Source: a virus. Taken from it: a stretch of DNA of 64,000 bases. The stretch is taken from IMG/VR virus record IMGVR_UViG_3300035670_000137, positions 12,782 to 76,781 of that record. The stretch is one strand, 5' to 3'. The position numbers and the translations under genes were made by a program. The notes beneath the pieces were generated by a model. It saw nothing but the letters and a program-made list of their open reading frames with translations. It was not told the DNA's origin and did no database searches. Positions 1-64,000 of the stretch are shown piece by piece; position 1 is the first letter of the stretch; each line of letters begins with the position of its first letter.

Positions 1-3000
1 AACATCTCCACCGCCGCCACGAATACCAAGATTACCGCTGGCATCACGTTTTAGTGGAAGAATAGCTTCTGGGCCGGCTTCGCCCATAAGTCCTGCGCCT
101 TTCGCGAAGGCGAACATAGTAGGTGAGGATACTACAGTTCCTGAGTACTGGGATAAGCTTGGTGAATTAAAGACGCCGCCTTTTGCTACAAAGGCCATAG
201 AGGTCAGTATATCTGGGGCAACATTCTGTGCACCTATCATCTCTAGACCAAACCCACTACTACCTGCGGATCCGCCACCAAATAATCCAGTTATACCTCC
301 TAGTATACCTTTAGCCCCTCCTCCTGCCATTGATAGGGCTGAACTTAAGGCTGGTACCAGCCAACCGAATAGTCTTTGCAAAGACCCGGTGGCAAATTCA
401 AATACTTTGGACATTCCAGGGAACATAGTATCTATAGCTTTTCCAAAGCTTCCCACAGCTGTATCAAAAAATCCTGTAGTAGCTGTCTGTTTGTTTACTA
501 TGCCTTCTTGTTCTGCCAGCATTCTAGCTTGTTCGCTATTAGGGTCTATACCATATTCCTTCGACATATCTTCAATACTTCTAGAAGGTATATCTCCTGC
601 TGAAGCAATAGGCGTTTTTCCTCTGATCGCGTCCTCTAAACTCTTGAGAGCGCTGATAAGGGCATTTTGTGCTTTATCGGCTTTAGTTTCTGGAAGAATA
701 CCACTAAGAGCATCTTTCCATGCATTCTTCATTACCTGTGAAGCTGCATCTCTGAAAGCATTAGATAGTTCTGTGCGGGCGAAGTCAATCATGCCCTTCA
801 TAGTTAGTTCTGACTTCTGCATCATATCAAAGAACTTATCAATAGAATTATCTGTAGCAGCTATTAGGCCTTCGTTAAATACAGAAGCCGCTGACTGCGC
901 TGCGCGGCTGGCCGCGCGAATTTTGTTGGTGAAATCTTCAGCAACCTGGCCCATATATTCACCAGTGAATCCCTGACCTGATTTCTCCATACTACGCATA
1001 GTTTCTTCTGTTTGTACTAATGCTTTTTGGTACTCTGCTTGTAATATTATAGCGGTTTTATTAAGTTCATTAATTTTTTCTTGTTCAATACCTTTATCTT
1101 TTAATAATTGTAGTTCTCTCTCAAAGTTAAGTTTTAACTGATTGGCTGTGGTAGAATCTACTTGTTTTTGACCTAGAGCTGCGGCTTTGCTGGCTTCTTC
1201 TCTCATTTTGTCAGAGTATTTTTTACGTATATCTTCTTCCTCTTTAGATAGAGCTAAACTTCTCTCTTTTGCATCTATTTGTAGATTTAAAAGATCTGTT
1301 TGCTTTCCAAACTCTATGCCCGAAGATTTAGAAATAACATTATTGCCTTCAAGAGTACTACTAATTGATTTAGCTGTAGAGATTTGTTGCTTTTTTAATT
1401 CTAGATTTAGACTTTGTATCTCTAAATTACGTAGTATTTCTCGGGCTTCCACCTGTTTGTTTAAGTAATCTGTTTGTACTTTTAAAATATTATCAATACG
1501 TTTTTGTATATACTCTTGGTTTATGGTTTGCTTAGTAGCTTCTACCTGCAATTTTATAGCTTCTTCTGTTAATTTATATACTTTTTCATTCCCACCAGAT
1601 TTATGCTTTTCTCTAGCATCTAGCATTTCTTCTTCAGCTTTTTTATCTGCTAGGGTTAAGGCTAGCAGCTTGGCCTTGTTAAGTAATTCCTGAGGTATTA
1701 GTTTGTTTTTACGTTCGTATATATCTATTTCTTTACTTACTTGATCTAATCGTGCCTTTCCTAGAGCTGACTCAGCTTGTAGTAAGTCTTTTCGTTGCTG
1801 TGTAGCCTCTTTTTGGGTATCTTTTACTTTTATAATACCTTGTAGCATTTTTGCAAAATCCTCTGGATTACTGCCTTTCTTAGACTGCTCCAGTCTAAGT
1901 TCCTCTTCTAATTTTGCAACAATATCTGTATGGAATTTTAAAGTAGCGGCGTCTAGTGCGAGATTACCTAACTTAACTTGCGTCTGTAACGTCTCTAGTA
2001 CGCTCCTTCTGGCTTGTAAGTTAAATTCTAGCTCTTTTATCCTTAGTAATCTTGTTTGTACAACTTCTAATTCTTTTGTTATCCCTAAGTACGCTGTAAT
2101 TTCTGGTGTAAGTTTAGACAGAAAAGTATTATATACATTATTTCTTTGACCGGCGTCTACTTGGCTAATACCTTTTTTAAATTCTTCTATAGCATCATTA
2201 GCTTTACTTAAATTACTATCTTTTATAGATTCTTTCTTTGACGCTGATAAAATTGCTTGTCCAAATTCTGAACCGGCTTTAGATATATCTTTTAATACAG
2301 ATTCTGTATTCTTGGATTTTTTAGCCATTCTATCAAGACTATCCATAGCCATACCAACTGCAGTGCTATACTCTTCCCAGTTTTTTGTAGTATCCGCTAC
2401 TTCAGACTTTAGTTTTACTATTTGTGGTGCATCATTTTTATCTGCTTTAGCTAAAGCTGCATCTAATAACTTAAGTACTGCCAATCTAGAGGCATTTAAC
2501 TGATTTGAGTCTAGTATCCCTTCTCTTTCAGATTTATAGTAGTTTGATACTTTTTCTGCCTCCTCCCCTAGCTGTGAGGATATAGAATCTAAAGTATTAG
2601 CGCGTAATGCCTGTAATGCTACTTCTTCTTCTATTGTTCTATTGGCTATACTATTTAACTTATTGTACTTGGCTAGACTAGCATAGGCTGTTTCTGCTAT
2701 TTGGGCACTTTCTTCATGAGTTTTATTCAAGTCCTCGTTGCCTTTAGAATATAATCCCAAAGCTTTAGAGCCCCAATCAAATAGCTCAAATAAGATAGTT
2801 GCTGCTGTAGCTATAAGCCCTATAGCTCCTAATGCTTTATTAACTCCTGCTCCAATTGCTGATGCTGCCGTAGCAAATTTATATCCAGCTACTGTAGCCC
2901 CAACCATAGCCCTACCATACCAATTTAATACTTGAGTAGTTCTTATAATACCATTAGACAAAGTTATCTGTGTTCTGGTAGCCTGCCCATTAGCTATTGC

Positions 3001-4791
3001 TTTCATTGTAGCGGCGGCGGCTACACGCTTTAATCCCATTTCTTGGGCACGTAGGTGTTCAGTACTACCCGATCCATGTAAATAAGCTGCCTGCTGTACA
3101 TTGGATCTACTACGTAATTCTGCACTAATTAAACGAGAATTAGCTTTATCAGCAGCTAACTGTTTAGATATGTTGGGTTGACTATCTGGCAGAGGTTTAT
3201 CACTAGTAGCTTTTCTTTCTTGTTCTAAACGTAATAATTCTTTCTCTTCAGCTATCTGATTATTTAAGGCACTATTAATTCTGGTAATATAACTTAGAGA
3301 TTCTTGTAACTTTAATGCTCTTACCTGGGATAGATGTATCTCTTCCTCTAATAATAGTAGACCTTTTGTATTAAGACTATTAGATTGTCTTTCTTGATTT
3401 AATTGTACTGTCTTTTTTGCTATTATTTCGTTTTCTTTAGCTATAGATTGTGAAAGTGTTGTTTCTTTTGTTTTTAATGCTTTAATTGCTGCTGGGTTCT
3501 CTTGTAGTTCACTAAAAGATCCAGCTTTTAAAATATTGGCTCTTACTTGTGTAGTTTTTCCAAATATAGGGGCTACCGCACTCTGAGCAAAAGATAATTC
3601 TTTAGCTCTCTGTACTTCTACAAGTTTTTGTTGTGCTGTAATCTTAGATTTAATATCGGCTAGTTCTTTTTCTCTTAAAATTTTAGCATCACTATACGTA
3701 GATAATTTGGCTTGTTTAATATCCTTTTCGGCATTAATAAGTTTATTTTTGGTAGCCTCTACTGCTCTAGGATCTACTGTAAATATTTTATTAATTTCTG
3801 GTATAGCTCTAGTTATTAGAGATTTTACCAAAAGTAATATACCTGCTACTACCAGGCCAAAATTATCTGCTAGTACTCCGGCTATTGGGGCTATTACCTT
3901 GTTGATAACATTAGCTATATCAATAGCTGCATCTGTTACAGTAGCTAAAAGTTTTGTATATGGATTTATGTCTTTTAATTCTGCTGCGTCTTTAAACTTA
4001 TCATTTAATTGTTTTTGTACTGCTTCTGTATACGCTAACATTTTTTGATAACTAGTTAAGTTATCTACTGTTGTACCTAGGCTCTTGGCATATTCTCGCT
4101 GTGCTTCTGTTGCCTTAACTGTTACACCTAGTTCATCAATTAGTTCTGGTTCTAATTTGGTAACACCTCTTATAACACGAGTAATAGAGTCTGACATATC
4201 TCTGCCTAAGGCTATAGATGCCCCTTTGGCCCCTTTAGTTAGATTCTCTATCTGTTTACGTGTAAGGCCTGCAGAAGTTGCTAAAGTAGTTAATTGTAGG
4301 GCTTCTTTACTGCTGATGGCAAATTCTGTTATTTCCTTCATAGAATCGGCCATATTACGTATAGCTGCTCCAGTAGATGCCTCAAGTAGTTTTGCACCCT
4401 TTATCATTACTTCAAAGTCCATAGCAGACTTCAGCGCATTAAAAGCAGCACCTACAGCAAATATATTGGCAGCAAATGTAGCATATACGTGTACGAGCCC
4501 ACCTAAGCCCTGCGATTGTTTGGCGAAGTCTCTGCCTGCAGCACCAGTTCCTACAGCCCCACGAGCTACGCCATATGAATTAAGTTCGTCGTCAACAGTG
4601 GCTTGTGCACGTGAGGCAGGAGCTGCTGCACGTGACGCGGCCGCACGACTTCCTGCCGTGCCACCGACATTCATTCTTGAAGCTGTTTGCTGAGCCCGGC
4701 TAAGATTTTGATTTAGCTGTTGTGCCTGTTGATTTACCTGCCCCAAATTGGTCTGAAGCTGTAACTGCATCTGTATAGTATTACCGGCCAT
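1..4791 (-). CDS. Tail tape measure protein (3' end outside window)
   Basis: Long minus-strand ORF (not in track because it runs off the window) starting MAGNTIQMQL with GAGG RBS; Ala/Lys/Glu helical content; C-terminal motif FVAKGGVFNSPSLSQYSGTVVSSPTMFAFAKGAGLMGEAGPEAILPL typical of lambda-family tape measures; lies downstream of the tail chaperones. Confidence 0.93.
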   Translation of the reverse strand, partial: MAGNTIQMQLQLQTNLGQVNQQAQQLNQNLSRAQQTASRMNVGGTAGSRAAASRAAAPASRAQATVDDELNSYGVARGAVGTGAAGRDFAKQSQGLGGLVHVYATFAANIFAVGAAFNALKSAMDFEVMIKGAKLLEASTGAAIRNMADSMKEITEFAISSKEALQLTTLATSAGLTRKQIENLTKGAKGASIALGRDMSDSITRVIRGVTKLEPELIDELGVTVKATEAQREYAKSLGTTVDNLTSYQKMLAYTEAVQKQLNDKFKDAAELKDINPYTKLLATVTDAAIDIANVINKVIAPIAGVLADNFGLVVAGILLLVKSLITRAIPEINKIFTVDPRAVEATKNKLINAEKDIKQAKLSTYSDAKILREKELADIKSKITAQQKLVEVQRAKELSFAQSAVAPIFGKTTQVRANILKAGSFSELQENPAAIKALKTKETTLSQSIAKENEIIAKKTVQLNQERQSNSLNTKGLLLLEEEIHLSQVRALKLQESLSYITRINSALNNQIAEEKELLRLEQERKATSDKPLPDSQPNISKQLAADKANSRLISAELRSRSNVQQAAYLHGSGSTEHLRAQEMGLKRVAAAATMKAIANGQATRTQITLSNGIIRTTQVLNWYGRAMVGATVAGYKFATAASAIGAGVNKALGAIGLIATAATILFELFDWGSKALGLYSKGNEDLNKTHEESAQIAETAYASLAKYNKLNSIANRTIEEEVALQALRANTLDSISSQLGEEAEKVSNYYKSEREGILDSNQLNASRLAVLKLLDAALAKADKNDAPQIVKLKSEVADTTKNWEEYSTAVGMAMDSLDRMAKKSKNTESVLKDISKAGSEFGQAILSASKKESIKDSNLSKANDAIEEFKKGISQVDAGQRNNVYNTFLSKLTPEITAYLGITKELEVVQTRLLRIKELEFNLQARRSVLETLQTQVKLGNLALDAATLKFHTDIVAKLEEELRLEQSKKGSNPEDFAKMLQGIIKVKDTQKEATQQRKDLLQAESALGKARLDQVSKEIDIYERKNKLIPQELLNKAKLLALTLADKKAEEEMLDAREKHKSGGNEKVYKLTEEAIKLQVEATKQTINQEYIQKRIDNILKVQTDYLNKQVEAREILRNLEIQSLNLELKKQQISTAKSISSTLEGNNVISKSSGIEFGKQTDLLNLQIDAKERSLALSKEEEDIRKKYSDKMREEASKAAALGQKQVDSTTANQLKLNFERELQLLKDKGIEQEKINELNKTAIILQAEYQKALVQTEETMRSMEKSGQGFTGEYMGQVAEDFTNKIRAASRAAQSAASVFNEGLIAATDNSIDKFFDMMQKSELTMKGMIDFARTELSNAFRDAASQVMKNAWKDALSGILPETKADKAQNALISALKSLEDAIRGKTPIASAGDIPSRSIEDMSKEYGIDPNSEQARMLAEQEGIVNKQTATTGFFDTAVGSFGKAIDTMFPGMSKVFEFATGSLQRLFGWLVPALSSALSMAGGGAKGILGGITGLFGGGSAGSSGFGLEMIGAQNVAPDILTSMAFVAKGGVFNSPSLSQYSGTVVSSPTMFAFAKGAGLMGEAGPEAILPLKRDASGNLGIRGGGGDV

Positions 4792-4835
4792 ACGTACCTC
4801 GCTTTTTTCCGATACGGAATTTCATTTTTCATATA

Positions 4836-4864
4836 TTATAGCACTGCACCTAGACAATGTCAAT
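4836..4864 (-). promoter_or_regulatory. sigma70-type late promoter for tape measure gene
   Basis: Minus strand TTGACA-N17-TATAAT. Confidence 0.8.
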
Positions 4865-4898
4865 GATAAATTTTTTAATGCAAAAAAGCCCACCAATT

Positions 4899-5270
4899 TT
4901 ACTTGGCAGGCTTTTTTGCATTAATTATACTAGAACGAATATTATCGATTATTTGAATTATGGCGAAACAGGTTTTTCTATCTTCTATCTCTGCAATACT
5001 AAATACATCGCTAATACCCGACATTACTTTACCCATATATACGCCATTCATTCCATCCCAATTATCTTGAAGCATATTATACACCATAAGGGCTTCTTGG
5101 ACATCATCGGACAGATCATCGTATTCTACAGGTATTTCTGACTCAACTGGTTCGTTACCCAGAGCAGCACACATTTCGAAATAAGTATCCTTAGTTACCT
5201 TTGCTTCCGCATTAAGGTAAAAGGACTTTATTTGCTCTTGGAGGGCGCTCCACTGGGCTGCTGAAAATTT
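4899..5270 (-). CDS. Tail assembly chaperone, frameshifted C-terminal part (gpT-like)
   Basis: The -1 frame is open from the slippery site at 5264-5270 (FSAAQWSALQEQIKSFY...EMCAALG...) through track ORF 4899-5174; lies between chaperone and tape measure. Confidence 0.85.
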   Translation of the reverse strand, partial: KFSAAQWSALQEQIKSFYLNAEAKVTKDTYFEMCAALGNEPVESEIPVEYDDLSDDVQEALMVYNMLQDNWDGMNGVYMGKVMSGISDVFSIAEIEDRKTCFAIIQIIDNIRSSIINAKKPAK

Positions 5271-5659
5271 GAAAGTTCTGTGACTGTTTCGCTAACAAAA
5301 GAATCGAAAGAGGCACTAGCCTTCATTAGATATAGAGCATTCTCTCTTGAATATCCTAATGTATCGTCTGGATCCTGTCCGGATACATCGACTGGAGCTA
5401 GTTGCTCGAGATAGGAAAACTTTAGGCCTTTCCACCCTTTAATACTTGCATCTACATACAACTGTAAAAAGAGGTCGTCGTTGAGGCTTTCAACTTGTTG
5501 ACGATTTTTCCATTCAATCTTTGTGGCCTTTTTTCTGATTTTCATTAGCTCTTCACGAGATAGGAAAGATAGATTTAATTTAAAATCTGGAAGACCAGGA
5601 TACTCTACCTCTACATCTTTGCTAGGAACTAGTAGGCTCTTTAGACTTACTTCTGACAT
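5228..5659 (-). CDS. Tail assembly chaperone (gpG-like)
   Basis: Synteny between tail tube and tape measure; ends just after slippery heptamer A-AAT-TTT. Confidence 0.85.
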   Translation of the reverse strand: MSEVSLKSLLVPSKDVEVEYPGLPDFKLNLSFLSREELMKIRKKATKIEWKNRQQVESLNDDLFLQLYVDASIKGWKGLKFSYLEQLAPVDVSGQDPDDTLGYSRENALYLMKASASFDSFVSETVTELSNFQQPSGAPSKSK

Positions 5660-5729
5660 TTATTATATACCTTTTATTAAAGAAAAAAGAGGGCAGGCAA
5701 GCTTATAACCTGCCCCCGTAAAGCATCAA

Positions 5730-7208
5730 TTACGCTGCGTAATAACGTAGTGTAATGTCGTTTGTGTTTTCAATATCGTAAGCTGCGCCGGTTACACCGA
5801 TTAGATCGCTTGCAGTACCTTGACCACTAAATGTAATAGCGGTAGATACAACATCTGCAATATCAACACTTGGTACGCCAATAACTGCACCAGGCATTTC
5901 TAGCTCTACACGAGTACCGTTGCTACTACCACCTACTTCAACTTGCAACCAGTACTTGGTTTCAGCTGCTGTAGATATGTTGGTTAACATATTAGCTAGT
6001 AGGTCTGCTGCTTGGCCTGTTCCAGTACGTAGGTAAGCATTAATAGTACCAGATACTGCACGAGCACCAGTGAAGTAACCGATTGGAGTATTAACAGTAC
6101 CAATATTATTTGGAGTAACATAGTTAATATTGTTAGCAATCTGAATACTACCACCAGTTAGAGCAATAGTATAAGTAGCTGCACCAGTACCTACGCCACC
6201 TAGTGTAGACTTCAACTGTACCGTTGATAGCTTATTAGTGATATAAGCTGCATCAGTTACCTTAGTTGTAAAGTTACCAGCTAGGCCACCTGTTAAGGTA
6301 TTGCCTGACAATGTTACAGCTGAAGCTATGTTATTTAATAGTGTACCCTTGGCTGACCAAGCTACCATAGAGATAGCATCTAGACCGAAATCGATCTGGG
6401 CACTATCAATAGCGCAATTGTCAATAGTATACCATGCATTATCAACGTTAAAGATAAATCCAATAGGTTGTAGCTGGTTTCTATTAGAATGTGCAGAAGT
6501 TATTAAACCAAATGGTGTAGTAATGCCTGTAGCTGTTGACTGGTCATTCCAAGCAGATTGGGTAAACTTAACTGCTGAAGAAACTGTAACGTTAGCTACT
6601 GTAACTGCTGCTGATGCAGGAGGTGCTGTCAAATATGTACCAACTAAAGAAGAACTTGTGCTAGAAGTAACTTTAAATGGGGCATTATAAGGTGCTGCCG
6701 CTGTACCTGTTAGACCACGCATAGTATAAATACTATTAGCTGTTAAAGCCGTCATACCTGAACCACTTAAAGTAAAGGTAGGTGACGATGTAGTAGATCT
6801 AACTAAAGTAGTGGCTGGTGTACCACCTAATGTAGTTGCTGTAACTGTATTAGGAACACCATCAGTTGTTCCCTCAATACCTACGTAACCTAGAAGGGCA
6901 TTCCATAGAACTTTTTCTTCTGCTCCAACTGTAGCAGTATTATTCTTTGGACGAATATAGGTAGAGAAAGATATTTCAACTGGATTAAGAGCTGTATTGA
7001 ATGCTCTGGATCCACGAATAGGTGTAGTACCTGCTTCATTAATCTGAACATTGGTATTGTTAGTACCTTGAGAGAAGCTGAAACCATCTAGAACTTGAAT
7101 CTCCCAACAATTAGTTGTAGTAAAACCAGTGGTTTTAACTGCTCCAGTCGCTGTATTCAAGTTAGTAGTAACAAACACTCTACTATTTCTTGATAAATTA
7201 TATGCCAT
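5730..7208 (-). CDS. Major tail tube protein (T5 pb6-like)
   Basis: N-terminus SRNSRVFV...WEIQVLDGFSFSQ...RAFNTALNPVEISFSTYIRP resembles T5-like tail tube proteins; synteny. Confidence 0.9.
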   Translation of the reverse strand: MAYNLSRNSRVFVTTNLNTATGAVKTTGFTTTNCWEIQVLDGFSFSQGTNNTNVQINEAGTTPIRGSRAFNTALNPVEISFSTYIRPKNNTATVGAEEKVLWNALLGYVGIEGTTDGVPNTVTATTLGGTPATTLVRSTTSSPTFTLSGSGMTALTANSIYTMRGLTGTAAAPYNAPFKVTSSTSSSLVGTYLTAPPASAAVTVANVTVSSAVKFTQSAWNDQSTATGITTPFGLITSAHSNRNQLQPIGFIFNVDNAWYTIDNCAIDSAQIDFGLDAISMVAWSAKGTLLNNIASAVTLSGNTLTGGLAGNFTTKVTDAAYITNKLSTVQLKSTLGGVGTGAATYTIALTGGSIQIANNINYVTPNNIGTVNTPIGYFTGARAVSGTINAYLRTGTGQAADLLANMLTNISTAAETKYWLQVEVGGSSNGTRVELEMPGAVIGVPSVDIADVVSTAITFSGQGTASDLIGVTGAAYDIENTNDITLRYYAA

Positions 7209-7271
7209 ATTTTATCCTTTTAATATGGTTGTGTTCTTTTTAGCTTGACTAGATATTTATCTGTACCTGCC

Positions 7272-7712
7272 TTAAAGAACTGGGTATTGAACCGTAATAT
7301 TTACTTCACCTACACCGTATGGCTCTAGGAGTCCCTCATCCGTAACTATGGAATTGATCAGAATTTCAGTAGTTTGAGCACCTGCGGTTTCAGTATCGTA
7401 TACTAGAGTTCGATTCGTATCGATAACCTTCTCTACATCTTCTAGAAGGTTTTCTAATTCTTGTGCGGGATTCTCTCCCTTTACGTACAACTTAAGGGAT
7501 ATACCAAGGAATCCCCATTTAAATCCGGCAGGAAGATACTCTCTAGTTTCTGAACCTGTGGACATGTAGATAGCTGGGAAATCTGATACTTCGTCCCAGA
7601 ACTTCAATTTAGGGTATGCATTACTAAATATATTAGTATTATACCCACCTGAACCATCTATTAACTTTAATTTCTCTGCCAATGCTTTGGCTATTGATGT
7701 TCTTACTGACAT
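7272..7712 (-). CDS. Tail terminator protein (T5 p142-like)
   Basis: MSVRTSIAKAL...FWDEVSDFPAI...ETREYLP...TDEGLLEPYGVGE; RBS GGAG before ATG 7712; synteny. Confidence 0.85.
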   Translation of the reverse strand: MSVRTSIAKALAEKLKLIDGSGGYNTNIFSNAYPKLKFWDEVSDFPAIYMSTGSETREYLPAGFKWGFLGISLKLYVKGENPAQELENLLEDVEKVIDTNRTLVYDTETAGAQTTEILINSIVTDEGLLEPYGVGEVNITVQYPVL

Positions 7713-8419
7713 ACTCTCCATCCTTTATGAGATTTTCTATGCCCATTTAGTACAGCACCTAAATTTGTATGTTGTAAGTTATGCTGCTTGGCAAATTCTT
7801 TTATATTATCAATATTTGTGAATACTTCTCCTGTTGGAGATATTAGATTAGGATTTATTTTTCCCAGTGCCTTTGAGGAAAATTTATGTCCTTTATTATG
7901 TATACCTTTAATACTTTTTAAGATATCATACTTATATGGATACACTTCCTCTAACCATTTATAGTTACTTAAACTGGCTATACTTCTAACTGTATACACA
8001 GATACAGCTGTAATGTCTGCAATATCAGATGCAGTCAAGTGCTGTTCATCTACTAAAAGATTAAATACTTTAAGGATTTGTTCGTTAGAATATTTGGAAC
8101 ATGGATTGTTAGTACCTCGTAAACCTAGGTGGCCCCGTCGTCCTCTTGACTCATCATATGTATTAAAACCATTTAATACACTATTAAATATATCTATAGC
8201 AATATTTTCATTCTCATCTAGTGTAGACTCAGTACACTCTAATAATATCTTTAGCTTAGGAATACCATACAGATTATATGCTTCCATTAACTTTTCTGAA
8301 CTTGTATTATTTTTAAGGCTATATTTATGTTGACCGAATCTATATTCTATATTATTAGATTGTCCTATATAAACTTTATCTGTACCTTCAAATTCTAAAC
8401 AATATATACCTATTGTCAT
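7703..8419 (-). CDS. GIY-YIG homing endonuclease (free-standing)
   Basis: GIYC...KVYIGQS...RF motif; C-terminal DNA-binding repeat (FAKQHNL...HKGW); likely start MTIGIY with AGGAG RBS. Confidence 0.9.
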   Translation of the reverse strand: MTIGIYCLEFEGTDKVYIGQSNNIEYRFGQHKYSLKNNTSSEKLMEAYNLYGIPKLKILLECTESTLDENENIAIDIFNSVLNGFNTYDESRGRRGHLGLRGTNNPCSKYSNEQILKVFNLLVDEQHLTASDIADITAVSVYTVRSIASLSNYKWLEEVYPYKYDILKSIKGIHNKGHKFSSKALGKINPNLISPTGEVFTNIDNIKEFAKQHNLQHTNLGAVLNGHRKSHKGWRVCQ

Positions 8420-8496
8420 GGTTGTTCTCCTGAAAGAAATTGAGGGCTGTTGTTCAGGCAACAGTTAACGGCTCATGACTTCCGAACCCTCTTAAA

Positions 8497-9999
8497 TTAT
8501 AATGATACTGCCCTTAATCTATTACCGACTATACCAGCCGCTATTTCTCTAATAGATTTAGATATTAAAGTTTTGGGATCTCTGGCTGCTGAGTATTGTT
8601 TTCCACCCTCTGAAAAAGTAGCATATGGATTTCGCATCCAGCTGTAAAAAGCAGTTATCATTCCTTGCCTTGACTCGCTTAAACGCTCAATTTTTGCCGA
8701 TTCTGCAAGTCTGCCTGTTCTGTTTTGTAATCTAGGTTTGCCCATATTCTTTTTAATTTGCTGAGCAAGTGCCTGATTCAGCAGAGTCTGTAGATTGGCG
8801 AGACTGGATTGTTTAGGTTTTGGTTTAGGTATACTTTGCTTAGTTACTTTAGCAGTACCTGCGGTAGCTGCTACTTTTGGACCTTTTAACGGCTCTAGTT
8901 GTTTACTCTTAGGTATTTTCTTTTTAAGTACACTTCCTGGATCTATCTTACCATTTTTAATAATGGAAGCTACTCTATAGCCTATTTCTTCTTCTATAGA
9001 TCTAGAAAAATGTACATTAGCTAATAGTTTTACTAGCTCTGCTTTTAGTACACCCTCTACCTGGGATCCCCATTTAATTTGATTTTCTAGGGAATCCTGT
9101 GGTACTACTATATTTATATTTATTCCTGCACTAAGTACTGCTGCTCCAAAATCCTTAGATAGCTCAGATTCTATTAATGTACCATAAGAGTGAGTAGTCT
9201 GTAGTCTACCAATTAATGCAGATATTTCTTGTAAAGCCGAAGAGACTGTATTGGCACTACTTAGTTGAAAAAGTACACTATTAACTTCATCTGGCAGATC
9301 TATACTAGAAGCAACCCCTGTGGACTTTTCTACAAGTGCTTGTAATAGGGCTTCTGTAGCTCTCAACTGCACGTACAGGGGGGACTGCGCTTGATCTTTT
9401 AAAGGAGAATCTAATGGATGGTGTATAACTACGTGACCTAGGTCAATACCAGCTTCTTTGGTGGTACCACGCTGCCCAGACCTAAGTTCAATAGTAGTAT
9501 AGTCCGCTTTTACTCTGTCAATTAGCCCTCTAAATCTAACATTTAGGTCACTAGAGAATCTTTGGGCTTGGGCGAAATCTTTGAAAAAGACTCCATAAAT
9601 TTCCCCGTCCTTATATACAGGACAAGGAAATGGTAGTAATCCAAAAGTTTCATTATTTAGGGGTGTCTTAGAATCTAAAATAATACCGCTAGGTAGTTTA
9701 ATAGTACGTTGTGGTATAAATGTACCACCTATTAAATTAATTGGATTAGCTCCCCCATACTTACTGCTTTTTACTAGATCCTTTATCTGAGACATTAAAT
9801 ATTCTTTAGTATCTACTGTTTTCTTATTGATCTTTATAGTATCATACAGTTTGCTAAGTAGGGGGCCTTCTAATATCTTAGTAGATATAGGTATAAAATG
9901 TGGTTTACTATCTAGTCTAGCTAGTAGAGGATTTGCTCCGCTTTTTCTAGCTTTAATTATCTTTTCTTCGATATACTTTAATAAAGTATTCGCATCCAT
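8497..9999 (-). CDS. Tail completion protein (T5 p143-like C-terminus) with long N-terminal extension
   Basis: C-terminal LQNRTGRLAES...RNPYATF...RDPKTLISKSIREIA; synteny between head completion protein and terminator. Confidence 0.7.
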   Translation of the reverse strand: MDANTLLKYIEEKIIKARKSGANPLLARLDSKPHFIPISTKILEGPLLSKLYDTIKINKKTVDTKEYLMSQIKDLVKSSKYGGANPINLIGGTFIPQRTIKLPSGIILDSKTPLNNETFGLLPFPCPVYKDGEIYGVFFKDFAQAQRFSSDLNVRFRGLIDRVKADYTTIELRSGQRGTTKEAGIDLGHVVIHHPLDSPLKDQAQSPLYVQLRATEALLQALVEKSTGVASSIDLPDEVNSVLFQLSSANTVSSALQEISALIGRLQTTHSYGTLIESELSKDFGAAVLSAGININIVVPQDSLENQIKWGSQVEGVLKAELVKLLANVHFSRSIEEEIGYRVASIIKNGKIDPGSVLKKKIPKSKQLEPLKGPKVAATAGTAKVTKQSIPKPKPKQSSLANLQTLLNQALAQQIKKNMGKPRLQNRTGRLAESAKIERLSESRQGMITAFYSWMRNPYATFSEGGKQYSAARDPKTLISKSIREIAAGIVGNRLRAVSL

Positions 10000-10000
10000 A

Positions 10001-10573
10001 TCAACTCACATTCGCTAAATATAGGTCGAATACTCTTGCAATATGTGAAGGTAGTGTGTTCTTAGTAATATACTCAATCTGAACAGTATTGGAACCAGCG
10101 TCGCGCTGTGACTTAACTGCCATATCATTTTTCAAATAATATGTACAGAGATCCATTACTGCGATTTTTAAATCTTCAGGGATCTCTTCGAATCCAGCAG
10201 TATAAGTAACTTTGTACCCATTAACTGCTGCAGGGAAAGATCCTTCACTATTAATTGGTACTATTACATGGTTAACTCTATCTGTAGCAAAGTCGGTAAA
10301 TTCTGTAAGCGCAGTATACGTTGCGCCGTAATCGCTTGAATACTCTACACTAGAAACTGCAACTATTGGATACTCGCCTAGTAGAAGGAAATCTCCTCCT
10401 TCATGTATTTCTTCTTTAGCATCACTAAAGTAATCAACAAATGTTCTACGGCAGTACGTTTTGCAAAGCTGACTAGCTTTTGGTATAATATTCTTAATTG
10501 CTGCATCTTGATTGGTGCTGGATATTCCGGCGTACGCTTTATATTCAGCTAATGTAAATAGATCAGTAGCCAT
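10001..10573 (-). CDS. Head completion / head-tail adaptor protein (T5 p144-like)
   Basis: TLAEYKAY...YCRRTF...VTYTAGF..IPEDLKIA adaptor motif; directly downstream of capsid gene. Confidence 0.85.
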   Translation of the reverse strand: MATDLFTLAEYKAYAGISSTNQDAAIKNIIPKASQLCKTYCRRTFVDYFSDAKEEIHEGGDFLLLGEYPIVAVSSVEYSSDYGATYTALTEFTDFATDRVNHVIVPINSEGSFPAAVNGYKVTYTAGFEEIPEDLKIAVMDLCTYYLKNDMAVKSQRDAGSNTVQIEYITKNTLPSHIARVFDLYLANVS

Positions 10574-10657
10574 TATATCTCCTTATGAGCTTCTTGTATG
10601 AACACTATTTGTAGTGCCCATACAAGAAGGGGGACAGTTAAGTCCCCCAATCTTAAA

Positions 10658-12577
10658 TTACGACCAACGTAATGTAGATACGCCTAGACCGTTGACTGTA
10701 GAAACCTGGGTCATACCAGTACGCATAGAGGCTACTAGAACCTTACGCTGAGTTTCGACTAGATCTTGTGTATCGAAGCGAACGCCGCGCTGATTACCAA
10801 CAATGAAGTTAGCTGGAGCGATTGCAACGCCGCAGATGTTGGTAGTAGCGGTTGTAGTACCACCAGCCTTAGCACCGAATGCATCGGAAACTAGAACTGG
10901 AGTATTGCCAACCATACCAACTTGACCAGTTAGAAGAGTAGCTGCAGAGCCAACCTTATCCATTGTCTGGAATGAAGTATCATCTAATAGATCGAAGTAA
11001 ACATCGGTAGAAACAACGTAAACCATTTCAGCTGGGTCTAGGCCCCATACACCTAGATCCTTACGTAGTGAACGTAGGTTAGCGATAGAAGCAGCACCAG
11101 TATTTGTTGGGTTAACAGCAGAAGTTGCGTCGTAGATTGCTAGGCCCTTAACTGGGTCAGAACCAGAACCAGCACCTAGTAAGAATGCCTTATCGACAGC
11201 CTTAGCAACACGACGGATCATACCATCACGGATGATTGGTAGAAGAACTAATAGAGCATCTTCCTCTTCTTCGTATGCTAGGTACTCACGGGTAGCAACC
11301 TTGTATGCGTTTAGAGTGATTTCCTTTAGTTGATGAGTTTGAGCAGCACCAGCAGATTCAGTAGTACCGAAAGCTGTGTTAGCCATCCATGTAGCAAAAC
11401 CAGCTTCTGGGTTTACTGGGATAGTCATAACGTTAGTCTGCATATTGATGTTGCGTAGTAGAGGAGCAACAACTAGGCGACGGCGAATCTCAGATTCCAT
11501 GTTCATGGAAACTTCTAATTCCCATGTAGCGGAAGGAACGTGAGCACCGGCCTTCTCGATTAGGCCATGACCGAACTTAGTAGCTTCGATGGACTTGCCC
11601 ATGATCTTTGATAAGAAAACGGCCTTTTCACGATCTGCATAAGCAGACTTCTCGCTGTTCTTATCGCCAAACTGCATCTTGCTTTGCTGGATAGCAGCTA
11701 GTTCAGCAGCCTTCTCCTTAAGAGCACCTTCTAGACCTTCTAGAGCCTTCTTTGAGGACTCAGCTTGGTCGTTTAGACGCTTCTCAACTTCAGCAAGTAG
11801 CTTCTCAGCACCTGATTCCTTAACTTCGATAGCTGACTTAACAGCAGCTTCGATTTCTGCCTTGCGAGCAGCTTCAGCAGCAATAGCGGCCTTCTCGGCA
11901 GCTTGCTTTTCTTCTAGAGCCTTAGTAGCAGCGGCAGCGGCTTCAGCAGCGGTTTTAGCTAGAAGTTGTTCTAATTCCTTTGGATCCATATTCCATTCCT
12001 TTTTTGTATTGTCAGCACTCTGTGCAGGCGGCTGAATCTCTTTAGCTTCTTCCGTCTTTGCAGTGTACTGCTTTTTAAAATTACTATATTCCTCGTCATT
12101 TTCGAATGACTTAGATAGACTAAATATACTATCCTGGTTCGCAGGCACTGATACTACTGAAATTTCTAGAAGTTCTAGTTCTTTAATAATGAAAATGTCA
12201 GTTAGTGAATCATAAGTAGCGTCTTTAATGGCAAAGCCAACACTGAACGCCGTTAGTACACCATCTTTTACTAAATTAAATACGTCTTCAGCTGCTGCCG
12301 AAATACGTGCTTTTATCCATAAACCTTTATCATCAACCCTATACTCTTCCATTCTACCACAAGGACTATCATGGTCATGATAGGCAAGGATAATAGGATT
12401 TTTTAAGTAGTTTTCAAGAGCTCCAGTCCACGCCGTCATTGGGATGACGTCGCCTGCTCTATCTAAAGTAGTAGTATTTGCATATCCTTCTACATAAACA
12501 GATTCGGTATCCTCGGACTTAGATACGCTCTTGCTGAATTGCTGATTAAGGTATAGTATCTTATCTTTTATTTCCAT
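10658..12577 (-). CDS. Fused prohead protease + scaffold (delta) domain + HK97-fold major capsid protein
   Basis: N-terminal HK97-type protease motifs (GYANT..DRAGD, NPIILAYHD, FSVGF, LLEISVVSVPAN), then Ala/Glu/Lys coiled coil, then capsid domain, with no intervening stop. Confidence 0.92.
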   Translation of the reverse strand: MEIKDKILYLNQQFSKSVSKSEDTESVYVEGYANTTTLDRAGDVIPMTAWTGALENYLKNPIILAYHDHDSPCGRMEEYRVDDKGLWIKARISAAAEDVFNLVKDGVLTAFSVGFAIKDATYDSLTDIFIIKELELLEISVVSVPANQDSIFSLSKSFENDEEYSNFKKQYTAKTEEAKEIQPPAQSADNTKKEWNMDPKELEQLLAKTAAEAAAAATKALEEKQAAEKAAIAAEAARKAEIEAAVKSAIEVKESGAEKLLAEVEKRLNDQAESSKKALEGLEGALKEKAAELAAIQQSKMQFGDKNSEKSAYADREKAVFLSKIMGKSIEATKFGHGLIEKAGAHVPSATWELEVSMNMESEIRRRLVVAPLLRNINMQTNVMTIPVNPEAGFATWMANTAFGTTESAGAAQTHQLKEITLNAYKVATREYLAYEEEEDALLVLLPIIRDGMIRRVAKAVDKAFLLGAGSGSDPVKGLAIYDATSAVNPTNTGAASIANLRSLRKDLGVWGLDPAEMVYVVSTDVYFDLLDDTSFQTMDKVGSAATLLTGQVGMVGNTPVLVSDAFGAKAGGTTTATTNICGVAIAPANFIVGNQRGVRFDTQDLVETQRKVLVASMRTGMTQVSTVNGLGVSTLRWS

Positions 12578-12586
12578 AAGACTCCT

Positions 12587-13774
12587 TTATGGTGCAACCT
12601 TATCTGGCTTTGGAGGGGCACCACCCTCACTAGGATTAGCAGCTGATCCTGCTATATTTGCTGGCACTCTAATATCATCTTGACCCGAAATTGGAGCATA
12701 TCGTAGTTCTTCTCTAGCTTCATTTGGTGTAATAACTCCACCATTTACTAATGTAGCGTGATAGGAGGCGATATCTTTCAGTTCAGGTTGTAGGGACGAG
12801 ACATTAGAGGTCACAACTTCGACATCATATCCAAAGTATCTTTCTATAGCTGACGTAAACTTACGAACTACAGGTAGAACTGTCTCTAGATAGAATAATC
12901 TTAAATTAGGAGAAATATTGGCGTTGTTACCACCGTCGATCAGGACTTCTGGTACACCTAGGGCCATTAGAATCTTAGTATTATGGGTCTTGATAGAGTT
13001 ATCAAAATCCATATCCTTAAAATTAGTATCTCCTATACTCTTTAATTTCATACCGCTATCCAATATCATTGGGCGGCGAGCACCGTTCTTAACTGAGTAT
13101 TTCTGAGTCCATCCTTGAATGGTTCTCTCTTTAGCCATCTGGCTAAGTGTATTTTCAGTCTCTAGAACGATGCCTGCGATAGCTCCGTTGTCAAAGAATT
13201 GATCCTGGAACTGTTGCATCTTATAAAGAGTATTTAATGTTCTGTTAGCGGCGGCTAGTCTACTTGTTCCTCGGTATATCGAGGAGCTTGAGACATCTTT
13301 AATATGTATAATTTCATCAGGTTTAAACTTAGTAATGCCGTTATACTCATAACCCTTTACAAAAGTCTTTTCATCTGGCAGCACAACCATGTGTGCAGCT
13401 GGTAGATGGTAAAGAAAGGCTCCGTCATAGTAAATGAAGATATTACCTTCAATTATCAGATCTGTAAATAGGTGAGTTCTAAACTCTTGTGCAGACTGAT
13501 ACGGGTTAGGTCTAAAATTAAGTAGTGTATTTAGAGACTTTTGTCTAACTCCCTGTACTACACCCTCTGTAGTTTTATCTTTAATATCGTAATCTAAGCT
13601 AGCTGCTCCGGATACGATAAGGTTAACGCCACGACTTACTGTTTCTATTTTTTCGAATGCTTGACTGTACCCGGCTAATGAATCTGTAGCTACGTTGGTA
13701 CCTTCGTTAAACATTATTAATTCTTGTGCTGGATTCGCTTTTTCACGAAACCAGTTCATTGGATTCCAATCCAT
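12587..13774 (-). CDS. Portal protein (HK97-type, T5 pb7-like)
   Basis: RPNPYQS, GNIFIY, EIIHIK, FFDNGA, ITPNEARE portal motifs. Confidence 0.95.
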   Translation of the reverse strand: MDWNPMNWFREKANPAQELIMFNEGTNVATDSLAGYSQAFEKIETVSRGVNLIVSGAASLDYDIKDKTTEGVVQGVRQKSLNTLLNFRPNPYQSAQEFRTHLFTDLIIEGNIFIYYDGAFLYHLPAAHMVVLPDEKTFVKGYEYNGITKFKPDEIIHIKDVSSSSIYRGTSRLAAANRTLNTLYKMQQFQDQFFDNGAIAGIVLETENTLSQMAKERTIQGWTQKYSVKNGARRPMILDSGMKLKSIGDTNFKDMDFDNSIKTHNTKILMALGVPEVLIDGGNNANISPNLRLFYLETVLPVVRKFTSAIERYFGYDVEVVTSNVSSLQPELKDIASYHATLVNGGVITPNEAREELRYAPISGQDDIRVPANIAGSAANPSEGGAPPKPDKVAP

Positions 13775-13782
13775 AGTATTCC

Positions 13783-14214
13783 TTAGTAGAAGGAGCTAAA
13801 TAGTCCTTTAGGCTTTTCGCCTTCTAATCCCAGGGCTTTAGCTTTTTGCTTCTCTATCCACCGACACTGCTTTTCAGAACTATTTAATGGAGGAGCTTTG
13901 CCGAATATACCATGTAATTTTTGATGGTGCTTAAGGCAGAGCGTAAATACCCATTCATATATTTCCTGTCTATGGGACTCTATAAACTCATCTCTAACTG
14001 CTAGAATTCCTGCATCTGTGCTAATATCATAACCTTTTTCTTTGGCCCATTTTTCGAGTAATATTGTAAGAGATGTTGTATGATGTAACTCTAGTTCGGT
14101 TTTTGCTGAACAGATGAAGCATTCATCCTTCTTTTCGTACGCCGATTTAGCACGATCACGAACATGTTTTACAGCTACTCTTTTATTTGTATTAGCGCTC
14201 ATGCAAGTATCCAA
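13783..14214 (-). CDS. HNH-type nicking endonuclease next to portal/terminase
   Basis: CFIC...LELHH...TLCLKHHQKLH; same position as the T5 packaging-region nickase. Confidence 0.75.
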   Translation of the reverse strand: MDTCMSANTNKRVAVKHVRDRAKSAYEKKDECFICSAKTELELHHTTSLTILLEKWAKEKGYDISTDAGILAVRDEFIESHRQEIYEWVFTLCLKHHQKLHGIFGKAPPLNSSEKQCRWIEKQKAKALGLEGEKPKGLFSSFY

Positions 14215-14909
14215 CCTTTATAGCTAGGTCTTTGTCTACGTAATACTTTTCCTAAATATGCTTTACAAATTTTATGCTCTGATGCAAATTTAGTTATATT
14301 TTCTACTTTATACACTGTACCTTCTGGAGACATTATTTCTGGATACTCTATGCCTTTTCCCTTTGCGGAGCTTCGTATACTTTGTCTTAATATATTAGCC
14401 TTCTTTATATCGGCATAAATTTCTGGATACTCTATTTGTAACCATTTATGTGTACGTCCAGTAGCTATATCTCTTACAGTAGATATAGAAATATTTGTTA
14501 TTTCAGCTATATATTTATGAGTATGTGGATCTGTCAATAAAAGAAAACATTCTAATAACTGATCTTTTGTATACTTTAAATTACTAGACTCTAGTCCGGC
14601 TAGTCCCCCTACTGACTCGGTACCTCCAGTGGTTGAGTTAAGACCATTTATATAGGAATTATATACTTCAATAGCATTTATTTCCAAATCATTTAAATTA
14701 TCTTCATTAGTTTCTTCTATTAAGATACTAAAAGTAGGTGGCCCGAAAATATTATAAGCTTTTTGTAGCTTTTCAGATCCCTGTTGTAATCTTAGAGCAT
14801 ATAAATGTTCTTTGAATCTCTTTTCTATATGCTTCGATTGTCCAATATATACTTTATCGGTACCCTCAAACTGAAGGCAGTATATACCTATAGTCACTAT
14901 ATTCTCCAT
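14199..14909 (-). CDS. GIY-YIG homing endonuclease
   Basis: GIYC...KVYIGQS motif; paralogue of 7703-8419; alternative GTG start at 14897. Confidence 0.9.
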   Translation of the reverse strand: MENIVTIGIYCLQFEGTDKVYIGQSKHIEKRFKEHLYALRLQQGSEKLQKAYNIFGPPTFSILIEETNEDNLNDLEINAIEVYNSYINGLNSTTGGTESVGGLAGLESSNLKYTKDQLLECFLLLTDPHTHKYIAEITNISISTVRDIATGRTHKWLQIEYPEIYADIKKANILRQSIRSSAKGKGIEYPEIMSPEGTVYKVENITKFASEHKICKAYLGKVLRRQRPSYKGWILA

Positions 14910-15089
14910 AAAGAATTCTAGGGGCCTCTGTTATGGCAGAGGTTAACGGTTAATTAGGCCGATCCCCATTTATTTTTTCCACAAAATCTCATTTTCCATT
15001 ATTGTACACCTCTAGCAAGTAAAAGTCAAGAACAAAATTTTTTATGCTACATAGAAACAAAAATACCCGCATAAAAGCGGGTATTTTTA

Positions 15090-15626
15090 TTATATACGGT
15101 TAAACACTCTATCCCAGAAGCCACGATTGATTAACTCTGTAACCTTAGCATTACTTTCATTAAGTAAGCTTTTTGTTACCCATAACTCTTTCTCTAACTC
15201 CTGTAAAGCGGTACCATCCTTGACCCTAGCAAGCTCATCTTTTAACTTATCACGTTCAGTAGTTACATCGGACCACTGCATATAGTGCTCGAAGGTGCTA
15301 AGATCCCAAGCTGCATAAGGTACCCTATCTACTAGTTCTGTCTCTTCAATACTAAGTACATTAGGTCTAGTACTGTTAAGTATATCGTTAGACCAGTGCA
15401 GGTTAATATAGTAAGATTCTAGTATGTCTATATGGTGCTTATGACATAGACGTATAATACTAAACTGTGGCAATCCGCAGCTGTTATACGTAGCTTGTAT
15501 GGCTTTTGTGTGTCGTCCGGACTCCATCTCACGTATGTGAGTCTTCCATCGGTTCTCAATGTTTTCCGATTTGCCAATGTAGTATGACCCGTCACTAAAG
15601 TCAAATCGGTATATTCCGCTAATCAT
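15090..15626 (-). CDS. GIY-YIG nuclease with C-terminal coiled coil
   Basis: SGIYRF...YYIGKS..IENRW motif. Confidence 0.75.
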   Translation of the reverse strand: MISGIYRFDFSDGSYYIGKSENIENRWKTHIREMESGRHTKAIQATYNSCGLPQFSIIRLCHKHHIDILESYYINLHWSNDILNSTRPNVLSIEETELVDRVPYAAWDLSTFEHYMQWSDVTTERDKLKDELARVKDGTALQELEKELWVTKSLLNESNAKVTELINRGFWDRVFNRI

Positions 15627-16930
15627 AATGTAAATGTATATAGAGCGTATCTAATAGCGTCAGCTATGTGGGATGCGTCGTTGTGTAATGGTTTCTCGGT
15701 TATTAGGGATTCGTTAGGATCCCACTGGTATTGGTCTAGAGCGTCTAGAACCCAGGTGCACTTGCGTAGCACTTTAAGTCGACCCTGCTGTACTACGGTT
15801 TGGCAGTATGCAATACCTTCTAGCACTTGCTTCTTAGCTTTAATTGTGGCGATATCGTATTGGTAGGCTAAATCTGCTGCAAACTGTGCAGCTGCTGAGT
15901 CGATAAATACGCTGTCTACGCCATGGTGGTCTATTATCTCTCGCAGTTTCACGGCATGTTGAGCCGTGGTTTTCTCAGCTTCTAGATAGTCGTCCACAAT
16001 ACAGAAGTAATCCTCTTCGATATTGTACGCTATTACTACGAATGCGGTTGGGTCTTTGTAGCCAGGGTCCAAGCCGCCGATGTATTCCCACTTTCCGATA
16101 GGTTGCTCGTCTAGTATATGTTCTTCGTCTAGCGAGTAGATCTGGCCTTCGTAGCTGTTGAATGAGGCCATGTACTCCTGCTCGAATTCGGCAGCAGTCA
16201 TGGTCTTTTTCGCTTCGTCCACGTCAGCCTTAGACATACGAGTATTTTCAGTCCAGTCCGCGATTAAGCTAACCCATTCAGGATACTCGTTACTATACCC
16301 ACGCGCGTGAAAGCGAGAGAACCAGTTCTTTTTACCTCGAGGTGTTGAGATAAAGATAGCCTTAGATCCGGGTTTATCTAGCGTAGGACGCAAAGATACA
16401 TTGAATGCAGCCTCACCATCAGTAGATAGAGCAGCCTCGTCAAAGAGAATAAGATTGTAAGACCTACCGACACAAGAATCGACTTGATTGATAGAACCCA
16501 TACGAATAGTAGACCCATTAGAGAGTTCAATTACTTTATCCTTTACGTTATCTCGTAGTACCTCTAAATCAAACGTCTGTATTAACTTACGCTGTAACTC
16601 GAAACTAATAGTACTCAAAGAATAGTTCGGCGACATAATTAGCACATTACAGTTAGGTATCAACATCACCATTTGTGCTATGATATTTGATATGTAAGTT
16701 TTGCCTAATCGTCGTGATAGAGCCGCACAGACGAACCTGTATTTAGGCGAGTTAATTGCGTTGATTAATGCAATTTGGGGTCTGTTCAGTTCTTCTAATA
16801 CTGACCCTCGGCCGCTAGGCGATGGCAATAGCTCTAAATACTTCTCGATTGGTAACTTGATATATCTAACACCAACATCAAAGTCTACTAAATCATCAGC
16901 ATAGACATCATCTCTGCTTATTGTAAGCAT
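15623..16930 (-). CDS. terL: Terminase large subunit
   Basis: Walker A SRRLGKT, Walker B ILFDEAA, ISTP, RNase H-like GLDPG, HIADAIRY. Confidence 0.97.
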   Translation of the reverse strand: MLTISRDDVYADDLVDFDVGVRYIKLPIEKYLELLPSPSGRGSVLEELNRPQIALINAINSPKYRFVCAALSRRLGKTYISNIIAQMVMLIPNCNVLIMSPNYSLSTISFELQRKLIQTFDLEVLRDNVKDKVIELSNGSTIRMGSINQVDSCVGRSYNLILFDEAALSTDGEAAFNVSLRPTLDKPGSKAIFISTPRGKKNWFSRFHARGYSNEYPEWVSLIADWTENTRMSKADVDEAKKTMTAAEFEQEYMASFNSYEGQIYSLDEEHILDEQPIGKWEYIGGLDPGYKDPTAFVVIAYNIEEDYFCIVDDYLEAEKTTAQHAVKLREIIDHHGVDSVFIDSAAAQFAADLAYQYDIATIKAKKQVLEGIAYCQTVVQQGRLKVLRKCTWVLDALDQYQWDPNESLITEKPLHNDASHIADAIRYALYTFTL

Positions 16931-18135
16931 TTCTCAATCCTATCAAATACCACGTCCCAAGACTGAGGGTTATTAAATACGCGTATATTAGGATACCATA
17001 CAGACGATCCAACCGAGGTATTAACTGTACCCCATCTAAAGTCAGTCTCTTTATACGGTTGAATTAGCCATCCCTCTCTCCCGAGCGCACCGACCATGTG
17101 CATACTAGACGTGTCGACACCAATAACGAGATCAAGCCCATTAATGTACTCTGCGGTTTCCTTCCACGTCCGTGGCTGTAGCCCCACAACATCCCGAGAG
17201 CCTTTAAAATCTGGTTGAAGACAATAAAGCTTCCCATACTTAGCAAACCGACTAAAGCGGCCAACAGTAGTACTACGATAAGCATCATTAGCATGAGTGG
17301 AATTACCACTAAATACAATACCAATGTGTTTACCAGGACCAAAATCGTGCGCACCATACTTACCTTCTAACCAATTATAATTACGTGTAACATCTGGAAA
17401 GCATTCTCCAAGGCTACACATAGGATAAGCTACAGTAGCATCACATTCACTAGCATCTCTAACAGTATGATATCCGGCTAACTCAAATACTTCGCCAAGA
17501 TTATTATCACACTGTACATACACGCGTTCAAATTTTTCGGATAGCCTATCAAGGTACCTAGCAAACATTAGATTATCACCAATGCCCTGCTCCACTAGAA
17601 CTACAATAGATGAACCACTAGAGACAGTATCCCAATACATGAGATTCTCTTTCATGTTCTTCATCTTGACTGGCTTAGCTTTTAAGAATCTAGCCTTATA
17701 CATTTCCCAGCCATGGGCAAAATCCTCTAAATCACCACTAGTACTGGCAATTCGTAGCCAAGCGGTACTAGAGTTCCACCAGCAATCCCAAGCTTTAGGG
17801 TCTATGCGAATAGCTTTTCTATAACAATCTAACGCTGCCACATCATCTCCATACATATAGTAAGCTAGTCCAAGATTGTTTAATACTTGAACCATTATTG
17901 CATCTGGAGTTCCTAGTAAAGAGGGAGCATTTAATGCCTCCTTATAATACTTCCACATCATAGCATCTTGACCCACAGCTCGGTAGGCTACTCCAAGATT
18001 ATTGCATACCTCCATGCAAGGATAAATATCGTAGGCTTTTTTAAGATATTGAATTGCTTTTTTAAAGTTGTTCTTTTCTAAATATATTACACCTTTATTG
18101 TAGATAGGTGTTACTTCTTCATGCGCTAAAATCAT
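16918..18135 (-). CDS. TPR-repeat glycosyltransferase (GT-B, GT9-like C-terminus)
   Basis: TPR helices (NNLGVAY, NNLGLAY), EQGIGD..MFARY, GIVFSGN, LDLVIGVDTSSMHMVGALG, FRWG..SVWYP. Confidence 0.85.
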   Translation of the reverse strand: MILAHEEVTPIYNKGVIYLEKNNFKKAIQYLKKAYDIYPCMEVCNNLGVAYRAVGQDAMMWKYYKEALNAPSLLGTPDAIMVQVLNNLGLAYYMYGDDVAALDCYRKAIRIDPKAWDCWWNSSTAWLRIASTSGDLEDFAHGWEMYKARFLKAKPVKMKNMKENLMYWDTVSSGSSIVVLVEQGIGDNLMFARYLDRLSEKFERVYVQCDNNLGEVFELAGYHTVRDASECDATVAYPMCSLGECFPDVTRNYNWLEGKYGAHDFGPGKHIGIVFSGNSTHANDAYRSTTVGRFSRFAKYGKLYCLQPDFKGSRDVVGLQPRTWKETAEYINGLDLVIGVDTSSMHMVGALGREGWLIQPYKETDFRWGTVNTSVGSSVWYPNIRVFNNPQSWDVVFDRIEKCLQ

Positions 18136-18608
18136 TTTGATCCTAAAAGTTTACTTATCAATGAACCATACTTGGTTCCATCGCCACCAAACTCGTTCAC
18201 TTGCATATTAACTTGCGTTTGAACCTTATTACCAGAGCGAATCTTCTCTAGCTGAATTTCACGATCTAGGATATCCATAGACATTTTGTGCGACATAGCT
18301 AGAAGATCTGCAATATCTTTAGATGAGCCTACTTCGGCCTCATCTAGTTCTTGCAACTTCTTCTGGATGATAACATCCATCACTTGTCTAAGTTTAAATC
18401 TATTATTGAACCCTAAGTCGGCAAATACAGTATTTATATATGCTCTTATTTCTTTTCTATCTAATGCATCTACAACGTAGTCTGGTGGCACTCCTAAAAT
18501 ATCGGCTACTTTTTGTATATTTTGATTCTCTAGATAGGTATTTGCAACTTCTAAAAATTCTGGTGAAATTTGAAGGGCTTGTGCTGGGCTTGCGGTAGGT
18601 AAATTCAT
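18132..18608 (-). CDS. terS: Terminase small subunit (T5-like)
   Basis: ISPEFLEVANTYL...EIRAYINTVF.DLGFNNRFKL...KKLQEL.E...SSKDIADLL resembles T5 TerS; likely start MNLPT. Confidence 0.85.
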   Translation of the reverse strand: MNLPTASPAQALQISPEFLEVANTYLENQNIQKVADILGVPPDYVVDALDRKEIRAYINTVFADLGFNNRFKLRQVMDVIIQKKLQELDEAEVGSSKDIADLLAMSHKMSMDILDREIQLEKIRSGNKVQTQVNMQVNEFGGDGTKYGSLISKLLGSK

Positions 18609-18609
18609 A

Positions 18610-19377
18610 TTATATACGGAAACATTCCGTTTCCCCTCCTCGATATTTAGGAAAAGTAGTTGGTACATACTTATACTCAGAGGTAGAATTTAACCACTTT
18701 TTTTCCAAGATAAGCGCTTCTGTCAGAGATAGACTAATATCTATTAATATCTCGTATGTTGGGTAACCTCTTAGTCGTTCTTTTATAGACCTTTGTGTTA
18801 TACCTGCTTTAAAGAAGTCATCTTCTAAAAAGTATACTAAGTATAAGATGGTCTCTCTATCTTTTATTAAAAATCCTTTTTTATTTGGGGGTACATTAGC
18901 TAACTCTAGAGCATTACTCCAGGTATTGAATCTATTTATGAAAGTATGCGCACATGGTATATTTTTATCTTTGATTCTATCAAAGTCTTCCATAGTGTAC
19001 ACTCCGCTACTGGCTAGAATCTCCAATAACTCTTCATCTGTCCATTTTTGTATACCACCAGAACTTCTAGTTGTTTTACCAGCTAAAGAAACTGCAGTAT
19101 TCCATGAGCCAAATCTATTTATGAAAGTATGCGCACATGGTACTCCATCAGTCCTATGTTTGTAGTTTGCCATTCTAGGATCTGGATCATTTTTTAAGAA
19201 GTTTATCAGTTCTTCGTCTGTGTATGTTTTATAAATTCGTTTTTGTAATCCAAGTCTTGCTCTTTTTACCTCTATAGATCCTTCTGATCTACCTAATTCT
19301 AAGCCTACCTGTTTATTGGTATAACCTTGTAAAAGAAATTCTTTTAATAAATCTTCTTCTTCTTGTGTCCATATCAT
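18610..19377 (-). CDS. Putative homing endonuclease with tandem HEG-associated repeats and C-terminal GIY-YIG-like domain
   Basis: Two TDEEL...PCAHTFINRF.(S/T)W..A..LA repeats; LYLVYF...KAGIT..SIKERL. Confidence 0.7.
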   Translation of the reverse strand: MIWTQEEEDLLKEFLLQGYTNKQVGLELGRSEGSIEVKRARLGLQKRIYKTYTDEELINFLKNDPDPRMANYKHRTDGVPCAHTFINRFGSWNTAVSLAGKTTRSSGGIQKWTDEELLEILASSGVYTMEDFDRIKDKNIPCAHTFINRFNTWSNALELANVPPNKKGFLIKDRETILYLVYFLEDDFFKAGITQRSIKERLRGYPTYEILIDISLSLTEALILEKKWLNSTSEYKYVPTTFPKYRGGETECFRI

Positions 19378-19684
19378 ATTAATTTAGTATAATTTATTAG
19401 TATAGGTAAAATTATAGCATATTAACTAAATATTGTCAAGTATATTTTTGTTGTATCCTACGAGATTAACAAAAATATTATTCAGTTTATAACACCTATT
19501 AGTATGTAGAATAATTCCTTTGGATACCGCGTGCGGGTGTGTCATTAGCTGGCACGGTTTATGCTAGTTTATTAACCGCCCTGGTCTATAAGCCTGGCTG
19601 ATGGGAGCATAGAAAACTTTGAATTGACATCGCAACCTGGCGCGACTACAATAACAACATCAGATAACGAAAGAGAAATAAAAA

Positions 19685-19840
19685 ATGTTTAACACTAATG
19701 GACACATGACACAAGATAACTTTAATGCTGTTGCATCTAAGGATCTGTTTCGTGCCATCTGGATTGCAAAGCACATGGGCGTAGCTGATACGGTTATGCG
19801 TGCGTGGGTTGCTGCTGTTCTTGCTGTTCTGAAAAAATAA
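19685..19840 (+). CDS. Small pre-early protein (51 aa)
   Basis: ORF MFNTNGH...AVLKK after promoter TTGACA(19624)...TACAAT. Confidence 0.6.
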   Translation: MFNTNGHMTQDNFNAVASKDLFRAIWIAKHMGVADTVMRAWVAAVLAVLKK

Positions 19841-19900
19841 TCTTGACTTCTGATGTTGCTTGTTCTATAATATAATCTCACTGATACGAAAGGAAACGCC

Positions 19901-20248
19901 ATGACTGCAAAGACTGTTAATTACACTCCTGAGCAAACCGCTGTTCTGATTTCGCGCTATGTTGATGAGAAGGTTAGCGTTGAGGCTATCGCTGCTGAAT
20001 TCGGCAAGAGCGTGCGTTCCATTGTTGCCAAGCTTTCGCGTGAAGGCGTATATAAGGCTAAGGAATACACCACGAAAAAGGGTGATGCTCCGGTGAAGAA
20101 GGATGCGCTTGCATCTGAGCTGATGCTGTTGGTTGGCTTGACTGAGGCTGAAGCTGATAGCCTTGGCAAGGCTAATAAGACTGCCTTGGCTAAGATTCTG
20201 GCTATCGTTAAGGCTGCAAAGATTAGCAATGCTAATGATGTAAGCTGA
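19901..20248 (+). CDS. T5 A2-like DNA-binding protein, copy 1
   Basis: NYT.EQT...IAAEFGKSVRSIVAKLSREGVY...DSL.KANKTAL, similar to T5 A2; own promoter at 19843. Confidence 0.75.
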   Translation: MTAKTVNYTPEQTAVLISRYVDEKVSVEAIAAEFGKSVRSIVAKLSREGVYKAKEYTTKKGDAPVKKDALASELMLLVGLTEAEADSLGKANKTALAKILAIVKAAKISNANDVS

Positions 20249-20313
20249 TGGATTATGGCACGGTTCCTGCTGTAAGCAGGGATCGTGCCAGGCTGAAAGA
20301 AAAAGGCCTTGAA

Positions 20314-20353
20314 AATCAAGGACTTAGGCCAGGGCCTGGGTAAGCTATTGATT
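20314..20353. promoter_or_regulatory. Inverted pair of IHF-consensus sites, copy 1
   Basis: AATCAAGGACTTA-14 bp-TAAGCTATTGATT; both halves match WATCAANNNNTTR. Confidence 0.7.
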
Positions 20354-20482
20354 TATAACACTTAATTCTGCGCCTACGACCATGGCACGGTTTTTGCTAT
20401 CCCTGGGCTTGTTACAATTTGTTACAATTAAGGGCTTGACTCTGCCATCCGATCAACTATAATTCAATCATAGCAAAACGAA

Positions 20483-20671
20483 ATGGAGATTGAAATGCTC
20501 AAGGTTATGTGTTCTGATTTGGCAACCGGTAATCGCAAGGTTTTCGCGGTTTGTGCAACTCCTAAAATGGCGCTTGGCATTCAAAAGCGTATGAATGAAC
20601 GGAATGAGGAAGCTACTAAATTTACTGGCAAAGCTATCCGTTTCGTTTATTTCGTTGTTCGTTCGAGGTAA
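20483..20671 (+). CDS. Hypothetical pre-early protein
   Basis: ORF after promoter at 20436; GGAG RBS. Confidence 0.6.
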   Translation: MEIEMLKVMCSDLATGNRKVFAVCATPKMALGIQKRMNERNEEATKFTGKAIRFVYFVVRSR

Positions 20672-20769
20672 ATCATGGAATACTTCATTGGCTTAATTGT
20701 TCTGCTGCTTGTTCCTGAGATCCTGAATTCGGTTATTGATGCCGTCAAAGAATGGGAAGAATTGACAAA

Positions 20770-21147
20770 ATGAAATACGACGTTGTTAAACTCCACGCTT
20801 TCGCTAATAAAATCGCCGTTGCTTTTTGGGATTATGCCAAGCAATATTGGCGTGAGGATATTGGCGAAATGCCGGAAATTCGGATGAATTCGCGATTGAC
20901 TAGCACTGCCGGTCGCGCTTTTCTTCAAGATAACTATGTCGATTTGTCTTGCTATCTGTTGCAGAATAACCCCGAATATTTCCGCATCGATACTATTCCA
21001 CATGAATTGTGCCATCATATTGCTTTCCGTATTTATGGTGATCGTGGTCACGGTAAGGGTTGGAAATATGTAATGAAATCGATGGGATTATCCGGTGATC
21101 GTTGTCATACGAGGCAAACTAAATATCAAGCTGAAAGGGCTAAATAA
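20770..21147 (+). CDS. SprT-like zinc metalloprotease
   Basis: RLTSTAGRA...TIPHELCH...GHGKGWK. Confidence 0.85.
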   Translation: MKYDVVKLHAFANKIAVAFWDYAKQYWREDIGEMPEIRMNSRLTSTAGRAFLQDNYVDLSCYLLQNNPEYFRIDTIPHELCHHIAFRIYGDRGHGKGWKYVMKSMGLSGDRCHTRQTKYQAERAK

Positions 21148-21464
21148 TGTCATACGTTACTATTAATAAACATGATGCTGGTATTCTGTTTAATACTGCG
21201 GAATTGGCTGCGTTGGCCGTATTTAATAAATATGAGCAAACGATTAAAGAATACTATGCTGATAGGATTACAACTAAAAAGATTCTGGGGATTAGCTTTA
21301 AGGTTGATAATTCTAGAATGCAGGACGAAATGTCAATAATTATTCCTAAATATAGGGTTAAAGAGACAATTGATAAGATTCGGCAATTGAATGCAATGCT
21401 TGAATACGCCGATGAAATGAATATTTCAACAAAAGACTGGGAAATTATTACTCGCTATATGTGA
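21147..21464 (+). CDS. Hypothetical protein
   Basis: Coupled ORF (TAATG overlap). Confidence 0.65.
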   Translation: MSYVTINKHDAGILFNTAELAALAVFNKYEQTIKEYYADRITTKKILGISFKVDNSRMQDEMSIIIPKYRVKETIDKIRQLNAMLEYADEMNISTKDWEIITRYM

Positions 21465-21491
21465 GCACTTACCAACCAAAAAGGTCTTTAG

Positions 21492-21531
21492 AATCAAGGG
21501 CTTAGCGGGGCCCTGGCCTAACCCCTTGATT
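21492..21531. promoter_or_regulatory. Inverted pair of IHF-consensus sites, copy 2
   Basis: AATCAAGGGCTTA-14 bp-TAACCCCTTGATT. Confidence 0.7.
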
Positions 21532-21732
21532 TATAAGGGGTTAGGCCAGAAACGCACCAACCTGGGGCGCGCCGATTTTACCACGGCCGGCGTGGAATGT
21601 CAATAGGCCGCGGCATCAAATGTTTTTATGGGCGCATAAAAATTACTTCGAAAAAATTTTTGCGAAAACGCTTGACAGCCTGGGGCAATGGGCGCATAAT
21701 ACGTTCATCAAATAACGAAAGGTAATAAACAA

Positions 21733-22206
21733 ATGTCAATTAAGCGTGTTCAGATTTACGATATGGATGGAACCATTGTGGATTCCACGCATCGTTATCG
21801 GACGATTTCGGAAAATGGAATCGAAAAGATTGATCTTGAATATTGGCGTGCTAATGAATATCGCGCAATGGATGATTCATTGCTTCCGCTTGCAGATCAA
21901 TATAAGGCTGATTTGGCTGATCCTGAATGCTATGTTATTATCGCAACTGCTCGCGTTCTGAATGAACCGGATATTAAATTCATTAATGAAATTCTCGGGA
22001 AACCGGATTATATTATTTCTCGGAAACCGGATAGCAGCATTTCCGGCGGTGTTTTAAAGGTTAATGGATTGCGTAAATTCTTTAATCTCAAGAATTTCAA
22101 AAATGCTGCGTTTGTGTTTTATGAGGATAATGCAGCATATCTGAAAAAGGTTTGCGATACTTTTAAAATCTCCGGTGTATATTGTCCGTCTAATCAGGGT
22201 CACTAA
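21733..22206 (+). CDS. HAD-superfamily phosphatase (possible nucleotidase, functional analogue of T5 Dmp)
   Basis: YDMDGTI motif I, ATAR motif II, FYEDN motif IV; pre-early location. Confidence 0.75.
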   Translation: MSIKRVQIYDMDGTIVDSTHRYRTISENGIEKIDLEYWRANEYRAMDDSLLPLADQYKADLADPECYVIIATARVLNEPDIKFINEILGKPDYIISRKPDSSISGGVLKVNGLRKFFNLKNFKNAAFVFYEDNAAYLKKVCDTFKISGVYCPSNQGH

Positions 22207-22210
22207 AATC

Positions 22211-22906
22211 ATGGCTAAAAAAGAATATTTCCTCATTGTTGATACTGAAACGACGGCGAATGATACTGTTTTCGATTTCGGTGCGGTTGTTTGTGATCGC
22301 AAGGGTAATATTGTGCAGAAATGCGCGATTATCGTAAAAGAGGAATTGGATAAAGATTTGTTCTTTGATCCGAAAGCGGAAGGCATTTGGTCGCGTCAAT
22401 ATGCGAATAAGAAAAAAGCCGGTTATCTGGAAATGATTAATAATGGTAATCGGATGGTCGCATCTGTTGCCGCTGTTAATCGTTGGCTTGAAAAGGTAGC
22501 GGCTAAATATAATCCGACTATTACCGCTTATAATTTCGCTTTTGATCGTGAGAAATGCGCGAAAACCGGAATTGATTTGTCGATGTTTAATTCTAGCTTC
22601 TGCCTTTGGCATTTGTCCTGCTCGATTTATGCTAAGACTAAGGCTTATCGGCAATTTATTCTCGATAATCATTATTTCGGTAATCGGACTAAATTCGGCA
22701 ATATGACTTACAAAACCAATGCCGAGGTTATGGCTCATTTTGTAACTGGTAATTATTCAGAAGAACCGCATACTGCAATTGAAGATGCTCAATATTATGA
22801 GCTTCCGATTCTGGTTTCTATTCTGAAAAAGAAAGGCTGGAAAAATAAAATTGGAACCGCTTATAATTGGAAAGATTACCAATTAAAAGATAATTTTAAG
22901 GCTTAA
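22211..22906 (+). CDS. DEDDh 3'-5' exonuclease
   Basis: VDTETT, AYNFAFD, HTAIEDA motifs. Confidence 0.85.
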   Translation: MAKKEYFLIVDTETTANDTVFDFGAVVCDRKGNIVQKCAIIVKEELDKDLFFDPKAEGIWSRQYANKKKAGYLEMINNGNRMVASVAAVNRWLEKVAAKYNPTITAYNFAFDREKCAKTGIDLSMFNSSFCLWHLSCSIYAKTKAYRQFILDNHYFGNRTKFGNMTYKTNAEVMAHFVTGNYSEEPHTAIEDAQYYELPILVSILKKKGWKNKIGTAYNWKDYQLKDNFKA

Positions 22907-22920
22907 TAGGAAAATATAAA

Positions 22921-23118
22921 ATGAATACTTTAATTTATCGTGAAAATGGGAATATTGAACAAAAAGAATTCAAATCAATATATGAGGCTGCAAACTGGGT
23001 AAAAGAAAATACCGGATATTTTGAGGCAAATGAGAATATTTTAATTGTTGATTGGAAAATGAAAGAACAGCAATGGTTCCAATTGCAATTAACTATTAAA
23101 TTGGTTGAATTAGAATAA
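22921..23118 (+). CDS. Hypothetical protein
   Basis: ORF with AGGA RBS. Confidence 0.6.
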   Translation: MNTLIYRENGNIEQKEFKSIYEAANWVKENTGYFEANENILIVDWKMKEQQWFQLQLTIKLVELE

Positions 23119-23273
23119 TATTATAAATATGGCTGATATACTATTTATAATCTGGATAATATATTGGCTATATATTGCCTTTATTGCTGAATAATATTAT
23201 AAATAGGTCTTATATAAGACCTATTTTTTCGGCCAGGATGTAAGCGAGCACTCACTCCAGAAAAAGCCTTTAG

Positions 23274-23313
23274 AATCAAGGACTTAGGTGGAGGCCCCGC
23301 TAACCCCTTGATT
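23274..23313. promoter_or_regulatory. Inverted pair of IHF-consensus sites, copy 3
   Basis: AATCAAGGACTTA-14 bp-TAACCCCTTGATT. Confidence 0.7.
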
Positions 23314-23488
23314 TATAAGGACTATTTTTCGACTATCAATGACTTACAGAACATGGCACGCTTCTTGCTTCAATCCTGGCTCATAAGAAATTTTTATGCT
23401 AGGATAGAAATTACTTCGAAAAAAGTTCTTGACAAGATGAAACGGTCGGAGCATAATATGCCCATGTTAAACGATAGGATTAATTGAA

Positions 23489-23698
23489 ATGATTGCTTGG
23501 ATTGGTACGATTTGCGGTATTATTGGTGCTTTGCTTGTTGCCGCTAATAATGGTCATCAGGACATTGGTTATATGTTCTTTTTGGTAGGTGCGGGTTTTT
23601 CTCTTGCATCATCGATCAAAGAAAAGCACAAAGCGAATATCGCTCTTTGGTCGGTTTTCTTTTCGATTAATGTTTATGGATTGATGCGTTATGTCTAA
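23489..23698 (+). CDS. Small membrane protein
   Basis: Three hydrophobic segments; follows promoter at 23429. Confidence 0.7.
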   Translation: MIAWIGTICGIIGALLVAANNGHQDIGYMFFLVGAGFSLASSIKEKHKANIALWSVFFSINVYGLMRYV

Positions 23699-24044
23699 GA
23701 AATTGGAAAATGAGGTTAAGCGATTCGCTTATGATTTTATGGAAAAAATGGGCTGGAAACCTGTCCATATTAATCGGATCAAAATCTCTAATATGCGTCG
23801 TTATAAGGGATTGTGTATAACTGAAGATTGCGAATCGGTTTATATCATCCTGAGCGAGCATACTCACGACAACAATAAGGATTTTTTCGCTACGCTTATT
23901 CATGAATTGATCCATGCACATTTGCTGATTAATAAGCATAAGTTTATGTCACATCATAAGCATGGCAAAATGTTTAAGCGTTACGCTAAAAAGGTTGAAA
24001 AGAAAACAAACGGATATTATACTGTCGAGGAAATCGTAAAATGA
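23691..24044 (+). CDS. SprT-like zinc metalloprotease, second copy
   Basis: TLIHELIH...HGKMFK. Confidence 0.75.
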   Translation: MSKKLENEVKRFAYDFMEKMGWKPVHINRIKISNMRRYKGLCITEDCESVYIILSEHTHDNNKDFFATLIHELIHAHLLINKHKFMSHHKHGKMFKRYAKKVEKKTNGYYTVEEIVK

Positions 24045-24357
24045 AAAAGACTTTCGAGGAATGGAAAAAGCAGGTTGATCTGGAAATCGAAAAGCGTGCT
24101 TATGGCTTGAATTCTGACGATCTGCCCGATTATGATTATTGGGCTGAATGGGAAGCCGGAGAATCTCCGGTTTTTACTGCAAAGGCTGCAATTCAAAACG
24201 CGAAGGATTATTAAAATGGAATTCGATCTAGTTGATGAAATGATGTGGGAAGATTTAATTGATTTTGAATCTCTTGAATCTGTCGGGCTTGAGGATTCAT
24301 ATTGTGGAGATACTGTTCCGGCGGCCCAGGCTGTATATTACTCGGAGGAAATGTGAT

Positions 24358-24582
24358 ATGATAAAACTCGTTATTTCTTTTGATGAATTCGAAGGCGTAT
24401 TAGGTCATCTTGATCCGCATTTGGATGCCGCTTGCCAAGCAATGGAAGCATATAACGATTGGCTTTGCGATTATCTGGAAAATCAATTCCCTGATTGGGA
24501 TATTGAACTGGCATTTGATTTTAATAATGCCGAATGGGATTTTGATAATACCGAGGTACATATTCCAATGATCGTGCAATAA
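24358..24582 (+). CDS. Acidic hypothetical protein
   Basis: MIKLVISF ORF with GGAGG RBS; Asp/Glu rich. Confidence 0.55.
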   Translation: MIKLVISFDEFEGVLGHLDPHLDAACQAMEAYNDWLCDYLENQFPDWDIELAFDFNNAEWDFDNTEVHIPMIVQ

Positions 24583-24614
24583 TCGTGCCAGCAAAACCCC
24601 GAAAAGTCCTTACA

Positions 24615-24654
24615 AATCAAGGACTTAGCGGGGCCCCTGGCTAACTCATTGATT
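24615..24654. promoter_or_regulatory. Inverted pair of IHF-consensus sites, copy 4
   Basis: AATCAAGGACTTA-14 bp-TAACTCATTGATT. Confidence 0.7.
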
Positions 24655-24837
24655 TTAAAGGCTTTTTTCGGCGTATGACAGCATAATATCCTGGGCTTGT
24701 CCAATCAAATTTTTCTATATGAGGATAGAAATTTTCGTGTTGCTTTGCCGAATCCGATTCTGTATAATTCTTTACATGGGATGACGAACTGGCTCAACGA
24801 AATCCCAAACCCTAAACCGAGCCACTAGGAAAATGCT

Positions 24838-25176
24838 ATGACCAAGACCGTCAATTATACTCCGGAACAAACCGTTGAACTCGTTTCCGCTTATACCGCG
24901 AATCCGTCGCAAGAAACTGTTGTGATGTTTGCCGAAAAGCTCGGCAAGTCGGTTCGGTCGATTGTTGCCAAACTCTCCCGCGAGGGCGTTTATAAGGCCA
25001 AGGAATACACGACCAAGAAGGGTGAAAAGCCGGTCAAGAAGGATTCGATGGCTGACGCTATCGGTGCGGTTCTCAAGCTGACCGAAGCTGAAACCGATTC
25101 GCTTGCGAAGGCTAACAAAACGGCTCTTGCCAAGATTTTCGAGGCTCTTGCCAATTCCAAGCCGATCGACGGCTAA
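24838..25176 (+). CDS. A2-like DNA-binding protein, copy 2
   Basis: Close paralogue of 19901-20248 (shared GKSVRSIVAKLSREGVYKAKEYTTKKG). Confidence 0.8.
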   Translation: MTKTVNYTPEQTVELVSAYTANPSQETVVMFAEKLGKSVRSIVAKLSREGVYKAKEYTTKKGEKPVKKDSMADAIGAVLKLTEAETDSLAKANKTALAKIFEALANSKPIDG

Positions 25177-25193
25177 AAGCAAAAAGCATACCA

Positions 25194-25219
25194 GATACCC
25201 GCTTCGGCGGGTATTTTTT
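25194..25219 (+). terminator. Rho-independent terminator
   Basis: ATACCCGC-TTCG-GCGGGTAT followed by T-run. Confidence 0.85.
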
Positions 25220-25336
25220 CGTCCCGAGCCAGGCGGGCACGATTCTTGCGCCCAAATTTTGTGCCAGCGCCTGGGCATGATAATTGCTAATAGGAATCGC
25301 ACGTAACCCATTGATTCACTAAAAATAAGCCTTTAC

Positions 25337-25376
25337 AATCAAGCACTTAGGGCCGGGGCCCCATAAACCTTTGAAA
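25337..25376. promoter_or_regulatory. Inverted pair of IHF-consensus sites, copy 5 (second half degenerate)
   Basis: AATCAAGCACTTA-14 bp-TAAACCTTTGAAA; further single sites at 25304, 25454, 25497. Confidence 0.6.
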
Positions 25377-26358
25377 GTCAAGACAATTTTTTCGAACCTT
25401 ATCAGGCACTTACCTCCGCCGACCATCACCTAAGTTGCCGCCGCCAGCGCGCGAATCAAGGACTTACGTCACGAACCTCCAAAAATTCATCCATCAAATC
25501 AACCACTTATACCACCATAAATCCGCAGCTCCGCTGCGCCTGAGTGCAAAAACAGTGCAAATCCTAAATTTTCGAGGGCTGCCCCAAGCCTTGTCAAGTG
25601 CAAAAATCTCAACCTGCCACCGCCGGACCGCTACACCAGTGCAGGTGCGAAAATTTTGAGGCCCCTGGCTGCGCCCATTATAAAGTGGGAAACCTGTGAG
25701 TGTCAAGACTAAATTTTCGAAGGTTGGACCTGGCGGCGAAATAAGTGAAGAACAATTAGTGCCTGGCTCGCGGCCTTCGCCGCAATTTGGCACGATTTAT
25801 TTTCCATAGCGGCAATTTGGCACGATTTAGGGTCAAATTCAAACAATTTAGGACAATTTATGCGATTTGTGCGCTTTTTGCGACATAAGTACCGAATTTG
25901 GCACTTGTGCTCGGCGTGGTGGGCCGGATTTTAACCTATTCCAAACCGCTTCAGGCTTGAAATTTCTGTCTTGATATAAAAAACCGGAGCGACTATAATA
26001 TAAAAATGTTGTGAAGCCCTGGCACTTTGGGAAACAATAAAAAATTTAGACTTGCGACACGGAGTTAAAGCGAATATAATATTTACATGATGTGAGAGAG
26101 GGGAACCAAGATGGATGAGGATAGAATCACTTCTTTTTGGTATGATACGTCGCTTGAATGGGGCGTTACCGTAGCAGAAGCATCAGATGAAAATGTTGTG
26201 TGTAGCATAGTAGCAGCGATGTTTGAAGACGATGTACCGTTTTAACATCCTGACCCTAAATTGTAGCAAACCGTAGCAAATTGTTTTACACATTATCAAT
26301 ATTGGCTGAGGACTGCGAAGCCAAACAACCAAAACCAAATCAAGAAAGGCAGCAAATT

Positions 26359-26658
26359 ATGAACACGAAAGTCCAAAACTACTCCGCCGAAACCGTTGAA
26401 AAGATGGTGTTCGATTACAAAGCTGGTGTTGCTGTTGAGCAAATCGCTCAGGAAATCGGGAAGTCTGTCCGGTCTGTTGTGGCCAAGCTCTCTCGCGAAG
26501 GTGTCTACGTTGCTAAGAAGTCTGCTGCGAAGGCAGATGGCAAGGTCACCAAAGCTGATCTGATCGCTAAGATCGCCGCGAAGTTCGAAGTTGAGGCGGA
26601 AGTCCTGGCCTCCCTCGAAAAGGCTACCAAGGAAGCTCTCGAAGTTCTGGCAGCTTAA
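26359..26658 (+). CDS. A2-like DNA-binding protein, copy 3
   Basis: NYSAE...GKSVRSVVAKLSREGVY...ASLEKATKEAL. Confidence 0.8.
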   Translation: MNTKVQNYSAETVEKMVFDYKAGVAVEQIAQEIGKSVRSVVAKLSREGVYVAKKSAAKADGKVTKADLIAKIAAKFEVEAEVLASLEKATKEALEVLAA

Positions 26659-27046
26659 TCAAATTTAGGGTCGGGTGAGCAAAAGATCCTGACCCTAAAT
26701 TGCTACATGGGCGAAGTGAGAAATTGCTTTCCCTAAACCGCAGCAGGTTGATCACCAAGTGACCGGCTTGCTGCGATTAGAGTAAGAGCAATAAGTCTTA
26801 GGTGCGTAGAGACTATAAAAGTGACGCATACCGTAATGGGGAAAACATGTAGAAATTTTACATTAACGAAACCCGTCCTAGTGCTCACTAGAGATTTAAC
26901 TGTTAGAGCTATGAGCAAGCTAACTAACGTCGGAGAAAGTAACCGACCCTAAATTGCAGCATATCGAAAGGTATGCTGCATTTTTTGTATCTACTCATTT
27001 CACCAAAGAAAAAGCCAGGTCTGATTTCTCAGCCTGGCTTTTTTGC

Positions 27047-27370
27047 TTACTGTTTCAATTCTCTTATACGTTGTTCCATCAGTATAAGTGCTGTTTTTGT
27101 TACCTTTTCACAAGATTCCAGCAAATCGATATTAATATCAAGAAGTTTTGCAATCCTCTCGATATACTCCTCTTTCTTAACTGGAGTTTCGCCACGCTTG
27201 TTGAGGTACTCTTTCCTCTTATAAACACCTAGCGAGCTTAACTTAGCAATAACTGAGCGAACTGGAACAACTTCAGTATCAGTAGATAACTTAGCAGCTA
27301 ATTCCTCTACAGGAATACCTGCTTTATAATCTTCTATTAATTTATTTACGATCTCTAAAGTGTATTTCAT
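27047..27370 (-). CDS. A2-like DNA-binding protein, copy 4
   Basis: YKAGIPVEELA...VRSVIAKLSSLGVY...ESCEKVTKTAL. Confidence 0.75.
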   Translation of the reverse strand: MKYTLEIVNKLIEDYKAGIPVEELAAKLSTDTEVVPVRSVIAKLSSLGVYKRKEYLNKRGETPVKKEEYIERIAKLLDINIDLLESCEKVTKTALILMEQRIRELKQ

Positions 27371-27371
27371 A

Positions 27372-28130
27372 TTAGATATCCCATTCTAATATAGTTTTAG
27401 GTGCTTTTACTTCAGTATCAATTAAGGAGGAAGGCATTTCATCCCAATTACTCGGATTTAGTACCATATACTCATGTCTAATTGTAGGATGAGCAAGCCA
27501 TACCTGAGTTAACATAATTTTAGCCAACCTGGGTAAAGCATCGAATTCTTCTACACCGGTATGCGTTATAGTAGTAGTGCTAACAGGATTTTTGACTGTT
27601 CCAGCCTTATCTCCTGTTTTAATTGTAGATCCAATTACTCGTAGTTCTAGTAGTTCCTCTTTAGTATAGCTTGGACATACACAATACATAGCATTATATA
27701 TATCTGGATCTACTAAACTCTTAAAGTTTACCCATTTAGAGTAGGGAATGGATTGATACTTCTTAAAGGCAGCTAAAAATAAAGGAACGAGAGCACTATA
27801 AGGCAACATATCCGGGCTAGTAGCTTTTACACCGGCGGGGATAATAATACCTCTAGGACTACTCATCAAGTATAGTAACAAACCTTTAAACCATTCTGAC
27901 CCTAAATCGCAGCGAGTTATTGCTTGCCTAACAGTTAGTACTCCATCATACATACCATCAGCATTCTTAACTGGTGTAACTTTACCCAGATAAGCTAAAG
28001 CTTGAGGTAGTGCCCAACTAGAATACTTTGCGAAGGATTTGCGTTGATTAGTACCTTCTGGACCATCTTCATAAACTAACTGAAAGGGTACCTCTTTTAA
28101 CTCTCTTTTGCTAAAACTAAAAGTTGCCAT
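27372..28130 (-). CDS. Hypothetical protein
   Basis: 252-aa ORF directly upstream of A2-like copy 4; minus-strand promoter near 28452-28480. Confidence 0.75.
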   Translation of the reverse strand: MATFSFSKRELKEVPFQLVYEDGPEGTNQRKSFAKYSSWALPQALAYLGKVTPVKNADGMYDGVLTVRQAITRCDLGSEWFKGLLLYLMSSPRGIIIPAGVKATSPDMLPYSALVPLFLAAFKKYQSIPYSKWVNFKSLVDPDIYNAMYCVCPSYTKEELLELRVIGSTIKTGDKAGTVKNPVSTTTITHTGVEEFDALPRLAKIMLTQVWLAHPTIRHEYMVLNPSNWDEMPSSLIDTEVKAPKTILEWDI

Positions 28131-28791
28131 TTTATTTCTTTCTTGGTGGGTGCGGCATTTTCAGCAATTTGCTATAGCCACTTAAATTAAAAAACAACCA
28201 AAAATAGGGGTATTTTCAATTATTAAAAAACCTATTTTTAGCTTAAACAATAAATACAATTTGCCCCAAAAAGACAAATTATATTAAGTGTAACCGAGGT
28301 GCGAGCAGATTTAGAAAATTTCTGAGAACATGATCTCTGGGATGAAGGTTTTCGTTTTAGAATTCGAAAAACGCTATCCCAGGAGTTCACAGAAATTTAC
28401 AAATCTGCAACACCTCGGTAAAATTGAATTAAGTAATCCAATTTATATAATATTATATCATCTGCAGAAGCATAAGTCAAGGATAATTTTTTCTCAGCAG
28501 GTGAGGGGCGTTATTTATTGATAGTTATATTATACGGGTTTAAGCGATTAAAGTCAAGTGAGCTTTTGAGGTAGTGAAATTTTAGACTTGAATTTATTAG
28601 CGGAATGGTGTATAATATAAAAATGGAGGGAGTATGTACGAGAGAAAATATGTTTCCGCTTTAGAGGATCTAATAATGGATGAGCTACTGCCTATGTATA
28701 TAGTGGGCTGTAGATCTACTGGTATTGATCCTAGGGCTAATGCAATTTTAGCAAAACTAATGGACGCTAGAAAACTACGAGAAGAAATACC

Positions 28792-29064
28792 ATGGATACT
28801 GAAGGCAGAATAGAATTTATAGCACTACTAGACCAGGAACTGGCAGCAGTGCGAGCAATGTTAATTAAAAAGAACGAAGCATACGGCAATTCTGCTCTAA
28901 ACCCTCTCCGAATTTTCGCCAAAGGCGATAGGTTGGAGGGACTTAGGGTCAGGATGGATGATAAACTTAGTCGGCTTGCCCGAGGCAATGCCGATGATGA
29001 GGACGTAGTGTTAGACCTGCTGGGCTACTTACTCATTTATAGAATCGCCCAGCAAGGTCTATGA
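28792..29064 (+). CDS. DUF1599 / nucleotide modification-associated domain protein
   Basis: KKNEAYGNS...RMDDKLSRL...DLLGYL. Confidence 0.75.
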   Translation: MDTEGRIEFIALLDQELAAVRAMLIKKNEAYGNSALNPLRIFAKGDRLEGLRVRMDDKLSRLARGNADDEDVVLDLLGYLLIYRIAQQGL

Positions 29065-29104
29065 TCGCTACGGGATCACTTTTAGTTGTCTAAGGAGACT
29101 AAAA

Positions 29105-29566
29105 ATGCGTAAAACACAACTAATGGGAATGATTGAACTTTTAGACAGTCTGTCTGCTAATACATGGAAGCAAGTGGAAAGCTGGAAACAGAGTATTCCG
29201 AACTGGCCACCATATAATTTTAAGAAGACTGACGAAAATCATTATGTAATTGAAATGGCTGTAGCTGGCTTCGGCAGTTCAGACCTGGATATTACAATGG
29301 ACAAGGATACTTTAGTAATTAAAGGATCCATGACTCCTGACCCTAAAGTGGAGTATATTCACAAAGGTATTGCAGAACGTGCATTTGAAATGGCGTTTCC
29401 GCTGCCTAAAACTGTAGAAGTTAAAAACGCTTCTCTAGTAAATGGAATGCTGAAAGTATGGCTAGAAAACTTTGTTCCAGAGGATCAAAAGCCTCGTAAG
29501 ATCGAAGTTAAGGAAGCTGTATCAGCAGATCTTAAAACTGTAGAAACGGCTAAAATAGCTGCTTAA
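29105..29566 (+). CDS. Small heat-shock protein (Hsp20, IbpA-like)
   Basis: PPYN..K....YVIEMAVAGF...YIHKGIAERAF...A.L.NGML. Confidence 0.92.
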   Translation: MRKTQLMGMIELLDSLSANTWKQVESWKQSIPNWPPYNFKKTDENHYVIEMAVAGFGSSDLDITMDKDTLVIKGSMTPDPKVEYIHKGIAERAFEMAFPLPKTVEVKNASLVNGMLKVWLENFVPEDQKPRKIEVKEAVSADLKTVETAKIAA

Positions 29567-30225
29567 GCAGGAGCGGGGGCTTTTGCCCCCGTTTTTATAT
29601 GATAATAAAGACTATACAAACTTATACTATTGAATACGAAGTTCCTGATACGGAACTAATGCGATTTGAACGTTGTCTAGCAGAAGGCGACGATATTAGT
29701 GATTATGAAGTTAACCAGGAGTTCTTAGGTGAGCACATCGTCCACAGAGAGAGAACTATCTCCGGACAGGCCTCTAGTTGGCCTTTTAGTTAAAGAAGTA
29801 ATGAAACATTTAGATAATAACGAAGAAGCAGCATACCGCATATGGTTACTGCTTAGTACCAAATTTGGAGCAGGACAGAAACTGTGGCACTAGTAGAAGA
29901 ACTTTATCGTACTAACCGCAGTATTAGAACTGCCTGTGAGAACCTGGGTATCGAATTTGAAGCAGATATGTTAGAGGATCTAGAGCAGTGCTCGCACTGC
30001 AATATCTGGTATCATAGCTTTGAATTACTACCCGATTTAGACGACAATAATATTTGTAAGTTTTGTGAAAGCTATTATGGATTATGATACTAAAAGAATT
30101 TAATATACAGTTAAGAGAAAATGAAGTTAAAGTCCTAGTAGATATTTTAGGTGATTTACCAACTAAAATTGGTGTATATAATATACTTTCTAAAATTGTA
30201 GGGCAAGTTAATCTTCAAATAGAAA

Positions 30226-30831
30226 ATGAAAAACGAGAACAAGACGATCCTGAGCCTGTTTGATTATTCTGGAAGGTGGAGTCGACCCTATAAAGAGCTA
30301 GGCTACGAAGTGTACCAGGTTGATATTAAATTAGGTATTGACATTCTAGAACTAGATGTTAAAGATATGCCCTTCGATTCTTTGCACGGTATTCTAGCGG
30401 CTCCACCTTGTACTGACTTCGCGTCCAGCGGAGCGCAATATTGGAAAGTGAAAGATGCAGATGGAAGAACAGACGCTTCGTTGGCTTTGGTCGACAAAGT
30501 ACTCGAATTTGTGGACTACTACAACCCTAAATTCTGGGTACTGGAAAATCCTGTGGGAAGATTACCGAAACTCCGTGGACAATTGGGGAGTCCCTGGTAC
30601 TTCAACCCCAACGAGTTCGCTGGTTGGCTCGAGGGCGAGGAATCAGAGGCAGAGCGATATACAAAAAAGACTGGTCTCTGGGGTAGATTTAACAAACCTG
30701 AAAGAAGAAGTCTTGAGGTTACGGGCGCTTCTTGGATAATGAAGCTAGGCGGCAAATCGGAGCGAACTAAAGAACTCCGATCAATGACTCCGTTAGGCTT
30801 TGCCTATGCTTTTTGCGCTGCAAATCCTTGA
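30226..30831 (+). CDS. Short C5-cytosine DNA methyltransferase
   Basis: ILSLFD.SG (motif I), APPCTDF (motif IV), LENP (motif VI). Confidence 0.85.
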   Translation: MKNENKTILSLFDYSGRWSRPYKELGYEVYQVDIKLGIDILELDVKDMPFDSLHGILAAPPCTDFASSGAQYWKVKDADGRTDASLALVDKVLEFVDYYNPKFWVLENPVGRLPKLRGQLGSPWYFNPNEFAGWLEGEESEAERYTKKTGLWGRFNKPERRSLEVTGASWIMKLGGKSERTKELRSMTPLGFAYAFCAANP

Positions 30832-30882
30832 CTTGATTTCTTAGCCTAGTCTTGCTATAATATTATTTCTGAGTCGGACAAA

Positions 30883-30958
30883 GCCCCGATAGTCTAGTGG
30901 ATGAGGCAACGGTCTTCTAAACCGTTCTAGGTTGGTTCGAATCCAACTCGGGGTGCCA
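30883..30958 (+). tRNA. tRNA-Arg(UCU)
   Basis: Cloverleaf, anticodon TCT, TTCGAAT T-loop, encoded CCA. Confidence 0.95.
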
Positions 30959-31453
30959 AATAAGGAGAAAGCATGTTTGATTTTAATTCGATCTATCGTG
31001 TAGAGTTTAGTGATCATGCAGTTCGTAATATGCTAGAAACTTTGGGTAAGGTATATGATCCTAAAGTGTTATATGACTTCTTTGATATGTTTGCAGGACA
31101 GGATAGTTTAAATGGATACTCTCTCTAAAGCTATCCAGTTCGTAATGGAGTTCTATAAGATAGATTACGATACTGCTGTAAAGTATTACATGGATGAAAT
31201 TGAAGCCTACATTAGAATATTGAATTGGGAATATGATGAGCGAGCGAATTAAGGAACTTATAGCCCAGGCTATGATTGAAGCTCCACACGAAATGGGCGG
31301 CAAGTATAAGGCATTCAGTAAAGAGAAGTTCGCAGAGTTGATTATTAAAGAATGCGTCCATATCGCTAACGAATATGTTAGGGAAGGTGGTGCCAGTCAA
31401 ACTGCTGAATCTCTGATTGGTAAACGAATTAAAGAACACTTTGGAGTAAAATA

Positions 31454-31795
31454 ATGTACGAGTATTATCCAGATCGCTGGGTAATTGTTAAACTCACCAA
31501 TAAAAAAGGCATTAGCCATAATCGTGTATTTGCAGGTTGGTATGGCGGATATACTGGTGGTGATTCCTGGAAGCTAAATTCAGGTATTGTTGCTGAAGAA
31601 GTTACAGAAGATTATTACGATTTTGTTGGTGATAGCGGAAGTGTTTATCGCTGCTATAAAAATGCTTACGGTATGTCAGGATATATGGCAAGCGTATTAG
31701 CTAATTGGCAAAGCGAGGAAAACCCTACAGTAACTATTGAAATATATGGAGGAAAATATGAAGCGGAATGTTTACGCCAAGGAAGTAAGAACTAA
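31454..31795 (+). CDS. Conserved phage hypothetical protein
   Basis: PDRWVIV...W.GGY..GDSWKLNSGI motif common in large phages. Confidence 0.75.
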   Translation: MYEYYPDRWVIVKLTNKKGISHNRVFAGWYGGYTGGDSWKLNSGIVAEEVTEDYYDFVGDSGSVYRCYKNAYGMSGYMASVLANWQSEENPTVTIEIYGGKYEAECLRQGSKN

Positions 31796-32252
31796 TCCGC
31801 TATATCGTATGAGGATTGTTAAGAGCAAGAAGTGTTTTAAGCGTCATGAAAAGCATAGGACTAATCATGCTCAAGCAGTTGAATGATCGTCGTGCAGAAA
31901 ACTTAGAGTTCCGGTTAGACCAAGCTTATAGAGTAATAAACGAACTAATCGGTGCTCTAACTTGTCCACATGAAGAACTAAGAATGCTAGCTCGAGATGT
32001 AGCAGTTAGCTATATGGAGAGTGTAAATGAAAGCCAAACTGTTAGCCAAACTAGAAAGTGAATTGCTTAGGTACAACAAACTGCGTCAAGAACTAATTAG
32101 TATCAATTGGATTCGTAACAAAAAAGAAGTAGATCGTGTAGTAGCTTTGCTGTATGAATCAAATAAGTTAATTGCTCAGTACAGAGCAGATTATAATGAG
32201 TTTATGAATTCTGATCTTGAATCACTGAGTTAAAGCCTGTATAATATTATTC

Positions 32253-32785
32253 ATACGATGAGGGAACGCAGCCGACTCCGACATTCAAAGGACACGGAAA
32301 GCGTCGCAAGGCAAGTACGTCATCGGACATACCATGAGTTTTTAAGTCCAAGTTCTCAGAAAAACTTTTTAGTACTGACCTAGCTAACCACAATCCTGGA
32401 CGCCAGGCGGCGGGAAGAGTCCAGTGGTCTTATAAACATGAGTTCCCGAACCTCAGAAAATCGGATAAGAGAGCATCACTAGAGTAAAGCGCGTATTCAT
32501 CGTGAGCGACTCAACATGACGGTGTGGAGAGACCACTGCCGAGTCTAGACAGAAAAATCAATAGGACGGTCAAGCACTCCTATCTCTGTTAGCAAGCCGA
32601 GCGAAACTTGACACGTTGCTGGCGTTCTAAATCGACCTTATAAATTTAGCGGATACGGGCTTCACGATACGAAGCCCCTTTAGTAAGTATAGTGTAAAGC
32701 GCGAGGATGTCGCGGTTAGTTGCAGCTAGCGAGGTAATTCACCTGCAAGTGTTTACTGACTTTTCACTGTACTTTCTAAAGGAGG
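32253..32785 (+). ncRNA. ORF-free structured RNA tract
   Basis: Follows promoter at 32217; several hairpins, two related pseudoknot motifs, long closing stem 32677-32783. Confidence 0.55.
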
Positions 32786-33330
32786 TTAAGTATGCGATCA
32801 TATGCAGTTATTTGTAAGATTAATTGGGAAGTAATTGGTGAAGTATATGCAGCAACATATAACCAAGCACTGACCCTAGCCCGCAACAAGTTTTACTGGA
32901 CTGAAGTGGCTGTAGCACTTGATTGTCCGGATTCACTCACTTTGGATGCAGCATGAACGAGTCTATTTCTTTGCACATAATTGTAACACCTCTCGACAAT
33001 GGCGATTTTAGGATCTATTCGAAAGAGTGCAATGCTGAGTATGTAGTAAATAAAAACCAGGTGGAAAGAGAAGTAGGTTCTCTTGCTAAGTTCTGGTGGG
33101 CGGCACAAGAAATTTCATCTTGATTTTTCTTAGCGAACCGCGTATAATATTAAAATGATGTGAGAGAACGCAAGGGGAAACAATCGCGATGAGTACCCTT
33201 GCCGGCTCTTTGAAGATAATTTAATGCAGTTCACTTGGTGTTCCTAGTGTTCAATCGGGAATATAAGAACTTAATTGGGACTGAAATATAGGCTACGGTT
33301 CCAGCCAAGTATACTGCCTTAAGTTATTTT

Positions 33331-33415
33331 GGGTGATCGGCAGAGTTGGAGGGCTGCGGCGGGCTGTAACCCCGTAACCACTGGTTAGTAGGTTCGAATC
33401 CTTCATCACCCACCA
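33331..33415 (+). tRNA. tRNA-Tyr(GUA)
   Basis: Cloverleaf with variable arm, CCA. Confidence 0.92.
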
Positions 33416-33421
33416 ATCAAC

Positions 33422-33497
33422 GGAGCACTCGTCTATCGGTTTAGGACATCGCCCTTTCACGGCGGGAAGAGGAGTTCGATTCTCCTGTGCTCTACCA
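33422..33497 (+). tRNA. tRNA-Glu(UUC)
   Basis: Cloverleaf, CCA. Confidence 0.95.
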
Positions 33498-33780
33498 GTC
33501 AAGGAAAGCAAATGGATTACTATATTGTATATAATTCAGACGGAAGAATAGTACAGAAGTTTGCTTTCCGTTCCAGTTTATCAGAATATATGAAGACCGC
33601 ATATGATATGGGTAATAAGGTTACATATCGCAGATTTAAACTTTAGTAGAATAGGGGACACCTGGCGCTGTGCGAATCCCCCGCATGAAGTAGCCACCTA
33701 AATTACATAGACAATTTGAGTAATCAGACCGATCTAGTAGTCTTAGATGCCTAGGTCGCCGGACGCTGTAACCGGCTAAG

Positions 33781-33959
33781 TATATTTAGAAGGCCTGTTC
33801 CAGATGGTTGGAGTTAATCGTACTAGCCGGCCAGCTAGTAAGTGTCTTAGTGGTTTCTGTGACCGAGATCGCAAATCGGTACATCCATACTGAAGTCTGC
33901 AGCTTTACAGATGACACGAGATTAATGAGGTTCGACTCCTCACGGGCCTTCTAAGTATA
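33781..33959 (+). ncRNA. tRNA-like structured RNA (T-arm, long closing stem)
   Basis: TATATTTAGAAGGCCTGT pairs with ACGGGCCTTCTAAGTATA; T-arm GAGG-TTCGACT-CCTC. Confidence 0.65.
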
Positions 33960-34127
33960 TTTAAGGAATTAAAATGTCAGCAGACGACTTAATTATTATT
34001 TACAGGTGGGCAGATGGTACATGGTGCGAGCCAGAAGAACTAGAAGATATGCTAACCTGGAAAAGTGATGACTTCGAAGTATTATCACTAACACTTGAAG
34101 AATTTCAAGACTTATTGTAAAGAATAC

Positions 34128-34210
34128 GGGCGAGTGGCGTAATTGGTAGCCGCGCTGGTCTTAGAAGCCAGTCCTTCGGGGTGAGAGTTCGAGTCTCTCC
34201 TCGCCCACCA
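34128..34210 (+). tRNA. tRNA-Leu(UAG)
   Basis: Class II cloverleaf, CCA. Confidence 0.95.
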
Positions 34211-34439
34211 AATCTATATGAAAACATACGAATATACTCTAACATACTTAAAAGCAAATAAAGAAAGAACTAGATATATTGCTGGTTCTGAGGGTAAATA
34301 TGTTCAGATAATGCAACATACCCTTGATGTAGTGGCGTACATATATGAAAAGCAACCTATAGATGTACTAAACGATTTTGCAGATGTTAAATTAGATAAA
34401 TAATGGCCGAGTGGTGAAATTGGTATACACAAGGGACTT

Positions 34440-35099
34440 AATTAAATTTGAGCACTAAGATAGGAATATTTTATGTGAATGTTGTCAAATTCGGTGAAAG
34501 CTAAGTCGAAAGATATGCTAATACCGAGCCAAGCTTGAGGTTGTATATGGGTTATGAAACTAAGTACGCTAACTGGAAAGAATTGGTAATTGAAGCTTCA
34601 CAAACTACTAATTCAGCTACAGAAGCAGCAGCTAAGTTAGATATTAAATACGATACTTATAAGAAGTATGCAATTAAGTATGGAGTATTTAAAACTAATC
34701 AAGCTGGTATAGGGGTTTCCAAACCTAAGCAGGATAATATAGGAAAAATACCGTTAATTGATATTTTGGAAGGAAAACACCCTCAATATCAGTCCAATAA
34801 ACTAAGGCTTCGACTACTGTCGGAAAAGGTATTTATACATAGATGCAGTGGTTGTGATCTAGAACTATGGTTGGGTAATCCAATACCATTAGAGCTAGAT
34901 CATATTGATGGTAATTCATCTAATCACCTATTAGAGAATTTAAGACTACTGTGCCCTAATTGTCATGCTCTAACCTCTACATATAGAGGTAGAAATAAAC
35001 TTCAAGAAGGTGTAGAGACTAGATGGCAACCATCCAGACCGGATGAAGGTATAGTCCAGACCACGAAATGAACAGTGTAGTGAAAACTATAGTGGTATG
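34440..35099 (+). mobile_element. Group I intron (tRNA-Leu type) carrying a homing endonuclease
   Basis: Core P AAATTCGGTGAAA, Q AATACCGAGCCAAG, R GTAGAGACTAGATGG, S AAGGTATAGTCC; terminal G; insertion after U34. Confidence 0.93.
34547..35071 (+). CDS. Intron-encoded HNH homing endonuclease
   Basis: CSGC...LELDHIDGNSSNH..ENLRLLCPNCH. Confidence 0.92.
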   Translation: MGYETKYANWKELVIEASQTTNSATEAAAKLDIKYDTYKKYAIKYGVFKTNQAGIGVSKPKQDNIGKIPLIDILEGKHPQYQSNKLRLRLLSEKVFIHRCSGCDLELWLGNPIPLELDHIDGNSSNHLLENLRLLCPNCHALTSTYRGRNKLQEGVETRWQPSRPDEGIVQTTK

Positions 35100-35544
35100 A
35101 AAATCCCTCGCTTATGGCATGCCGGTTCAAGTCCGGCCTCGGCTACCAGGAGATAAAATGAAAGTACGTGTTGATCTTGATAGTTGTACGCAATTCTATA
35201 TGCAGGATGAGGAAGTACTCTCTATTCTAGATCCTGATGGTTATTACAAGACTATTGAAGTACCATTTACCCTAGTCGCTGAATATCGCAGACTAGCTGA
35301 AGAAAACGATAAGATGCAAGCAATTCTAAAGAAGATCTATTATGAAAATTTCCGAGCTGATCTCAAAACTGCAGCAGCTTAATCACGATCATTGGGCTGC
35401 AATGAAACAAGTAACTCCAATGGGTCACCAAATTCCAGAGCCTGATATTTATGTAGAGCAGTGGGATGGGGTAGAAGGATTTCAAGGTTTCACTAAAGAA
35501 ATCGACGTAATCCTAGACCTGGGCACTGGAGTACAGATTATTCC

Positions 35545-35621
<77 letters not shown>

Positions 35622-35641
35622 GATAAAGAAAGGGGCATAGT

Positions 35642-36169
35642 ATGGCAAATATATTCTTTGCCTCAGATCATCACCTGGGGCATGAAAACATGCTCAAGTT
35701 TAAGAGAAATGATGATAGTCCACTAAGGGATTTTTCACACGTCGATCATATGAATGAATATATCATAGAACGACATAATGCTAGAGTTAGACCAGGTGAT
35801 AAAACCTACTTTCTAGGTGATGTAGTTATGTCACATAAGTGGCTATATCTCCTAGATAGAATGAATGGTGAGAAGGTACTGATTAAAGGAAACCACGATA
35901 CTGCTAAACTATCTCAGTATACTCCTTATTTCAAGGATATTCGCGGTAGTCATCAGTTTTCTGGCATTATAATGACTCACATACCAATTCATTCTGAGTG
36001 TCTAGCTAGATGGGGTGTTAATATTCATGGGCATCTACACTACCATAAAATTATGGATCAGTATGGTAGACCAGATAAGCGTTATTACAACGTAAGTATG
36101 GAATGCCTAAAAGATTATACACCGATCAGCTTAGAGGAAATAAAATCTGAACTTGATCTCATGGCTTAA
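35642..36169 (+). CDS. Calcineurin-like metallophosphoesterase
   Basis: SDHHLGH, LGD, GNHD, HGHLH. Confidence 0.9.
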   Translation: MANIFFASDHHLGHENMLKFKRNDDSPLRDFSHVDHMNEYIIERHNARVRPGDKTYFLGDVVMSHKWLYLLDRMNGEKVLIKGNHDTAKLSQYTPYFKDIRGSHQFSGIIMTHIPIHSECLARWGVNIHGHLHYHKIMDQYGRPDKRYYNVSMECLKDYTPISLEEIKSELDLMA

Positions 36170-36280
36170 TCTTGCTATAATATTATTTCTGAAGTGCGGA
36201 AGGCAATATGAATGAGATACTTCGTTAGGCATTCCAAATTTCAGACTTGATTTTGTTAATCGAAGCCTGTATAATATTCA

Positions 36281-37686
36281 TATACACTGAGGAAAGCGAA
36301 TAGCGCTTAACGACGGTTAAGCTACTCGGGCGCAAACGGCGGGTGACGCGTCCTGATATAATCAGACCTCCGCTACGGACAGTTAGCTGCTGACTCCCAA
36401 ATTGGTCACTTAGTGTATAACTTAGTAGTGTGGACTAGTGCGAAGCAGGTATGAAGTGAGGCTCAGGCGGAACGGAGTCTGTGAACCGGAGTGAAGCATA
36501 CTAAGATAGCTTTATTAGGGAGCTTAATATCCTAGTACGGTGGTAGTAGTCGGAACTACTCCAACGCTTGAAGGTAAGTGCTTGCAGAACTGGTGTGACA
36601 ATCGGTCAATATTCTGCATAAACCTTCATTAGTTAGTACGATAAGCCTGTTGGGGTATTCAGAATATCCCGTTCAAAAGGTTCAAATCCTGGTTAAGCAT
36701 GGCGTGCTGAACAGGGCAAGATAAACTAACTAATATAAACCTACTGATGATCTGAGGTGGTAACTCAGTGAAACGGCAGACAATCTAGCGAATAGTCGCG
36801 AACTACTCAATATAGTTCCCTACATAGCGGTCTGTCCGTATAGGTAAACCAAGAAGTGTGGATAACTGCCATGCCACTAGCGAGGAAGTCAACGCTCCTC
36901 AATATATGACAACGATAGTACGTTGCATTGACCCAAGGGTTAGGGGCTATAGTTCAAAATGGCCTGTCTTACTTAACCCGATCCCTATCGGCATATGTTG
37001 CAGAATAATATAGAACCTTGGTAAAACGGGTTGTGCTATCCGGCCTATAGAAATAAGAGGATAGCATTGGTGAGTACTATAAGTTCGCAAATGTTCCTAT
37101 AGTAAAGGACGATTGGAAATCGACCACCTGGTCATAAGAGCCGAGACCTTATAAATAGGCAGTTTCCGTGGCTTGAAGCGGATTAGAGTGGGTATTGAGA
37201 GTACAGACACTATAAACAAGCAACTCTCTAGTGGTGCAACCCACTATTGAAAAACTAATAGTGCAACATTACGGAATTTAAGCACTTTAATCCTAGAAAT
37301 TCCTAGGCCATGCCACAAGCCGAATATAACTGTAGATTGCTTGAGTCACCCGTACTCAGACACACACGGTAGGATACTGTCGACGTCCCGTAGAGAAGAG
37401 TTTTAAACTAGTAGTGTTTCTGCTTCTATCTGACTACGAAAAACGGTAAATCAGTTTCAGATAACGTGTAACTCCGTATGAAACGTCTATTAGATGCCTT
37501 TGTACTTTGAGCATTAATCAAATGTTGACTAGCCTGACGCTGGCTACGAGTCCCGTAAGGACAGTACGTAGTGATGGGATCCTGACCAAGTCACTAAAAT
37601 CTTGTGGTAAGGGGCAAAGGCTGGATATTCGTATCCGGCCTTTGTTTTCTCTAGGTATTATTAGTTTAGTACCTAGAGAAAACAAA
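36281..37686 (+). ncRNA. ~1.4 kb tract of structured RNAs without credible ORFs
   Basis: Follows promoter at 36248; series of stem-closed domains; includes a hammerhead. Confidence 0.6.
36739..36845 (+). ncRNA. Hammerhead ribozyme (type I)
   Basis: Stem I ACCUA/UAGGU, core CUGAUGA, stem II CUGAG/CUCAG, GAAA, stem III ACGG-CAGAC/GUCUG-u-CCGU, cleavage triplet GUA. Confidence 0.8.
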
Positions 37687-37697
37687 GGAGAGCCTAA

Positions 37698-37919
37698 ATG
37701 ATTGAATGCATGAACGCTAAAGAATATATTACTTTCGACCCTAAATTGCAAGAACACCTCCAGGCTTACTACACTCTCCACTATCGTGGAAAGCAGAGTA
37801 ATCTGAGATTTCGCTTGGAGAAACCCTTTACTAACGTAGTTGCTATGATGCAGCATAAGATCTGCGAAATGCAACTGCAGCAATCCATTAAAGGATTTGC
37901 ACTCGACCTGAGGTATTAA
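37698..37919 (+). CDS. Hypothetical protein
   Basis: AGGAG RBS; ORF. Confidence 0.65.
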   Translation: MIECMNAKEYITFDPKLQEHLQAYYTLHYRGKQSNLRFRLEKPFTNVVAMMQHKICEMQLQQSIKGFALDLRY

Positions 37920-37920
37920 T

Positions 37921-38673
37921 ATGCTAGTCAAACTGCTATCGGATCTACACCTGCACGGTAATAATCCGTTTCGCTATGTCGATCACGGAGAGCACGTTTG
38001 CATCCTAGCAGGTGATATTTCAGAAGGTATGCATGGTGTGGAATGGGCGCTGGCTCGTATTCCTCGCCATATCCAGGTACTGTATGTTCCTGGCAACCAC
38101 GAGTATTACGGGCAGGACTATCCTGCTCTTAATGCTCGCTTTGCACATCATAATACCTTAGGTACTCATGTGCACGTTATGTTGAATTCAGTATTTACCA
38201 AAGACAATTGGGACGTAGAATTTGTAGGAACTACGCTTTGGTCGGACTTCAACCTGTATGACAACCCTGTACGCCATGCTATTTCTTGGAAAATGGGTCT
38301 TAATGACTCTAGGTGGATTAAGTGCAATTCGCATACGATCACGCCTCAACACTTCCAGAATTGGAATAGCCAGGCATTAGTGTTTCTGAAGCAAGTTGCA
38401 GAAACCCCCACAAATAAGTCTCGTGTACTTGTAACACACTACTGCCCCGATTTGTCGGTGGCGCCCAAGTACCGAAACGATCCGCTAACTCCTGGATTTG
38501 CTACGCGTATTCCTGTGGATACGCATGAAAAGTTCCAGTACCATTTCCATGGGCATACTCACTCTAGTATGAATTACGAGTATAACTATGGGACTAAGGT
38601 AGTCTGTAATCCTAGAGGATATGGTTACGAAAATATGTCAGGATTTAATGAGGAGTTAGTGTTAGATATTTGA
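37921..38673 (+). CDS. Metallophosphoesterase
   Basis: SDLH, AGDI, PGNHEYY, HGHTH, NPRGY. Confidence 0.9.
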   Translation: MLVKLLSDLHLHGNNPFRYVDHGEHVCILAGDISEGMHGVEWALARIPRHIQVLYVPGNHEYYGQDYPALNARFAHHNTLGTHVHVMLNSVFTKDNWDVEFVGTTLWSDFNLYDNPVRHAISWKMGLNDSRWIKCNSHTITPQHFQNWNSQALVFLKQVAETPTNKSRVLVTHYCPDLSVAPKYRNDPLTPGFATRIPVDTHEKFQYHFHGHTHSSMNYEYNYGTKVVCNPRGYGYENMSGFNEELVLDI

Positions 38674-38683
38674 AAGGAGTTCT

Positions 38684-39268
38684 ATGGAACCCATGTCTAA
38701 CTACTACTTTAACGGTAAGTGTTATGTAAAGCGAAGTAAATGGCCTAGACGAATCAGGGCTTCAATATCCGCCCTGTTCGTCGCCTTTGCGACAACTTTT
38801 ACATACGAACCAAGTTATGCACAGTATCAATTATTCAAGAGTGATAAAGTTAAGTATGTGGAATACATACAAGACAATAACCCTAGAATAACAGGATCAG
38901 AAGCTCGAGAAATAGCAATAGCAGCTATTAAATGGGCGCAAGAGTTTAAAGTGGATGAAAAACTGCTTCTAGCGATGGCTAAAGTAGAGTCCAATTTTCA
39001 TAAGCATGCCATTAGTTCATCAGGAGCATATGGCATAATGCAGGTAATACCAGTATGGCACAAGCCCAAGATCTTGGAGGCACGTAACAAGCTAGGAAAT
39101 CCAGAACTTTTTAATATAAATACAAACCTATTCCTAGGTGCTTGGGTATTTAGAGACTGTACGTTAAACAGTACAACTTTGAATAAAGCATTACTCTGCT
39201 ATTCTGGACAAACACCAGGCTACGACCAAAAGGTTTTGGCGGAGTACAATGAGCTTAAAAAATTATGA
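38684..39268 (+). CDS. Lytic transglycosylase (SLT domain) with N-terminal hydrophobic anchor
   Basis: AKVESNF...SSSGAYGIMQV...N...GA. Confidence 0.88.
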   Translation: MEPMSNYYFNGKCYVKRSKWPRRIRASISALFVAFATTFTYEPSYAQYQLFKSDKVKYVEYIQDNNPRITGSEAREIAIAAIKWAQEFKVDEKLLLAMAKVESNFHKHAISSSGAYGIMQVIPVWHKPKILEARNKLGNPELFNINTNLFLGAWVFRDCTLNSTTLNKALLCYSGQTPGYDQKVLAEYNELKKL

Positions 39269-39625
39269 CTTGATTTTATTTTACATCAAGTGTATAATAT
39301 TATTTTAAGTGAGGAAAACATGGCAAAGGCTTATACTAAAGAGTTTTTGATTGATGTTTATATGCACAAGTATATCAAGTGTGGATTTATTCCTATTGAG
39401 GACTTGTGCAACCTCGAAGAATTAGCTATCAAATTCTACGATAAAGTGGGACGAGATGAATTCAGAAAATACGCAGATGTCACCCCAGAAAGAATCAAAG
39501 ACTATAACCTACAGGCTAGTGTATAGTGATGAATCTGAAGTGATTAAAACATTCGCTTCTGAAAAAGAAGCTGCATGGTTTATTCACAATGAAGGTGATC
39601 ATATAGTATATTGCAATAGAATTGT

Positions 39626-39701
39626 CGCAGGCTAGAGAAACGGCATCTCGCCACCCTCATAAGGTGGAGGTACCTGGTTCGACTCCAGGGCTCTGCAACC
39701 A
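39626..39701 (+). tRNA. tRNA-Met(CAU), initiator-like
   Basis: C1:A72 mismatch, anticodon CAT, CCA; acceptor stem slightly irregular. Confidence 0.8.
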
Positions 39702-39703
39702 AT

Positions 39704-39773
39704 AGAGATAGATCAGGGATCACTAGACTTTCATAAGGTTTACAGTTGGGATCGTTACCCAATGTCTCTACCA
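39704..39773 (+). ncRNA. Non-canonical short tRNA-like RNA, anticodon CAU
   Basis: AGAGATA/TGTCTCT acceptor + ACCA, minimal D arm GATC/GATC, loop TTCATAA, atypical T loop. Confidence 0.65.
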
Positions 39774-39781
39774 GTTTTTGT

Positions 39782-39857
39782 TGGCAAGTAGCTCAGAGGT
39801 AGTAGCGATGCGCTGTTAACGCATTGGTCGTAGGTTCGATCCCTACCTTGCCAGCCA
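39782..39857 (+). tRNA. tRNA-Asn(GUU)
   Basis: Cloverleaf, CCA. Confidence 0.93.
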
Positions 39858-39859
39858 CA

Positions 39860-40302
39860 GAACATAGGTGCCTCCGGCTATGTTGTCCATCCCTAGGACA
39901 TTATCCGCAACGTGGGCGAAAAATAGATATGTAGGCAGGGTTCATATCTATCCTTATTAAGAACTGCTGAGGGTCGTCGCCCAACAGTGAAAAGACTAGC
40001 AGAACATGAACTTTAGGGAGTTCTATAGCTATCCCATTCGCAAGAGTGGGTAAATTAAACCTGATCCTAAAGCGTGTCAGATTTCGTGTTCCCACACGAC
40101 AACAGACCTAATCAGGACACATCCGAACTAAGACGGTAGTACGGCCTCCGGGAAGAGTTGCTCATATGTAGCGTAAAAATTCTTAGTCAGGTTTAATTTA
40201 TAAGTGTGGCCCTACCCAAGGGGTGTGAGACAGTGGTTGGAAGGATCTCACTGCATCTAGGAGTCATCCGGTGACACGGAACCTAGTAAACCTACCACAC
40301 AG
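39860..40302 (+). ncRNA. Structured tract between tRNA genes
   Basis: No credible ORF; several hairpins. Confidence 0.45.
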
Positions 40303-40309
40303 GATTTTT

Positions 40310-40384
40310 GGGGGATTCGTATACTGGGTATTACTCCTGTTTTGCAAGCAGGAAAAAGCGGATCGTAACCGCTATCCTCCACCA
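40310..40384 (+). tRNA. tRNA-Ala(UGC)
   Basis: G3:U70, anticodon TGC, CCA. Confidence 0.9.
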
Positions 40385-40395
40385 TAGTTTTAAAT

Positions 40396-40479
40396 CGGAG
40401 TGTCGGCCAGCCTGGTAGGTCACTAGCTTTGGGAGCTAGCGCGAAAGCATCGCACGTTCGAATCGTGTCACTCCGACCA
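40396..40479 (+). tRNA. tRNA-Pro(UGG) with extra arm
   Basis: CGG acceptor start, anticodon TGG, variable hairpin GC-GAAA-GC, CCA. Confidence 0.9.
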
Positions 40480-40485
40480 ATCAAA

Positions 40486-40561
40486 CCCAACCAAACTAAT
40501 CTGGTGAAAGTGACGGTCTGAAAAGCCGTAAAGCGAGGATCGAAACCTCGGGTTGGGACCA
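40486..40561 (+). tRNA. tRNA-Phe(GAA)
   Basis: Cloverleaf, CCA. Confidence 0.88.
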
Positions 40562-40563
40562 AG

Positions 40564-40636
40564 TACGGTGTAGTATAAAGGCATTATGACGGTCTCCAAA
40601 ACCGCTGATGGGGGTTCGATTCCCTCCACCGTAGCC
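40564..40636 (+). tRNA. tRNA-Trp(CCA)
   Basis: Cloverleaf, CCA. Confidence 0.9.
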
Positions 40637-40704
40637 ATAAAAAATTTTGACTTGATTTATATTATCGAATAGCGTATAATATTACTTTAAGTCGCAGTTC
40701 TATT

Positions 40705-40924
40705 AAATAAATCAACTGCTGCGTAGTGAGAATTTAGGATGAGGCCTATAACCCCTCTACTTTATTCGCCAGGGTTACTTCATATACTATGAGCCGATAC
40801 TTCCTGCAATAGAAGGGGAAGAAAGGGGAAGAAAGTGACGAAGTCTCCACTACATATGTCCGTTAAGCTGCGTTCGTTATAGCGCGCAAAGAACCTTGCA
40901 CGACATTTCTCAGTTGATTTATTT
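40705..40924 (+). ncRNA. Y-RNA-like element 1
   Basis: 14-bp terminal stem, then CTGCG...TTACTTC...TTTCT-C motif; upstream of Ro60 gene. Confidence 0.7.
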
Positions 40925-41020
40925 AGTATTGCTGCGTATATAACAGTTACTTCATCTCCAAATAATGATGGAAGGCGTGATGGCCTCCAGTCTCTGTTAT
41001 AACCTTTTTCTCAATACTAA
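40923..41020 (+). ncRNA. Y-RNA-like element 2
   Basis: TTAGTATTG/CAATACTAA stem, CTGCG, inner stem TATAACAG/CTGTTATA, TTACTTC, TTTTTCT-C. Confidence 0.75.
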
Positions 41021-41024
41021 TCTT

Positions 41025-41099
41025 TTTTCGCTGCGTCTTATACAGTTACTTCAATCTATGGTGATTACAACAATACTGTATATAACTTTTCCTCGAAAA
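41025..41099 (+). ncRNA. Y-RNA-like element 3
   Basis: TTTTCG/CGAAAA stem, CTGCG, inner stem TATACAG/CTGTATA, TTACTTC, TTTTCCT-C. Confidence 0.72.
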
Positions 41100-41106
41100 T
41101 TCCAAA

Positions 41107-42660
41107 ATGACAAAACTAAATCCAAAAACACAAAACACTATTGAACACGCTATCTCGGCCAATGGCAATCTTCAGATTGCTAAAGATCAGGGACAGACGT
41201 TCTTTGAGACCCTTGTCGGACATATGTACGGCAAGGATCGTTTCTACACTAGCAATGAAGATGTTGCAAAGCGTTTGCTTTCCGATATCCAAGTCCTCGT
41301 TCGTAAGAATAAGTTGGACTATATTGCTAATGTAATTCTGTATGCTCGTGAAAAGGTTTTCATGCGGTCGATGCCTATTCTAGCTACAGTTTACTTTGCT
41401 AAGGCATTGCGCGATTCCAAAGTATCCTTTCCACAACTTCGTAATCTAGTTTCTTCGGTCATTCAACGAGCTGACCAGGTAACTGATATGTACGCTGTTG
41501 CCTTAGAGGTCTTTGGAGATAAGCGTAAAGTGCCCAATGCCATCAAGCGCGGTGTATCGGACGCCATGAATAAGTTTACCGTATATCACTACGGTAAATA
41601 TAACCGTGAAGCCGGTGTCACATTCAAAGATGTGGTGCGTATCGTACATCCAGAACCTCGCGATGACAACCAAAGTCAGACTTTCAAGATGATTCTTGAA
41701 AACAATCTGCCCGTGCCATATACGTGGGAAACTGAACTCTCCCGCAACGGTCAACTTCCGAAAGAAGTTCAAAAGACTAAGGCTCAGCTATGGGCCGAGC
41801 TCGTACAATCCGGCAAACTCGGATATATGGCATTACTTCGTAACCTTCGTAACATAGTTCAGTCAGGGGCTGACGTTATCGGTGAGGTGGCGAAACGGCT
41901 AGTCGATGCAGAACAAGTTCACATTTCTAAGCAGCTTCCCTTCTCCTACCTAAAGGCTCTAGACGCCGTTAAGGACGCCCCCGCAAAGCTGAAGTGGGCA
42001 GTAAGTGAGGCTCTTGATGTATCCTGTGCTAACGTACCTGCACTAGGAAAGAAAGTGTGGATCATTGTCGATGGTTCCGGCTCTATGTTGGGTTCCCATT
42101 ATGGACGCATGGGACGCAATGAGGCGCTAGGTGAGTGTCCTTTCCAGACCGCGGCTGTATTTTGTGCAGCCCTGGCTAAATCAAATCGTGATGCTAGTGA
42201 ACTAGCAGTTACCATCTTTAGCGACAACGCTCAGATGGTTGATCTGAACCCTCGTGATTCAGTATCCACAATGGTGGAGAACCTCACGAAGAAAGTTCAA
42301 GGTGGTGGAACTAATCTACAGGCAGCCTTGAATATGAAGTCACGGTTAGGTTTTGAGCCAGACACAGTTGTAATCCTCTCAGATATGGAAGTTAACCAAC
42401 TGTCAACTGGATCGTATGGTGGAGGCTATTCTTGGAATAGACAAGACAATACGATTGCAAACATCAGCAAGATGTTTGACAAGAACTGCTATAAAGTAGC
42501 AGTAAACCTAGCTAGCGGCGTTTCAACGCCGGTTCCAAAAGAGCATGGCTTTGTCCAACTAGCAGGGTTTAGCGAGCGAATCTTCGCCCTAATCCCAGAA
42601 TTGCGAAATAGTCGGACTACGGTTGAAACACTGTTCAGTCGACCATTTGCAGCAGTTTAA
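41107..42660 (+). CDS. Ro60/Rsr-family TROVE-domain RNA-binding protein with vWA domain
   Basis: DRFY, YARE..FMRSMP, QRAD, D..R..HP.P, PYTWET.LS, GYMALLRNLRN, LPF, VDGSGSM (MIDAS), GGGTN, ILSD. Confidence 0.93.
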   Translation: MTKLNPKTQNTIEHAISANGNLQIAKDQGQTFFETLVGHMYGKDRFYTSNEDVAKRLLSDIQVLVRKNKLDYIANVILYAREKVFMRSMPILATVYFAKALRDSKVSFPQLRNLVSSVIQRADQVTDMYAVALEVFGDKRKVPNAIKRGVSDAMNKFTVYHYGKYNREAGVTFKDVVRIVHPEPRDDNQSQTFKMILENNLPVPYTWETELSRNGQLPKEVQKTKAQLWAELVQSGKLGYMALLRNLRNIVQSGADVIGEVAKRLVDAEQVHISKQLPFSYLKALDAVKDAPAKLKWAVSEALDVSCANVPALGKKVWIIVDGSGSMLGSHYGRMGRNEALGECPFQTAAVFCAALAKSNRDASELAVTIFSDNAQMVDLNPRDSVSTMVENLTKKVQGGGTNLQAALNMKSRLGFEPDTVVILSDMEVNQLSTGSYGGGYSWNRQDNTIANISKMFDKNCYKVAVNLASGVSTPVPKEHGFVQLAGFSERIFALIPELRNSRTTVETLFSRPFAAV

Positions 42661-42757
42661 GATAAGGGCGCGTTAGCAATAACGTGCCCTTTTTCTTTCT
42701 TGATTTCATTCCTTATAAAGCGTATAATATCTTTATTGAGTGACATTTGGAAAGAAA

Positions 42758-43234
42758 ATGAACATATTCATTCTTGATGATGACGTAGAGCAGTCTGCCA
42801 AGTATCACTGCGATCAGCACGTTAATAAGATGATCCTAGAGGCAACGCAGATTATCTGTACAGTACGCACTTTAAAAGGTTGTAAGGATAGTCCATATAA
42901 GGCTACACATCCTAAGCATCCTTGCACTATTTGGGCAGGGTCTGCACTAGAGAATTATATTTATACACTAGACTACGCTTGTTACCTTAATGAAGAAGCA
43001 AAGCGTAGGTATAATAAGAAAGTTAACCATAAGTCTTATGACGTACTAATGGATCTAACTTTTCCTGACTTTGAACTAATTAACAGAACACCGTTTGCTA
43101 GAGCAATGCCGGAACAGTTTAAACGTATTCCTGATACTGTAGAAGCGTATCGTGAATATTACAAAACAAAAGAGTTTGCTACCTGGAAAACAGGCAAACC
43201 TAATTGGATAGCGGATATACGTACCGCCTCCTAG
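42758..43234 (+). CDS. Pyrimidine-dimer glycosylase/DenV-like family protein
   Basis: MNIFIL...AKYHCDQHV.KMILE..Q...YK.TH..HPCTIW...AMP...AYR.YY. Confidence 0.75.
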   Translation: MNIFILDDDVEQSAKYHCDQHVNKMILEATQIICTVRTLKGCKDSPYKATHPKHPCTIWAGSALENYIYTLDYACYLNEEAKRRYNKKVNHKSYDVLMDLTFPDFELINRTPFARAMPEQFKRIPDTVEAYREYYKTKEFATWKTGKPNWIADIRTAS

Positions 43235-43327
43235 GGCAAATATGACGTATCGACAGTAGTGTCCGAATAGCTACCACCCCTTCAGATGAAAAGTATCTGA
43301 CCAGACGCGGGTAACCTGGAAGAATTC

Positions 43328-43422
43328 GCTCCTTAGCACTGGTGTGCGGCGAACCCTTATAAAGTTCGGAGACTGGCTAGATGGGCTGGAACGGCTGAGA
43401 TCGAAACTCAGGAGGAGTACCA
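43328..43422 (+). ncRNA. Atypical tRNA-like gene, apparent UAU anticodon, long extra arm
   Basis: GCTCCTT acceptor, GCAC-TGGT-GTGC D arm, CGAAC-CCTTATAAA-GTTCG arm, CTGAG-ATCGAAA-CTCAG T arm, ACCA. Confidence 0.7.
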
Positions 43423-43795
43423 TGCAAACTGCATTTGTTGTAACTATGATAGCTAAAAGATCCAACTATCACTATGTACTAGGTGTATTCTCTAATGAGA
43501 CTTTAGCTATACTAGCTGGAAGTAGAGAAGAAAGAGTATACGAGGGTGAATTTCAGTATACAATAGATAAACTAGAGGTAGATAGGTATGCTAAATAAAC
43601 TAATGTTTAAGATAAAAGATCGTGAAGTTGAACTAACATATGATGAAGCTAAAGCATTGTGGAAGGACCTGGATCTGATTTTTGGTGTACGAGTACCTAA
43701 TATGCCGGTATATCCTCCGACTGTGATGCCAACGTACCCTCCGTACACTGGAGATCCTGTAAAACCTTTTGTAACATGGTGTATGTAAGATTAAT

Positions 43796-43870
43796 TCTGG
43801 CATAGCTCAGTGGTAGAGCAGTGTGTTGATAACGCATTGGTCGCTAGTTCAAATCTAGCTGCCAGAACCA
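43796..43870 (+). tRNA. tRNA-Ile(GAU)
   Basis: Cloverleaf, CCA. Confidence 0.93.
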
Positions 43871-43871
43871 A

Positions 43872-43963
43872 GGAAGAGTGGCAGAGTCCGGTTTATTGCA
43901 ACAGTCTTGAAAACTGTCGGTCATGAAAGTGGCCCGTGAGTTCGAATCTCACCTTTTCCGCCA
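43872..43963 (+). tRNA. tRNA-Ser(UGA)
   Basis: Class II cloverleaf, GCCA. Confidence 0.95.
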
Positions 43964-43984
43964 AATAACCTATTGGAGATTATC

Positions 43985-44548
43985 ATGTCCCTAGTACTAG
44001 GCCTAGATCAAGCCGGTACTCCCCATCGTTGGATTAATATCGAGGAAGCTGCCATTTATTACGCTAAAGAAACTGTGGCGTGGGAGGCAGGCAGTTCTTT
44101 TGTAACACTGCGTGGGGGTGTAAACGCAAAGTCCCACTGTAGATCAGAACTTAATATTAATTCAATCATTGCAGTAAAGGGCGATGATTACTTTAGTAAG
44201 AATTACGACACTAACATATCTATTAGTCGTAGAATGCTGTTCAAACGTGATAGAAATATGTGTGCATATTGTGGATCAATATTGCACGATAAAGAACTAG
44301 AACTTGAACACGTAACGCCAAAGTCAAAAGGCGGAGCCACTAGCTGGACTAATATTGTTAGTGCTTGCCGTCATTGTAATAGTAAAAAAGATGATCGTAC
44401 ACCTGAACAAGCAGGTATGGAATTGTTATATGTTCCTTACATCCCTAACAGGCACGAAGCATTTATTCTAGCCAATAGAAATATCCTGGCAGATCAAATG
44501 GCCTTCCTTCTCCAGGGTGTACCAAAACATTCAAGATTGCTGGATTAG
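43985..44548 (+). CDS. HNH endonuclease
   Basis: RD..MCAYCG...EHVTPKSKGG..SWTNIV.AC..CN..K.DRTP. Confidence 0.92.
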   Translation: MSLVLGLDQAGTPHRWINIEEAAIYYAKETVAWEAGSSFVTLRGGVNAKSHCRSELNINSIIAVKGDDYFSKNYDTNISISRRMLFKRDRNMCAYCGSILHDKELELEHVTPKSKGGATSWTNIVSACRHCNSKKDDRTPEQAGMELLYVPYIPNRHEAFILANRNILADQMAFLLQGVPKHSRLLD

Positions 44549-44613
44549 CTCAGCGGTAGAGCAACGCCCTTACAAGGCGAAGGTCGTTGGTTCAACCCCA
44601 ACATCCAGTACCA
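44539..44613 (+). tRNA. tRNA-Val(UAC)
   Basis: Cloverleaf, CCA. Confidence 0.93.
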
Positions 44614-44617
44614 AATT

Positions 44618-44692
44618 AGCGGGATAGTGTAGTTGGAAACACAGCAGACTTTGACTCTGTTATCTCAGGTTCGAACCCTGATCTCGCCGCCA
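44618..44692 (+). tRNA. tRNA-Gln(UUG)
   Basis: Cloverleaf, CCA. Confidence 0.92.
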
Positions 44693-44907
44693 AAAAGAAC
44701 TAATTATGAAAGACTATTTACCAGTATCACATTTTATGCATGACTATCCACCAACTAAAGCAAAGCTGATGCTAGTAGCATTAGTAGGTAGTGAAGAATT
44801 AGCTATAAAGTGGTGGAATAGTCCAAATGAAGGTTTTAATAAACTTTGCCCGAAAGACGTACCTATTGAAGAAGTCTATAGTTACCTCCTAGGGCATCTA
44901 CAAAGAT

Positions 44908-44983
44908 AGTACCGTGGCCTGAACGGTGAGGGAGCGGATTGCAAACCCGCAGTATGTCGGTTCGAGTCCGACCGGTACTTCCA
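44908..44983 (+). tRNA. tRNA-Cys(GCA)
   Basis: Cloverleaf, U73-CCA. Confidence 0.92.
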
Positions 44984-44989
44984 TAAATT

Positions 44990-45067
44990 GGCACGTTAGC
45001 ATAGATGGCCTAATGTACTTGCCTGTCACGCGAGAGATCATGGGTTCGAATCCCATACGTGTCGCCA
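44990..45067 (+). tRNA. tRNA-Asp(GUC)
   Basis: Cloverleaf, GCCA. Confidence 0.93.
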
Positions 45068-45091
45068 TTAACTTTAGTGAGGAGTATTATC

Positions 45092-46129
45092 ATGGCAGAA
45101 CCAAGAAAGATAGTACCTACTAAAGCTGGAAGTGAGCTTCCTAAGGAAGTTACGCTCCAAGATGCAGCTACACAGGAACTAATTGCAGAAAATGCAGTTA
45201 CAAATCCTAGTGAACTAAACGCTATAGTAGTTGGTTTAGGACGTGGCAAGGTTGAAGATCCTAGTAAACCAGTGCCAACACAAGTAGTAGAATTTAATAG
45301 TCTTTTAGAAGAAGATGCAGCTGCTGCTGGTTTATCCGGTGGTGGTAGTGATGGGGGGCATTCTTTTGTATCCCTTCTGCGAATAGTAGAAGGATTAGAC
45401 CCCACAAATTATAATTTCCCAATAAACGGTACAGGCGTTCCACCAGAAATACGTGGAGAAGTACTAGCTCTATTACCTGATATTGATGATATTGAAATAC
45501 CTTTAATACCTGACACTCCTGTTATTCCCGATCTACCGGACGTACCCGATACGCCAGAAGATCCAGAAGATCCAGAAGATCCAGAAGATCCAGAAGATCC
45601 AGAAGATCCAGAAGATCCAGAAGATCCAGAAGATCCAGAAGATCCAGAAGATGAAAAAGGTAATAACGGCCACGGCAATAATACAGACGGACAGGATGAT
45701 AATAATCCTGGCCAAGGCGGTGGCGGACCTAACTCTGACCCTAAGGATGGACAAGATGAAGACGAAGGAAATAAAGGTAACCAAGAAGACTCAACGCCAG
45801 GAGTCAACGGCGGAGGGAATAATTCTAGTAATCCTAATCCTAGTGAGCCTTCTAGTCCTCCTGATATAGATAAGGGTGGCCCTAAAGGTAACAATGGCTG
45901 GGGTAACGGGGATCAGGATGCACCTGGAAATAGCCTAGAAAATAATAATGCAGAGAATAACCAAAACGGTACACCAGCTCCAAAACTTAAGTTTGAAGAC
46001 ATGGTTGCCCCGCAGGATGACATATTTGCAGGTGGCAGTAACTCTAGCCACGGTAATGATTGGAATATGCCTGATTTGGATACTAATATTCATGCTAAAG
46101 TAGTAGAACAGTTAAAAAATAGTCATTAA
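45092..46129 (+). CDS. Acidic low-complexity protein with T1SS adhesin retention-module-like segment
   Basis: DP...LLEEDAAAAG...GGHSFV.L.RIVE...P..Y.FP; (PED)11; two GNNGxGN blocks; GAGGAG RBS. Confidence 0.7.
   Translation: MAEPRKIVPTKAGSELPKEVTLQDAATQELIAENAVTNPSELNAIVVGLGRGKVEDPSKPVPTQVVEFNSLLEEDAAAAGLSGGGSDGGHSFVSLLRIVEGLDPTNYNFPINGTGVPPEIRGEVLALLPDIDDIEIPLIPDTPVIPDLPDVPDTPEDPEDPEDPEDPEDPEDPEDPEDPEDPEDPEDEKGNNGHGNNTDGQDDNNPGQGGGGPNSDPKDGQDEDEGNKGNQEDSTPGVNGGGNNSSNPNPSEPSSPPDIDKGGPKGNNGWGNGDQDAPGNSLENNNAENNQNGTPAPKLKFEDMVAPQDDIFAGGSNSSHGNDWNMPDLDTNIHAKVVEQLKNSH
45554..45652 (+). repeat. Perfect 9-bp tandem repeat CCAGAAGAT x11 (coding PED)
   Basis: Counted directly. Confidence 0.97.
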
Positions 46130-46178
46130 GACTTTTCCAGGCGTAGAAATACGCCTGGATTTTCCAAAGGAGTTTATT

Positions 46179-46331
46179 ATGATTGCAGAAGTGCAAGAAG
46201 AAAATGGTGAACTTTTTATAGAAATCCCAGAGGAAATGCTCAAAGAATTGGGCTGGAACATTGGTGATGAGCTTCTTTGGGAAATCCAAGAGGATAACAC
46301 AATAGTTTTAAAACGTGCGGGTATCGTATAA
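46179..46331 (+). CDS. AbrB/MazE-like small DNA-binding protein
   Basis: GELFIEIPEEMLKELGWNIGDELLW...IVLKR; AGGAG RBS. Confidence 0.7.
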   Translation: MIAEVQEENGELFIEIPEEMLKELGWNIGDELLWEIQEDNTIVLKRAGIV

Positions 46332-46390
46332 TGGTATTACTGTAGCCTTCCAAGCTTCAGACGTCAGTTCGATTCTGACTACCCGCTCCA
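46317..46390 (+). tRNA. tRNA-Gly(UCC)
   Basis: Cloverleaf, UCCA. Confidence 0.93.
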
Positions 46391-46498
46391 ACAGATAAAA
46401 ATTACTGACTTGAAAAACATTTCATAAGAGTGTATAATATTACTTTAGATGGGAGAGTTCCTGTCTAAAGCATTTTAACTTAAACTAAAGAGAAAACA

Positions 46499-47861
46499 AT
46501 GACTACAATGTACTTTGGACATATTTCGGAAGACGTGCTGGAAATGAGTGATGGCTCCTGGGAACCGTTCTACGATAACTACGGCAATGCCTACGAGTTT
46601 CAACTTACCATTGAGGAAGATCAAATTACTTTGACTGATTCTATTGGACGCCATGTACCAATCGGGCTGGACGCCGTAGCGTCGATGTCAAGGGCTGTAA
46701 AACAAGCTAAGAAAGTGGCTAAGGCATACACCAAGCTGCAAGATATGCAAGATACGGAAGTTATGTTCTTCCTATGATATTTTTTGAATCTAATGTAAAT
46801 CCACTAAAAGAACTGATTGGGTCTATACCATCAGACGGAATAGTTATTGCTAAAGAATCTTTAGATAAGATAGCACTATTCTTCAGTTCTGGGGGTATTA
46901 GATTCGAGAGTTATGGAGAAGTACTACACGCACTACACGCATTTTGTGATTGGTATAACCTAACAACACTAGAACCATACAACGATACTCTAATCTTAAA
47001 AAGGATAGACAATGGCCACCAAATCTCGTAGCAAGCATCAAGAAGGTCTTTACAAGGCTTATCAAGCACAGAATCGCCAAGCAGCTAATCGCAAGCGTAA
47101 GCTTACCAAGCTGGCAAAGCAGTTCCCAAACAATGAGCAAATTACTCTAGCTCTGAAGAATATTTCTTACCGCCGTGGAACCCCTAAGACTTCTATGTGG
47201 TCACATACTAGCAAAGCATGGGCCCAGATGAAAAAGGAGTTCAGTAAGCCTGGTCATGGTTCTCAGCGTAAGGTCTCCGAGAAGGAGATGTTCAAGCTGC
47301 GTGCGCGAGCGCACGACGCTGAGGGGAATCTGATTTGGAATTCCTAAGCGCATACGCATTCTTCGCCCTAACAACCTCAATTGCCTCACTTATTATCCTA
47401 GTAGGTCCGGTAATTGAGGAATTAAAATCAGTTAAACCAGATAGTCCAATACTAGATAGTCCGTTTATAACATATACTACTTTTATGGTACTATCTCTGT
47501 TAATTGCTCCAATTATTTTTATTGCCTGTATCTTTCCCTCATCTAACGAAAAGTTTAAAATCGGACTGCTAAATAGCCTAAAGGATTAAATATGCCCATT
47601 CTGACATTCACCTATACTAAGGATACTGGAGAGGTTAGTAACCGAACCCTATTCGCTTTGGAACAGCCTGGCGCAAAATACTTCGGTATTGATATGTCAG
47701 AACTAGATCTTGAGGATCAAGTAGCATTCTCAGTAGATATGGATAAGATTGAAGAAGAAAAGCAGCAAAAGATTAAAGATCTGATGGCTCAGTATGATAT
47801 TAAACATAGTTTTCGTACATTCCTGCCATCAAAAATGTCAGACGTTACTATTGAAGATTAA
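46499..47861 (+). CDS. Operon of five small hypothetical proteins (46499-46777, 46774-47031, 47012-47347, 47335-47589 membrane, 47592-47861)
   Basis: Overlapping or abutting ORFs after promoter at 46410. Confidence 0.7.
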
Positions 47862-47869
47862 GTGATTAA

Positions 47870-48256
47870 ATGAATAGTAAGGATAAGGGTAATGTAGGTA
47901 TTAGTGCAGCTATATTCTATTTTACAAAATTAGGATACACGGTATCTATACCTCTTACAGATAGCCAGAGTTACGATATAATAGTTGATATAGACAGTGT
48001 ACTGTATAAAGTACAGGTAAAGTATACTTCTATCAAAGCTACTTCTGGAAGTTATGTACTATCTCTAAGATCAATATCAGGAACTACTAAAAAATCTTAT
48101 GCAACTATAAAAGATCTAGATATTGATTATGTATTTGTATATACAGCTGCAGGGGATCAGGTATTAATTCCAATAACTGAAATAACTAATACTTCTTCCC
48201 TTACATTAACCAGAGATATTATTAAAAAATATAGTGGGTTGGATGAGCTGGCTTAA
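47870..48256 (+). CDS. PD-(D/E)XK endonuclease of the group I intron-associated (I-Ssp6803I-like) family, free-standing
   Basis: K.KG..G...GY.VSIP..D...YD.IVD....LYKVQVK. Confidence 0.82.
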   Translation: MNSKDKGNVGISAAIFYFTKLGYTVSIPLTDSQSYDIIVDIDSVLYKVQVKYTSIKATSGSYVLSLRSISGTTKKSYATIKDLDIDYVFVYTAAGDQVLIPITEITNTSSLTLTRDIIKKYSGLDELA

Positions 48257-48328
48257 ATCGGCGTCCTGCTAAGACGTTGGCTATGGTGAACCCATGGTCC
48301 GAGAGTTCGAATCTCTCACCCACTGCCA
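48233..48328 (+). tRNA. tRNA-Ser(GCU)
   Basis: Class II cloverleaf, GCCA. Confidence 0.93.
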
Positions 48329-48379
48329 ACTAACATAAGGAGAATATCATGCGATTGTAGATAATTACAGGAGCATAAT

Positions 48380-48727
48380 ATGTCTAGAACTTATAGAAAT
48401 CACACTTTCTCACATTGGTTCAACCCTTTGGAGAAGTTAGTAGATGGGTGGGAACCCGGCAATGATATTTGCTATGTTTGGGGTAGTACTGTCCGTTCGT
48501 GGAAAAAGATCGACCCTAAATCGGAGCAAGGTCGTAAAATCCTAGCGAAAGCTAAAAGAGATAAGACCGTTCGTTTTAAGGAACCAGGTCCTGCATGGTT
48601 TCGTAACCTTTTTGAAGAGCGTCCTTTGCGTCGTTCTTCAAAGCGTGAGCTGCAGAAGTTTATGGCTGATGAGGACTACGAACCAATCATTGACGCAAGG
48701 CAGCGTAAGCGTGTCTATTGGACCTAG
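48380..48727 (+). CDS. Basic hypothetical protein
   Basis: MSRTYR-type phage ORF; AGGAG RBS. Confidence 0.7.
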   Translation: MSRTYRNHTFSHWFNPLEKLVDGWEPGNDICYVWGSTVRSWKKIDPKSEQGRKILAKAKRDKTVRFKEPGPAWFRNLFEERPLRRSSKRELQKFMADEDYEPIIDARQRKRVYWT

Positions 48728-48847
48728 TATGGGAACGACTACACTACATAACCGAAAAGAAGCTGAAGTGTCCGGAACTTGCAGTGGAAGGCGTAGGAAG
48801 ATAGGGTCGGCGTTGGTTCAATCCCATTCCCATACTTTGGCCTACCA
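48720..48847 (+). ncRNA. tRNA-like RNA with over-long acceptor stem and 3' ACCA
   Basis: AGTATGGGAA/TTCCCATACT stem, TGG-TTCAATC-CCA T-loop, ends ACCA. Confidence 0.6.
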
Positions 48848-48849
48848 TA

Positions 48850-49156
48850 TTCGTTGATGGCAAAGTAAAAGTATTCAAGACGGGAGGGGCAGTGCCTCCC
48901 CTGGTCCACCAATAAGTAGCTATAAGAGTGACACAGTAGGGTATTAGCAGACGTCCTAGTACCTCTGGAGTAATCATAAACTTAGCTACTTATTAATGGG
49001 CCAGTAATAGATTCGATTGGGTATGAATAGCAATGCTGGAGAATCGTCAAGAAAGACGTAAAAATCACAATAATAAATGCAAACGATTCTACGTTCGCTC
49101 TAGCCGCTTGAGCTAGATAAGGTTTCGGGACTGTCCCTTATTACCAATACAGTCCC
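48850..49156 (+). ncRNA. ssrA: Permuted (two-piece) tmRNA; tag ANDSTFALAA
   Basis: Acceptor piece ends CTGGTCC-ACCA (48911); hairpin intervening segment; coding piece starts GGGCCAG (48998) giving G3:U70; tag GCAAACGATTCTACGTTCGCTCTAGCCGCTTGA at 49079-49111. Confidence 0.92.
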
Positions 49157-49450
49157 ATTTTATAAGTACACTATGTAGGCGAGGGTCCGGTTCCCATAAG
49201 CACTCTATCGCTAGTATTTATCGAGAATACTATACGAGTTTAGTGTACTTTTAAAATTTAAATGGAGTAGTTATGGACGATAAACTTATAGAAAAGTATG
49301 TGGAGGATGAGACTAAAATAGCTACTATAAACGGTCTACTAATGGCGCAAGCCATATGCTCCAGAAAGTTGCAAGATGTATATAGTAGAGATATTCTTGA
49401 TATTATGAGAGTAATAGCTCTATCTATAGAAGATATAAAGAATAAATAAC

Positions 49451-49526
49451 GCTACTTTAGCTCAGTTGGTAGAGCACCGCACTTGTAATGCGGGGGTCGT
49501 CAGTTCGAATCCGACAAGTAGCACCA
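49451..49526 (+). tRNA. tRNA-Thr(UGU)
   Basis: Cloverleaf, CCA. Confidence 0.93.
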
Positions 49527-49527
49527 T

Positions 49528-49603
49528 ATCCCATGAAGTGTAATGAATTTGCACGCAACGCTACGGACGTTGAAGAACGGTTTGATTCCGGCATGGGGTG
49601 CCA
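49528..49603 (+). tRNA. tRNA-Arg(ACG), degenerate T arm
   Basis: CAACG-CTACGGA-CGTTG anticodon arm, GCCA. Confidence 0.8.
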
Positions 49604-49608
49604 AATAT

Positions 49609-49682
49609 GGGGGTAAAGCTTTAAGGTGAAGCAACTGGCTTTTAACCAGTAGAACAGGGGTCACTACCCTGTACCCCTACCA
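49609..49682 (+). tRNA. tRNA-Lys(UUU), atypical T loop
   Basis: ACTGG-CTTTTAA-CCAGT arm, ACCA. Confidence 0.85.
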
Positions 49683-49811
49683 TTTAAGGAATTATACGGG
49701 TAAGACGTCTTATCGGTATAATTTGAGCCGGGGAAGTGGAATCTAGTAGTGACCGGCACTAGATCTATTGGATAAATAGTACATGAAAGAATTCCACCCT
49801 AAATTAACAAT

Positions 49812-49887
49812 GCGTGCTTAGCTCAGCTGGTAGAGCGGAACGTTGCCAACGTTCAGGTCGCAGGTTCGAACCCTGTAGCCCGCGCCA
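49812..49887 (+). tRNA. tRNA-Gly(GCC)
   Basis: Cloverleaf, CCA. Confidence 0.9.
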
Positions 49888-49901
49888 AACACATACAAAA
49901 T

Positions 49902-50008
49902 TATACGCTGCACTTATAAGAGATACTTCATAAGTTCGACTCTTATATCCGGGGCCACTATCCCGGATACGCCGTTGGTGGCATACTCTTATTACCTTTT
50001 CTCGTATA
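49902..50008 (+). ncRNA. Y-RNA-like element 4 with YrlA-type tRNA-mimic domain
   Basis: Same G-CTGC / ATACTTC / TTTTCT-C frame; contains T arm ATAAG-TTCGACT-CTTAT, loop-closed stem ATCCGGG/CCCGGAT and D-like hairpin GCC-GTTGGT-GGC. Confidence 0.78.
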
Positions 50009-50018
50009 TACCAAAATT

Positions 50019-50357
50019 ATGAAACTATATATCGCCGTATTAGATGAAGTACCAGACCATATGGTTCCTACACTAGTAGCTCACACTGTATTAGGTGCAA
50101 ATGAAGCCTTTAGATTTTATCCTGCGTATCAGGAATGGTTAAATACGTCTTTTAAGAAAGTAGTACTAAGAGTTAATCGTAAAGAGTTTCAAAAGATAAC
50201 GGAACTTGGTGGAGATAAAGTATATTTAGGGTATGAAAATACTACTCTAAATGCTATATACTCTTGTGCTATAGTACTACCAGGTACTCAGGCCAACGTA
50301 CTTAAATTTGCCAAAATGTGGAAACCTAAGTATGAAGACAATTTTCCTAGATATTGA
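50019..50357 (+). CDS. Peptidyl-tRNA hydrolase Pth2-like protein
   Basis: KLYIAV...LVAH...EWL...KKVVLRV pattern. Confidence 0.6.
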   Translation: MKLYIAVLDEVPDHMVPTLVAHTVLGANEAFRFYPAYQEWLNTSFKKVVLRVNRKEFQKITELGGDKVYLGYENTTLNAIYSCAIVLPGTQANVLKFAKMWKPKYEDNFPRY

Positions 50358-50802
50358 CGGCGTACTAAACAATACAGCTACTTACATATATAATAGACAA
50401 CAAAGCCCTAGTAAAAAGTATATAGGGTACAGCCATAGACATATGGATGAAGTAGACCCTAGGTTGCTAGGGTTAGTGCGATACATAGTAGATGAAACAG
50501 GCGCTAAGATAGTAATATCTTCTAGTTGGAGAATAATCCATACGCAGAATGAAATTGCACAAGTGTTTGCATATAATGGGTGGCTAGACGCTCCTATTAT
50601 AGATATGACTCCTAAGTCTATGGACGCTTTTAGAGGAAATGAGATAAAGGCTTGGTTAGATAGCGATGAGTACACTACTAAATACGCTATTTTAGATGAC
50701 GGAACAGACTTTTATGAGCATCAGCCCCTATTCCGTACAGATGCTACAGTAGGACTTACTTTTATAATAGCTCAGAAAGTAATAGAATTTCTCAATAATT
50801 AA
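50332..50802 (+). CDS. HAD phosphatase of the RNA-repair-associated (Swiss Army Knife) type
   Basis: IFLDIDGVLN, IVISSSWR, RG.EI..WL, YAILDD. Confidence 0.85.
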   Translation: MKTIFLDIDGVLNNTATYIYNRQQSPSKKYIGYSHRHMDEVDPRLLGLVRYIVDETGAKIVISSSWRIIHTQNEIAQVFAYNGWLDAPIIDMTPKSMDAFRGNEIKAWLDSDEYTTKYAILDDGTDFYEHQPLFRTDATVGLTFIIAQKVIEFLNN

Positions 50803-50803
50803 T

Positions 50804-50878
50804 GGTGCTTATAGTGTAATGAGAGCATTTGTCTCTGTGAAAGACAAGGACTGAGATTGAAACTCAGTAGGCACCCCA
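50804..50878 (+). tRNA. tRNA-His(GUG)
   Basis: G-1, C73, anticodon GTG. Confidence 0.88.
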
Positions 50879-51212
50879 ATAGCTCAAAAAATTCTGTATT
50901 GAAAAATTTTTGCAAAAGGCGTATAATTTAAAAATGGCAAATGAGAACAATCCACGAAAGTTTAAAGTTTGGGATACAGCAGCACTCAATACTGCCATGT
51001 ATAATGCAGCAGAAATTAAACATAAGCTAGAGGAAGTATGTAATAAAGCAGGACTTCCATTAGATGAAATTAAGCCGACCCTAATATCTTCAGAATTGCT
51101 TTATCTCTTAGCAGAATCTTATTTAGAAGCATATGACGCATTACTTAGGGAAAACCTAATTCATACTACTAGCCCACATAAAACAAAACCCACAATTCAT
51201 TAAGGAAAATAA

Positions 51213-51566
51213 ATGGCCTGGACCGACGAAGACAAGCAGAAAGTAATTGCCGCATACAAGAGCGCTAATCCTACTCCTGAAACCTCAACTGAAATTATTA
51301 AAGACATCGCTGAAGAAATGGATCAGTCCCCCAATGGGATTCGTATGATTCTTGTTCAAGCTGGTGTATACGTTAAGAAGGAAGCTGCAACTGGGGGCAC
51401 TACCAAGAAGGAAGGTGCTGAAGGTACTAAGCGTGTTTCTAAGGAATCCCAAATCGCGGCACTTAAGGCCGCAATTGAAGACTTCGGTGCAGAAGTCGAC
51501 GACGAGATTCTTGATAAGCTGACCGGCAAAGCCGCTGCTTATTTCGTAAAAGTTCTCAGCAAGTAA
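51213..51566 (+). CDS. DNA-binding protein, distantly A2-like
   Basis: WT....VI.AY...IAEEMDQSPNGIRMILV.AGVYVKK; followed by terminator at 51584-51608. Confidence 0.65.
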   Translation: MAWTDEDKQKVIAAYKSANPTPETSTEIIKDIAEEMDQSPNGIRMILVQAGVYVKKEAATGGTTKKEGAEGTKRVSKESQIAALKAAIEDFGAEVDDEILDKLTGKAAAYFVKVLSK

Positions 51567-51862
51567 TCTTGCTGTGCTATCAAAGGCAGCTTTCGGGCTG
51601 CCTTTTTTATTGGATTTAGTATGAATATCTACAATAGAAATCTAGATGCACTAAGAGAAAAAGCCCGTAAAGATTGGGAGAACGAAGAAATAGAAGCAGT
51701 AGGGGACTTTGAAACCTACTTTAGTGGTTATCTAGCTTGTTTAAAAAGATTTGGTGGATCGTTTAAAAGAACGCATAAAGAATCTTGGGAAGGAGATGTA
51801 GATCGTCAAAGTGGTGCCTTCACGGATTGGGAAATACAAAACGCAACAGCTTGGAGATAAGA

Positions 51863-52465
51863 ATGGCGCGCAAAACCGCAAGAAGTGATGATGAGAGGCT
51901 GGATGACAATTCGCTAGAAAGAGTTATTGCGTATCTGCAAGAAAAAGGCGCGACTAAAAAAGTAGCCTGCCAAATTCTTAACATTAGTTATAATACTTCT
52001 AGACTAGATAAGCTGATTGAAACTTATAAGCAGAAGAAAGAAAACGATGCGCGTCGTCGCGCGGAAAAGCGAGGTAAGCCCGCTACAAAGGAAGAAGTAT
52101 CCTTTATCGTATCGGAATACCTTGAAGGAAATACTCTAGATAGTATTAGCAAATCGCTATACCGCGGAACCTCATTTATTAAGAACATTCTGGATGCTTA
52201 TGCAGTACCAGAGCGTAATAGCTCGCCCGATTACTTCAAACCTAGGCTAATACCTGACGAAGCAGTTCGCACAGAGTTCAAGGAAAATGAGATAGTCTAT
52301 TCAGCCAGGTATGACACTTTGGCTAAGATTATAAAAGAAGTACCCCATAAGCTTGGCAAAGTATATCAGATTTGGCTAAAGGGTGAGTGGCAGCAGTACG
52401 CATATCAGCCCGCTTGGGAACTTGCTAGTTTGCAGAAACTAAGAGAAGAAGGGATCATGTTGTGA
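51863..52465 (+). CDS. Conserved T5-like hypothetical HTH protein
   Basis: TKK.AC.ILNI.YNT.RL...ISKSLYR; GGAG RBS. Confidence 0.7.
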   Translation: MARKTARSDDERLDDNSLERVIAYLQEKGATKKVACQILNISYNTSRLDKLIETYKQKKENDARRRAEKRGKPATKEEVSFIVSEYLEGNTLDSISKSLYRGTSFIKNILDAYAVPERNSSPDYFKPRLIPDEAVRTEFKENEIVYSARYDTLAKIIKEVPHKLGKVYQIWLKGEWQQYAYQPAWELASLQKLREEGIML

Positions 52466-53034
52466 CAGATACAGTAACAATGCAAGAGGCCCTAGTAGAA
52501 TTGCTAGACGAAATGGCGTTGCCTAAGCCGATTGATTGGGAAAGTATTAACTATGAGCCGATCAGGAATCTATCTATATTAAATGCTTTAGATACTTATA
52601 ACAAGATATCTAGTAATGATGTTATGGGTAACAGTGAGAAGATTATGTCACTACTAGGTATTATAGCTTATTTACAGATGGAAAATGCAGCTCAATGGAT
52701 TATGATAGAAAGGTATAAGCAAAGTGCAGCTAAGATGGATGATTGAGCGTAACATTTATGAATACTTTAATGCCGATTCTGACCCTAAATTGCAGCAATC
52801 TGTAGATGGCATTAATTGGGAAAACATTCCAAGGATACTAGTAGAAAATGATAGACGAGTACGTACGGAACAGAGCAATCAAGAGGTACAATTTCCTAAA
52901 GCAGTACAAACTAGCGTGTCCATCATGCCGCAGTACCCAAACACGACCAATGACCTGGAGCAGGGTGCTCGCCAAATGGATATGTATGATATGTGGAAAC
53001 CCGTTCCGCTTTGAACCCATAAAGGATATAACTA

Positions 53035-53691
53035 ATGAGTGTAAAGATAGTAGCAATAACAGTACCGCGAATTGAAGGCATAAGTACCGCGGAAGAATTT
53101 ATAGCATATGCGGCCAGGGTATCAAATCCGGGAAATCAGATAAATAATGAATCTGCGCCCAAGCTCCTAAAATATCTTGCTAAACATAAACATTGGTCAC
53201 CATTTGAGATGGTCGATGTAGTAATGGAAATAGTCACTACTAGAGATATTGGTAGACAGATACTACGGCATCGTTCTTTTAGCTTTCAAGAGTTTAGTCA
53301 AAGATACGCAGAAGTAGCTAATGAACCAGTATTTAGGGAAGCTAGGCTACAAGATCAGAAAAACCGTCAAAATAGTATTAAAATAGATGATGAATCCAAA
53401 CTACACCTGGCTTGGCGTGCTATGCAAAATGATGCTGCTGAAATTTGTAGAGCGCATTATACTAATGCACTACAGATGGGGATTGCGAAAGAACAAGCCC
53501 GAGCGGTGCTTCCCGAAGGTCTAACCAGCTCAACTATGTACATGAAGGGCAGTCTTCGTAGCTGGATTCACTATTGCGATCTTCGTATGGCACATGGAAC
53601 TCAACTAGAGCATCAGGAAATAGCTTATAAAGCTTGGAGTTTGATTCTGAAAGAGTTTCCATCATTGTCAGAGGTATTAGATGGAAATTAG
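53035..53691 (+). CDS. thyX: Flavin-dependent thymidylate synthase
   Basis: HWSPFE, RHRSFSFQEFSQRY, EQARAVLP, LR...TQ.E. Confidence 0.96.
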   Translation: MSVKIVAITVPRIEGISTAEEFIAYAARVSNPGNQINNESAPKLLKYLAKHKHWSPFEMVDVVMEIVTTRDIGRQILRHRSFSFQEFSQRYAEVANEPVFREARLQDQKNRQNSIKIDDESKLHLAWRAMQNDAAEICRAHYTNALQMGIAKEQARAVLPEGLTSSTMYMKGSLRSWIHYCDLRMAHGTQLEHQEIAYKAWSLILKEFPSLSEVLDGN

Positions 53692-53897
53692 TACTGAGGA
53701 TATTGAAATTAAATCTTATGAGCCTATAGATTCTGAACCCTGGCACTACTTTGCTGTAATTAAAACGGGTACCGGCCATTGGAGTATAAGCTATACTTTT
53801 CCTATGACTGATAAGCAGAAATTGCTTAATCAATTAAATGATGGAAGGGTATACTATGAACAAACAGAAGCTAGAATAATGAAAGTGAGACTTCCAA

Positions 53898-54191
53898 TTG
53901 GACTCTGAAGTTCTATTTGAAAAGATAATTTACGAGAACGAACCTAAAGCGTACCAATTGCGTCTAGTGCTTAACGAATTCCGAGAAAAACAATACCTTC
54001 ACCTTAGGAAGTATTTTTTATCCTTCGAAGATGGTTATATTCCGACGAAAGAAGGTGCATCTATGGAGGCTTCTATAGCTAACATATACGCATTACTTGA
54101 TGCACTTCTAGAGTTAGTATCAACTGCGGAAGGCATTGACGGAATAGAAAAACATTTTGCAGATAAGATACGAGAGCTAAAAAATGACTGA
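53898..54191 (+). CDS. PC4-like ssDNA-binding protein
   Basis: NEFREKQYLHLRKYF....G.IPTKEG. Confidence 0.75.
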   Translation: MDSEVLFEKIIYENEPKAYQLRLVLNEFREKQYLHLRKYFLSFEDGYIPTKEGASMEASIANIYALLDALLELVSTAEGIDGIEKHFADKIRELKND

Positions 54192-56718
54192 CGAAGAAAT
54201 CATCGAGATGGCGAACCTAGCCGGATGCACCAGAGGCTCAACGCTAAACATCATCACCTTCGCCCGACTCATCGCCGCACGGCAGCGAGAGGAAATAGCG
54301 GAATGGTGTGATACGCAACCGTTGTTTGGTGCGAACTTCGCCGCCGCGATCAGGGGGCAGAAATGAGCAGATCAGGAATAGCAGGAATGCCGAGCGTTCC
54401 ACCACCCGCACCATCGGAGCCTACCAATTTAGAACGTGACTATCACGAACTTCTACTCAGCTACGACAAATTGTTCGATGAAGCTATTGCGCTTCGCAAG
54501 GATGCAGTTCGGTACAGGTGGCTGCGGAATGGCAACGCATACTTTCCAGAAGAACAGATGGTGATGGGTGGAGAAGAACTCGACTCAGCTATCGACGCCG
54601 CGATCAGGGGGAAGAAATGAAACTGACTAAAGAAAGTTTACAAGCAGAACTAGACGAGTGCCTTGACCCGCTAGACATCGACGGTATCTGTTTCATGTGG
54701 CTACGAATGGCAGCAAGTGAGAACGAGTCAAAAACAGGACTAGCTATTCGGCACATTCTTGATGCGCTTGAGGAGTTAATGGAATGACCAAGGCATACCT
54801 TGTATCAGAGGAACTGTTGCGTCAGGTGTTGGAGGGCTTGAAGTACGGGGCAATGAGAATACCCACTGGAGCAACCGGATACGCAGAAGCCTATGGAGCT
54901 ATCGAAGCGCTCCGCACCATCCTCGCCAAGGAACCGAGTGAGCCGGTGGCTTGGCTGTTCAAAGACCTAACTTGGACGCCGATCAAGGCAATGGGGGTAG
55001 ATCACAACGGTATGCCTGTGTTTGTAAAGGACTCAGCATGAACCTCACCGAACTGGAGCAACTGGCGAAGGACGCGCAACCCGACCTGATACTTGACGGC
55101 GACTTATTCCGCAAGTGCCGAACAGTGACCATCGAACAGAAAGACATCCTGAACCTGATCGCCCTGCTGCGTGAGATGAGGGAGGCGTTGGAGATCGCAG
55201 TTGCCTATAACAGAGACAACGATCTGCATGAGTTCAATGCAGGCACTAACGCACTCGCCAAGTACAAGGAGATGATGAAATGAACCGACGAGACAGGGAC
55301 AAGATAGAGCCGCGAGTATTGGATTTACTACAACGCTGCGGGTTTGAAAAATACACAGAGGTAGCTTACGACGACAGTGAAGTAGAGCGGGTAAGCGGAT
55401 TGTATGAATCGTTAATCTCGTTTTACAAGAACGCATACATCGATGGAAAAGCATCAGCATACGGGAGATTATGGAAATGAACAAAGTTACACGATATTGG
55501 AACGACGCTAGAACGCTTAATGAGAACCCTGCTGGGATATTTGTCTTATACAAAGATTATGAAACCTTAAAGCAGCGCATAAAAGAACTTGAGCAAAACG
55601 AAGCCCACGACAAAGAAGTGAATACAAGATTGCGGTCGCAGGTACAAACGCTATCAAAAAGCCTACGCTCAGTAGAAGCGTTTTGGGCAACAAAACTCGC
55701 CGCCTGTGAGAAGGAGCGGGACGAATGGGAGCAGTCCTTCCATAACGAAAACGCATCCCATGCGGAAACTATGGAACAACTCGCCGCCAGCCAGCACTAC
55801 GCGCAGCAGTTGCGGAAGGCGTTGGCGGAATTGCGAATGGCGCTAAACACGGATGACTGGATTGGTGAGGTGCGCATGGTCGATTTCATTGACAGCGCCA
55901 TCGGTGATGAATCGACACGCAGGGCCCAGCTGAAGATTCCTGAAGGATGGCAACTGGTTCCTAAGTATCCAACCAGCAGGATGGAGCGCGCTGGGGTTGG
56001 AGCGGAAGCGGACTCATGTGGAATCGCATCACAAATTTACCGAGCAATGCTCGCCGCCGCACCTGACTATATTAACTAAGTTTGAAGGAGAATTGTGATG
56101 GACTTCCCTCATGATACAGATGTTCAGCACCTATTCCTAGGTGAGCTTACCCGTGATGAAGAAATCGAAACCCTACGCGCTAGGATCAGTGAACTTGAGT
56201 CACTTACCATAGTTCAAGAGAACCTTCCAGTGCCGGCACTGCGCAGGCAACTCGCCGCCTGTGAGAAGGAGCGGGACTCACAGTACGAACGCAACGATTA
56301 TCTACAAGGAAGACTCGCCGCCGTCGAAAAGGAGTTATCCGAGATACACAAGGAAGCAGAAACAAATCAGAAATGGGCTTTCCTTGAGTGGAAGCAGAAG
56401 GCAAAAGATTTGGAAGAACAACTCGCTGTCATGACGAAGGAGCGCGACAAACTCCTCGACCAGAAAACGAAGTGGGAAGCGTCAGTATTCAAAAACGCAT
56501 TCGGCGCTGACGAAGCAAAGATTCTGAATGATGTTCGGAAACAACTAATAGCTATGCAACGTGGTCAACTGGAGTATGAGTTTGAACTGGATGGTAAAAG
56601 GTATTATGGTAATCCAATACTCGAAGTAGGTAGACTTAAAAGAGAATTAGAAATCTGCAAAAAATGGCGTAGAGTAGGCTGGAAGAAAATTTTAGACTTG
56701 ACTACAGAATCAAATTAA
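54184..56718 (+). other. GC-richer block of eight small temperate-phage-like ORFs with internal repeats
   Basis: ATGA-coupled ORFs; motifs DAVRYRWLR, EPVAW, IPEGWQLVPK..T..M...YRAMLAAAP; repeats ACTCGCCGCCTGTGAGAAGGAGCGGGAC and CGCCGCGATCAGGGGG. Confidence 0.75.
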
Positions 56719-56951
56719 TCTATAATATTACTTTCACTGGGAGATTATTATGAAAGAAGCAAACCGTTTCGATCTTGAGCAGGAAATTCTTGAGTGCTGG
56801 GGTGTTACTGCTGATCTAGATCTTTTGTTTGAGGCAGTTATGGAGCAAGATCTATCACAAGATAAGATCGCTAATATTCTTCTAGGACTGAAGGAGCTAT
56901 ACGAGCTTAAGTTTATTAAAGCCTGGAATTCTTTCGAAGGATGTATTCGTA

Positions 56952-57902
56952 ATGGCCAACTTAGTTGAGTATCTAAACGAATGTGCTAGGCACTACTATC
57001 AGGGCAACCCTATCATTACTGATGAAGTATTTGATAGGCTTGCTGATAGTTGTGACTACAAGAACATAGGAGCTAAGCAGCATGAACATATTCAGAAGCA
57101 TTACTTCCCTATGTTCTCGTTACAAAAGTTCTACGAGGACGAGGGAAAAGTTAATCCCCTTAGTGGTGAGAGCGACGTATCATTCTCCATCAAACTCGAT
57201 GGAGCTGCTATTTCCTTGCTTTATGTTGATGGAAAGCTTACCCGCGTTCTTACTAGAGGAGATGGAACAGAAGGCACGGACGTCACAAATAAGTTCCTCG
57301 GATCTAAACTTGTTCCACAAGAACTACATCACGACGGAGTACTCCAAATTACTGGAGAAATTGCAGCCCCCAGTCACATACCTAATGCACGAAACTATGC
57401 CGCCGGTTCTCTAAACTTGAAAGATGTCAATGAGTTTAGAACTCGTGCAGTAGAGTTCTTTGCTTACGGTATGCAACCATACCATTGTGATACTTTTGAT
57501 GAAGATATGGCATTGCTAAAGCGCATGGGATTCAGTACCGTTAAGGATAACGAACTAGATAAGATCTACCCAACTGATGGTATAGTATTTAGAGTCAATT
57601 CTAACAGCAGATTTGAAGCACTTGGATATACTAGTAATCATCCCCGTGGTGCTTATGCTCGCAAAGAGCGTCCAGTAGGTGCTGTCACAAAACTAATTGA
57701 TGTAATCTGGCAGGTAGGAAAATCTGGTAAAGTAACACCCGTCGCGATACTTGAGCCGGTTATGTTAGGAGACGCTCAGGTTTCTAGGGCTACATTGAAT
57801 AATCCAGGGTTTATTGAAATGTTGGATATTCAGATTGGTGACATGGTACACGTTATCCGTAGTGGGGAAGTGATACCAGTAATTACCCACCGTGTAGAGT
57901 AG
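56952..57902 (+). CDS. ligA: NAD-dependent DNA ligase, adenylation + OB part (T5 ligA-like)
   Basis: YY.GNP.I.D..FD, KLDG, TRGDG..G.D, RN.AAG, DGIV, W.VG.SG.VTP. Confidence 0.95.
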   Translation: MANLVEYLNECARHYYQGNPIITDEVFDRLADSCDYKNIGAKQHEHIQKHYFPMFSLQKFYEDEGKVNPLSGESDVSFSIKLDGAAISLLYVDGKLTRVLTRGDGTEGTDVTNKFLGSKLVPQELHHDGVLQITGEIAAPSHIPNARNYAAGSLNLKDVNEFRTRAVEFFAYGMQPYHCDTFDEDMALLKRMGFSTVKDNELDKIYPTDGIVFRVNSNSRFEALGYTSNHPRGAYARKERPVGAVTKLIDVIWQVGKSGKVTPVAILEPVMLGDAQVSRATLNNPGFIEMLDIQIGDMVHVIRSGEVIPVITHRVE

Positions 57903-57980
57903 GATAGTGAAAAATTATTCTTGACAATTTATACCTATTATATTATAATATAAGGTATAAATTGTTAATGGATAATAAAA

Positions 57981-58838
57981 ATGACTTCAGGAATTTATAA
58001 ACTAGAGTTTAGCAATGGAAAAGTATACATAGGCCAAAGCGGTAACTGCGAACTAAGATTTTCTCAACATAAAAGGGAGTTAATAAATGGTACTCATACA
58101 TTAAAAATGCAACAAGCATACAACATGTATGGACTACCCTCCTTTGAAGTTATTGCCGAAGAAACAAACTTTGCAGAACTAAATAAACTAGAAAAAGAGG
58201 CTATAGAACTATACGATTCTATAAACATGGGTTATAATACCTGTGAAGGAGGTTCTTCACCTTACTATAAAGGTGAAGATAGCCCTAATTCAAAGTACAA
58301 AAAAGAAGACTATTGGAATGTTCTATATTTTTTAAGTGAACCCGGGTACTCTTGGAAGGAAATATCTTCTCTAACCGGAGTATCTGAGTATGTAATTTCT
58401 CATATATCTAATCTAGAAAGTCATAATTGGTTAGAAGATGAGTTCCCTATCCTCTATAAAAAGTTAAAAGATATAAGAAACTCTGATACTGGCAGAATGT
58501 CAGCTTTCATGCAAGGTATTACATATCCTAAAATAGTATCACCTAGTGGTGAGGTATTTGAAGTTAAACACTGCTCTAACTTTGCAAAAGAGCACAACTT
58601 GTTGCAACCTAAATTACACGAAGTTTTAACCGGCTCACGTAATCACCATAGGGGTTGGCATCTAGAAGGGTATATTCAAAACACTTATCCAAGAGTAAGA
58701 TCTCCCGATAATGAGATATACGATATACCTTTTAAAGGCGCGGCAGAATTTGCTAGAACACATAATTTAACACACTCCATACTACATTCTTTACTAAAAG
58801 GGAGGGTAAAATCCCATAAAGGATGGACTTTGGCATAG
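57981..58838 (+). CDS. GIY-YIG homing endonuclease between ligase halves
   Basis: SGIY...VYIGQS; two C-terminal SP.G...FA..HNL...H.GW repeats; own promoter at 57921. Confidence 0.9.
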   Translation: MTSGIYKLEFSNGKVYIGQSGNCELRFSQHKRELINGTHTLKMQQAYNMYGLPSFEVIAEETNFAELNKLEKEAIELYDSINMGYNTCEGGSSPYYKGEDSPNSKYKKEDYWNVLYFLSEPGYSWKEISSLTGVSEYVISHISNLESHNWLEDEFPILYKKLKDIRNSDTGRMSAFMQGITYPKIVSPSGEVFEVKHCSNFAKEHNLLQPKLHEVLTGSRNHHRGWHLEGYIQNTYPRVRSPDNEIYDIPFKGAAEFARTHNLTHSILHSLLKGRVKSHKGWTLA

Positions 58839-58938
58839 GTAAGTCAATGCTTATTTTTAGGCTACCAGCATCAAAAAAATTGACTTGCAAAGCGTTATCA
58901 AAAGGCGTATAATATTATTTATAAACTGATAGATAGAT

Positions 58939-59703
58939 ATGAAAATACAATTTCCTACTACCTGCCCTTGTTGCGATTATCCACTGGAAAGAGTTAATGA
59001 CCAGTTGTTCTGTCGCAATACTGCTTGCTCTGCTCAACTAAATAAAAAAGTAGAGCATTTTGCTAAGACCCTGGGCATTAAAGGATTTGGCGCTAAGACT
59101 ATTGAGAAACTTAATCTATCAGATCTGACTGAGCTATTCTACCTAGATAGAGATGAAGCAGTTGCAGCACTAGGTAGTGAGAAAGTAGTAGATAAACTTT
59201 TGGATGAGGTAAATCGTGCAAAAACGGCTCCACTCGCCACAGTATTGGCTTCTTTTTCAATCCCTCTGATTGGAGGAACTGCTAGCACAAAAGTAGCATC
59301 AGTAGTTAGTAGCATTGAAGAAATTACTCCCGAGAAGTGCAAAGAAGCAGGATTGGGGGAAAAAGCAACAGCTAATCTTATGGATTGGCTCCAAACAGAG
59401 TATTTAGAGTTGAAGGATTTTCTTCCTTTTGACTTTAAGTCTCACAGTAGTACTCCAGTAGATACTAACGCAGAAGTAGTATGTATTACTGGTAAATTGA
59501 AGTCCTTTAAAACTAAGGCCGAGGCAACAACAATTCTAACAAGTCTCGGCTTTAGAGTTTCTGAATCAGTAACTAAGACAACGAACTATTTAGTGGACGA
59601 AGAAAGCAAAAACAGTTCTAAGCGCAAAAAAGCTGAAGAATATAGAATTCCAATTATCTCTAATCTTTTAGATTTTATTAACAAGGTAAAAACAAATGAC
59701 TGA
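58939..59703 (+). CDS. ligB: NAD-dependent DNA ligase, Zn-finger/HhH/BRCT part (T5 ligB-like)
   Basis: CPCC...LFC.N..C, HhH IKGFG, BRCT VCITG...SVTK.T.YLV. Confidence 0.93.
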   Translation: MKIQFPTTCPCCDYPLERVNDQLFCRNTACSAQLNKKVEHFAKTLGIKGFGAKTIEKLNLSDLTELFYLDRDEAVAALGSEKVVDKLLDEVNRAKTAPLATVLASFSIPLIGGTASTKVASVVSSIEEITPEKCKEAGLGEKATANLMDWLQTEYLELKDFLPFDFKSHSSTPVDTNAEVVCITGKLKSFKTKAEATTILTSLGFRVSESVTKTTNYLVDEESKNSSKRKKAEEYRIPIISNLLDFINKVKTND

Positions 59704-60445
59704 AAAAACTAAAAAGTGGACCGACGAAGCCGTTGAGCAACTTCTTTCTATCGCTGGTAATGAGTCCCCAGTATCTGTAAATGCAGTTGAGAAGGCTGCT
59801 GAAGTTCTAGGCTTCACTACTCGTTCTGTTGCCGCTAAGCTGCGTCAGCTTGACAAGGAAGTAGCTTCTATGGCTAAGGAAAAGGTTTCCGCTTTTAGCG
59901 AAGCCGAAGGTGCTGAACTTGCTGCATTCGTTAATGCAAACGAAGGTCAGTATACTTATAAGGAAATTGCAGAGAAGTTTGCCGATGGCAAATTCAATGC
60001 AAAGCAAATCCAGGGTAAGATTCTAGCCCTTGAATTGACTGCTAGCGTTAAGCCCGCTGAAAAGGTTGAAGTTGCTCGCACTTACAGCGAAGCCGAAGAA
60101 GCCAAGTTTGTTGATATGGTTAAGAAGGGCAAGTTCATTGAGGAAATCGCCTCTGCACTTGGCAAGTCCCTTCCTAGTGTTCGTGGTAAGGCTCTTAGCC
60201 TTCTTCGCAGCGGCGAAATCGACAAGATTCCTGCTCAGAAAGAAAGCCATGCTAAGGAGTCTGGTGACCCCGTTGACGCACTAGGCAATGATATCGTTAA
60301 CATGACTGTTGCTGATATCGCTAAGGCTGTTGATAAGACCGAACGTGGTGTTCGTACCCTTCTAACTCGTCGTGGTATCTCCGTTAAGGATTACGATGGC
60401 GCTGGCAAGAAGGCTAAGGCTGAAGGTAAGGCTGCTAAGGCCTGA
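59696..60445 (+). CDS. T5 D5-like DNA-binding transcription regulator
   Basis: GQYTY.EIA...F.AKQIQGKIL.LE.TASVKP, RGKALSLLR, ERGV...L.RRG...KDYDGA; position after ligB as in T5. Confidence 0.88.
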   Translation: MTEKTKKWTDEAVEQLLSIAGNESPVSVNAVEKAAEVLGFTTRSVAAKLRQLDKEVASMAKEKVSAFSEAEGAELAAFVNANEGQYTYKEIAEKFADGKFNAKQIQGKILALELTASVKPAEKVEVARTYSEAEEAKFVDMVKKGKFIEEIASALGKSLPSVRGKALSLLRSGEIDKIPAQKESHAKESGDPVDALGNDIVNMTVADIAKAVDKTERGVRTLLTRRGISVKDYDGAGKKAKAEGKAAKA

Positions 60446-60510
60446 TTAAATCAGGATTGATAAGTGGGGAGGAGTTGCAAAGCTCTTCCCCATTTTTTAT
60501 GGGAATTAAG

Positions 60511-60810
60511 ATGCGAGTAACTGTAAATTACCACGATAATGAATCACTTCTAGTAGAAGAAATCATTAAGCAAGCTAAACTAAACTATGGCGCTGTTGCG
60601 TCAGTTACTGTCTCGCCCGAATCCGATACCCCATTAGATCATCTATACTTTGCTATTCAGCGATATATTACTGGAAAGCATATTACGCTACTTTATGAAA
60701 GTGGCCCTACTTACCAAAAAGATTTAGAACTACTTCGTGCAGAAACTATCTATAAGTTAGGAGAGATACTGGACGAGGTTATTATGGACAATGAATCGAA
60801 AATAGCCTGA
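60511..60810 (+). CDS. Hypothetical protein
   Basis: ORF between D5 and helicase. Confidence 0.65.
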   Translation: MRVTVNYHDNESLLVEEIIKQAKLNYGAVASVTVSPESDTPLDHLYFAIQRYITGKHITLLYESGPTYQKDLELLRAETIYKLGEILDEVIMDNESKIA

Positions 60811-60817
60811 GGTAATA

Positions 60818-62200
60818 ATGGATATCAGTGCAGTAGTATTACATAAACTACTGACAGAGCAAAATCTAGACCTCTGGGCTAAATTACGTCTATCCTTTTT
60901 AGATTCTGCATATAGTTCTGTATATAGTGCGATTTCTCGCCATTACAGTAAATATAATACACTTCCTAGTTTTGAAGATTTAGAAGTATCTCTAAGAGAG
61001 GGCGCTACTAGCAAAGCAGTAGCAGCACTTAAACTTATTGAAGCAGACGAAATTAGTGCAGAAGTAGCACTAGATGCTCTAATAGATCAGTATACACAAA
61101 ACGAAACGATTAAACTATTAGATAGATTTGTAGATAAACTACCGCTATATGACACAGTAGAAATTAAAGATAACCTGGCTAACATCGTTCTTACACTAGA
61201 TGAAAAGACCCTTACAACAGAGGGCGTATTTAGTATGAATGATATTATGCTATTCCAGCAAGATGACGAACGCGCTAGAAATAGAGTATTCCTTGGCCTT
61301 AACAATACCTTCGATGCTGTACTAGGTGGAGTGGCTAGGCAAGAGCTTATTCTTATTGGTGGTAAGCGTGGATCTGGTAAATCGTTGACTGTTAATAACT
61401 TGATGGTAAATCAGTATGAAATGGGTAATTCCTGCTTATACTTCTCCATTGAAATGACAGGATATGAAACACTAGAACGCACAATGTCTATTCTGGCTGG
61501 AGTTAATCACCAGAACCTAAAGCAGAACAAGCTCACGGAAGAAGAAGTTCTTCGCCTTGTAAAGGCACGTGCATCTATGTTTCAGGATGCCGATGAACTC
61601 GTTCTTAACTTTATGAAGAATAAAGATAGGTATGAGTTTGAACGAAAGCTAGTAAAAGAGAAGCAGCTAAAGTCAGACAATCAGATGGTAATTATTGATG
61701 ATCGCGCATTAAGTCTTACTAGTGTAGATTTACATATTGGTAAGATGAAAGCAAAGTTCGGAGATAAACTATCTCTAGTTGTAGTAGATTACCTTAATCA
61801 GATAGTTATTGAAGGCGGATTCAGTCAGTTCGATTGGCAGCCTCAAGTAATTATTAGTAAGAAACTAAAAGAAATAGCTCGCAAGTATGACGTCGTGTTG
61901 GTATCCCCATACCAAATTGACGCTAGTGGAGAGGCTAGATTCGCTAAAGGTATTCTGGATGCTGCTGACATTGCTCTAACTATGGAGGCTCACGATAAAG
62001 ATCACGGTGCTGTTAGTTTTGATACTAGCAAGATTCGTGGTGGTCGTGAAATGAAGTTTACTTCTCCAATAGATTGGGAAACTCTACGTATCAGTCCAAC
62101 ACCAATTGACGCTCCAATCAAAAAAGAAACAATTAAAAAAGCTGGTGGTAAGAAAGCTAAAACAGATGAAGATGCAACAGACTTGCCATGGGATGCCTAA
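60818..62200 (+). CDS. Replicative DnaB-like helicase (T5 D6-like)
   Basis: GGKRGSGKS Walker A, FSIEM, VVVDYLNQ, PYQ, K.R. Confidence 0.93.
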   Translation: MDISAVVLHKLLTEQNLDLWAKLRLSFLDSAYSSVYSAISRHYSKYNTLPSFEDLEVSLREGATSKAVAALKLIEADEISAEVALDALIDQYTQNETIKLLDRFVDKLPLYDTVEIKDNLANIVLTLDEKTLTTEGVFSMNDIMLFQQDDERARNRVFLGLNNTFDAVLGGVARQELILIGGKRGSGKSLTVNNLMVNQYEMGNSCLYFSIEMTGYETLERTMSILAGVNHQNLKQNKLTEEEVLRLVKARASMFQDADELVLNFMKNKDRYEFERKLVKEKQLKSDNQMVIIDDRALSLTSVDLHIGKMKAKFGDKLSLVVVDYLNQIVIEGGFSQFDWQPQVIISKKLKEIARKYDVVLVSPYQIDASGEARFAKGILDAADIALTMEAHDKDHGAVSFDTSKIRGGREMKFTSPIDWETLRISPTPIDAPIKKETIKKAGGKKAKTDEDATDLPWDA

Positions 62201-63094
62201 ATGTCAGAATTTGTCGAAAGCCTACTAAAAGAAAAAGGTATTTACTATAACTACTCAGGTGCTGATGTACTTGTTAAGTGTTTAAATCCAGACCATGATG
62301 ATTCCAACCCGTCACTTCGCATAGACAAAGTGACGGGTGCTTTTCATTGTTTTTCCTGTGGTTTTAAAGGTAATATCTTTAGATACTTTGGTGTTCTTAC
62401 TAACCAGTCGTTTCTTAAAGTAGCAAAATTAAAAGAAAAGCTAAAGCAGTTAAAAATTGATAAAGACGGGCTAGAAATACCACCAGTATCAATTCCATAT
62501 ACTCGTAGTTATAGAGGCATATCTGCCGCAACACTTAAAAGATTTGAAGCGTTCTATCTTCCAGGCGAAAGTAAAGAAATGCGTGGATTTGAAGATAGAA
62601 TTATTTTTCCAATACGAGATATTACTAATAAGATAGTAATGTTCTTAGGAAGGCATACACTATCAGATGGCAATCCTAGATATCTTAATTTTCCTAGCGG
62701 TGTTAGTGTTCCTTTATTTCCTAATAGATTGGTAGTTCGCAGGAATTCTATAATACTGGTTGAAGGCATATTTGATATGTTAAATTGCCAAGATAAGGGA
62801 TTAGATAACACAGTCTGTACATTTGGTACTAATACATTAGCAAAAACTGCCAAAGAGAAATTACTTCCATTTCGTGCCCAAGGCGTTAGTAAGATTTATA
62901 TAATGTTTGACGGTGACGAAGCAGGAAGAAAAGCGGCCAAAGAATTAAAACCGATTATTGAAGCATTAGAATATGAGTGTGAGATCATACAGCTAGAGGA
63001 CGATCAAGATCCTGGTGAAATGTCTCAAGAGTATGTAGATAGTATAGAGGAATATGTAAATGCGAATAGCACTAATAGACAAGGCTCCGAATAG
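62201..63094 (+). CDS. DNA primase
   Basis: CHC2 zinc finger (CLNPDH.D..PS...HCFSCG), RIIFP, VEG.FD, FDGD.AG Toprim. Confidence 0.94.
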   Translation: MSEFVESLLKEKGIYYNYSGADVLVKCLNPDHDDSNPSLRIDKVTGAFHCFSCGFKGNIFRYFGVLTNQSFLKVAKLKEKLKQLKIDKDGLEIPPVSIPYTRSYRGISAATLKRFEAFYLPGESKEMRGFEDRIIFPIRDITNKIVMFLGRHTLSDGNPRYLNFPSGVSVPLFPNRLVVRRNSIILVEGIFDMLNCQDKGLDNTVCTFGTNTLAKTAKEKLLPFRAQGVSKIYIMFDGDEAGRKAAKELKPIIEALEYECEIIQLEDDQDPGEMSQEYVDSIEEYVNANSTNRQGSE

Positions 63095-64000
63095 AACTAA
63101 GTATGATAATTTCTTCGAATTTGAATTCGATCATTATCATCTATGCTCAGAACCTAAGCAAAAGATTCTGAAGGCAGATGTAGATATTCAAATTAATACT
63201 GATGAGTATGATTTTGTAATTCTTGTAGGTGCAGAACCTACAAAACATTTTGCCAAGACTAGTGTTACTAATGCTGCTGGATTACTCGTCGATGATAAGT
63301 GGCTACCCATTAGCAATCCTGCTATGTTAGCTTTTAGGCCTGAGGGTAAGCCTGACTTTGAACGAGCAGTAGCACAAATTAATAAGTATATATCTGGAGA
63401 AATTACCAATACAGCGGTAACTGGTGATTTCAAAGGAATCCAAGATGAAGAAGAAGCATATGAATTTCTGCAAGAAGTATTCAATAGCGGCGCAACCGCG
63501 GTCGCGATGGATACGGAAACAACGGCGCTTTATCCGCGTGACGGGTATGTACTCGGGATTAGTATTTCGTACAAATCTAAGCACGGCAGATATATTGACA
63601 GCGATGTACTCAGTGAACGCTGTATATCTATGCTGCAATCTATCTGCGATAAGTACCAAATAGTATTCCATAATCGTAAGTTTGACGAAAAGATGCTTAG
63701 TTATCACTTTGGCTTGAAGTTTAAAGCCAATTGTGATGATACTATGGTAGAGCACTATGTTCTAGACGAGACAGAAGGAACACACGGGCTAAAAGCATTA
63801 GCTATTAAATTCACTGATTACGGTGAGTATGATAAAGCTCTAGATGAGTTTAGGGAAGAGTACTGTAAAGCTCATGGAGTACTAAAAGATGACTTTACAT
63901 ATGATCTAATTCCTTTTGATATTATTAGCACATATGCCGCAATTGATACCGCGGTTACACTAGAACTACATAACAAGTTTAAGCCGATTATTGATAAGTC
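63060..64000 (+). CDS. DNA polymerase (T5-like family A), N-terminal part
   Basis: MRIALIDKAP start; exonuclease motifs DTETT, HN.KFD, DDTM..HY.LDE, YAA.D; runs off window. Confidence 0.92.
   Translation, partial: MRIALIDKAPNRTKYDNFFEFEFDHYHLCSEPKQKILKADVDIQINTDEYDFVILVGAEPTKHFAKTSVTNAAGLLVDDKWLPISNPAMLAFRPEGKPDFERAVAQINKYISGEITNTAVTGDFKGIQDEEEAYEFLQEVFNSGATAVAMDTETTALYPRDGYVLGISISYKSKHGRYIDSDVLSERCISMLQSICDKYQIVFHNRKFDEKMLSYHFGLKFKANCDDTMVEHYVLDETEGTHGLKALAIKFTDYGEYDKALDEFREEYCKAHGVLKDDFTYDLIPFDIISTYAAIDTAVTLELHNKFKPIIDK

Follow-up and report, generated by a model that had tools for sequence, protein, structure and literature searches.

A probable type I hammerhead ribozyme of a phage subfamily within a conserved non-coding transcription unit of a tailed phage

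Type I hammerhead ribozymes are known from phages and prophages (Perreault et al. 2011, PMC3088659; de la Pena et al. 2017, PMC6155905), and the intercistronic layout of such elements has been proposed to serve the cutting of phage polycistronic messages (Perreault et al., PMC3088659); the roles of prokaryotic and phage hammerheads are an open question (PMC6155905). Natural hammerheads may also open stem II with U10.1-U11.1 in place of a nearly universal G-C pair, and U-U is the best-tolerated mispair at this site (PMC3088659, section 8, Figure 5). Here we describe an element at 36739-36845 (+ strand) of a 64,000-nucleotide stretch (referred to as the window) of the virus record IMGVR_UViG_3300035670_000137, which is probably a functional type I hammerhead belonging to a widespread phage subfamily. 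To judge from the sequence, it stands out by where it lies: within a conserved non-coding operon of a phage and not, as is usual, in the space separating two protein genes. A literature search for hammerheads and T5-like phages together found no paper.

The virus record (76.8 kb, from a subsurface metagenome assembly) is that of a tailed phage, with a terminase, a portal, a fusion of head protease and major capsid protein, and a major tail protein; the portal shares approximately 42% identity with portals of T5-like phages of Vibrio and Pectobacterium. The sequencing runs listed as containing the sequence include none of RNA. A plus-strand arm from 30.8 to 50.9 kb carries 24 tRNA genes, a permuted tmRNA (98 bits), HNH endonucleases and, at 41107-42660 (+ strand), a Ro60/TROVE-vWA protein. 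The ribozyme lies in this RNA-rich arm within an ORF-free gap (36170-37506), where the upstream ORF is 565 nt away and the downstream one 656 nt away, and the two flanking genes encode calcineurin-like phosphoesterases, one PdeM-like (22 bits, where the cut-off is 150) and the other resembling PDB 1xm7. A consensus scan finds a sigma-70-type promoter (TTGATT-17-TATAAT, 36247..36275, + strand; 10 of 12 matches), whose -35 and -10 hexamers are conserved in place in the related contigs L004 and L008 (described below), and from which transcription would start near 36282. The unit that follows (36282..37650, + strand; approximately 1.37 kb) is a conserved, ORF-free, multi-domain non-coding RNA (ncRNA) that contains the ribozyme; the only reading frame of at least 50 aa in it is a 51-aa GTG frame, and its counterparts in L004 and L008 are syntenic and can be aligned with it, the indels having lengths that are not multiples of three. 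It ends in an intrinsic terminator (about 37613..37650, + strand; AAAGGCUGGAUA / UAUCCGGCCUUU, then GUUUUCU), which we read from the sequence (a simple scanner did not list it) and which has an equivalent in both relatives.

Structured conserved blocks lie on both sides of the ribozyme in the window, L004 and L008. The block 3' of the predicted cut (36846..37050, + strand) has hairpins that covary across the three lineages, with GUGG/CCAC replaced by GUAA/UUAC in one case, and GAGGA/UCCUC by GGAGA/UCUCC and GGGGU/ACUCC in another. Two more insertions private to the window lie upstream of the ribozyme. The initial annotation of this DNA had assigned the ribozyme to a polycistronic ncRNA transcript, and it does fall inside one ncRNA transcription unit, which is free of ORFs, has a terminator of its own and starts from a promoter that L004 and L008 share; because this is a single non-coding unit from promoter to terminator, the predicted processing of a polycistronic ncRNA would be the natural reading of the locus.

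The element has the core and three helices of a type I hammerhead, with stem I open and stems II and III closed (all features are on the + strand). Directly 3' of a UAA that is typical of the subfamily (36736-38), the 5' strand of stem I (ACCUA, 36739..36743) pairs over 5 bp with the 3' strand (UAGGU, 36841..36845), which is followed by a subfamily-typical AAAC tail. The catalytic core C3-A9 (CUGAUGA, 36744..36750) leads into stem-loop II (36751..36769), which consists of a U10.1.U11.1 mismatch (U36751.U36769), five pairs between CUGAG (36752-56) and CUCAG (36764-68), and the loop GUGGUAA; core positions G12 A13 A14 A15.1 (GAAA, 36770..36773) then lead into stem III. There, ACGGCAGAC (36773..36781) pairs with GUCUG-U-CCGU (36830..36839, the last base being U16.1), beginning with A36773-U36839 (the A15.1-U16.1 pair), C-G, G-C and G-C, followed by the bulged U36835 and five further pairs up to C36781-G36830. 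Stem III is capped by a branched insert of 48 nt (36782..36829), which RNAfold predicts to be a small three-way junction of its own (P3a, 36785-87/36825-27; P3b, 36788-91/36796-99; P3c, 36800-05/36813-18). By the hammerhead consensus, the predicted scissile bond is 36840..36841, after A17 (A36840, the H17 of a GUA triplet; the subfamily has A or C at H17) and before U1.1 (U36841). The complete core (CUGAUGA/GAAA/GUA) with its three helices, and A36840 as the cleavage position, had both been proposed in the initial annotation, and both stand.

The three-way junction is the minimum-energy structure in RNAfold, both for the 116-nt element alone and in a context of 421 nt; taken by itself, the element has only a weak energy z-score (-1.41). 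We also searched both strands of the 76.8-kb contig with a descriptor (CUGAUGA; stem II of at least 4 bp, one basal mismatch allowed; GAAA; stem III of at least 4 bp; U-H; stem I of at least 4 bp), which gave one match against 0.007 expected per first-order Markov shuffle. An expectation of 0.007 per shuffle is insufficient for a scan of very many windows, and the decisive support is therefore comparative.

Stem II of the element begins with U36751.U36769 where the canonical pair is G10.1-C11.1, and the loop II sequence GUGGUAA differs from the subfamily consensus UGARAYU. The mismatch does not exclude type I membership, because U10.1.U11.1 occurs in natural hammerheads that remain active (PMC3088659). 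The initial annotation had drawn attention to this first pair of stem II and to the large insert in loop III; both are present as described, and neither is novel, the former being a published natural variant (PMC3088659) and the latter (48 nt, branched) being one of six or more long inserts of independent origin in the subfamily. A contact of loop II with stem I, by loop-loop interaction or pseudoknot, is what lets type I hammerheads cleave fast at low Mg2+. A possible pseudoknot here would pair UGGU of loop II with ACCA of the 3' tail; we did not adopt it, as the match is short and the AAAC tail is conserved in the subfamily whatever the sequence of loop II. The underlying complementarity (U36758-GGU with A36848-CCA, 4 bp) is found in L008 as well and corresponds, with a compensating change, to UGA/UCA in L004, and we estimate that such a match would arise by chance about 1 time in 10.

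Four lineages make up the orthologous group, namely the window, L004, L008/L010 and X4. A pattern consisting of the core and a stem III strand retrieved L004 and L008/L010; L008 and L010 are the only homologues among its 13 matches in metagenome contigs, the other 11 (L005-7, L009 and L011-17) being chance matches that lack a stem II and lie mostly in coding DNA. The flanks of L004 and L008 are syntenic with the window at 72-80% DNA identity, indicating that these are separate phages and not strain copies. In L004 (a 112-kb viral contig from the source study), 36626-36769 is replaced by 33 nt, in which a strand of stem I and CUGAUGA are followed by a different stem II (GCUAG/CUAGC); the sequence is otherwise identical through GAAA, both strands of stem III and stem I, and all 11 substitutions and both insertions that follow the replaced segment are confined to the stem III insert. 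The L008/L010 lineage has a third stem II, of 7 bp (GUCCAGU/ACUGGAC). In X4 (a run from a freshwater metagenome of another study), the only core change among the variants listed is at 36748, which is hammerhead position 7, the sole free position of the core; U36751 to G and U36769 to C give a canonical 10.1-11.1 pair, and stem II keeps its pairing despite the deletion of A36755, for which substitutions at 36764 and 36765 compensate.

The four lineages thus have four different stem II sequences, each of which pairs. Around this stem the core is constant: CUGAUGA is identical in the window, L004 and L008, it varies at N7 alone among the variants listed for X4 and in 19 members of the subfamily, and GAAA is invariant among both the orthologues and the subfamily. 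In a three-way alignment (window, L004 and L008), just 3 of the 19 intervening stem-loop II columns are invariant, 90.7% of cells are paired compared with 23-38% when partners are slid, and double changes occur in four of the six stem II pairs and in two pairs of the insert hairpin P3c (GAACUA/UAGUUC in the window, GGAGAGG/CCAAUCC in L004 and L008). The unpaired stretches AAU and CCCUACA of the insert are invariant among the orthologues. The U10.1.U11.1 mismatch is private to the window lineage, the other three carrying G-C. Stems I and III are invariant within this close group, and evidence for their covariation therefore comes from a more distant orthologue (L033) and from the wider subfamily. 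Other routes to orthologues gave little: the exact stem II pattern of the window had no match in the viral contigs, as the lineage specificity of this stem would lead one to expect; the 1.3-kb gap had no blastn match among 50,697 phage records; scans with either flanking phosphoesterase found only relatives of 39-41% identity without a ribozyme; and scans anchored on the first conserved ncRNA block or on the stem III insert found no additional orthologues.

The window, L004 and L008 were combined in a covariance model (R1), which matches L033 weakly; the element there sits between a 65%-identical upstream phosphoesterase gene and a 50%-identical metallophosphoesterase; that is, in the same slot as in the window. 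Its stem I is CGUCU/AGACG, its stem II is GCUAG/CUAGC, and its stem III is bulged like that of the window with a different sequence; it has a GUC cleavage triplet and an insert hairpin (GAACUA/UAGUUC) that matches P3c of the window in place. All three helices have thus been rewritten and yet kept. The core of L033 reads CCGAAGA, with U4 changed to C. The L033 element begins a few bases 3' of a consensus promoter, and its slot, of approximately 185 nt, holds the promoter, the ribozyme and a leader only; the comparison suggests that a leader or intercistronic ribozyme was there first and that the ncRNA modules were added around it.

We searched the viral contigs for the stem II common to L004 and L033, bordered by GA and GAAAC; this returned 45 contigs, approximately 35 with complete type I hammerheads (the candidates in L115 and L062 were rejected as spurious, having non-consensus cores and weak stems). 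The traits of this subfamily are UAA, a 5-bp stem I, the stem-loop II GCUAG-UGARAYU-CUAGC, GAAAC and an A-rich tail; stem I of the window (ACCUA/UAGGU) recurs identically in L126 and L110, in both cases with AAAC after it. Typical members are intercistronic between ORFs on the same strand, at 0-30 nt from both; the UAA before stem I is the upstream stop codon in about half of them, and the next ORF often begins 5-30 nt 3' of the ribozyme. Only a few members lie near tRNAs, and we rejected an association with tRNAs as a general property of the subfamily. Stem III is a short hairpin in 19 distinct members, and in at least six unrelated lineages it carries inserts of 41-77 nt that are unrelated in sequence and fold as extensions of the stem. 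Long stem III inserts have thus arisen repeatedly and independently in the subfamily.

When the 19 compact members are aligned, 99.2% of cells are paired (18-34% when slid) and all five pairs of stem I covary. We built a second covariance model (R2) from these compact hammerheads of 19 other phages, with the window, L004 and L008 excluded, as an independent test of membership. R2 matches 36735-36850 of the window over its full length (27.4 bits, E 8.9e-6), aligning stem I, the core, stem II, GAAAC and CCGUA-UAGGU and placing a 57-nt insertion in stem III, which places the window element in this widespread phage subfamily. Rfam does not recover it: a scan of the whole window at gathering thresholds found no ribozyme family, and a permissive scan of 36300-37300 found no family at E<=10, hammerhead models included. 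The compact members also fall below Rfam gathering, the best scores for L126 being 23.2 bits for RAGATH-1 hammerhead (RF03152; gathering 56.3) and 16.4 for Hammerhead_HH9 (RF02275; gathering 52), so the silence of Rfam on the window weighs little. The subfamily is scored below threshold by Rfam 15, and a dedicated covariance model would improve its annotation.

The locus therefore presents a hammerhead motif, homology and covariation across phages, purifying selection on the core, and the context of a transcription unit. Actual cleavage, its rate and the use of the new ends are what we infer from here on. We expect, with fairly good confidence, that the element cleaves itself in vivo. The presence of a derived U.U mismatch, at what is the most conserved pair of stem II, and of a loop II off the consensus UGARAYU (a presumed tertiary contact) may reduce activity at physiologic Mg2+, and a stem I of only 5 bp counts against a functional reading. 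These same features are the starting point of the strongest alternative, which we regard as unlikely: that the element is a crippled relic, descended from an intercistronic or leader hammerhead, which has lost a useful rate of cleavage (owing to its U.U pair, its changed loop II and the shortness of stem I) and is retained as a structural module of the ncRNA (serving, for instance, as a stable three-way junction, or as a platform for binding made by the stem III domain). The U.U pair is indeed derived, its relatives having G-C; the U4C core of the positional orthologue in L033 suggests that this slot tolerates a weakened ribozyme; and the invariant unpaired bases of the insert (AAU and CCCUACA) hint at a non-catalytic role. 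Such a relic is difficult to reconcile with the fate of the core, in which 11 of 11 canonical positions, the A15.1-U16.1 pair and H17 are intact in four lineages despite repeated rewriting of stem II, the pattern expected under selection for catalysis; moreover, activity survives U.U better than any other mispair, and hammerheads with U.U occur in nature (PMC3088659).

A quite improbable further possibility is that the ribozyme is conditional, with a protein, ligand or RNA bound to the stem III domain or to the neighboring modules stabilizing or disrupting stem III and so tuning cleavage during infection, such that release of the downstream RNA is regulated; this would refine the reading of the element as an active ribozyme and does not compete with it. 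It would account for an insert that is conserved, branched and supplied with invariant unpaired nucleotides, in an arm that also encodes the Ro60/TROVE protein, the tmRNA and 24 tRNAs; against it, the unrelated inserts of 41-77 nt elsewhere in the subfamily fit mere tolerance of insertion in stem III, the Rfam search matched no known aptamer or RNA family, and the insert is without a link to any partner. Finally, the notion that a hammerhead-like core arose by coincidence within another structured RNA, which could appeal to the modest energy z-score, to the missing Rfam match and to the fact that a motif expected 0.007 times per genome must arise somewhere in a very large scan, can hardly be correct and is effectively refuted by orthologue covariation, the 19-member alignment and the independent model R2, given that four lineages conserve the element with compensatory changes, that every stem is rewritten in its positional orthologue and that a subfamily model built independently matches the window; by homology, 36739-36845 is almost certainly a genuine hammerhead.

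If the element is an active ribozyme, then the promoter at 36247-36275 would drive a 1.37-kb ncRNA containing it, the transcript would fold into the three-way junction, and the backbone would be cut between A36840 and U36841 by internal transesterification. The 5' product (approximately 560 nt) would have the whole ribozyme and its 48-nt stem III domain folded compactly at its 3' end, which terminates in a 2',3'-cyclic phosphate. The 3' product (approximately 810 nt) would start at U36841 with a 5'-OH, just where a further conserved structured RNA begins. The type I arrangement implies that the ribozyme stays on the upstream product and that the downstream RNA keeps the 5-nt strand of stem I. 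Cleavage would separate the upstream and downstream modules of the ncRNA and leave them with ends unlike the normal triphosphate or 3'-OH. A circular RNA produced by paired ribozymes is unlikely, given one hammerhead per genome both in the window contig and in a complete 112-kb relative, which has exactly one hammerhead of this subfamily, at the same locus.

The cyclic phosphate and 5'-OH ends follow from established hammerhead chemistry, and the initial annotation, which had predicted them, is consistent with that chemistry. It had gone on to connect such ends with RNA-healing enzymes, a connection to which the gene content lends no support: RtcB (PF01139), ATP-dependent RNA ligase (PF09414) and 2H/LigT (PF13563) are absent from this record (73% complete), RtcB (PF01139) is also absent from the complete 112-kb relative, and the two flanking phosphoesterases are generic calcineurin-like proteins.

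Taken together, these comparisons permit a broader reading, which we offer only tentatively and regard as rather unlikely. In this T5-like clade, a hammerhead from between protein genes may have been recruited as the maturation device of a multi-module ncRNA operon, as the slot that in L033 holds a promoter, ribozyme and leader grew to 1.4-1.7 kb, with structured RNA modules on both sides. The ribozyme would then be a cutter that gives the downstream RNA its 5'-OH and the upstream RNA a protective or functional 3' cap, and the products might feed the phage's Ro60/Y-RNA-like and tmRNA machinery. With one hammerhead at a fixed place, and with structured RNAs flanking the cut, this locus offers a simpler system in which to ask what purpose a phage hammerhead serves than do ribozyme arrays between anonymous small genes; existing knowledge of hammerhead chemistry and architecture is unchanged by it.

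Among the described systems, the HDV-like theta ribozymes (Kienbeck et al. 2024, PMC10879173) are likewise small self-cleaving RNAs of phage non-coding and tRNA regions with a proposed role in RNA processing; they are of another fold and class and are described as adjoining viral tRNAs, whereas the window hammerhead adjoins no canonical tRNA. RAGATH-1 (RF03152) and Hammerhead_HH9 (RF02275), the best Rfam models for L126, share the common type I core and an A-rich 5' flank; RAGATH-1 joins an upstream hairpin to a type I hammerhead, and the window element is not a member of it by Rfam criteria. From the natural hammerheads with U10.1-U11.1 (PMC3088659) the element does not differ in kind, although here the mispair is private to one lineage and three relatives have G-C. 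The closest parallels are the phage type I hammerheads (PMC3088659, PMC6155905), with which it has in common the core, the topology, the phage origin, the intergenic site and the presumed role in cutting transcripts; the subfamily members, which lie mostly between same-strand ORFs and whose UAA is often a stop codon, conform to the arrangement described for phage hammerheads (PMC3088659). The copy in the window differs from these in being single, in lying within a 1.37-kb ncRNA, in flanking no small gene and in carrying a branched stem III domain of 48 nt.

Immediately 5' of the ribozyme, the window carries an inserted module of 111 nt (36626-36736), which is closed by the stem UUAGUUAGU / ACUAACUAA and contains both a T-arm-like element (AGG-UUCAAAU-CCU) and an anticodon-arm-like hairpin. 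The direct repeat ATAAACCT lies on both of its flanks. Alignment comparison shows the module to be missing from L004 and L008, two related phage contigs with an orthologous ribozyme locus; by contig coverage, it is present in contigs of run X4, a freshwater metagenome of another study, and in a low-depth contig of run X1. The module looks like a tRNA-like RNA element that is mobile or has been recombined.

The non-coding unit holds a further insertion private to the window, approximately 116 nt long (approximately 36420-36535; columns 251-366 of alignment A3, which comprises the window, L004 and L008), that is likewise missing in L004 and L008; variant contigs of the public runs X1 and X3 skip positions 36404-36559. 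The best-conserved part of the non-coding unit is its first block (36283-36400), with approximately 86-90% identity across the three phages versus 72-80% for their genes. Rfam returned no family match over 36300-37300, and the block is an unclassified structured RNA.

Just 3' of the predicted cut, a covarying hairpin presents the loop GUCAA (36888-92), complementary to UUGAC at 36928-32; L004 retains this complementarity, as does L008 with CAAC/GUUG, and the two segments form a possible pseudoknot (candidate extent 36882-36932). Directly 3' of the terminator, in the region 37639-37700, lies a long hairpin, GUUUUCUCUAGGUA ... UACCUAGAGAAAAC, terminating at the AAGGAG ribosome-binding site of a 73-amino-acid open reading frame (ORF) that begins at 37698; the order of terminator, long hairpin, ribosome-binding site and ORF is identical in L004 and L008. 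The same tRNA-rich arm of this T5-like phage also holds a permuted tmRNA (48849-49111; 98 bits) and a gene for a Ro60/TROVE-vWA protein (41107-42660).

Two hammerheads occur in the 50%-related phage L033. That at 1026-1085 is a compact type I ribozyme of textbook form (core CUGACGA, GUC site). The other (4812-4943) has a U4C core, CCGAAGA, and we regard it as a leader ribozyme because it lies a few bases 3' of a consensus promoter and 45-60 nt upstream of a metallophosphoesterase start; it is predicted that its cleavage would strip the 5' triphosphate end off the metallophosphoesterase mRNA. In contig L091, a hammerhead whose stem III carries a 38-nt insert (10478-10594, - strand) is found directly 3' of an apparent tRNA 3' end (...GGGGUACCA), where ARAGORN called no tRNA because the locus ends. 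Rfam 15, at its gathering threshold, missed the members of the hammerhead subfamily in viral contigs L098-L141, and a dedicated model would therefore be useful. In approximately half of these members the upstream ORF has as its stop codon the conserved UAA 5' of stem I, and the downstream ORF often starts 5-30 nt past the ribozyme.

What the first reader, a model, noticed from the sequence alone, without database searches (positions are those of the whole stretch)
40705..42660. Phage Ro60/TROVE gene preceded by an array of three Y-RNA-like elements with one conserved binding frame but different cargo domains
Seen: after a promoter at 40652, three back-to-back stem-closed units (40705-40924, 40923-41020, 41025-41099) end 7 nt before the TROVE/vWA ATG. 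Each has a terminal stem ending in G, then CUGCG, an inner stem, UUACUUC, a variable insert (about 25-110 nt), the inner stem partner, a pyrimidine-rich internal-loop strand (UUUCU/UUCCU) and C. The terminal stems differ in sequence but keep pairing. Known: bacterial Ro60 (Rsr) binds Y RNAs via a terminal helix, and Y RNA genes lie next to rsr. Inference: a lytic T5-like phage builds several Ro60 RNPs, each tethering a different RNA module, possibly for RNA triage or as decoys against host anticodon nucleases. The CUGCG/UUUCU internal loop differs from the classical bulged-C GGUCCGA/UUGACU site, so this may be a distinct Y RNA class.
Basis: partly seen in the sequence, partly recalled or inferred. 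Interest (0 to 1): 0.92.

Follow-up and report, generated by a model that had tools for sequence, protein, structure and literature searches.

The report
Phage Ro60 gene with Y-RNA array
A T5-like phage from a subsurface metagenome carries a Ro60-type RNA-binding ring protein and four small partner RNAs with one shared protein-docking handle and different bodies: a clear new example of the known bacterial and phage Ro60/Y-RNA system, not a new RNA class.

Summary
Window 41107-42660 encodes a Ro60 ortholog with a TROVE domain and a vWA domain carrying a MIDAS motif. Its nearest solved structure is the Ro60 of Thermus phage phiLo.

Three stem-closed RNAs lie between a sigma-70-like promoter (40652-40680) and the ATG. 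All share one frame: terminal stem ending in G, CUGCG(U)A loop, inner helix, UUACUUC, payload, inner helix, YUUUYCUC, terminal stem.

- **Independent detection:** a covariance model built only from distant loci (Ro60 46% identical or less) finds units 2 and 3 and a fourth copy at 49901-50009. It finds nothing else in the 64 kb.
- **Association with Ro60:** across 240 Ro60 loci the frame gives 256 hits in 137 loci. All are on the Ro60 strand and none is inside the ORF.
- **Structure:** both helices covary strongly. Many hits enclose sub-threshold Rfam YrlA matches.

So this is not a distinct Y RNA class. It is the widespread bacterial and phage Y-RNA handle in CGUA form (published CGAA/GNCGAA bulge plus YUAY).

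Three things are particular here. No window copy carries the tRNA-like module. Payloads are swapped among relatives. The units sit in tRNA operons, and two of them end just before start codons that lack a Shine-Dalgarno sequence.

Expression and binding are untested. The scan has noted similar handle-sharing arrays on other phage DNA.

The parts
40652..40680 (+). Sigma-70-like promoter (TTGATT-17-TATAAT) for the Y-RNA/Ro60 unit
   Evidence: Consensus scan scores 10 of 12. A near-identical promoter precedes the next gene at 42700. The relatives L001 and L002 lack this 60-nt insert: there U1 abuts tRNA-Trp.
40705..40924 (+). Y-like RNA unit 1 (payload type A, about 220 nt). It has a 14-bp terminal stem, CUGCGUAG, a split inner helix with an inserted hairpin, GUUACUUC, a conserved payload of about 110 nt, then ACGAC-AUUUCUC.
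   Evidence: It aligns at 74% identity with the U1 of L001 and L002, with compensatory changes in several hairpins. L001 U1 is an R1 hit at 33.5 bits. The window copy itself is not detected by R1.
40923..41020 (+). Y-like RNA unit 2 (payload type B)
   Evidence: R1 gives 72 bits. The independent model R2 gives 61 bits, E 1e-13. The minimum-energy fold shows the frame, z -2.7. Its ortholog is L002 553-645.
41025..41099 (+). Y-like RNA unit 3 (payload type D, a short hairpin). It ends 7 nt before the Ro60 ATG, and no Shine-Dalgarno sequence lies between.
   Evidence: R1 gives 75 bits and R2 gives 47 bits, E 4.5e-10. The minimum-energy fold shows the frame, z -3.0. Orthologs are L001 2922-2993 and L002 767-836.
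41107..42660 (+). Ro60 ortholog (TROVE HEAT-repeat ring plus vWA domain with DxSxS..T..D MIDAS residues), 517 aa
   Evidence: Pfam TROVE scores 77 bits and VWA_2 38 bits. PHROG 850 'RNA-binding protein' scores 5e-46. The PDB hits are 9L5Y and 9KOP, the Thermus phage phiLo Ro60, at E 7e-16. D322, S324, S326, T402 and D426 are invariant in 22 homologs.
42664..42691 (+). Intrinsic-terminator-like hairpin with a T run, ending the unit
49901..50009 (+). Fourth Y-like RNA with the same frame (UAUACG / CUGCA / inner helix / AUACUUC / degenerate T-arm-like hairpin plus two hairpins / UUUUCUC / CGUAUA). It lies 14 nt after tRNA-Gly(GCC) and 9 nt before the ATG at 50019.
   Evidence: R1 gives 32 bits and R2 gives 37 bits, E 2.8e-7. 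The fold has z -2.7. Its ortholog in the complete relative G001 (108909-109016) directly precedes the HAD_SAK_2 gene. In the window, the downstream ORF 50308-50802 matches HAD_SAK_2, an RNA-repair-type phosphatase, at 4.7e-27.

Best explanation
The locus is a phage version of the bacterial Ro60/Y-RNA system. One promoter-to-terminator unit (40652-42691) would yield a transcript holding three Y RNAs and then the Ro60 mRNA. A fourth Y RNA sits further along the tRNA region, beside RNA-repair-type genes.

Each RNA is closed by its own 5'-3' stem. Next to that stem is a conserved asymmetric internal loop: 5' strand N-U-G-C-G-U/A-A, 3' strand G-M-Y-U-U-U-N-N-C-Y-C. An inner helix follows, then an invariant UACUUC. 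I take this constant module to be the handle that the phage Ro60 ring binds. It corresponds to the published stem-bulge-stem with its CGAA motif.

The variable body is the effector or tether module that differs from RNA to RNA. Here none is the tRNA-like YrlA body. The units are presumably cut out of the precursor by host tRNA- and RNA-processing enzymes and then assembled with Ro60. Each resulting particle would present a different body to host or phage factors, such as PNPase or other exoribonucleases, or RNA-repair enzymes.

**Shown:** the sequence frame, covarying helices, strict co-orientation and linkage with Ro60 genes, homology to YrlA-type units, and the identity of the protein family.

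**Inferred:** transcription, processing, Ro60 binding at the handle, and any effector.
For: **Protein.** TROVE plus vWA. The nearest solved structure is the phiLo phage Ro60.

**Frame detected independently of the window.** Model R2 holds no sequence from the window or its close relatives. It finds U2, U3 and the copy at 49901-50009 and nothing else in 64 kb.

**Linkage to Ro60**
- 317 hits were listed: 114 and 133 at E<=0.1, and 70 at E<=0.01. All are on the Ro60 strand.
- At E<=0.01 there are 256 hits in 137 of 240 loci: 134 upstream, 122 downstream, none inside the ORF. Arrays of 2-5 units occur in 70 loci.
- In the reverse test, 12 of 23 IMG/VR stretches found by motif alone have a same-strand TROVE gene within 1.6 kb. 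Four more lie on TROVE-bearing contigs. None has an opposite-strand TROVE gene.

**Structure.** 91% of cells are paired against 57% in shuffles. All 15 pairs show double changes. The covariation score is 0.85 against 0.20 for shuffles and 0.17 or less for slid partners.

**Same family as YrlA.** R1 units enclose Rfam YrlA matches in L008, L013, L049, L085, L129, L246, L252 and L253. The complete relative G001 carries a unit with this handle plus canonical T arm, acceptor-like hairpin and D arm.

**Literature**
- In Thermus phage phiLo, two Y-like RNAs lie upstream of the Ro60 gene. They bind the protein through a stem-bulge-stem holding CGAA at nt 10-13. Mutating CGAA lowers affinity 3- to 4-fold. 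Ternary complexes form with host PNPase (PMC12135203).
- M. smegmatis YrlA and YrlB lie upstream of rsr and are processed from one precursor. Y RNAs lie within 4 kb of Ro60 on the same strand in 254 bacteria and 22 phages (PMC4201824).
Against: - There is no RNA evidence of any kind. No RNA run holds the stretch.
- No Rfam family reaches even E<=10 on 40640-41106. YrlA has no hit at E<=0.1 anywhere in the window.
- None of the four units has the tRNA-like module that the 2014 paper found in at least one Y RNA of every species.
- The loop reads CGUA, CGUC or GCAC rather than CGAA.
- Residue-level register with S. Typhimurium YrlA is unresolved. Rfam's own alignment places the inner helix on its first helix, which leaves the terminal stem and UGCG loop outside the 114-nt model.
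- The covariation alignment was fitted to the model.
- The locus sets are not de-replicated.
Confidence: 0.8

Rival explanations
1. The units act mainly in cis, as a structured leader through which Ro60 controls its own translation and that of the gene after the fourth unit. They would not be free small RNAs.
For: - U3 ends 7 nt before the Ro60 ATG. The fourth unit ends 9 nt before the ATG at 50019. Neither gap holds a Shine-Dalgarno sequence.
- L001, L002 and the G001 HAD_SAK gene show the same tight junction.
- All units of the operon lie on the mRNA 5' of the ORF.
Against: - In 122 of 256 hits the units lie downstream of the Ro60 gene.
- Units also occur between tRNA genes. In G001 one lies between tRNA-Cys and tRNA-Asp.
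- In more distant loci the last unit is 60 nt or more from the start, and a normal GGAGG is present (L003).
- Each unit has its own closing stem.
- Known Y RNAs upstream of rsr are processed out of the precursor (PMC4201824).
- A cis role could still coexist with the trans role in this clade.
Confidence: 0.08
2. The units are part of the phage tRNA system, independent of Ro60. They would be degenerate or mimic tRNAs, or processing cassettes whose leader-trailer stems guide RNase cleavage within tRNA operons.
For: - They lie inside a cluster of 24 tRNA genes.
- L001 unit 2 holds a non-permuted tRNA-Arg(UCU)-like body whose acceptor stem is the inner helix. ARAGORN calls it and the Rfam tRNA model scores it 42 bits.
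- The fourth unit has a T-arm-like hairpin.
- In relatives the units directly abut tRNA genes.
Against: - ARAGORN and the Rfam tRNA model call nothing in 40638-41106.
- The frame tracks Ro60 genes in bacteria and phages, on the Ro60 strand only. In bacterial genome loci (Flavobacterium, Hymenobacter, Chitinophaga and others) most hits lie just downstream of the gene.
- The conserved loop motif is the one shown to matter for Ro60 binding in phage phiLo (PMC12135203).
Confidence: 0.07
3. The resemblance is a chance run of AT-rich hairpins upstream of the gene.
For: The region is AT-rich. The U1 fold is not more stable than shuffled sequence (z -1.0). The whole 417-nt leader has z -2.2.
Against: The independent model gives E-values of 1e-13 to 3e-7 with no other hit in 128 kb of searched strand. 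Orthologous arrays exist in L001 and L002 with compensatory stem changes.
Confidence: 0.01

Closest known systems
Thermus phage phiLo Ro60 with Yrl1 and Yrl2 (Nucleic Acids Res 2025, PMC12135203; PDB 9KOP, 9L5Y)
   Same: - A phage-encoded Ro60, and the best PDB sequence match to this protein (E 7e-16).
- Y-like RNAs lie directly upstream of the Ro60 gene on the same strand.
- There is a 5'-3' stem next to a bulge with a CGAA-type motif about 10-13 nt from the 5' end. Here CG(U)A lies at nt 11-14 of a unit with a 7-nt arm.
   Different: - Four RNAs here rather than two.
- The motif reads CGUA, CGUC or GCAC.
- An invariant UACUUC follows the inner helix.
- The locus is embedded in a tRNA operon of a T5-like phage.
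- Binding and PNPase recruitment are shown there and untested here.
Bacterial YrlA/YrlB (S. Typhimurium, M. smegmatis; Chen et al. 2014, PMC4201824; Rfam RF02553)
   Same: - The RNAs are encoded next to rsr on the same strand, with several Y RNAs per locus.
- In M. smegmatis both lie upstream of rsr and are cut from one precursor.
- A GNCGAAN0-1G-type motif lies near the 5' end, followed by YUAY.
- Units of the same covariance-model family in other loci carry the permuted T arm, acceptor hairpin and D arm, and are scored by RF02553.
   Different: - None of the window's four units has the tRNA-like module, so they are not YrlA. They resemble the less defined YrlB class (hairpin bodies, sometimes a T-arm-like element).
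- RF02553 gives no hit in the window.
- The terminal stem and UGCG loop lie outside the Rfam model.
Deinococcus radiodurans Rsr-Yrn1-PNPase (RYPER) complex
   Same: It supplies the working model used here: the Y RNA handle binds Ro60 and the other module tethers an effector nuclease.
   Different: No sequence similarity was detected, no PNPase gene was seen in the window, and the effector is unknown.
Metazoan Y RNAs (Rfam Y_RNA RF00019)
   Same: A modular stem-loop RNA whose 5'-3' stem region binds Ro60.
   Different: The classical bulged helix GGUCCGA/UUGACU is absent, and there is no Rfam hit at E<=10.
TROVE loci of Bacillus phage G and Caulobacter phage CcrColossus
   Same: - The same handle occurs in tandem arrays upstream of the TROVE gene. 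Phage G has 5 units plus 1 more. CcrColossus has 3 R1 units and 3 Rfam-YrlA matches.
- The phage G locus also lies among tRNA genes and a tmRNA.
   Different: These are jumbo phages. Their proteins are only about 24-30% identical to this one, and their payloads are unrelated.

Membership tests
Ro60 / Rsr protein family | TROVE (HEAT-repeat ring) domain above the Pfam cut-off | tested here: met
   PF05731 scores 77.3 bits against a cut-off of 23.
Ro60 / Rsr protein family | C-terminal vWA domain with MIDAS residues (DxSxS, T, D) | tested here: met
   VWA_2 scores 37.9 bits. D322, S324, S326, T402 and D426 are invariant across 22 homologs.
Ro60 / Rsr protein family | Ring-shaped fold that binds Y RNA on its outer surface | not tested
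   The only evidence is a sequence match to solved phage Ro60 structures 9L5Y and 9KOP (E 7e-16). No structure prediction was run.
Bacterial/phage Y RNA (Yrl) family | Encoded near a Ro60 gene on the same strand (within 4 kb in Chen et al. 2014) | tested here: met
   U1-U3 lie 7-400 nt upstream on the same strand. The fourth unit is 7.2 kb downstream, beyond that limit. Family-wide, all listed hits are co-oriented with Ro60.
Bacterial/phage Y RNA (Yrl) family | A 5'-3' stem flanking a bulge that holds the CGAA / GNCGAAN0-1G motif | tested here: inconclusive
   The stem and bulge are present and covary. The motif reads UGCGUAG in U1, UGCGUAU in U2, UGCGUCU in U3 and UGCACUU in the fourth unit. 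Family-wide it is CG(U 53, A 21 of 85)A. Alphaproteobacterial units read G(U/C)CGUAG. The published figures are not held, so the register could not be checked.
Bacterial/phage Y RNA (Yrl) family | Conserved YUAY after the first helices | tested here: met
   UUAC or AUAC is present in all four units. UACUUC is invariant in 85 of 85 aligned hits.
Bacterial/phage Y RNA (Yrl) family | Bound by Ro60, with accumulation that depends on Ro60 | not testable with these tools
   No RNA data and no binding data are available.
YrlA (Rfam RF02553) | Permuted tRNA-like module (T arm, acceptor-like hairpin, D arm) | tested here: not met
   There is no RF02553 hit at E<=10 in 39500-43500 or at E<=0.1 in the whole window. 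The relative G001 has such a unit between tRNA-Cys and tRNA-Asp. The window has only 6 nt at that site.
Metazoan Y RNA (RF00019) | Conserved bulged helix GGUCCGA/UUGACU | tested here: not met
   There is no hit at E<=10, and the motif is absent from the sequence.
T5-like phages (Demerecviridae) | Genome of about 110-120 kb, a large tRNA block, and T5-type structural and replication genes | tested here: inconclusive
   The window has 24 tRNA genes. The terminase is 49% identical to those of 113-kb Vibrio phages, with many Salmonella, Escherichia and Klebsiella phage hits. The complete relative is 111,992 bp. No phylogeny was made.

The most novel reading that the evidence does not exclude
In this phage clade the Y-RNA handle has a second job in cis. 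The last unit of the array and the stand-alone fourth unit end 7-10 nt before start codons that lack a Shine-Dalgarno sequence. Those start codons open the Ro60 gene and an RNA-repair gene block that includes a HAD 'Swiss-army-knife' phosphatase. Ro60 binding, or excision of the unit by tRNA-processing enzymes, would then set the translation of Ro60 and of the repair enzymes.

Under this reading the swappable payloads (types A to E, including an undescribed conserved 110-nt domain in unit 1) direct the particle to different host RNA-decay or repair factors as a counter-measure to RNA-targeting defence.
Probability: 0.12. Interest if true: 0.65.

Novelty: new member of a known kind. Interest (0 to 1): 0.45.

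Why it matters
Ro60/Y-RNA particles are well studied in animals, but in bacteria and phages their RNA partners are catalogued mainly through the tRNA-like YrlA model.

This locus, and the model built from it, show that one short handle marks many more partner RNAs than Rfam's YrlA model finds at its threshold. That model found nothing above its cut-off in the 20 bacterial loci scanned at that threshold, in the 151 genomes searched, or in the window. The handle consists of a stem, a UGCG(U/A)A loop, a helix and UACUUC.

These RNAs are commonly arranged in arrays with exchangeable bodies, often inside tRNA operons. This gives a practical way to annotate Y RNAs in phage and metagenome data. It also gives a compact experimental system: one protein and four small RNAs of 75-220 nt. 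That system could be used to ask what the different bodies recruit and why lytic phages carry an RNA quality-control particle next to tRNA, tmRNA and RNA-repair genes.

It does not change the current picture of what Ro60 and Y RNAs are.

Tried and rejected
- **Rfam.** A scan of 39500-43500 at E<=10 and of the whole window at E<=0.1 gave no Y_RNA or YrlA match to the units.
- **Megablast.** A search of the locus against 50,697 phage records found no match.
- The neighbourhoods of the closest protein homologs from Logan and ENA (P0001-P0008, 69-82% identical) could not be read. The close clade rests on only two other loci, L001 and L002.
- **RNA evidence.** No RNA holder was listed for the stretch.
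- **Unit 1.** Model R1 does not detect window U1 even with filters off. Its membership rests on orthology with L001 U1.
- **Unit 1 payload.** A pattern scan of IMG/VR for the conserved core of the U1 payload found only the L001 contig. The 110-nt domain could not be tested for covariation beyond three sequences.
- **Canonical YrlA examples.** I sought examples above Rfam's gathering score in 20 named bacterial Ro60 loci and in 151 genomes of one class. None reached 69 bits; the best was 51.5. The comparison with YrlA therefore rests on sub-threshold but significant matches. Locus L251 comes from an unpublished genome (G103).
- **Reviews not held.** Two reviews (PMC10870794, PMC6047535) were not held. 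I could not check what is in print about the number of Y RNAs per locus or the exact handle consensus.
- **Register with YrlA.** I considered three registers between this handle and the Rfam YrlA consensus. cmscan prefers inner helix = first Rfam helix. The published description of a CGAA bulge beside the 5'-3' stem fits the loop motif better. This is left unresolved.
- **Overlapping ORF.** The mechanical ORF at 40965-41144 (59 aa) overlaps U2, U3 and the Ro60 start. I did not pursue it, because it overlaps covarying helices and nothing supports it.
Full report
**What is there**

The window is part of a 76.8-kb IMG/VR virus record that CheckV rates 73% complete. It carries 24 tRNA genes, a permuted tmRNA, and portal, capsid, tail and terminase genes. 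The terminase is 49% identical to those of 113-kb Vibrio phages. It also has hundreds of Salmonella, Escherichia and Klebsiella phage matches. A relative with 76% identical Ro60 is a complete 111,992-bp contig. 'T5-like' is therefore plausible but not proven.

The ORF at 41107-42660 is a Ro60 ortholog:
- Pfam TROVE scores 77 bits and VWA_2 38 bits.
- PHROG 850 'RNA-binding protein' matches it.
- The MIDAS residues are invariant among 22 homologs.
- Its only sequence matches in the PDB are the Ro60 of Thermus phage phiLo, entries 9KOP and 9L5Y, at E 7e-16.

A TTGATT-17-TATAAT promoter-like site lies at 40652-40680, and a terminator-like hairpin lies at 42664-42691. Together they bracket a unit whose first 400 nt are non-coding.

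Units 2 and 3 have the full frame, and each folds into it as its minimum-energy structure, with z-scores of -2.7 and -3.0.

Unit 1 has the same ends: a 14-bp stem, CUGCGUAG, then ACGAC-AUUUCUC. It also has GUUACUUC, but a roughly 41-nt hairpin is inserted in its inner helix. The orthologous unit in L001 lacks this insert, and L002 has a shorter one.

The close relatives carry four units each. By payload the arrays read:
- window: A-B-D
- L002: A-B-C-D
- L001: A-E-C-D, where E is a non-permuted tRNA-Arg(UCU)-like body whose acceptor stem is the inner helix

So bodies are gained and lost while the frame stays.

**It is not chance, and it goes with Ro60**

Model R1 was built from 12 short units. 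It found units 2 and 3 and an unexpected fourth copy at 49901-50009.

To remove circularity I built R2 from 41 hits in loci whose Ro60 is 46% identical or less to this one, with no sequence from the window, L001 or L002. R2 finds unit 2 (61 bits, E 1e-13), unit 3 (47 bits, 4.5e-10) and the fourth copy (37 bits, 2.8e-7). It finds nothing else on either strand of the 64 kb.

I then searched 240 Ro60 loci fetched by protein similarity from metagenomes, IMG/VR and bacterial genomes. R1 listed 317 hits: 114 and 133 at E<=0.1, and 70 at E<=0.01. Every one is on the Ro60 strand. At E<=0.01:
- 256 hits fall in 137 loci.
- None is inside the ORF.
- 134 are upstream and 122 downstream.
- 70 loci hold arrays of 2-5 units.

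These sets are not de-replicated, and some contigs appear in two collections.

The reverse test also holds. An exact handle pattern scanned over IMG/VR returned 23 stretches. Twelve have a same-strand TROVE gene within 32-1566 nt. Four more lie on contigs already known to carry one. None has an opposite-strand TROVE gene.

On 85 aligned hits both helices covary:
- 91% of cells are paired, against 57% in shuffles and 35-52% with slid partners.
- All 15 pairs show double changes.
- The covariation score is 0.85, against 0.20 in shuffles.

One caveat applies: that alignment was fitted to the model.

The consensus reads as follows:
- terminal stem ending in G (76 of 82)
- N-U-G-C-G-(U53/A21)-A
- inner helix ending AGAG
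- (U/A)-UACUUC, with UACUUC invariant in 85 of 85
- payload
- CUCU...C
- G-(A/C)-Y-U-U-U-N-N-C-Y-C
- terminal stem

**What family it is**

Many units with this frame, in other loci, carry a T arm (GGUUCGA..), an acceptor-like hairpin and a D arm (UAGCUCAGUUGGUAGAGC) in the permuted order that defines YrlA. Rfam RF02553 scores them at E 1e-10 to 1e-3, below its strict 69-bit cut-off. The R1 hit encloses the Rfam hit by about 15-19 nt at the 5' side.

The complete relative G001 has such a unit with the window-type handle, wedged between tRNA-Cys and tRNA-Asp. The window has only 6 nt at that site.

Two phages reported in print to carry Y-like RNAs also have the handle. Bacillus phage G has five R1 units upstream of its TROVE gene and one more. 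CcrColossus has three, interleaved with three Rfam-YrlA matches.

The literature describes the same parts:
- Chen et al. 2014 report a GNCGAAN0-1G motif near the 5' end, thought to be the Rsr recognition site. They also report a conserved YUAY further in, and Y RNAs within 4 kb of Ro60 on the same strand in 254 bacteria and 22 phages. In M. smegmatis two Y RNAs upstream of rsr are cut from one precursor (PMC4201824).
- For Thermus phage phiLo, two Y-like RNAs upstream of the Ro60 gene were found through their CGAA motif. It sits in a bulge beside the 5'-3' stem at nt 10-13. They bind the protein, and CGAA point mutants bind 3- to 4-fold worse. They also form ternary complexes with host PNPase that slow it (PMC12135203).

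In the window's units, CG(U)A sits at nt 11-14 of a unit with a 7-nt arm, and UUAC follows the inner helix.

One point stays open. Rfam's own alignment puts the inner helix on its first helix and WUACUU on its AUGCUU. That leaves the terminal stem and UGCG loop outside the 114-nt model. The published figures are not held, so I could not fix the register against S. Typhimurium YrlA.

**What is particular to this locus**

1. None of the four window units has the tRNA-like module. They are Y RNAs of the less defined YrlB kind. Unit 1 carries a conserved multi-hairpin body of about 110 nt. I found this body only in this clade.
2. The units are embedded in tRNA operons. In L001 and L002, unit 1 starts 9-10 nt after tRNA-Trp with no room for a promoter, whereas the window has a 60-nt insert carrying one. 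The fourth unit starts 14 nt after tRNA-Gly(GCC). Maturation by the host tRNA-processing enzymes is therefore a natural inference.
3. The fourth unit and its G001 ortholog precede an RNA-repair-type gene. HAD_SAK_2 scores 4.7e-27, and in G001 it follows the unit directly. This echoes the known linkage of rsr with RNA-repair operons.
4. Unit 3 and the fourth unit end 7-9 nt before start codons without a Shine-Dalgarno sequence. The same holds in L001, L002 and G001. More distant loci have longer gaps and a normal GGAGG.

**How it most likely works**

*Shown.* The gene family, the RNA frame, its covariation, and its strict linkage and co-orientation with Ro60 genes.

*Inferred.*
- One transcript runs from 40687 or so to the terminator.
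- The three RNAs are excised.
- The Ro60 ring binds at the stem-loop-helix handle.
- The different bodies act as tethers or gates for different partners. Host PNPase is the precedent.

A cis role of the last unit in translation of Ro60 is possible in this clade. It cannot be the general function, because half of all units lie downstream of the gene. A purely tRNA-related role does not explain the Ro60 linkage in bacterial chromosomes.

**Verdict**

This is a real and well-formed example of a known system, with a useful by-product: a handle model that finds partner RNAs which Rfam's YrlA model does not reach at its threshold. Earlier notes of this scan describe similar handle-sharing RNA arrays beside Ro60-like genes in other phages. 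They agree with this reading, but I did not test them.

Noticed in passing
window 49901-50009 (+), with ORFs 50019-50357 and 50308-50802: A fourth Y-like RNA with the same handle lies 14 nt after tRNA-Gly(GCC) and 9 nt before a 112-aa ORF (phrog_5822, no Pfam match). That ORF overlaps a HAD_SAK_2 RNA-repair-type phosphatase gene. In the relative G001 the orthologous RNA directly precedes the HAD gene.
   Followed up: yes
G001 (contig of L001) 105551-105684 = L254 252-385; window 44983-44990: The complete relative carries a canonical YrlA-type unit (window-type handle plus T arm, acceptor hairpin and D arm) inserted between tRNA-Cys and tRNA-Asp. The window has only 6 nt between these two tRNA genes. 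This is a clean presence/absence difference.
   Followed up: yes
L001 2708-2819: Unit 2 of the relative's array holds a non-permuted tRNA-Arg(UCU)-like body. ARAGORN calls it, and the Rfam tRNA model scores it 42 bits. Its acceptor stem is the handle's inner helix, so the handle forms a paired leader and trailer around a tRNA-like RNA.
   Followed up: partly
window 48849-49111 (+): A permuted (two-piece) tmRNA scores 98 bits in Rfam RF04321. It also matches the betaproteobacterial tmRNA model at 66 bits, below that model's cut-off. This is a possible hint to the host group.
   Followed up: no
window 34430-34586 (+): A sub-threshold match to the group I intron model (37 bits against a cut-off of 50, E 7e-6) lies in the tRNA region.
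   Followed up: no
L003 1574-1825: A shortened match to bacterial RNase P RNA class A (60 bits, cut-off 100, E 8e-16) lies just upstream of a tRNA, a Y-like unit and a Ro60 gene on a metagenome contig.
   Followed up: no
G003 (contig of L086) 21425-22318: A second array of four handle-bearing units lies about 25 kb from the Ro60 gene of that phage contig. So these RNAs are not always next to the gene.
   Followed up: no
L014 67-2770 and L095 2501-5268: In two loci the Ro60 reading frame matches in two pieces separated by 1.1-1.3 kb. This suggests an insertion (intron, intein or mobile gene) or a split gene.
   Followed up: no
window 42758-43234 (+): The gene after the Ro60 terminator matches pyrimidine-dimer DNA glycosylase (Pyr_excise, 1.1e-5; phrog_624). 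It has its own copy of the TTGATT-17-TATAAT promoter at 42700-42728.
   Followed up: no
L005, L013 (1889-1963), L085 (2021-2094), L090: One short payload recurs in phages whose Ro60 proteins are only 39-46% identical to the window's. It reads UUACUUCACUUUUAAUGAAAC: a 4-bp hairpin with a pyrimidine-rich 7-nt loop. It recalls the 'long hairpin with small pyrimidine-rich loop' described for YrlB and Yrn2.
   Followed up: partly
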